Source: a virus
Taxonomy: Duplodnaviria > Caudoviricetes
Direction: 5' to 3' (one strand)
Virus record (IMG/VR): IMGVR_UViG_3300029823_000017
Coordinates: 1-25,619 of that record
Length of the DNA: 25,619 nt
Every line of letters begins with the position of its first letter. The first letter of the stretch is position 1. Shown here in pieces: positions 1 through 25,619 of this stretch. Below the pieces are notes generated by a model, which ran no database searches, was not told where the DNA came from, and saw nothing but the letters and a program-made list of their open reading frames with translations. A program made the translations under genes and the position numbers.

Positions 1-190
1 GGGAAACGATCGATCATATTAAGCATAATGAAACTTGGAATATTATTTAATTAAATCCTAAACCTAATTATTAAAGTTAAGAGACTATCCCGTAAGGGAG
101 TACATTTAAGGTGAAATTCCTTATTTGGAAGTGCCATATGGCTAAACCTATCTTATAAATAGGCATGTCAAAGATATAGCCCATTTCAGG
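1..190 (+). ncRNA. Group I intron (IA2-like), 3' portion; 5' part lies upstream of the window
   Basis: P7 5' strand GAGACTA (81-87); P7.1 hairpin TCCC-GTAA-GGGA then GTA (88-102), like T4 td GACTATCCC..GGGAGTA; P7.2-like TAAGG..CCTTA hairpin; J8/7-P7' AAGATATAGCCC (171-182); G at 189/190 directly before in-frame DTDGD; RNAP frame closed by TAA at 143-145. Confidence 0.8.
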
Positions 191-1147
191 GACACCGATG
201 GCGATGCCGTCTATCTGAATTTTGATTCAATGTTATATGATTCAAAGATACATAAGACTATGATTATTGATGTTGATGACAAAGCAACAGTAAAAGAAAA
301 ACCATATAACAAAGATTCAATAGTAGAATATGAGATGAACAGTAGAGACAATCGTATTGGAGAAATTACAAATGTAGCAACAAGTATTTTGAACAAATAT
401 ACTACAAATCCAAAATACACAAAGCAATATGCTGACTATGTATCTTTGTTAAGGATATTTCAAGGTAAGGAAATTGATTTTCTAAAAACCGGACTACGTT
501 GGCAAATGAATAGAAAATTAAGGAATTACCTAAAACAATTACCGTACTTTTTGCTTTTTAATTATCCTAAAAAATTGAAGCAATATTATAAAATTAAGAA
601 TCATAACAAGGATATTGAAGACAAAAAAGACAGAATACCTTTAAATGCTTATCACTCCCCTTCCCCATTGAATGAACTTGCAGATTATGTATGTGCATGG
701 GAAAAGAAAAAAATTAAGTGGGATAGAAGTATAGTAAATACAAGCTGTTTGGTTGTTGATAATTCATTAAAACTAAATGATAAGGAAATACTTAAAAAAA
801 TTAGGCATTTAATAAATGATTTTACACAAGATTGGAGAAATGCTTGTAATAATTCCAACGATGAAGAATTGGATGTGATTATCAAAAACTATAAAAAGAA
901 GTTACAGCAACTTGTAGATGATCCTATTTTGCTTGCAAATTATGTAATTAAAGTAAGCTATTCAAACATGTCAACAAATAAAACATTAGCATGGAGTGGG
1001 TATGGAGATGTAATTTTAGATAATCTAAAAAAGAACACTCCTAAATGCAAAAACACTCAGATTATTGAAGTACCTGAATACATTGATAATGCTAAAGAAT
1101 ATCTAGGTAAATATTATTTAATGATGGAAGATGGTAAATGTGTATAG
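191..1147 (+). CDS. 3' exon of phage single-subunit RNA polymerase (SPbeta YonO-like, double-psi beta-barrel)
   Basis: Frame of ORF 230..1147 extends upstream to GAC ACC GAT GGC GAT (DTDGD, the DxDGD catalytic motif), followed by IGEITNVATS and QGKEIDFLKTG blocks typical of YonO/cellular RdRP-like polymerases; lies upstream of yonK/yonJ/terminase-like genes. Confidence 0.85.
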   Translation, partial: DTDGDAVYLNFDSMLYDSKIHKTMIIDVDDKATVKEKPYNKDSIVEYEMNSRDNRIGEITNVATSILNKYTTNPKYTKQYADYVSLLRIFQGKEIDFLKTGLRWQMNRKLRNYLKQLPYFLLFNYPKKLKQYYKIKNHNKDIEDKKDRIPLNAYHSPSPLNELADYVCAWEKKKIKWDRSIVNTSCLVVDNSLKLNDKEILKKIRHLINDFTQDWRNACNNSNDEELDVIIKNYKKKLQQLVDDPILLANYVIKVSYSNMSTNKTLAWSGYGDVILDNLKKNTPKCKNTQIIEVPEYIDNAKEYLGKYYLMMEDGKCV

Positions 1148-1997
1148 AATAAAAAACAAATATCTATATGAAATATTGGATGATTATAGAACATTAAATA
1201 ACAAAGAAGAAATATTTAAGTGTTTTATGAATGGTATATGGGATTGTAATAATTCAAGACAGATATATACAAAGTTTATTACATTTACTATGATTCCAGA
1301 GTTAGTTAATACGGATACAGGACAGATTTTCTATAATTATGTTAATATTCCCTACATAGCAAGTAAGACAATGACAACCAATAAAGATTATATCAACTTA
1401 ATACGACAAAAGATAAATAATATATACAATAATTATTGTGAGAAGAGATTGTGTACAAGAAAAGATTATATGGACTTATTGCATATTCCAAAACAATTAT
1501 ATTATAGATGGGAGAAGAACAATAAAGATGAGTGCATAAATAATTTACAAGATAAAATAGAAAAAAGTATAAGTAAGGCACAAGAGTTAAAAAATCAGTA
1601 TTCAAAACAAAAAATGAATTTAACATGGAAACAATATAAACCAATTGTTGAAGAAATTATACATAAAGCATTTGATAATTATATTTCATTAGATAAATAT
1701 GAAAATAAGAATGAATTTGTATTGGATACTGATTTGTGGACTGAAGACAATTTTTGTATTAGATATATTTGCAGATGTTTACAATATGGTATTAAAGACT
1801 ATCAAAAAAAATATTATGGTTTACCAATTATAGGATCATTGGATAAACGTAAATATAAGCGTTGTATAGATTGTGGAAATTTATTTTTGATTGATGGTAT
1901 TGTAAAAAATAAAAAGCGTTGTGATGAATGTCAAAAAAAATTAAGAGATCAACAAAATAAAAGAAAATCAGCAAAATATTATTATACTCATAAATAA
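1131..1997 (+). CDS. Hypothetical protein with C-terminal Zn ribbon (CIDC...CDEC) and basic tail
   Basis: 288-aa ORF overlapping the RNAP stop; two CxxC pairs followed by a K/R-rich helix. Confidence 0.7.
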   Translation: MVNVYRIKNKYLYEILDDYRTLNNKEEIFKCFMNGIWDCNNSRQIYTKFITFTMIPELVNTDTGQIFYNYVNIPYIASKTMTTNKDYINLIRQKINNIYNNYCEKRLCTRKDYMDLLHIPKQLYYRWEKNNKDECINNLQDKIEKSISKAQELKNQYSKQKMNLTWKQYKPIVEEIIHKAFDNYISLDKYENKNEFVLDTDLWTEDNFCIRYICRCLQYGIKDYQKKYYGLPIIGSLDKRKYKRCIDCGNLFLIDGIVKNKKRCDECQKKLRDQQNKRKSAKYYYTHK

Positions 1998-2130
1998 TTC
2001 TTACCAGTTTTAATTAGGTATAATTTATTAAATAACGTAATATTCATGCGATAAAATATACTTTACTTTTTACTCTATATATACAGTATGGAAAGACTAA
2101 AATATTAAATTATTTTTATCTTTTCTATCC

Positions 2131-2149
2131 CCTACCCCTTGTGGGTAGG
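2131..2149 (+). other. GC-rich hairpin in the leader of the downstream operon
   Basis: CCTACCC-CTTGT-GGGTAGG, extendable by TATCTT (2117-2122)/AAGATA (2152-2157); no U-tract. Confidence 0.5.
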
Positions 2150-2194
2150 TTAAGATATAAATACATATTAAAGGAAATGAATATTAACTAAAGA

Positions 2195-2407
2195 ATGATT
2201 GAAATCACAAAATCGGAAGCCAAAAAAATCAGGGATGAATATCCACAGGTTTGTATTAGTCGCACTATGAAACAGAATAGCAACAGAGGAAAAAGATATT
2301 GTCCAGAGTCAGATAAGTATCTTGAACTTATTGCTGATACTAATGAACGTGCGGCAGAGATTCTAAAACAGCATAAGAAATACAATATGAGATTCTATCA
2401 AAATTAA
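2195..2407 (+). CDS. Small phage hypothetical protein
   Basis: 70-aa ORF co-oriented and tightly packed with the following genes. Confidence 0.7.
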   Translation: MIEITKSEAKKIRDEYPQVCISRTMKQNSNRGKRYCPESDKYLELIADTNERAAEILKQHKKYNMRFYQN

Positions 2408-2429
2408 AAGAGAAAGAAGTAATTGTTTA

Positions 2430-2612
2430 ATGGCTGCAAAGATTAGCAAGAAAAATACACTTAATATTAAAGGCACACTTGATCTGTCAGATGGTATTGT
2501 TAAGATCGAAGTTGAAGGAAAAGATGAACCTGTTGTATTCGCTGATATTGCTAAAGAATTTGACGGATTAGATGTTAAGCTAACTGTTGATTATGGTCAG
2601 GATATTGTATAA
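2430..2612 (+). CDS. yonK: YonK-family protein
   Basis: 60 aa, pattern (NIKGTLDL...FADIAKEFDGLDVKLTV) resembles SPbeta YonK; directly precedes a YonJ-like phosphoesterase. Confidence 0.7.
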   Translation: MAAKISKKNTLNIKGTLDLSDGIVKIEVEGKDEPVVFADIAKEFDGLDVKLTVDYGQDIV

Positions 2613-2648
2613 CAATATATTAATTCCATATGAAGGGACTGACGAGTA

Positions 2649-3842
2649 ATATCGCAGGATGAATTTTTAGAAAAGCAGTTAGAATTACTTAAAGCACGAC
2701 AGAATCCAGATAATGATATTGAATGGCAAGATATAGCAGATGAACGTGCGAAGTATTATGGAAACGTTGAAAATCGTGATACTGTTCGCAAAGGTTCAAA
2801 ATTACTATATGAATATCTTGATAATGGGTGGAATTTAAGTAAGACCGATCCTGTTTCAAATAATACAGATATTGATGATAAAATTCGTGAACTACAAAAG
2901 GAAAGACATAAAAATCAGGCAACTGCTATTGAGCTAAATAGACTTAATAGGCAGCAAGATAGATTTGAATTGTTCTATGAAAATATAAAAGATGCAATTC
3001 AGGCATTACCTGTTCCCCATTTTAGGTATAATAGTTGTTTGTATGATAATCAAAAGGAATATGTTCTTAGTCTTGCAGACATTCATTGTGGTGCAAATTT
3101 TAAGAGTGAAAATAATGAATATTCATTAGAGATTTGTGCTAATAGATTTGACAAACTATTGAATTACATAATTGACTATGTGCAAGAACATAATATTACT
3201 AAATTAAATATTACAGAACTTGGTGATAGTGTTCAGGGGCTTATTCATATTACAGATGTAAAACTTAATGAAACGTCTGTAGTTGAAGCTGTTGTATATG
3301 TTGCAAAGTTAATTTCAAGTTTTCTAAATGATTTATCTGAATATTGTTACATTGATTATTATCATGTGCCAAGTGCTAATCATACACAGACTCGTTGTTT
3401 GGGTACTAAAGCGAATGAATTGGTTGCTGAAGATTTGGAATATGTAATTGCTAATTATATTAAAGATACTTTGGCTAAAAATGACCATATTAAAGTATAT
3501 ACAAATTTTGGACATGAATATATTGAGATTCCAATTTTTGATTTTAATGTAATTGCATTACACGGTCATCAGCTTAATAATGTTCAAAATTCGCTTAAAG
3601 ATTTGAGTATGTTACATAGGAAATTTTATGATTATGTTTTGACTGCCCATCTCCACGCTTCAAACGATGTGACTGTTGGCGAAGGTGATTCTAACGATAC
3701 AGAAGTGCTTGTGTGTCCTTCTTTTATTGGGAGTGATCCTTATTCAGATAAACTAATGAAAGGTTCTAAAGCGGCTTGTAAAGTGTTTACATTTGATGAT
3801 AAGAACGGTCATATAGGAACAGATAAAATTATTCTAAATTAG
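2649..3842 (+). CDS. YonJ-like calcineurin-fold metallophosphoesterase/nuclease; probable ATA start
   Basis: Motifs LADIHCG, LGDSVQG, ANH, LHGHQ, TAHLH. Frame is open from 2643 (TGA at 2640-2642) with SD GAAGGGA at 2632-2638 and ATA at 2649; the track's TTG start at 2970 omits about 107 coding-like codons. Confidence 0.8.
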   Translation: MSQDEFLEKQLELLKARQNPDNDIEWQDIADERAKYYGNVENRDTVRKGSKLLYEYLDNGWNLSKTDPVSNNTDIDDKIRELQKERHKNQATAIELNRLNRQQDRFELFYENIKDAIQALPVPHFRYNSCLYDNQKEYVLSLADIHCGANFKSENNEYSLEICANRFDKLLNYIIDYVQEHNITKLNITELGDSVQGLIHITDVKLNETSVVEAVVYVAKLISSFLNDLSEYCYIDYYHVPSANHTQTRCLGTKANELVAEDLEYVIANYIKDTLAKNDHIKVYTNFGHEYIEIPIFDFNVIALHGHQLNNVQNSLKDLSMLHRKFYDYVLTAHLHASNDVTVGEGDSNDTEVLVCPSFIGSDPYSDKLMKGSKAACKVFTFDDKNGHIGTDKIILN

Positions 3843-4092
3843 TATAATCTATCGTAAAATGCGATATAAAAGAAAACTCTCTGAGAAGAAAATAGTCTTT
3901 AAATAGATAGATAATTTATTTAGTTCTTAAATGAGTAGAATTTAAACAACCAATGATTATCGCATTATTTCCATTATGCGATTAATAAATGTGGAACCTT
4001 AATGCTACAGTTTGCATCGACCGTAATAGATGTGTCGTTACTAATTATTGACGGCGTTTATTTTAATAAAATATTAAAGGAGTTTTATATAA

Positions 4093-4365
4093 ATGCTTAA
4101 AAATGATGTTGTAAATTCAATTAGTGAAAAGTCTGGTCTTACGAAATCTGACTCTGAAAAGGCACTTGTAGCTTTTGAAGATGTTGTAAAGGAAGCAATG
4201 GAAGCAAACGAAGAGGTAAACCTTTCTGGATTTGTAAAGTTCTATGTAGCAGATGTTGCAGAGCGGCAGGGACACGACCCTCGTGCTAATAAGCCAATCA
4301 CTATTCCAGCACATAAGGCAGTAAAAGTGAGGATTGGTAAGAGTCTGAAGGAGTCTTGTAAGTAA
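4093..4365 (+). CDS. hup: HU-family histone-like DNA-binding protein
   Basis: 90 aa, ISEKSGLTKSDSEKAL...LSGFVKF...ERQGHDP...ITIPAHKAVK; SD AAGGAG upstream. Confidence 0.92.
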   Translation: MLKNDVVNSISEKSGLTKSDSEKALVAFEDVVKEAMEANEEVNLSGFVKFYVADVAERQGHDPRANKPITIPAHKAVKVRIGKSLKESCK

Positions 4366-4802
4366 TGAAAACTAAACTACATGAAGTAAAGGATTATTGC
4401 TGTATTCATGGGTTTGTTGATACGATTGTAGATAAGATTCTTGATCATGTTAATGATGATTCATATTCTATTGATATTATAGCGAATGGTGATTTGACAG
4501 AAGACCTTATTAGATGCCTTATGGCTATTGAAACTGACGATGATGGTTTTATGTTTAATATGCAGGATGTTGATTATAATGGGCTTGAATATAACGGTGA
4601 ATATGTACTAACTATTAACAATGATTTTGAACTTTGGTGTGAACCTGCCTATAGGGATAATGAATATGGCACAGGATATATTTATACTGAGTCAGATGAT
4701 TGTTTTGTATATGAGGATTCGAATAGAGAAGTAATGGACAAAATTGAATCTGGGAATGTTACTATTTTTGGATTTAAGGGTGATAACGAATTTGAAAATT
4801 AA
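4365..4802 (+). CDS. Acidic phage hypothetical protein
   Basis: 145-aa D/E/Y-rich ORF coupled to HU through TAATG. Confidence 0.75.
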   Translation: MKTKLHEVKDYCCIHGFVDTIVDKILDHVNDDSYSIDIIANGDLTEDLIRCLMAIETDDDGFMFNMQDVDYNGLEYNGEYVLTINNDFELWCEPAYRDNEYGTGYIYTESDDCFVYEDSNREVMDKIESGNVTIFGFKGDNEFEN

Positions 4803-4851
4803 ATGATTTATTCTAAAGGGAAGATTTTGAATGGTCTTCCCTACCCTATAT

Positions 4852-4925
4852 GTCATTATGGTGTAATGGTAGCATATCAGTTTTCCAAACTGATAGTGAC
4901 AGTCCGAATCTGTTTAATGACTCCA
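4852..4925 (+). tRNA. tRNA-Gly (anticodon TCC), atypical
   Basis: Acceptor GTCATTA/TAATGAC; D arm GTGT-AATGGTA-GCAT; anticodon arm TCAGT-TT TCC AA-ACTGA; T arm GACAG-TCCGAAT-CTGTT; discriminator T; encoded CCA (4923-4925). Confidence 0.88.
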
Positions 4926-4983
4926 TAGCAGATTTATTCTGCTAAATATTTTATTTTTTAAATTTTTAGGAGGTATTTTTATT

Positions 4984-5373
4984 ATGTTTTTCAATGATGA
5001 TTTTGACTCAATTTTTAACAGTATGGAGATGGGTTTTGGTAGACCCACAAAGATTATCTTTAACACTAATGGTATTAAAGATCAGATGCCGTCTTATTGG
5101 CGTAAAACAGAAAATGGCTATCGTTGTACGGTAAAAACGCTTGGAATTAACAATGATGATGTTTCTGTTGAAGTAGAAAACAATGGAATCAAGGTTTCAG
5201 GTAAAAGTGAAGTTGAGGGAGAATCTTATGATACTCTTATTGAACTTCCTATTGCAGAAGATGTAATAGACAACATTACAGAGATTAAACATAAAACAAT
5301 TAATGGTCTTACATTTGTTGATCTTATTGTAAATAGACCTGAAAAGAAAAAGATTAAAATTACAAAAGCGTAA
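4984..5373 (+). CDS. Hsp20/alpha-crystallin-like small heat shock protein
   Basis: 129 aa; F-rich N-terminus, LGINNDDVSVEVENNGIKVSGK, NGLTFVDL, C-terminal KKIKI (IxI) motif; SD AGGAGG. Confidence 0.75.
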   Translation: MFFNDDFDSIFNSMEMGFGRPTKIIFNTNGIKDQMPSYWRKTENGYRCTVKTLGINNDDVSVEVENNGIKVSGKSEVEGESYDTLIELPIAEDVIDNITEIKHKTINGLTFVDLIVNRPEKKKIKITKA

Positions 5374-5416
5374 ATGCTAATACGGACATTTCATTAGTGT
5401 CCAATAGATGCAAATT

Positions 5417-5451
5417 GAGGGCGGTAGGCAATAGCTTATCGCTCTTTTTAT
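5417..5451 (+). terminator. Intrinsic terminator after Hsp20-like gene
   Basis: GAGGGCGGTAGGC-AATA-GCTTATCGCTCTT stem running into a T-tract. Confidence 0.7.
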
Positions 5452-5663
5452 GATGTACTGCGAGAACACCCGTGACTTTAGTCATGGGATGAATCGCTTA
5501 CATATGTTGTTGGATATTTCAAATAAATGCTGATAAATACTTGACTTTTACAAGTACGGTAGGAACTACCGGAATTTACGCCTACGGACATTATGTAAGA
5601 CTGAATTAGTCAGCAATGATGGTTGAAATAGGAATCACGCGACTTTAGTCGTGGGAGGTTCAA
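5452..5663 (+). mobile_element. Non-autonomous IS605 derivative (PATE-like mini element), copy 1
   Basis: Follows TTTAT (5447-5451, one extra G); left end nearly identical to the IS605 at 24436; hairpins CCCGTGAC-TTTA-GTCATGGG and CACGCGAC-TTTA-GTCGTGGG; ends in TTCAA. Confidence 0.92.
5548..5663 (+). ncRNA. Putative TnpB omegaRNA scaffold (copy 1); guide would be the flank from 5664
   Basis: CGGTAG-GAA-CTACCG hairpin, CCTA..TAGG stem, internal hairpin, TTGAA (5623-5627) complementary to terminal TTCAA; occupies the IS605 right end. Confidence 0.72.
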
Positions 5664-5745
5664 ATGTGATTATTAAGGTAATAACTTGATAATTGCTAAA
5701 TAGAAGCGTGGTTTTATTTTAAATATTAGAAGGGAGATTTTTATT

Positions 5746-6747
5746 ATTTCTCAAGGTAGAAAAAAAATTGATAAAGTTAAGGAGAATACAAAATCTCCTA
5801 TTAGGATTAATACAGACATTAAAATAGAAAAGACTAATTATAAAGAAGAAGAACAAAAGGTTTTTTATTGTTCTTGTTGTGGAAAACCATATGATAAGCA
5901 AAAAGGGAATTTCCCTATTTCTTATTCCCCTTTTTATGCTGGTAATAACGGATATGTAACAATATGCAATAATTGCATTGAAAAATATTTTCCTAAACTT
6001 ACTGATTTTTTTAGTGGAAATGAAGAAAAAGCGATAGAAAGATTTGCTCAAATTTTTGATTGGTATTATCAAGAAAAGGCTGTAGCCGCGACAAGAAAAA
6101 TTAGTGCAGGTAGAAATAGAGTTAGAGGTTATCCAAGTAAAATGTGTTTACCTCAAACAAAAGATCATGGTACTACATATTTAGACACAATAAGAGATAG
6201 AGTTGATAATACTATTGGTTCTTTAGATAATTTACAAGAAGAACGAGAAAATGGACAAACAAATGTGAGTGATAAAATTGCAAAAAAATGGGGAATTGAT
6301 TTATTTTCCTCAAAAGAATGTAATATATTAGAAGATCATTATCAAATGTTAAAAAGACAGAATCCCAATTGTGATAGTAATCAAGAGATTTTTATTAAAG
6401 ATTTATGTTATACAAAACTTTATCAATTACAAGCTCTTAAAGATAAAAAACCAGATGATTTTAAAAAATTAACAGAATTATATCAGGATACATTTAAAAA
6501 AGCTGGTTTAAAAACAATACAAGAAACTGATTCAAGTAGTGATGAAACATTAGGAGTAACATTAGCAACTATAGCTCAATATACACCTGAAGAATATTAT
6601 AAAAATAAAAAATTATATAAGGATTTTGATAATATTGGGGATTATTTTAAAAGATTTGTATTAAGACCTTTCAAGAATTTAATTACAGGTTCTACTGAAA
6701 GAGATAAAGAATATTGTGTAAAAGATGATGAAAATGAAGAAGATTAA
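5746..6747 (+). CDS. Putative terminase small subunit (YonG-like) with N-terminal Zn finger; probable ATT start
   Basis: Frame open from 5704 with no ATG/GTG/TTG until 6142; SD AAGGGAG (5730-5736), ATT at 5743/5746; extension encodes CSCC...ICNNC; directly upstream of and overlapping terL. Confidence 0.72.
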   Translation: MSQGRKKIDKVKENTKSPIRINTDIKIEKTNYKEEEQKVFYCSCCGKPYDKQKGNFPISYSPFYAGNNGYVTICNNCIEKYFPKLTDFFSGNEEKAIERFAQIFDWYYQEKAVAATRKISAGRNRVRGYPSKMCLPQTKDHGTTYLDTIRDRVDNTIGSLDNLQEERENGQTNVSDKIAKKWGIDLFSSKECNILEDHYQMLKRQNPNCDSNQEIFIKDLCYTKLYQLQALKDKKPDDFKKLTELYQDTFKKAGLKTIQETDSSSDETLGVTLATIAQYTPEEYYKNKKLYKDFDNIGDYFKRFVLRPFKNLITGSTERDKEYCVKDDENEED

Positions 6748-8545
6748 TGTTTATGCTGATGAAACACAAAGTAAATTATATAAAAAATTTCCATCTACTC
6801 ATTTTTTAAGTAATCCTGATAATGTACATCATGTTTTTTTATGGAATACTTTTTTTAGGCGAAATTTACATAGATTAGCTATTGATTATTTAAAAATTAA
6901 TCTTTATCCTTATCAAGCTTTAATGTTATATTTAATGGGAATTTGTCATTTTATTGTTGTTATTGCATGTCGTGCTGCTGCTAAATCATTTATTATTGCA
7001 TTATACTCTTGTTGTCGTTGCATAACTCGACCTTATACTAAAATTGTATTAACAAGTTCTACCAAGGGGCAATCAAAATTAATTGTTTCTGATAAAATTC
7101 AGGGAGAACTAATGAACATGTCTCCTATGTTAAGGAGAGAAATTAGTCGTATAAAAGATAATCAAAATGAAGTTGTTGTATATTTTAGGGATAAAAGTAC
7201 AATTACAGTTGTCCCTGCTTCTGATAATGGACGTGGACATCGCTCTCATTGTTGTATTAGAGAAGAATTTAGACAAATTGATAAGACAGTTGAAGATAGT
7301 GTTTTATCTCCATTTCAAACTGTTAGACAAGCTCCATATATGTTAAGAGAGCCATATTGTTCAATGAAAGAGTTGCAAGAAGAGCCAGTTAATATTTATA
7401 TAAGTTCTTCATGGGTAGACGCTGGACATTGGATGTGGGATATTGTTGATCAAGCATATGATGGTATGATGAATGGTGAACAATCATGTTTGCTAGCTTT
7501 TGATGAAAGTATTACTTTAAAACATAATATTCGTACAATGAACCAAATGAGACAAGAACATAAAAAATTAGATTCATTAACATGGCGTATAGAATATTTA
7601 AATGAACGAGTTAAAGAAAACACACATGCATTTTTTGATTATAAAATGTTAGCTCAAAATCAAAATTTGAAAAAGCCTTTCTATCCTCAAAACTTTCTAC
7701 AATATAAAAATCAAAGAGAAAATAAATATAACATTCCAAAGCAAACTGGTGAAATTCGTATAGTTGCGTGCGATATGGCTTTTATTGAAAACAAAAATAA
7801 TGATAATTCAGTATTCTCTTGTATGAGGTTATTACCTGAAAGTAAAAAATATGAAAAAACTGATAATAGTTCTGTTGAAGTAAAGCAAGGTTATATACGT
7901 TCTGTCCCATATATAGAAAGTGTACAAGGTGGAGATACAGATAAACAGGCAATAAGAATAAGAGAATTATATGAAGATTTTCAAGCCGATTATATTGTTT
8001 TAGATTTACGGAATGCTGGAATTTCTATATATGATAAACTTGCAAAAGTTATGTATGACGAAGAAAGAGATTGTGAATACTCTCCTTTAACATGTATTAA
8101 TGATCAGAATATAGCTAATAGAATTATTATTGATGGTGCAAAGCCATCAATTTTTGTTATAAATGCTTCTCAAAAACTTAATAGTGATATTGCTTTAGCT
8201 ATGAGGAATACTCTTGAAAATAAGCAGATTGATTTGTTGGTTAATTATAATGAAGCCAAAGAAGAAATATTACCAAAATTTAAAAAATATAGACAAGCGG
8301 TTGATATAGATACTCAATTATTTTATGAACAACCATTTTTGGAAACTCAAATTCTTATCAGTGAAATGACAGGTTTGGTTTATAAAACAAATGATCAAAC
8401 TGGGACAATTACCATTCATGAGCAAGGTACGAATCGAAAAGACCATTACACCAGTATTTCTTACGGAAATTGGTTTGCATCTTTACTTGAAAAAGATTTA
8501 TTATCTCAAGAATCTGATTATGATTTTGTTATAAGTTATTCATAA
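6725..8545 (+). CDS. terL: Terminase large subunit (YonF-like)
   Basis: LYPYQ adenine-binding motif, ACRAAAKS Walker A variant, GRGHR..IREEFR Walker B variant, YISSS, ACDMA and RKDHYTS nuclease motifs; start may be 6734. Confidence 0.9.
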   Translation: MMKMKKINVYADETQSKLYKKFPSTHFLSNPDNVHHVFLWNTFFRRNLHRLAIDYLKINLYPYQALMLYLMGICHFIVVIACRAAAKSFIIALYSCCRCITRPYTKIVLTSSTKGQSKLIVSDKIQGELMNMSPMLRREISRIKDNQNEVVVYFRDKSTITVVPASDNGRGHRSHCCIREEFRQIDKTVEDSVLSPFQTVRQAPYMLREPYCSMKELQEEPVNIYISSSWVDAGHWMWDIVDQAYDGMMNGEQSCLLAFDESITLKHNIRTMNQMRQEHKKLDSLTWRIEYLNERVKENTHAFFDYKMLAQNQNLKKPFYPQNFLQYKNQRENKYNIPKQTGEIRIVACDMAFIENKNNDNSVFSCMRLLPESKKYEKTDNSSVEVKQGYIRSVPYIESVQGGDTDKQAIRIRELYEDFQADYIVLDLRNAGISIYDKLAKVMYDEERDCEYSPLTCINDQNIANRIIIDGAKPSIFVINASQKLNSDIALAMRNTLENKQIDLLVNYNEAKEEILPKFKKYRQAVDIDTQLFYEQPFLETQILISEMTGLVYKTNDQTGTITIHEQGTNRKDHYTSISYGNWFASLLEKDLLSQESDYDFVISYS

Positions 8546-8565
8546 GGAAGGAGGCTGAATTATTT

Positions 8566-10212
8566 TTGGATGATAAAACAGATAAAACAGAAGATATTGA
8601 AGAAAATGATGATTCATATAAAATAGAAACCAATTCTATTGGTTCAGAATCTTATTCGTTTTTTAATATTGACCATGATGTATCTAATTTATCTATGGAG
8701 GGATTACAGGGGTATATAAAATATCCTATGATATATAATTCTATTTTAAGAGAGATTTCAAAAGAATGTTATAATTCAAATGGCATGTATGCAAGGTCTA
8801 TAGATACAAGGGTTTCTTTACCTTTGCTATCTTATGTTTGTGTTTCAAGAAAATCTTTAAGTGGTAAAAAAATTAATAGTAAAGATAAGAAACGTAAAAA
8901 AAGAATTATATTACAAATGAAACTTATTAATCATGAAAAAACCACTCGTGATATTTTAAGAAAATTAGATATAGATGGAATGTATGTTGGAATCCTTAGA
9001 GATACTACTGCAAGCAATATAGAGGTTATGCCGTCAAGTGGTATAGTTGAATCTATTGATAGGCTTGAAGGTCTTTCTTTGGATGATAATTTTATGATTC
9101 AACCTCTTGATTTAGACTATTGTAAAATTATAGGTTTTCAAAACAATGTAGCTATTGCTGCTTTTGATATGATGTATTTTGATCAATTTAAACATGGTGG
9201 TTTGGTTAATGAAATTAAAAATTATCCTAAAGATTTTATGAAAGCATATTTGGATTATAGAAAAGATAGCAGTAAACGATGGTTTATATTAGATTATAAA
9301 ACGACAATAGCTTTGACTGCAAGAGCAAATATTGATGAGCCATATGGTCGTCCTTATGGTATGTCAGCGTTTTCTGATATGAAAATGCAACAGGATTATG
9401 ACAATAGTCAATATAAAGTTGTTAATGAATTAGCAAGTAGTATTTATTATTTGATTTTGCCAGAAGGTGAAAAAAAAGGACGTTGTTCTTTGAATTCAGC
9501 ACAACAAAATCAAGTTATTGATTCTTTTAAAAATGCTGTAAAAATTAATACAAATAATAATATTGGTAGTAATTCTAAAATTTCTACTTTGACATTGCCT
9601 ACAGGAACGACAATAAATAGATTATCTAAAGATTCTTCATTGCTAAAAGACACATTAAGTGACGAAAATATTAAAAAAATATCTACCAGTTTAGGATTTG
9701 CAAGTTCTGCTTTAAATGCGGCAAGTGAAGGTAGTTCTGGTTTTGCTGGGTTACAAATTAATATGGATATAATATCGTCACAAATATTTACTGAATTAAA
9801 CCAAATTGGATATGAATATACTCGTTTGTTGAATAATCATGAAGGTATTAAACCTTCTGAATATATAGATATTAAATATTTACCACTTAGCCGTTTAAAT
9901 AAGAATGATATGTATGACAAAATGAAGGAATTATATATGACAGCAGGAGGTTCTCGTACATACATGATTGCAGCAGGTGGGGTTAATCCAGAAGATTATA
10001 TGGCTGTTTGTGATGAAGAAATTAGTGATAATTTAGATAATAAATATAAACCGCATATTACAAGTTATACAGCTTCAAATTCCGCAGATAAATCTGATCC
10101 TGATAATAATTTAGGAGGAGCGCCTCAAAAGTCGGAAGATGATTTAAGCTTTAATGGCGCTGTCACAAAAGGCACAGGTACTAATGAAAATATTAAACCA
10201 AGTACTAAATAA
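8566..10212 (+). CDS. Portal protein (YonE-like)
   Basis: 548 aa directly after terL; EPYGRPYG motif; C-terminal TSYT...GGAP segment; SD GGAGG with TTG start. Confidence 0.82.
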   Translation: MDDKTDKTEDIEENDDSYKIETNSIGSESYSFFNIDHDVSNLSMEGLQGYIKYPMIYNSILREISKECYNSNGMYARSIDTRVSLPLLSYVCVSRKSLSGKKINSKDKKRKKRIILQMKLINHEKTTRDILRKLDIDGMYVGILRDTTASNIEVMPSSGIVESIDRLEGLSLDDNFMIQPLDLDYCKIIGFQNNVAIAAFDMMYFDQFKHGGLVNEIKNYPKDFMKAYLDYRKDSSKRWFILDYKTTIALTARANIDEPYGRPYGMSAFSDMKMQQDYDNSQYKVVNELASSIYYLILPEGEKKGRCSLNSAQQNQVIDSFKNAVKINTNNNIGSNSKISTLTLPTGTTINRLSKDSSLLKDTLSDENIKKISTSLGFASSALNAASEGSSGFAGLQINMDIISSQIFTELNQIGYEYTRLLNNHEGIKPSEYIDIKYLPLSRLNKNDMYDKMKELYMTAGGSRTYMIAAGGVNPEDYMAVCDEEISDNLDNKYKPHITSYTASNSADKSDPDNNLGGAPQKSEDDLSFNGAVTKGTGTNENIKPSTK

Positions 10213-10217
10213 TTTAT

Positions 10218-10428
10218 ATGTACTGCGAGAACACCCGTGACTTTAGTCATGGGATGAATCGCTTACATATGTCGTTGGATATTTCAAATAAATGCTGATA
10301 AATACTTGACTTTTACAAGTACGGTAGGAACTACCGGAATTTACGCCTACGGACATTATGTAAGACTACAATAGGTAGCAACAATGGTTGAAGTAGGAAT
10401 CACGTGACTTTAGTCGTGTGAGGTTCAA
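10218..10428 (+). mobile_element. Non-autonomous IS605 derivative (PATE-like mini element), copy 2
   Basis: Follows TTTAT (10213-10217); 211 bp, 11 substitutions versus copy 1 by manual alignment; both end hairpins; ends in TTCAA; sits between the portal stop and the protease SD. Confidence 0.93.
10313..10428 (+). ncRNA. Putative TnpB omegaRNA scaffold (copy 2); guide would be the flank from 10429
   Basis: Same architecture as copy 1, with compensatory changes (CTAC-AATAG-GTAG vs CTGA-ATTAG-TCAG) and perfect CCTAC/GTAGG stem. Confidence 0.74.
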
Positions 10429-10444
10429 TGAGAGGTGGTGATAA

Positions 10445-11953
10445 ATGAAAATGAATGGTTTGATTGAAATATCTGGCAAAACAGCTGAAGCAGGTCGAAC
10501 TCCTGTAAAATTTATTTTACATGAAATATATAATTCTCCATCTGAATATAATGCTAATGGTATTTCATGGAATAGAAAATATACAGAACAAAATATGTAT
10601 AGCGTAAAAGGTATGCCTTTAACTTGCCAATTTGCAGATGATGAGCATACTATTCCTTTTGGCGGTCATGGAGAACTTTCAGAACAAGGTCAAGATATTA
10701 AATTTGATGATAGCTTAGTTGTTGGTTCATTTGAAAATAGTTATATAGATGATAATCTTGAAATAAATGGTAGAAAATTTTCAGGATTAGTTGGAGATGG
10801 ATATATCTATAATCAAAGATTTCCTTCACTTGTAGAATATTTGCAAAAACAATATCAAGATAAAAGTCCTGTTGAAAGTTCTGTTGAAATTTGTGCAGAT
10901 AAGTCTAAAGGAAATTCAAAAATAATTTATGATGGTGGTTGGAAAGAAAAAGGGAGAGTTCCGCAAGATTATCAATATAGTGGACACGCTTTTTGTATAG
11001 GGGTTGAGCCTGCTGATAATAAAGCTTTAATGATAGAGTTAAATCAGGCTAAAAAAGAAGGCGTAAAACAAAATATGGTAAAAGAAAAAATTAATATTGA
11101 TAATTCTAAAGCAAGTGTTTATAATTCATCTTCTTGGAATGTTAATAAAGGTGAATATTTTCGTAAATGCAAAAATGCTTCTAATGCAATGGCAGTATTT
11201 AATGAAGCATATTTAGATAATAGCATTTCTTCTATAGAAGAAGCTGTTGAAGCAGATGTGAAATATCCTCATCATCATTTTGAAGGAAATAAAATGGTTG
11301 TAGATGTTTCAGGAATTAAGGCTGCTGTACAAAGGTTGGCGCAAAATGATCCGAATAATGAGAAAGCAAAAGCACATGCAAAAAAACATTATAATGAGCT
11401 TGGTCTTGAGCTACCTGAATTTTTAGGTGGTAAATCAAATAAACAGGAGGTAAATCAAATGGATGAAAAAGTAGTTATGGAGCTTAATCAGAAGATTGAA
11501 GATAAAACTAATGAAATTAATACATTGACTTCTGAGAATAAAGAGCTTAGTAAAAAAAACAAGGAGCTTAATGAAACTATAACAAAAGCAAACAAAGCTG
11601 TAGAGGAAGTTAATAGTAAACTTAAAACAGCTACAGAGGAGTTAAATGCTTTAAAAGATGAAAAATCAAAAGCCGAGATAGAAAAGAAAAAAGCGGAAAC
11701 TAATTCATATTTTAAAACAGAAATTCCTAAGGATGGATTTACAGAAGCAGAAATTAATTCTCTTCAGTCTTTTGTAGATAAATCTGATATTGAAGGTTTA
11801 AAGAAAGCTGAATCTGAATTATGCACTAAAAAATTTAAAGAAATGGTTTCTAAAGATACTAAAACAGAAATTAATTCTAAAGAAACTTTTATTTCTTTCC
11901 CTGATTCTAAGAAAAAAGTTATTACCGATAAAGAGTTTAGTTTTTGTGATTAA
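10445..11953 (+). CDS. Prohead protease-scaffold fusion (YonD-like)
   Basis: Between portal and capsid genes; N-terminal YNANG, GGHG, SSVEI, G-x-EPA protease-like motifs; C-terminal coiled coil. Confidence 0.78.
   Translation: MKMNGLIEISGKTAEAGRTPVKFILHEIYNSPSEYNANGISWNRKYTEQNMYSVKGMPLTCQFADDEHTIPFGGHGELSEQGQDIKFDDSLVVGSFENSYIDDNLEINGRKFSGLVGDGYIYNQRFPSLVEYLQKQYQDKSPVESSVEICADKSKGNSKIIYDGGWKEKGRVPQDYQYSGHAFCIGVEPADNKALMIELNQAKKEGVKQNMVKEKINIDNSKASVYNSSSWNVNKGEYFRKCKNASNAMAVFNEAYLDNSISSIEEAVEADVKYPHHHFEGNKMVVDVSGIKAAVQRLAQNDPNNEKAKAHAKKHYNELGLELPEFLGGKSNKQEVNQMDEKVVMELNQKIEDKTNEINTLTSENKELSKKNKELNETITKANKAVEEVNSKLKTATEELNALKDEKSKAEIEKKKAETNSYFKTEIPKDGFTEAEINSLQSFVDKSDIEGLKKAESELCTKKFKEMVSKDTKTEINSKETFISFPDSKKKVITDKEFSFCD
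11459..11953 (+). CDS. Nested in-frame scaffolding protein
   Basis: Internal SD CAGGAGGT 7 nt before in-frame ATG (MDEKVVMELN), exactly where the coiled coil begins. Confidence 0.65.
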   Translation: MDEKVVMELNQKIEDKTNEINTLTSENKELSKKNKELNETITKANKAVEEVNSKLKTATEELNALKDEKSKAEIEKKKAETNSYFKTEIPKDGFTEAEINSLQSFVDKSDIEGLKKAESELCTKKFKEMVSKDTKTEINSKETFISFPDSKKKVITDKEFSFCD

Positions 11954-11980
11954 TAAATCAAATAATAGGAGGTATATAAA

Positions 11981-12511
11981 ATGAGTTTATTTAATTTTCA
12001 TGATTCTAATTTTTTGAATAAATCAAATCATCCAGAAATTGTAGCAACAGTAGATACATATAATGGTAATCAATTTAAACTTTCAGGGGATACAGCTGTT
12101 CCTAATGCAACGGCAGCAGATGTTCAAACTGGCGAAGTTTATATTATGAAAAATATCATTGACAAGCCTGAGATATTAAATACAGATGATTACAAAGTTT
12201 CGGCTGGTGAATATATTAGAGGTTATCGCCTTAAAGATTTTGCAGGTGAAAATTTTGATATGTCTGCTGATCTTGTTTCTGATGCTTATGCAGATGTTGC
12301 AGTTGGTAGTAAGCTTGTTGGTCGTTCTACTGCCGATACTACGAATACTATGGGTTGGAAAGTAGTAGCTGATGTCAGTGGTTATTCTACATATCTTGAA
12401 GTGGTTGATAAAACACCTTTTGGTGCTTTTACAATTGATAAAGAGGGTGGCACTGTTGCTGGTGGCTATCTGGTAAAGGTGCATGTTGTTGATTTAACGG
12501 CAACAGCTTAA
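11981..12511 (+). CDS. Putative head decoration/stabilising protein (YonC position)
   Basis: 176 aa, A/G/V/T-rich, strong SD AGGAGG, between scaffold and major capsid genes. Confidence 0.65.
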   Translation: MSLFNFHDSNFLNKSNHPEIVATVDTYNGNQFKLSGDTAVPNATAADVQTGEVYIMKNIIDKPEILNTDDYKVSAGEYIRGYRLKDFAGENFDMSADLVSDAYADVAVGSKLVGRSTADTTNTMGWKVVADVSGYSTYLEVVDKTPFGAFTIDKEGGTVAGGYLVKVHVVDLTATA

Positions 12512-12534
12512 TTAAATTTTAAGGAGGTAAAGAT

Positions 12535-13656
12535 ATGAGTTTTACATATATAAATGATTTTACAAATACTAAAGAGAATGCAAGTAATGTTGAAGTAAAT
12601 AGTATGATTAAGAATAACCTTAAACATGTTAATAAAGAAAAAGCTGAAATTTTCTCAAAAATTGTTTGGGGTAAAGACACTTCTAAATATGGTAAAAAAG
12701 TAGATACTGTTATGGATGGTGTTAAAAATCTTGCTTCTGCTGCAAAAGATGGAGATACAAAGGCGAAAGCTGAAATTAATACTATTACAACAGTAACACT
12801 TCAGCAACCACTAATGCAGAGATTACAGGTTAATAATATGCTTGGTAATGTAACTAATGTTGGTATGGATGAACAGCTAAATTATCAATATTATCAACTT
12901 CAGGGTTCTGAACTTTCGAGGATACAGGCGAGTTCTGGTTCTTTTACATTTCCTTCTGTTAAAAAACGTACAAAGACCGCTGAAACCAAAACAGCAACAG
13001 GTGGTTTGGTAGTTGATTTGCGTGAAATGGCTTCTGGTGCAACAGATGGCTTTGCAGTAGCTGGAGAGCAAGTTATTACAGATATGACGAATCAGATGGT
13101 TCTTTCTAATGTAACAACTTTGACAAGTGGAATTAAGAATGCAGCAACTTTGAAAAACTATGCTGCTGGTATAACAGCAACGAATGTAGATAAAGTTCGT
13201 TCAAAAGCTCGTCGCTTTGGTAGAGTAACTATTATTGGTGATGTTGATGTTGTTGAAAAGATGAATGATCTTGCTGGATTTAATATTCATTCTGCTACAT
13301 CAACAGAGGTTAGATTCCCTGAATCAGTGATGCAGGAAATTATGGCTACAGGATTACTTAGTGAATATAAAGGAAGTCCAGTTGTTGAGCTTCCAAATTC
13401 TTATAATTTTACACAGTTAAATACAGATAAAGATTTTTATAAACTTTATCTTCCTACAACTGATCTATGGTTTATTCCACAGGGTAATCTTACTCCTCTT
13501 CAAATTGTTATGCGTTCTGGTATTACATCAATGACTGTACAGGATATTAACACAAGGTCTGAAGTTACAAGATTTGATATTGAATATGGTAATGCTTTAC
13601 TTGCTGAATATATTCCATTTATTGGTTATATTTATGATGAAGCATCTGCGGAATAA
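12535..13656 (+). CDS. Major capsid protein (YonB-like)
   Basis: 373 aa, strong SD AAGGAGG, TGLLSEYKGSPVVELPNSY block, position after scaffold/decoration, followed by a terminator. Confidence 0.85.
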   Translation: MSFTYINDFTNTKENASNVEVNSMIKNNLKHVNKEKAEIFSKIVWGKDTSKYGKKVDTVMDGVKNLASAAKDGDTKAKAEINTITTVTLQQPLMQRLQVNNMLGNVTNVGMDEQLNYQYYQLQGSELSRIQASSGSFTFPSVKKRTKTAETKTATGGLVVDLREMASGATDGFAVAGEQVITDMTNQMVLSNVTTLTSGIKNAATLKNYAAGITATNVDKVRSKARRFGRVTIIGDVDVVEKMNDLAGFNIHSATSTEVRFPESVMQEIMATGLLSEYKGSPVVELPNSYNFTQLNTDKDFYKLYLPTTDLWFIPQGNLTPLQIVMRSGITSMTVQDINTRSEVTRFDIEYGNALLAEYIPFIGYIYDEASAE

Positions 13657-13671
13657 TATAAAATTTATTAG

Positions 13672-13715
13672 ATAAAGGCTATAGTTTAGCTATTATAGCC
13701 TTTATAGTTTTATTT
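13672..13715 (+). terminator. Terminator-like hairpin after major capsid gene
   Basis: ATAAAGGCTATAGT-TTAGCT-ATTATAGCCTTTAT followed by AGTTTTATTT. Confidence 0.65.
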
Positions 13716-13735
13716 AGAAGGAGAAATTTTATTTT

Positions 13736-14206
13736 ATGGCAATTAATCCTAACGATAAAAGTAAAATTATAAATTTATGTGATTATCCTGTTTCTTGGAA
13801 ACGAGAAACGATAGTCGGTGATGAATATTTAAAAGCTAATGGTACTACTCGTGTTACAAATTCTGAAATTGAAACGCAAGTAGAAAATGGTAATGTATTT
13901 CTTAGGGGTGTAGATGATAAAGGTTCACATGCTTGTGTTTATATAGATAATCCAGAACTTAGAGAAAGTCTTGGATTTGATAATAAAGCAGAAAATAAAA
14001 AACAGATTATTATTGATACGGATAAATGTAAGGATATTCTTAGTCTAAAAACTATATCTGCTTTTAAGAAAAATCTTAAAGAAAATATTGTAACACGTCA
14101 GGAAAAAATGAAGATTATGACTGTTGCTCGTAAAACAAAATTGAATAATTATGAGATGATACAAGAACTTGAACAGTATTGTCAAATGTCTTTTAATATT
14201 AAATAA
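13736..14206 (+). CDS. Phage head-region protein (YonA position)
   Basis: 156 aa with SD AAGGAG directly after the capsid gene; FLRGVDDKGSHACVYIDN block. Confidence 0.7.
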   Translation: MAINPNDKSKIINLCDYPVSWKRETIVGDEYLKANGTTRVTNSEIETQVENGNVFLRGVDDKGSHACVYIDNPELRESLGFDNKAENKKQIIIDTDKCKDILSLKTISAFKKNLKENIVTRQEKMKIMTVARKTKLNNYEMIQELEQYCQMSFNIK

Positions 14207-14226
14207 AGAATTGAGGTGGAACAGAT

Positions 14227-14910
14227 TTGGGAACACCTTTGCAAGATGTTTATGATTCTTTTTTAGCTAAAGTGACTGATGAAGATTTTACTTATAAATC
14301 TGATTTAATTTTTCAGTATTTTAAATTTGCAAATGGAAGTAGTTACAAAACTGTTCCAGAAAATTTAAATTATACGTTAAATGTAGATAGTATTGTATTT
14401 TACATTGATAATAAAGCTAATATTAATGGAAATATAACTTTTACTATTGATTCTAAATTGTATGTAGTGGCTGTTTTAGCAACGGATAGTTTAATAAATA
14501 TTGCAGACAAAGTTGTAGATGCAATTAAATCAGATTTTACAATTATAAAAAATTATACAAATGATTATCCGATTATTACCATTGAAAAGGATAATAGTGA
14601 TTTGAGTAATACAGTTTATATTGATACTGATAATACTGGTGTGCAGATTAATATCAACAAAACATATGATGGCTATTATGATGATGAATTAGGTCAAGAC
14701 ACAATTAATTTAATTTCATTGTATATGGCTTATAATTATTATCTTGATATTGTTTTGAAAAAAGGAAAACAAAAATCTTATTTCGGTAGTAAAGATTTTA
14801 ATAAGTCTCCGAATATTAAGTCTCAATATGAAAATGCTGAAGCTACATTAAATATTTTGGATGATAAAATTGAAAAATCTCGTCAAGAATTTTATAATTA
14901 TAAGAATTGA
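14227..14910 (+). CDS. Putative head-tail adaptor with inserted beta-rich domain
   Basis: N-terminal TPLQDVYDSFLAKVTD and C-terminal GSKDFNKSP helical parts typical of SPbeta-like connectors; SD GAGGTG with TTG start. Confidence 0.6.
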   Translation: MGTPLQDVYDSFLAKVTDEDFTYKSDLIFQYFKFANGSSYKTVPENLNYTLNVDSIVFYIDNKANINGNITFTIDSKLYVVAVLATDSLINIADKVVDAIKSDFTIIKNYTNDYPIITIEKDNSDLSNTVYIDTDNTGVQININKTYDGYYDDELGQDTINLISLYMAYNYYLDIVLKKGKQKSYFGSKDFNKSPNIKSQYENAEATLNILDDKIEKSRQEFYNYKN

Positions 14911-14920
14911 CGGTGATAAA

Positions 14921-15976
14921 ATGATTTTTCATAATAATTGGTTATCAAATTCATTGACAGATTCAATATATTCTAAGCAAGAAGAAACTGATGAGGTTAA
15001 ACAAAATTTTGATTATAGAAGAAAATACAGCAATGAAGGATATAATGTTGTAATAGATAATTTATATAATGAAGACGTTATAATTCAAGATCATTCTAAT
15101 CCTATCAATGAAAGTCGTACAGATAGAAAATTACATCTGTCTATTGATACTCATGCTGTAAAAGGAAGTAAGATTTTATGGAATGAAGATATATGGTTAA
15201 TTGTTTCTTCTATTAAGAATGTGGGAGAAGCATATAAAACAACACAAATTCAACAATGTAATTATACTCTCCCTTATCAACTTGGTACATCAATGATTAT
15301 TCAAGAACCTTGTATTGTAGAAGATACTCAAACGACTATTGGCGAAGACCAAAATAATGTAATGACGGTTCCTGATGCTTTTAGACATATATTGATTCAG
15401 TATAATGCTAATACAGCTAAACTTGTAAAAGGTAAAAGAATTTTTATTGACAGAGTTTGTGATAATCCATCTGTTTATACGATTACTAAGGTTGATAGAA
15501 TTGTTCACATGGACGGAGATAATGGGCTATTGTATTTGACTTGTAATGAAAATCAGACAACGGATAAAGATAGAAAAGATTTGCTTATAGCTGATTATAT
15601 TCCTTCGTCTACTCCTACCCCATCCCCCACTCCAACATCATCTGGAAGTTGTACTATTACAATGAATAATGGAACTGCTTATACGACTGTACAAAATATT
15701 AGAATTGGTGGAACAGGTAATTATTTTAATGCGTTGTTTAAGGATACAAATGGAAATGTATTGACAAATCTAACTCCAACATGGACATTAACAGATTTGA
15801 ATGGGATAACAAATTCTGATATTATTATGTCTACTGTAGATGGATATCCATTAAGGATAAAAGTCAAGATTGCTTATAAAACTACGTTAATTGGAAGTTC
15901 GTTTAAGATACATCTAATTGATAGTGGCAATACGTTAAGTAGTTATGATGTAATTTGTAAGGTGGTGAGTCTGTGA
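14921..15976 (+). CDS. Putative neck/head-closure protein with P/T linker and C-terminal Ig-like domain
   Basis: Likely start ATG 14921 after GGTGAT (track start 14861 overlaps the upstream gene); WLIVS..IQQCNYTL, KGKRIFID motifs; PSSTPTPSPTPTSS linker. Confidence 0.65.
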   Translation: MIFHNNWLSNSLTDSIYSKQEETDEVKQNFDYRRKYSNEGYNVVIDNLYNEDVIIQDHSNPINESRTDRKLHLSIDTHAVKGSKILWNEDIWLIVSSIKNVGEAYKTTQIQQCNYTLPYQLGTSMIIQEPCIVEDTQTTIGEDQNNVMTVPDAFRHILIQYNANTAKLVKGKRIFIDRVCDNPSVYTITKVDRIVHMDGDNGLLYLTCNENQTTDKDRKDLLIADYIPSSTPTPSPTPTSSGSCTITMNNGTAYTTVQNIRIGGTGNYFNALFKDTNGNVLTNLTPTWTLTDLNGITNSDIIMSTVDGYPLRIKVKIAYKTTLIGSSFKIHLIDSGNTLSSYDVICKVVSL

Positions 15977-16500
15977 ATTATTGTTTACCTGATATGAATG
16001 TAAGAGCAAAATATAAAATGGATGTTGAAGAAGTACTAATAAATGATCAGAATATTGTAAATCTTCTTTTGCCAAATCCTAATCCTAATATTGATATTAC
16101 AGAACAGTTGTTAGGTTATATGGATGACGGTAACATTTGGCACGATGGAGTTATATTCCCATATTTATATGTCCCACCTGATGCGACAGCAGACTCAGTT
16201 GCTTCTACTTATATTTGTTTAGAATCGGTGATAAGACCTAAAACTGACAAAATACAGGGTATGTATCTATACTTTACGTTATTTACTCATAAGTCTTTGA
16301 TGAGATATACATTGGATCAATATTATGGTGATAGAATAGATATTCTTTTATCATTGGTAAATAATTTGCTTGTTGTACCAAATAAATTTGGTATTGGTTC
16401 ATTTATACCTGAAGAGCCTAAACCTTATTATCCAGCAAAAGATTATTATGGACTAGCGATTAGATATGTAGTACCTGATTTCAAGGTGAAGAAGTTGTGA
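15973..16500 (+). CDS. Putative tail completion/terminator protein
   Basis: 175 aa, GTGA overlap, IFPYLYVP, RIDILLSLV, FGIG blocks; position in neck module. Confidence 0.6.
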   Translation: MNYCLPDMNVRAKYKMDVEEVLINDQNIVNLLLPNPNPNIDITEQLLGYMDDGNIWHDGVIFPYLYVPPDATADSVASTYICLESVIRPKTDKIQGMYLYFTLFTHKSLMRYTLDQYYGDRIDILLSLVNNLLVVPNKFGIGSFIPEEPKPYYPAKDYYGLAIRYVVPDFKVKKL

Positions 16501-17255
16501 AATTAGATTACTTGACTTTGTTAGGTTCTGAACCTGTTTACATAAAAGATATTGGAAGTGTTAAGTCACCTACATTAAGAGATGTTAGAAAATTAGGTTT
16601 TGAAAACTATAATATGTATATGGCTATTTTAAATTTTGATAAAAAACAATTTATTAAAGTGTTTAATCTTAAAGATCAAACCATTATTGATAAAGAGTAT
16701 TTCGATATTGTTTTTGATAGTCAAGAATTTAGAGAAATGTTTTATAACATTTTCTCTTTTTTTATGTGTGAAAAAGTTTATGTTGATATAGCAGACAAAT
16801 GTTATGTGCTGTATGTAGAAAATCCAAAGCCTAAAAATAAAAATGATAAACAATTTATTGCTGGAATTATTAGAAAAGATAATTTTGAAATAGTTAAAGA
16901 TATTATTTTGCAATTTAATTATTGTAATAATGATGAAATTAGGTCAACAAAACCTGTGGGAAAGCATACAGCAGAATTACTTGAAAAAAGCAAGAAATAT
17001 AAAGAAAAATTTGCAGAACAAAACAAAGAAGCAGATAAAGATATCTCACTTCCAAATATCATTTCTAAAATAGCTACATATAGCAATTCAATTAATTTTT
17101 TGAATATATGGGATTTAACTATATTTCAAATATTTGATATGTTTGCAACTTTAAGCAATAAACAAATAACTGATATGTGTAATATGTCTTATTCAGTTTG
17201 GGGTGGGAATCATGATATTCCAAAATGGTATAAGAGTACATATAAAAATATTTAA
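16497..17255 (+). CDS. Conserved phage tail-module protein
   Basis: 252 aa, GTGA overlap, SPTLRDV and IWDLTIFQIFDMF blocks; directly before the tail tube gene. Confidence 0.65.
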   Translation: MKLDYLTLLGSEPVYIKDIGSVKSPTLRDVRKLGFENYNMYMAILNFDKKQFIKVFNLKDQTIIDKEYFDIVFDSQEFREMFYNIFSFFMCEKVYVDIADKCYVLYVENPKPKNKNDKQFIAGIIRKDNFEIVKDIILQFNYCNNDEIRSTKPVGKHTAELLEKSKKYKEKFAEQNKEADKDISLPNIISKIATYSNSINFLNIWDLTIFQIFDMFATLSNKQITDMCNMSYSVWGGNHDIPKWYKSTYKNI

Positions 17256-17276
17256 ACGAGAAAGGATGATTATATA

Positions 17277-18044
17277 ATGGCAGATGCTACTATGAGTGCA
17301 ATTCAGCAGATGGCTAATCGTGAAGTATTTAATAACACATTTCGCAATGCTTCTGATGGTTCTATTTTTGATTATATTGATTATGCAAATACAGGTGATG
17401 TAGATTACAAGACTACAACTGTGTATGCTACCGGAGGTCAAGGCGGCGGTCGTAAGGTAGGTTTTACTGGCTCTCCACAGGCAACAATGAAGTTTACTAC
17501 ACAGCTTGTAACTCCTAAACTTATTTCAATGCTTGCTGGTTCTGAAATTATTACAGGCAAGAATGTATTCCGTCATAAGGTAATTACTTCTGTAACTGCC
17601 GAAACAACAACTACTATTACGTTTCCTACCACAGAAACTCCTGCGGTTGGTACTCTTTCTGTATATCCTAAAGGTGTAGAGCTGATCGACACTAATAAAA
17701 CTGCTGGTACACTTTCGGCAGGTGTATTTACATTTACCACAAAAGCAACTACAGATGGAGAATACGAATGTTTTTATCAGACTGCTATTACTGGTTCTCA
17801 GACCGTTACATTTAAATCCGATAAGTTCCCGAAAGATTTTATTTGGGATGGAGAAACCATTTGGAAAGGCGAAGATGGTACTACAAGAACTGAAATTTTC
17901 CATGCTTATAAGGTAACTCCTCAGCAGAACTTTACAATGAGTTATCAAAATACAGGTGATCCGGGAAAATTCGAGATCGTGTTTGATTTGTTTGCCGACA
18001 AAGATAATAATATCTTTGATAAGACATTTTTACCTGAAGAATAA
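17277..18044 (+). CDS. Major tail tube protein
   Basis: 255 aa T/G-rich; VYATGGQGG, SDKFPKDF, NTGDPGKFEIVFD; followed by a terminator. Confidence 0.75.
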   Translation: MADATMSAIQQMANREVFNNTFRNASDGSIFDYIDYANTGDVDYKTTTVYATGGQGGGRKVGFTGSPQATMKFTTQLVTPKLISMLAGSEIITGKNVFRHKVITSVTAETTTTITFPTTETPAVGTLSVYPKGVELIDTNKTAGTLSAGVFTFTTKATTDGEYECFYQTAITGSQTVTFKSDKFPKDFIWDGETIWKGEDGTTRTEIFHAYKVTPQQNFTMSYQNTGDPGKFEIVFDLFADKDNNIFDKTFLPEE

Positions 18045-18081
18045 TATTAAAGTCTAGAAACCAAACCGATTTATAAATTGA

Positions 18082-18127
18082 TGGGATGGTGATGTAGCTT
18101 ATCACTATTTCACTATCCCAATTTTTT
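18082..18127 (+). terminator. Intrinsic terminator after tail tube gene
   Basis: TGGGATGGTGA...TCACTATCCCA stem followed by ATTTTTT. Confidence 0.72.
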
Positions 18128-18165
18128 ACGTTTAAGAAGATGATTATATAATTAATAAACCAATT

Positions 18166-18717
18166 TTGAAGTTAATATCCCCCGTTCCATGTTCAGTTAA
18201 TCATTATATGAAACCAAGACCATTTTTAGCACATGGCAAAGCAATGGTAACAATGTATGAAACAGCAGAAGCAAAAGCGTATAAAAAACAATTCTGTAAA
18301 TATGTAAAAGAAGAAATCATAAAACAAAAATTCAATATACTTCCTAACAAAACACAGCATTGGTATATTGACTGTGTTTTTTATTTTGATCGCATTGATA
18401 AAGACGCAAATAATTATTTTAAACTGTTGTTAGATTCAATTACAGAAACACAGTCTATTTGGTTAGATGATAACACAACTTGTGAGAGAGTCAATGCTAT
18501 TTATTATGATAATAAAAATCCTCATATTGAATTAACTATACATCCTGTTGATTACATAGGTATCTTTGATAATCAAGAACAATTAGATAAATTTAAATCT
18601 AATTGCATCCATTGTAGGAAATACAAGGAAGGGAAATGTAGTGTGTTAAATAATGCAATAGAAGGACGAATTCAAGATGATATTGTTAAATTAAATTGTG
18701 TAAAAAAGAAGGTATAA
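18166..18717 (+). CDS. rusA: RusA-family Holliday junction resolvase with C-terminal Cys cluster
   Basis: PCSVNHY, DKDANNYFKLLLDSIT, WLDD motifs; C-terminal CIHC..C..C; true start may be ATA/ATT at 18148/18151. Confidence 0.85.
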   Translation: MKLISPVPCSVNHYMKPRPFLAHGKAMVTMYETAEAKAYKKQFCKYVKEEIIKQKFNILPNKTQHWYIDCVFYFDRIDKDANNYFKLLLDSITETQSIWLDDNTTCERVNAIYYDNKNPHIELTIHPVDYIGIFDNQEQLDKFKSNCIHCRKYKEGKCSVLNNAIEGRIQDDIVKLNCVKKKV

Positions 18718-18718
18718 A

Positions 18719-19462
18719 GTGACAGAAAAGAAATATTGTGTATATTTACATACAAGTCCAAGCAATAAATATTATGTCGGAATAACTAGCCAAGCACCTG
18801 AAGGTAGATGGGGTAAGGGTGGTTTTAGATATAAGCGAAATCATCATTTTTGGAACGCAATACAAAAATATGGATGGAATAATTTTAAGCATGAAATTAT
18901 ATTTGAAAATCTAACAGAAAATGAAGCAAAAGCAAAAGAACATGAAATGGTAATGATGTTAAAATCATATGATAGTAATTATGGTTACAATATGACAGAA
19001 GGTGGAGATACTGTATTTAAACCAACTATTGAAAGTAGAAGGAAAATGAGTTTAGCCAAAAAAGGTCAAACATATATGGCAGATATTGCAAGGGAGATGT
19101 TTTCAAAACCAGTTAAACAATATGGTTTAGACCATACATATATAAAAACATGGAATAGCGTATCAGATGCAGAAAGAGCATTAAATATATGTCATGAATG
19201 TATTTGTGATGTTTGCAATGGAAAATTAAATAAGGCTGGAGGCTACTATTGGTCTTATGTGGGTAATAAACCATTGTTTAGAGAGAATCATCAAGTAAGA
19301 CCTGTAAAACAAATTGATTTAGTAACTGGTAAAATAATTAATATTTTCCCATCAATGAAATCAGCAGGTAATAAATTACATATTAATTATAAAAATATCC
19401 AATTGGTTTGTGTAAATAAAAGAAATAAGGCCGGAGGTTATGGATGGGAATACGTCGCATAA
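18719..19462 (+). CDS. Free-standing GIY-YIG homing endonuclease with NUMOD3 and two NUMOD1-like repeats
   Basis: CVYLHT...YYVGIT, AIQKYGWNNF, GYNMTEGG, RRKMSLAKKG, two PVKQ...KAGGY.W.Y repeats. Confidence 0.9.
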   Translation: MTEKKYCVYLHTSPSNKYYVGITSQAPEGRWGKGGFRYKRNHHFWNAIQKYGWNNFKHEIIFENLTENEAKAKEHEMVMMLKSYDSNYGYNMTEGGDTVFKPTIESRRKMSLAKKGQTYMADIAREMFSKPVKQYGLDHTYIKTWNSVSDAERALNICHECICDVCNGKLNKAGGYYWSYVGNKPLFRENHQVRPVKQIDLVTGKIINIFPSMKSAGNKLHINYKNIQLVCVNKRNKAGGYGWEYVA

Positions 19463-19524
19463 AAGATGCAATTTGTATAGGTCAAGCATACATAAAATCC
19501 AATAATATTAAAGGAGAAAATTAA
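19444..19524 (+). pseudogene. Probable internally deleted RuvC-like resolvase remnant (26-aa mini-ORF)
   Basis: SD GGAGG (19433-19437), ATG 19444, MGIRRIKDAICIGQAYIKSNNIKGEN*; DAICIG resembles the last catalytic motif of RuvC-like resolvases. Confidence 0.45.
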
Positions 19525-19527
19525 TTA

Positions 19528-20217
19528 ATGAGTAATAAAGTATCTATTAAGGATATTAAGGCGGCTGTAAAAGCAAATAAACAGGATCCGATCAAATTTA
19601 CATTTGGTTCAGGCGAAAATACGATTGATGTCGAATTTCAGCCGAGTTTGAGTTTAACAGATGAAATTCTATTTGTTCAACGAGTAGTAAATGGGGTGTT
19701 TATTGGTGATGAATATCATAACGAATACAAGGACATTGTATTTACAAATGTATTATTGGATATGATGTCTAATTTATCTTTACCTTATATGGGTACAGGT
19801 AATGATAAGGTAACCAATTTATCTATCCTTAAAGATTGGGACAATGCCCTACATTTTAAGAACATAATCTATAAAGAGGGAAAGCCGTCAAGTAATTCAC
19901 CAGAAAATGTAAATAATTTTTCAGATTATGTAGAGCATCTTGAAGATATGGTTGAAGATAAGATTGAATATATTAAAGAACATAATTTTAACAAGTCTAA
20001 ACTTGATGAATTGTTTGATACGGTAAATGAAGAAGTTAAGAAATTCAGTTCTAAATTTGATAATATTGATATAAAACAGTTTGCAGAAGATTTACATAAA
20101 ATTTCTGGAATGGTTGGAAATGTAGATACTAAAACAATAATTGATGAAATTGTTAAAGCAAATCAGAAAACAGATAGTAAAGATAAAATTGTAAATATTG
20201 CAGATGTAAAACAGTAA
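19528..20217 (+). CDS. Phage hypothetical protein
   Basis: 229 aa with SD AAGGAG. Confidence 0.8.
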   Translation: MSNKVSIKDIKAAVKANKQDPIKFTFGSGENTIDVEFQPSLSLTDEILFVQRVVNGVFIGDEYHNEYKDIVFTNVLLDMMSNLSLPYMGTGNDKVTNLSILKDWDNALHFKNIIYKEGKPSSNSPENVNNFSDYVEHLEDMVEDKIEYIKEHNFNKSKLDELFDTVNEEVKKFSSKFDNIDIKQFAEDLHKISGMVGNVDTKTIIDEIVKANQKTDSKDKIVNIADVKQ

Positions 20218-20263
20218 TGGGTAGGCCTTCCCTACTCTATCTTATTGTAAAGGATGATTACAT

Positions 20264-20422
20264 ATAAAAATATTTAATATTAAACAGGCCGATATTTTTA
20301 TTAAGAATGGTGCAATACCCATTGGTACTGGATTAGGAAATAAGTACAAGACTTACATAGAATTTAAAGAAGATAAAACATTTAAACAATTAATGACACG
20401 GTGGATGGCTAAAGAATTTTAG
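20264..20422 (+). CDS. Small phage protein (52 aa), probable ATA start; missed by the ORF track
   Basis: SD AAGGATGA, then ATA AAA ATA TTT... giving (M)KIFNIKQADIFIKNGAIPIGTGLGNKYKTYIEFKEDKTFKQLMTRWMAKEF*; fills the intergenic gap. Confidence 0.6.
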   Translation: MKIFNIKQADIFIKNGAIPIGTGLGNKYKTYIEFKEDKTFKQLMTRWMAKEF

Positions 20423-20438
20423 TCACCCACTTTTATTA
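20401..20438 (+). terminator. Terminator-like hairpin overlapping the end of the small ORF
   Basis: GTGGATGGCTAAA...TTTAGTCACCCAC followed by TTTTATT. Confidence 0.6.
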
Positions 20439-20466
20439 TGCAAAGATTTAAGGAGGATGTTAAAGT

Positions 20467-21645
20467 ATGAGTAGACAATATGCTAGGAAAGCAGGTTCGC
20501 ATAGTTTTAGTAACGAAGAAATGATAAAATTAACACGAGAATTTTATAATAAGTATCATAAGATTGTATTAAGAGATTTTATATCGAAAAATAATTTGCC
20601 TTCTTCTGTTACAATGCTTAAACAATTTGGTTCATTAAAATCTTTATTAGAACAAGCGAAAATACCTATCTCAAAAGAAAACCAGCATAATTTTGATAGA
20701 ATAAAATTGTCTGATAAAGAATTGTTAGATAGTTTAAAAATAGAATCCGATAAATATTTTATAAAGCATGGATGTTTGATGACATATGATGAAATTGATA
20801 GCAATATCAATTTGCAGTCATCGTCAACCTATCTTAATAGATTCGGTACATTAAATGAAATTTATACAATGATAGGTTATTCAATTTCCGATATTTCTAA
20901 ACTTAATAAAACATATTTTGAGCAAGATATGTTATTAAAATATAAACAATCTTGTGAAAAATACAATCATACATTAAATAGTAGAGAAATTAATAAATTA
21001 CATCAAATATATCCAGATGAAATTTATGCAATGGAAACTTATATAAATCATTTTGGTAATTTACATACAGTACAGCAAAAATGCGGGTACGTTCCTACAG
21101 TTTTAGGTAAAAATATTACAAAAGATGAATCTATAGAACTATTAAAAAGGTTAGCTAAAGAATTGAATCATACCCCTCAACAACAGGATTTGATTAAATA
21201 TGATTATATGCCAAGTTGTAGTTATTATATCAATAATTTCGGTACATTCAAAGAAGCATTAAAAATAGCCAACCTTAAATCTTCAAAAATTTATATTACA
21301 AGCAAAGGTACAAAATGCAATTCTGCGTTTGAATATAAATTAGCATTAACGCTTGAAAAATATAATGTTAATTTTGAAAAAGAAGTTATGTATTCCAATG
21401 TAATTCCTAATTTTAAAAGAAAGTACAGATTTGATTTTGTTATAAAAATTGATAATATCAAATATTATATTGAGTTATTTGGTATTAAGAATAATCTTAA
21501 ATATAATCAGCGAAAGCAAGAAAAAATTATTTTATGTAAAAATAATAATATTCCTTTGATTGAATTATATCAAGAAGATTTATTTTTAAAAAAAGAAAGT
21601 GAAATTTATAAATATATCAATGAATACATAAAACAATTTATTTAA
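20467..21645 (+). CDS. Putative homing endonuclease: four homing-endonuclease-associated repeats plus PD-(D/E)xK-like nuclease domain
   Basis: Four ~70-aa repeats ending FGSL/FGTL/FGNL/FGTF; C-terminal SAFE...YRFDFVI...YYIELFG...KQEKIILCKNNNIPLIEL. Confidence 0.75.
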   Translation: MSRQYARKAGSHSFSNEEMIKLTREFYNKYHKIVLRDFISKNNLPSSVTMLKQFGSLKSLLEQAKIPISKENQHNFDRIKLSDKELLDSLKIESDKYFIKHGCLMTYDEIDSNINLQSSSTYLNRFGTLNEIYTMIGYSISDISKLNKTYFEQDMLLKYKQSCEKYNHTLNSREINKLHQIYPDEIYAMETYINHFGNLHTVQQKCGYVPTVLGKNITKDESIELLKRLAKELNHTPQQQDLIKYDYMPSCSYYINNFGTFKEALKIANLKSSKIYITSKGTKCNSAFEYKLALTLEKYNVNFEKEVMYSNVIPNFKRKYRFDFVIKIDNIKYYIELFGIKNNLKYNQRKQEKIILCKNNNIPLIELYQEDLFLKKESEIYKYINEYIKQFI

Positions 21646-21662
21646 AAAGGAATGGGGATAGG

Positions 21663-22670
21663 ATGGAGAGATTAAATGATATAACAGAAGAAGAATGGAA
21701 TAAATGTAATAAATTTAATCGTGATATAATGCAAGATTTTTTAGACAATTCAACTGAACTTTCGCCACAGACATTAACTGCATATCATTCTAATTTAATG
21801 ATTTGGTTTAATTGGGTAAGAGAAAATCTTGATAATATAAAAGAGATAGATATAAAAAGCAGAGATTATCTAAAATTTCAAAATTGGTTATTTAGATTAG
21901 ATCACTCAACGTCAGATGTACATAATAAAAGATCAGCTATTAGTTCATTAAATAATTATATAATGCTTTATTACGAAGATCGCTATCCTACATTTCATAA
22001 CTTCATTAATAAAGCTATTAAAATGCCCGAAAAAACATTTGTTCATGAAAAGCAACCTTTAACGAAAGCAGAATTAACTGATTTAACAAATAAATTGGTA
22101 GAACTTGGAGAATGGCAAAAATTGGCATATATAAAATTTACATACGAAACTGGCTGTCGTAGAGGTGAAAGCAGACAGCTTCGTAAAGATATTATAAATG
22201 CTAAACCTATTATAAAAACAAAAACAGTTAAAAATGAAGATGGTGTAGAAGAACAGAAAGAGATTAAATATTACTTAACACCTAAGATTCGTTGTAAAGG
22301 CAAGTCTAAAGTAGGGAAAGTAAGACGTTTAAAGTTTAGCGATTATGCTATGGATGCTTTGAAGAAATGGGTTCAAGAACGTGGTGAAGATGATTGTCCT
22401 TATATGTTTATTACTAAATTTCATGGAGAAATAAAGCAAGTTAGCATAAGCACGTTTAATACATGGTCAAAATCATTATTTACAAAACTTGTTGGTCGTA
22501 GATTTCATCCTCATTTACTTAGAGAAAGTAGAGCAACAGCTATCGTTGTTGAAGATGGTAAAGATATTGAAGTCGCACAAAAGCTCCTCGGACACAATAG
22601 CGTAGAAACTACGAAAATTTATGTAATTAAAGACGATGACGATGATGACGATGAGTTATTTGAAGAATAA
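21663..22670 (+). CDS. Tyrosine recombinase (SPbeta YomM-like position)
   Basis: TGCRRGE, GK, HPHLLR, LLGH, TTKIY catalytic set; acidic C-terminal tail. Confidence 0.92.
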   Translation: MERLNDITEEEWNKCNKFNRDIMQDFLDNSTELSPQTLTAYHSNLMIWFNWVRENLDNIKEIDIKSRDYLKFQNWLFRLDHSTSDVHNKRSAISSLNNYIMLYYEDRYPTFHNFINKAIKMPEKTFVHEKQPLTKAELTDLTNKLVELGEWQKLAYIKFTYETGCRRGESRQLRKDIINAKPIIKTKTVKNEDGVEEQKEIKYYLTPKIRCKGKSKVGKVRRLKFSDYAMDALKKWVQERGEDDCPYMFITKFHGEIKQVSISTFNTWSKSLFTKLVGRRFHPHLLRESRATAIVVEDGKDIEVAQKLLGHNSVETTKIYVIKDDDDDDDELFEE

Positions 22671-22712
22671 TTCATTCTAAAAATAAATAAAACAAAGGAA
22701 GTAGATTAATTT

Positions 22713-22979
22713 ATGCACGATATATTCATGTTCGTTGCAGGTATCGTATTTACGGTATTCGCACTTCCAGTTCTACAAACAATTAGTGATACATTTGTAA
22801 CATTAGGTCAATGGTTACTTTCAGTTTTTAATTTACATATAGTAAGAAATAATTCAATCATTCAGAGTTATCAAAATCCTTCTGAAACACAAGCTATAGG
22901 ATTTCAAGCACCTGATGAAGAATATTATGACGAAGATGATGAACCTGACGAAAAATTAAAAATTGGATTTAGAGGTTGA
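22713..22979 (+). CDS. Small membrane protein with acidic C-terminus
   Basis: 88 aa, hydrophobic N-terminal helix, two IGF motifs flanking an acidic patch. Confidence 0.7.
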   Translation: MHDIFMFVAGIVFTVFALPVLQTISDTFVTLGQWLLSVFNLHIVRNNSIIQSYQNPSETQAIGFQAPDEEYYDEDDEPDEKLKIGFRG

Positions 22980-22982
22980 TAT

Positions 22983-24179
22983 ATGAACAAATTTTATGAT
23001 ACAAATGCTCTGCTCGATTTACAAGAAGAAATTCTGAATGACCCTTTTATTATTTCTTCTAAATCTCTTGAAGAAATTGAACATATAAAAGTTAGTAACA
23101 AACCTGAGAATATAAAATACAAAGCAAGAAAAGTTGGGCATATACTTGATAATAATATTAATAAATTCAAAGTATCTATTGTAAACAGTGATACATATAA
23201 AATTCTTGAACAGTTTAATTTACCAGAGAGCCCAGACAATTTAATTCTTGCTTGTGCTTATATTGAAAATAAAATAAATCCGTTAATTTTTATTTCAGGA
23301 GATATTTGTTGCAAGTTACTTGGACGTAACATATTTCAATTGAATGTTAAAAGTATTAATGATTTTCAAGATGAAATGTATAAAGGATATTCTTTGATTA
23401 AAGGTAGTTCCAATGAAATCAATGAATATATGAATAATATTGATTATTCTAAATGGTATATAAATCAATATCTAATTATTGAAAATACAGATGAAAATAA
23501 AGCAACAGAAATGAAATACAATGGTGAAAAGTTTGTTTCGCTAAAGCTTCCATCGTCTAACTTTATTAAAGGCAAAAATTCATTACAACGTTGTGCTTTA
23601 GATTTACTTATGAATAAAGATATTCCTATTGTAGCTATCCTTGGTGGTTATGGTTCTGGTAAAACTATGCTTTCTATGAAAATGGCTTTATATGACGTAA
23701 CCGAAAAAGGCAATCAAACTAAAATTGTTGGTATTCGTGAATGTATGGGCGAAGGTAAAGAAATTGGATATCTACCCGGAAGTTTTGATGAGAAGACTGG
23801 TAAGTTCTTCAAGCCACTTGAACAACAGCTTGATGGTGGAGAATTTGAAATGAAAGGACTTACTCAGCGTGGTACTTTGGATGTTATGATTCCCTATTAT
23901 CTAAAAGGTACTACCTATTCTAATAGTATTTTGCTTTGTGATGAGGCAGAGGATTTAACGGAAAGTCAAATTCGTCTTATTGGTACACGGCTTGGAGAAA
24001 ACAGTCGTGTATTTTTTGATGGTGACTTCAATCAATCTTTAATTAATAAGACACAAACAAATCCCCTTGTAAAAATGTGCAATGAACTAAAGGGTAATCC
24101 GATGTTTGGTTGTATTGTTTTGGATGAAGATGTAAGAAGTAATGCTAGTAAAGTATTTGCTAATTTATTTAAGATGTAA
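22983..24179 (+). CDS. phoH: PIN-domain PhoH-family ATPase
   Basis: N-terminal YDTNALL, PDNLILA, ISGD (PIN); GGYGSGKT Walker A, IGYLPG, DEAED, TRLGENS, DGDFNQ, VRS. Confidence 0.92.
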   Translation: MNKFYDTNALLDLQEEILNDPFIISSKSLEEIEHIKVSNKPENIKYKARKVGHILDNNINKFKVSIVNSDTYKILEQFNLPESPDNLILACAYIENKINPLIFISGDICCKLLGRNIFQLNVKSINDFQDEMYKGYSLIKGSSNEINEYMNNIDYSKWYINQYLIIENTDENKATEMKYNGEKFVSLKLPSSNFIKGKNSLQRCALDLLMNKDIPIVAILGGYGSGKTMLSMKMALYDVTEKGNQTKIVGIRECMGEGKEIGYLPGSFDEKTGKFFKPLEQQLDGGEFEMKGLTQRGTLDVMIPYYLKGTTYSNSILLCDEAEDLTESQIRLIGTRLGENSRVFFDGDFNQSLINKTQTNPLVKMCNELKGNPMFGCIVLDEDVRSNASKVFANLFKM

Positions 24180-24182
24180 AGG

Positions 24183-24362
24183 ATGACTAATATAAATACT
24201 TATAAATCAATATTCAAACCAAAGATTGCACGAGAATTGCTACGTATGGGTAATCCGATATATGATATTAAGGCATGTAAAGAAAACTCAGATAGAACAA
24301 TATTTATATTTGAAAAAACAGAAAAGTTTGTAAATGATTTGGCTACTGTGCAAAAACAGTAG
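24183..24362 (+). CDS. Small phage protein (59 aa, DUF5659-like); below the track cutoff
   Basis: MTNINTYKSIFKPKIARELLRMGNPIYDIKACKENSDRTIFIFEKTEKFVNDLATVQKQ*; SD spacing would favour ATA at 24192. Confidence 0.7.
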   Translation: MTNINTYKSIFKPKIARELLRMGNPIYDIKACKENSDRTIFIFEKTEKFVNDLATVQKQ

Positions 24363-24399
24363 CTTTTCTTATTAAGTACAATAGAAAGAAGGAATATTA

Positions 24400-24435
24400 A
24401 TGATTAAACTTGGAGATGTAAATTATAATTTTTAT
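24400..24435 (+). pseudogene. 5' fragment of a gene interrupted by the IS605 insertion
   Basis: SD AAGAAGGAA, ATG 24400, MIKLGDVNYNFY, then the IS left end supplies AGG TAA. Confidence 0.5.
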
Positions 24436-24523
24436 AGGTAACGCGAGAACACCCGTGACTTTAGTCATGGGATGAATCGCTTACATATGTCGTTGGATAT
24501 TTCAAATAAATGCTGATAAATAC

Positions 24524-24552
24524 TTGACTTTGTTATATACATATGTTAAACT
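24524..24552 (+). promoter_or_regulatory. sigmaA-type promoter for tnpA
   Basis: TTGACT, 17-bp spacer, TAAACT with TG-n extended -10. Confidence 0.65.
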
Positions 24553-24570
24553 GCATTCAGGTGATAATAA

Positions 24571-24972
24571 ATGGAAGTTAAGTCAGGTAGAGGATATGTG
24601 TATTCAATTCAATATCATATTGTTTGGTGTGTAAAATATAGACATAAAATAATTACTTCAACAATAGAAAAGTCATTAATTGAAATATTACAAAAAATAG
24701 CAAATGATAATAACTTTTCAATTATTGAAGTTAATACAGATTTAGATCATGTCCATTTATTAATAGATTGTACTCCCCAACATTATATTCCTGATATGAT
24801 AAAAGCTTTAAAGGGTGTAAGTGCTAGGTTATTAATGAAAGAATATAGTTGCGTTTTAAAAAGTAAATTATGGGGCGGTCATCTATGGAATCCATCATAT
24901 TTTATAGCAACCGTTAGCGAAAATACAGAAGAACAAATAAAAAACTATATTAAAAATCAAAAACAGAAGTGA
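24571..24972 (+). CDS. tnpA: IS200/IS605 Y1 HUH transposase TnpA
   Basis: YHIVWCVKYR, DHVHLL (HUH), KGVSAR, LWNPSYF, YIKNQ. Confidence 0.97.
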   Translation: MEVKSGRGYVYSIQYHIVWCVKYRHKIITSTIEKSLIEILQKIANDNNFSIIEVNTDLDHVHLLIDCTPQHYIPDMIKALKGVSARLLMKEYSCVLKSKLWGGHLWNPSYFIATVSENTEEQIKNYIKNQKQK

Positions 24973-24982
24973 GGTGAATAAT

Positions 24983-25619
24983 GTGGAAAAAGCTTATAAG
25001 TACAGGATATATCCTACTAAACAGCAAGAAATATTAATTCAAAAGACTTTTGGTTGTTGTAGGTTTGTGTATAATCAATATCTTGCTAAACGTATTGAAT
25101 TATATAAACAAAATAAATCTACCATGAACTATAATGCTTGTAGTAATGATTTGAAAAGATTGAAACAAGAATTTAAATGGTTAAAAGAAATTGATTCAGT
25201 TTCAATTCAATCCTCTCTTAGAGATTTAGATATTGCTTATCAAAATTTCTTTAGACGAGTTAAACAAGGAGATAAGAAAGCAGGTTTTCCTAAGTTTAAA
25301 AGCAAAAAATATAATAAGAAATCATATAAAACAAAGTTTACTAATGGAAATATTCAAGTATTAGATACTAAGATTAAACTTCCTAAATTGGGGTTAGTAA
25401 AATGCAAGGTATCTAAACAAATTCAAGGTAGAATACTTAATGCAACAATATCGCAAAATCCATCTGGTAAATATTTTGTATCCGTATGTTGTACTGATGT
25501 AAATGTTCCACAATATTCATCTACTTCGGCTGTTGTTGGTATTGATTTAGGTATTAAAGAATTTGCTATAACTTCTGATGGACAACATATTAAGAATCCC
25601 AAGTATCTTGCAAAATCAG
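24983..25619 (+). CDS. tnpB: RNA-guided endonuclease TnpB, 5' partial
   Basis: SD GAGGTG, GTG start; AYKYRIYPT...FGCCRFVYN, GFPKFKSK, SGKYFVS, RuvC-I VGIDLGIKEFAITSDG; runs off the window. Confidence 0.95.
   Translation, partial: MEKAYKYRIYPTKQQEILIQKTFGCCRFVYNQYLAKRIELYKQNKSTMNYNACSNDLKRLKQEFKWLKEIDSVSIQSSLRDLDIAYQNFFRRVKQGDKKAGFPKFKSKKYNKKSYKTKFTNGNIQVLDTKIKLPKLGLVKCKVSKQIQGRILNATISQNPSGKYFVSVCCTDVNVPQYSSTSAVVGIDLGIKEFAITSDGQHIKNPKYLAKS

Follow-up and report, generated by a model that had tools for sequence, protein, structure and literature searches.

The phage DNA analysed here (the window, 25,619 nucleotides) carries two PATEs, gene-less derivatives of IS200/IS605 elements, which we call mini 1 and mini 2 (Table 1). 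We assign a probability of roughly 0.6 to the reading that both were inserted after TTTAT without duplication, that they likely arose by a single microhomology deletion, and that they are likely moved by TnpA and likely retained through TnpB and their own guide RNA.

Table 1. Coordinates of the minis, their predicted RNA features and the full IS605 element in the window.
Feature	Position	Strand	Remarks
TAM TTTAT of mini 1	5447..5451	+	in T-tract of an intrinsic terminator; empty-site joint at 5451
Mini 1	5452..5663	+	212-nt PATE-like IS605 derivative
Left-end DNA guide (5465-5468, presumed) and subterminal hairpin (5469-5488), mini 1	5465..5488	+	from the fold; predicted TnpA site; identical in full element
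Orphan -35 hexamer of tnpA promoter, mini 1	5541..5546	+	-10 box deleted
5-nt microhomology AGTAC at left-end/right-end junction, mini 1	5553..5557	+	AGTAC at both L097:164 and L097:1741
Predicted omegaRNA scaffold, mini 1 (107 nt)	5557..5663	+	stem 1, pseudoknot, stems 2, 3a and 3b, right-end hairpin, TTCAA end
Predicted guide 1 (right flank of mini 1)	5664..5679	+	unchanged in X8 empty allele
TAM TTTAT of mini 2	10213..10217	+	immediately 3' of portal stop codon 10210-10212
Mini 2	10218..10428	+	211-nt PATE-like IS605 derivative; between portal gene and next head gene
Same AGTAC junction, mini 2	10318..10322		repeat found in L097
Predicted omegaRNA scaffold, mini 2	10322..10428	+	from structure comparison
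Predicted guide 2 (right flank of mini 2)	10429..10444	+	covers ribosome-binding site of gene starting at 10445
Full IS605 element	24436..25619	+	left end 24436-24570, tnpA, 5' part of tnpB; cut by window end
tnpA	24571..24972	+	Y1 transposase, intact, 133 aa; PF01797, E 8e-42
tnpB, first ~212 codons	24974..25619	+	RuvC-I aspartate; PF12323, PF01385; remainder beyond window

Boundaries, insertion sites and mobility

The preliminary description had placed the minis at 5452-5663 and 10218-10428, and empty-site joints in contigs of other runs confirmed these bounds exactly, the joint at site 1 (5451 to 5664) skipping 212 nucleotides and that at site 2 (10217 to 10429) skipping 211. The two copies are identical at 200 of 211 positions, with 11 differences, and mini 1 is longer by one extra G at its left tip. 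As had been described, TTCAA closes each mini, both have the same junction and, up to TACTTGACTTT, their left end is that of the IS605 element at 24436; mini 2 matches it at 89 of 89 positions from element position 8 (compared through the identical L098), and three differences between the minis and the element fall within the first 7 nt. No open reading frame of at least 50 aa is present in the minis, and their right part has stops in all three + frames. Folding placed subterminal hairpins at both ends (the right-end hairpin of mini 1 is 5636-5655), and none of the 25 longest of the 50 inverted-repeat pairs in the window lies at the mini termini. We take positions 5465-5468 to be the DNA guide, following the guide/TAM pairing rule of the IS608/ISDra2 work. 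Pairing between DNA guide and TAM is given as a general principle in the accessible part of Meers et al. (bioRxiv 10.1101/2023.03.14.532601).

TTTAT precedes each mini, and no target duplication is seen, since the empty-site joints have 0 letters fitting both sides. The search for empty sites in related phages, suggested in the preliminary description, yielded exact ones in sister phages, with guide-matching flanks unchanged. Empty alleles occur at site 1 in X2, X6 and X8 and at site 2 in X6, X8 and X9; they come from four studies, one of which (P1) also includes the possible source run. A mini with the same junction occurs at seven distinct left flanks (two here and five other phage sites), all of them after TTTAT, a motif that stands at all 17 distinct left flanks seen in the close family. 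The single junction at seven sites, together with the filled/empty polymorphism at both window sites, bears out the proposal that the mini is mobile as a unit. The features of PATEs that show in the sequence are present (a length too short to code, subterminal palindromes, insertion at a fixed motif without duplication, several sites), with TnpA in trans as the probable mover, whereas the terminal inverted repeats and target-site duplication of MITEs are absent.

No record among the annotated phages and plasmids covers 80% of a mini; two phage records match the scaffold at 73% and 53 plasmid records match one hairpin. The search of GTDB genomes pointed to no host, since its only exact left-end match belongs to an element that is more distant (L116). 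The scaffold motif was found at none of 80 loci of portal relatives, whose 43-78% protein identity puts them too far away for the target to be expected. A possible second, independent mini appeared as a joint in X2 and X4 (side 28 nt, likeness 85); its 18 inner letters led to 20 viral loci, of which none has IS ends. A scaffold of the same family that lacks the left end persists in L141.

The full IS605 element

An intact tnpA with the same left end as the minis lies on the same contig. The part of tnpB inside the window shares 87% identity with the TnpB of L112, which is complete and close to ISDra2 TnpB (E 4e-113; PDB 8bf8, 8h1j), and complete sibling TnpBs retain the RuvC D/E/D motifs and the zinc finger. 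The element at 24436 is the likely source of TnpA and TnpB in trans. The element of L001 was considered as an IscB and discarded, having no Pfam match.

Origin by deletion between short repeats

Both minis do share one breakpoint, as had been noted, and yet it does not lie directly after TTGACTTT: the nine bases 3' of TTGACTTT are promoter-spacer DNA of the sibling full element L097, and the junction is the AGTAC repeat further on. In L097, deletion between the two AGTAC repeats would leave 213 of 1790 nt. Judged by its sequence, an L097-like element fits the junction as parent of the minis, and such a deletion would explain both ends, in agreement with the view of the minis as protein-less deletion derivatives; the window's own element was rejected as direct parent because the spacer after its -35 box differs. 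The 211-nt element is fully accounted for by the two IS ends.

The triplets at the junction had been read as 'LQVR*', resembling the last tnpB codons. This reading, in that frame or another, was abandoned, since TnpB of the close full-length siblings in which the end is seen (L085 and L114, near-identical to each other, L097 and L112) stops upstream of the scaffold, 12-15 nt before it and with other residues, in 4 of 4 elements. Likewise, the right end, described earlier as ~115 nt, comprises 107-111 nt of right-end-derived DNA. When the left-end zone of L097 is compared with its last 181 usable nt, 25 of the 30 short repeats fall upstream of the scaffold, so that retention of the scaffold may be an accident of AT-rich DNA.

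Predicted omegaRNA scaffold

We set the features of the right end against the ISDra2 positions in the accessible part of PMC10097598. Every predicted omegaRNA helix and the pseudoknot are kept in both minis, which supports, at the level of structure prediction, the earlier claim that the whole guide-RNA scaffold was preserved; a right-end scaffold with stems 1-4 and a pseudoknot, matching the cognate right end, is among the traits of an ISDra2-type omegaRNA. In the family alignment 90% of cells are paired, both sides change in 17 of the 31 pairs, and 0 of 500 shuffles reach the covariation score (slid controls, 29-47% paired), figures that refer to a structure drawn on mini 1 and to related sequences, which can exceed shuffles. 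The triplet of the pseudoknot, which would pair with bases -5..-3, does so in all 14 rows (four of them show a double change and one a G-U variant), as checked by position from the 3' end because the pseudoknot columns are misaligned in alignment A1. Between mini 1 and mini 2, two paired changes in stem 3b keep base pairing.

The right part of the minis matches that of the complete tnpA-tnpB siblings L097 and L114 at 92-97 of 107 nt, and the same-site allele L112 matches over the 53 nt available. Agreement with the right end of the full element, on which the earlier proposal depended, is therefore seen in the siblings; that of the window's own element, being beyond 25619, was judged through the same-site alleles L112 and L102. 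Two variant forms of the mini (the stem-3b loop of L102 and the right-end hairpin of L107) are found in full elements as well, so the covariation is a property of the family and no proof of selection on the minis. No Rfam family covers the minis, the only Rfam match in the window being one tRNA; the group I intron core of an IStron was not found in the window by the same means.

Transcription context

The full element has a promoter-like site at 24524-24552. The minis have lost the -10 box of this tnpA promoter, mini 1 has no -10-like hexamer at a spacing of 16-18 nt and no promoter was called within the minis, so that mini RNA would need read-through. A site at 5425-5454, which straddles the left boundary of mini 1, was rejected as a promoter, since such sites occur at chance level (4 found against 5.4 expected). 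A terminator-like stem (5417-5446) lies directly upstream of mini 1, and mini 2 is on the sense strand within the portal-head operon. In the predicted read-through fold stem 1 is still formed (pair probability 0.95-1.0). The RNA run X20 gave three short contigs (depth 2-3, strand not given), none of which spans a junction by 31 nt on each side.

Guides and targets

TnpB guides derive from the flank, according to the accessible part of PMC8612924, and each predicted guide, being its own flank, matches only its own empty site. Elsewhere in the window the longest TAM-adjacent match is 4 nt, and no other target lies within 4 mismatches in 143 records. In X8 and X9 the empty alleles are unchanged over guide 2, with no difference ahead of 10477. 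In more distant phages, the target is absent from all 16 compact portal-head junctions, and the homologue of site 1 in L141 is mismatched at 3 of 16 positions. A reciprocal case is offered by a full element, as the empty site of L085 is unchanged in L114. With guides so restricted, a guide set is a poorer fit than selfish retention or homing. The dispersed guide set, with phage exclusion, put forward in the preliminary description has no support beyond what any scarless IS605 insertion provides, the guide being the flank and distant phages having targets absent or changed.

Comparison with known elements

Nor is the arrangement new, as had been left open: the idea that omegaRNA-bearing PATEs are used in trans by TnpB was already stated by Meers et al. 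(bioRxiv 10.1101/2023.03.14.532601), in whose text, as far as accessible, PATEs often encode omegaRNAs that would need TnpB in trans, and stand-alone omegaRNAs were reported by Altae-Tran et al. Like the minis, the Geobacillus stearothermophilus ISGst PATEs of Meers et al. are protein-less, have both ends and leave scarless empty sites in related strains, and the TAM of ISGst2 is also TTTAT. Unlike these chromosomal elements, the minis are on phage genomes, form one clone traced to a 5-nt microhomology deletion and have no promoter of their own, which ISGst PATEs may or may not keep.

The PATEs of Haloquadratum walsbyi (PMC3119063) and the 271-nt PATE-like element of Halanaerobium hydrogeniformans (PMC7290912) are similar: they have subterminal palindromes but lack terminal inverted repeats, do not duplicate the target, are too short to code and come from a core deletion between repeats. 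In the element of Halanaerobium, as in the minis, the left hairpin and all of the right end are retained. These elements are chromosomal, whereas the minis are in phage; they were described before omegaRNAs were known, and the deletion repeat was a 22-nt palindrome there against 5 nt here. The stand-alone omegaRNAs of the OMEGA systems are likewise mobilised guide-RNA loci without effector or transposase, said in the available part of PMC10691335 to act in trans and to widen the targets of one nuclease; for the minis the effector would be a TnpB resembling that of ISDra2, with a putative use in trans.

With ISDra2 of Deinococcus radiodurans (PMC8612924, PMC10097598, accessible parts) the family shares a stem 2 at -35..-32 and a pseudoknot with -5..-3 at matching places, a TTCAA-type end, a flank-derived 16-nt guide and a closely related TnpB. 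It differs in the TAM (TTTAT against TTGAT) and in the scaffold, which has 107 nt wholly 3' of the tnpB stop against 116 nt overlapping the gene. An experimental test of phage-to-phage drive by a PATE omegaRNA was not found in the literature, judged mostly from titles and abstract openings. The primary demonstration of stand-alone omegaRNAs was reportedly that of Altae-Tran in 2021, for IscB.

Alternative explanations

That the minis are collapsed repeats of full elements is hardly credible. Short-read contigs do break at mini repeats, and L107 and L114 share a left flank and differ in content and right flank; L107 and L102 are possibly misjoined. However, the same junction recurs in contigs of several assemblies (L083, L101, L102, L107 and L111), the two copies differ at 11 positions and each is tied to its own flank, X1 contigs extending from within each right end into the flank, and phage depth is even on either side of the minis. 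It is also possible, although unlikely, that the minis are mere substrates of TnpA, carrying the scaffold by chance of the deletion end and giving no functional guide RNA. The lost promoter, the terminator ahead of mini 1, the 25 of 30 L097 microhomologies that would retain the scaffold regardless, the structural variants common to minis and full elements and the persistence of empty alleles in several studies speak for it. On the other side, 7 of 7 minis from a left-end-anchored search have an intact scaffold start and no scaffold-less form was seen, although these are one clone; moreover, the stem-3b changes preserve pairing, mini 2 is sense-oriented in an operon, stem 1 survives the read-through fold and the scaffold persists in L141 without its left end.

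A phage that keeps the minis because TnpB and the guides destroy co-infecting sisters lacking them is a much less probable explanation. Close strains do offer a perfect TAM-plus-guide target in their empty alleles, the predicted target of guide 2 is a ribosome-binding site of the head operon, the L085/L114 pair repeats the situation with a full element, and TnpB biases plasmid competition, according to the accessible part of PMC11870625. Against this, the guides match nothing but their own sites (window and 143 records), the target is missing or altered in the distant phages, and the minis are polymorphic between phages, recent and also interrupt genes, tnpA itself included (L102); a cut near-identical genome would be expected to be repaired to the filled allele, to the benefit of the element.

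Proposed mechanism

In the reading that we prefer, deletion from AGTAC to AGTAC in an L097-like element, visible in the sequence, would have removed the -10 box, tnpA and tnpB and left both end hairpins and the whole predicted scaffold. This single junction is found at seven TTTAT sites, TnpA being the probable mover by analogy with the family, and recombination may have shuffled left-end and right-end variants between minis and full elements. The promoter-less minis would be transcribed by read-through, permitted by their co-orientation with phage genes, easily for mini 2 in the portal-head operon and poorly for mini 1 behind its terminator. As in ISDra2 and ISGst biology, TnpB would trim and bind this RNA and cut TAM-plus-flank wherever the mini has been excised or a sister genome lacks it; a filled genome would then serve as template for repair, restoring or spreading the mini, so that the beneficiary would be the element and not the phage. 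Donor-joint cleavage and homing (Meers et al., bioRxiv 10.1101/2023.03.14.532601; PMC8612924), trans use of omegaRNA (PMC10691335) and 5' trimming by TnpB are published, as far as the accessible parts of these sources tell. Sister phages often have the empty allele, so a drive, if there is one, does not sweep.

More tentatively, and with considerable doubt, we can imagine the promoter-less mini as a parasite of phage late mRNA: TnpB of a sibling element would cut guide RNA from the portal-head transcript and cleave the empty head-operon allele of co-infecting sisters, a protein-free drive in which guide binding would tax translation of the head gene.

Significance

The minis are a clean natural test case and not a new system: the parent is defined, the deletion junction measures 5 nt, both insertion sites are mapped and have exact empty counterparts in sister phages, and the genome also carries cognate TnpA and TnpB. 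The family supplies a TnpB resembling that of ISDra2, for which TTTAT is the predicted TAM and whose 107-nt scaffold lies clear of the gene. The trans action of PATE-borne omegaRNAs, proposed and, from the portion of the literature available, apparently little tested, becomes directly testable, as does the homing of such elements between co-infecting phages.

Phage Setting

The window is a phage contig of 25,619 nt, and all its long open reading frames (ORFs) lie on the plus strand (see table). The 502-aa gene that follows the portal gene may, judging by its position, encode a head protease or scaffold protein. The gene before the terminase appears to use an ATT start codon preceded by a ribosome-binding site (only its last 201 codons were called as an ORF), and loose ends at 6075 and 6593 in other runs are possibly insertions. 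In many relatives (L004-L080) 0.3–2.9 kb separate the portal and head genes, often with a shared structured-looking leader at the start, marking the portal-head junction as a hot spot of DNA insertion. The stretch occurs in metagenomes from runs labelled fermentation and landfill; the left-end-anchored genome search found no host.

Features of the window and of three related loci
Feature	Position	Strand	Remarks
tRNA gene	4852–4922		upstream of the Hsp20-like gene
Hsp20-like gene	4984–5373	+
Mini 1	5452–5663		212 nt
Gene before terminase	5746–6747		single open frame, ~333 codons
Terminase large subunit	6725–8545	+	weak PHROG match
Portal	8566–10212	+	E 5e-48
Mini 2	10218–10428		211 nt
502-aa gene	start 10445	+	PHROG of unknown function
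Structural genes	between 502-aa gene and contig end	+
Two homing-endonuclease-like genes	18719–19462, 20467–21645		free-standing; NUMOD1; HNH-associated repeats
IS605 element	24436, contig end	+	tnpA intact, tnpB first ~212 codons
Left-end hairpin element	L001:1–430	−	left end
Right end in Enterocloster phage CB457P1 (OP172753.1)	L082:2495–2619		unannotated, without tnpB
Same-family scaffold	L141:1940–2043	−	97% to mini 1 over 104 nt

The Two Minis and Their Empty Sites

The two gene-less IS605 derivatives (minis) recognized in the preliminary description are real copies of one another: they are identical at 200 of 211 positions, with 10 of the 11 differences within the last 61 nt, and both are preceded by the target motif TTTAT (TAM) and end in TTCAA. 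In a first set of four sequencing runs, we found contigs with site 1 empty (joint 5451→5664) in X2, X6 and X8, and with site 2 empty (joint 10217→10429) in X6 and X8; in a second set of four, both joints recurred in X8 and that of site 2 was also seen in X9. Neither was found in X4 (first set), nor in X1, the possible source run, or the RNA run X20 (second set). Target duplication is absent, with no letter fitting both sides of the joints. The flank 3′ of site 1 shows no difference up to 7375 in X8, nor does that of site 2 up to 10477 in X8 and X9. Each empty allele thus offers a perfect match to the TAM plus the predicted guide, the guides being the right flanks of the minis. Empty alleles are present in four studies, and therefore no sweep has occurred.

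At 5449–5454, the TAM and the G by which the 212-nt copy is longer read together as a −10-like hexamer. This scored no better than chance in the promoter scan; every G-type insertion would create one. Joints in X2 and X4 (5498→5553 and 10263→10318) may mark another, shorter type of mini, which would have a junction of its own and also keep the scaffold; their short side is only 28 nt, and this form was not found in viral contigs.

Origin of the Minis

The sequence LQVR*, previously taken to resemble the last tnpB codons, is not the end of tnpB, as TnpB of L085, L114 (near-identical to L085), L097 and L112 stops 12–15 nt before the predicted omegaRNA scaffold (the last 107 nt of the mini), with other residues, and the true junction lies further right than the breakpoint proposed. 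In the sibling full element L097, the −35 box is followed by the same nine bases as in the minis and then by its own −10 box and tnpA; AGTAC, the last five of these nine bases, recurs just before stem 1 of the right end. Deleting the DNA between these repeats takes out 1577 of the 1790 nt; the 213 nt that remain are what a mini with the left-end type of L097 would measure. We infer an L097-like parent and a microhomology-mediated deletion, as likewise described for haloarchaeal PATEs (PMC3119063). The −35 hexamer stays and the −10 box is gone.

Distribution of the Family

The left-end-anchored searches retrieved 2 loci from viral, 19 from metagenome and 1 from genome sequences (L098 and L099, identical to the window, were left out of the counts). 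The junction was identified at seven distinct left flanks (two in the window, L083, L101, L102, L107 and L111), and the mini has spread as a unit. Other loci are of full type (L085, L097, L100, L104, L105, L112 and L114), hold a left end only (L103, L106, L109, L110, L113 and L115), are too short at their end to separate a mini from an L097-type full element (L084), or belong to a more distant element (L108 and L116). TTTAT stands 5′ of 17/17 distinct close-family flanks (L085 is cut at that point). Flanking proteins matched a PHROG in 16 of 22 scanned (tape measure, thymidylate synthase, guanylate kinase, methyltransferases and others), thus the family is, as far as seen, one of phages. At each of the 14 other loci that have an ORF nearby, as in the window, the nearest one is on the strand of the element (L097 has no neighbouring ORF and L103 repeats L084); insertion into the lagging strand has been described (PMC8612924) and would yield this co-orientation if phage genes run with replication.

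The ends are mosaic: minis and full elements alike combine two types of left end with several variants of the right end in differing ways. Recombination between ends is the simple reading of this pattern, chimeric assembly being possible for single contigs. L112, at the same site as the full element of the window, is identical to it at 135/135 left-end and 401/402 tnpA positions, versus 415/518 (80% DNA) in the later part of tnpB, an apparent tnpB swap (window 24973–25618 compared). In L102, also at the site of 24436, a mini lies inside tnpA, and the rest of tnpA and tnpB is missing up to a right end; either the mini appears to have destroyed its own helper, or the contig is chimeric. In L001, a related left-end hairpin follows TTTAT and the inner reading frame is oppositely directed; this element, whose family has loose ends in X1, might be IscB-type, and the 133 aa of it that are present gave no Pfam match.

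Conservation of the Predicted Scaffold

The claim that the minis kept the whole predicted scaffold is borne out by right-end matches, a six-helix model and a pseudoknot. The window's own right end lies beyond the record, and the comparison was made indirectly, through siblings: the last 107 nt match the complete right ends of L097 and L114 at 92–97 positions, and the right end of L112 matches over the 53 nt present. Mini 1 served to draw the six-helix model. Across 14 right ends, 13 of them distinct (from 5 minis, 3 full siblings and 6 more distant ones, with L088-L092 and L096 excluded), 90% of its cells are paired, and 17/31 pairs have changes on both sides. The covariation score of the model was reached by 0/500 shuffles, which relatedness alone can beat, and slid controls were 29–47% paired. 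The stem 1 loop can pair with bases −5 to −3 in all 14 rows, with a double change in four, the pseudoknot seen in the ISDra2 structure (PMC10097598), and stem 2 is at −35 to −32 both in the minis and in ISDra2, where the region 5′ of the scaffold is reported to be dispensable (PMC10097598). TnpB of this family is closely related to that of ISDra2 (E 4e-113), and all three RuvC motifs are kept in L085, L097, L112 and L114.

The scaffold need not have been retained by selection. Of the 30 repeats of at least 5 nt that L097 offers between its left-end zone and its last part, 25 are located 5′ of the scaffold (110-nt versus 71-nt stretch) and so spare it; the minis all belong to one clone, and their compensatory variants may be derived from full elements.

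The L141 scaffold, with a compensatory stem 1, lies ~10 nt 3′ of TTTAT, behind an Hsp20-gene terminator, and no left-end hairpin was found in the 726 nt upstream; it is a predicted left-end-less omegaRNA, which TnpA presumably could not excise. The right end in L082 is omegaRNA-like, and the DNA around it looks, by eye, group I intron-like.

Predicted Expression, Guide Targets and Possible Homing

No promoter was left in the minis according to the promoter scan, and their RNA would arise by read-through. Mini 2 follows the portal stop and precedes the next ribosome-binding site, inside the portal-head stretch, so late mRNA would contain it; TnpB is reported to trim omegaRNA out of longer RNA (PMC10278001), and stem 1 still forms in the read-through fold. 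Mini 1 is inserted in the T-tract belonging to a terminator-like hairpin of 13 pairs and would therefore be transcribed weakly at best. The RNA run X20 yielded three short contigs at depth 2–3, none of which extended across the junction by 31 nt on both sides.

All testable PATE features were found in the minis, which are PATEs bearing a predicted omegaRNA, ordinary in kind. PATEs often encode omegaRNAs that would need TnpB of other elements in trans (Meers et al., bioRxiv 10.1101/2023.03.14.532601), mobilised stand-alone omegaRNAs are described as working in trans (PMC10691335), TnpB has been shown to be just as active when its omegaRNA is supplied in trans (10.1101/2023.11.20.567912), and a 271-nt PATE-like example is reported from Firmicutes (PMC7290912). 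Competition between plasmids driven by TnpB has been tested (PMC11870625) and homing types reviewed (PMC13565253); our literature searches listed no experiment that examined PATE-borne guides acting from one phage genome on another.

The minis had been proposed to act as a dispersed guide set for one TnpB, leading to homing or to exclusion between phages. A chosen set of guides does not agree with the predicted guides, which match only their own empty sites in the sequences searched: the longest TAM-adjacent match elsewhere in the window is 4 nt, no target within 4 mismatches was found in 143 records (868 kb), distant phages carry the target at the portal-head junction in 0/16 cases, and the L141 homologue of site 1 has 3/16 mismatches. 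Any cutting would thus be limited to close strains. The guides fit instead selfish retention or homing, proposed for ISDra2 (PMC8612924) and shown for ISGst2 (Meers et al., bioRxiv 10.1101/2023.03.14.532601). For a full element, there is a reciprocal filled/empty pair, the empty site of L085 being present in L114. The boldest reading, in which a protein-free element would drive itself from one co-infecting phage to another by way of late mRNA, seems unlikely (about one chance in four). Under selfish retention or homing, the minis would be mobilised by TnpA, and their RNA would be bound by TnpB and direct cleavage of empty sites in close strains; repair there with the filled genome as template would be expected to copy the mini.
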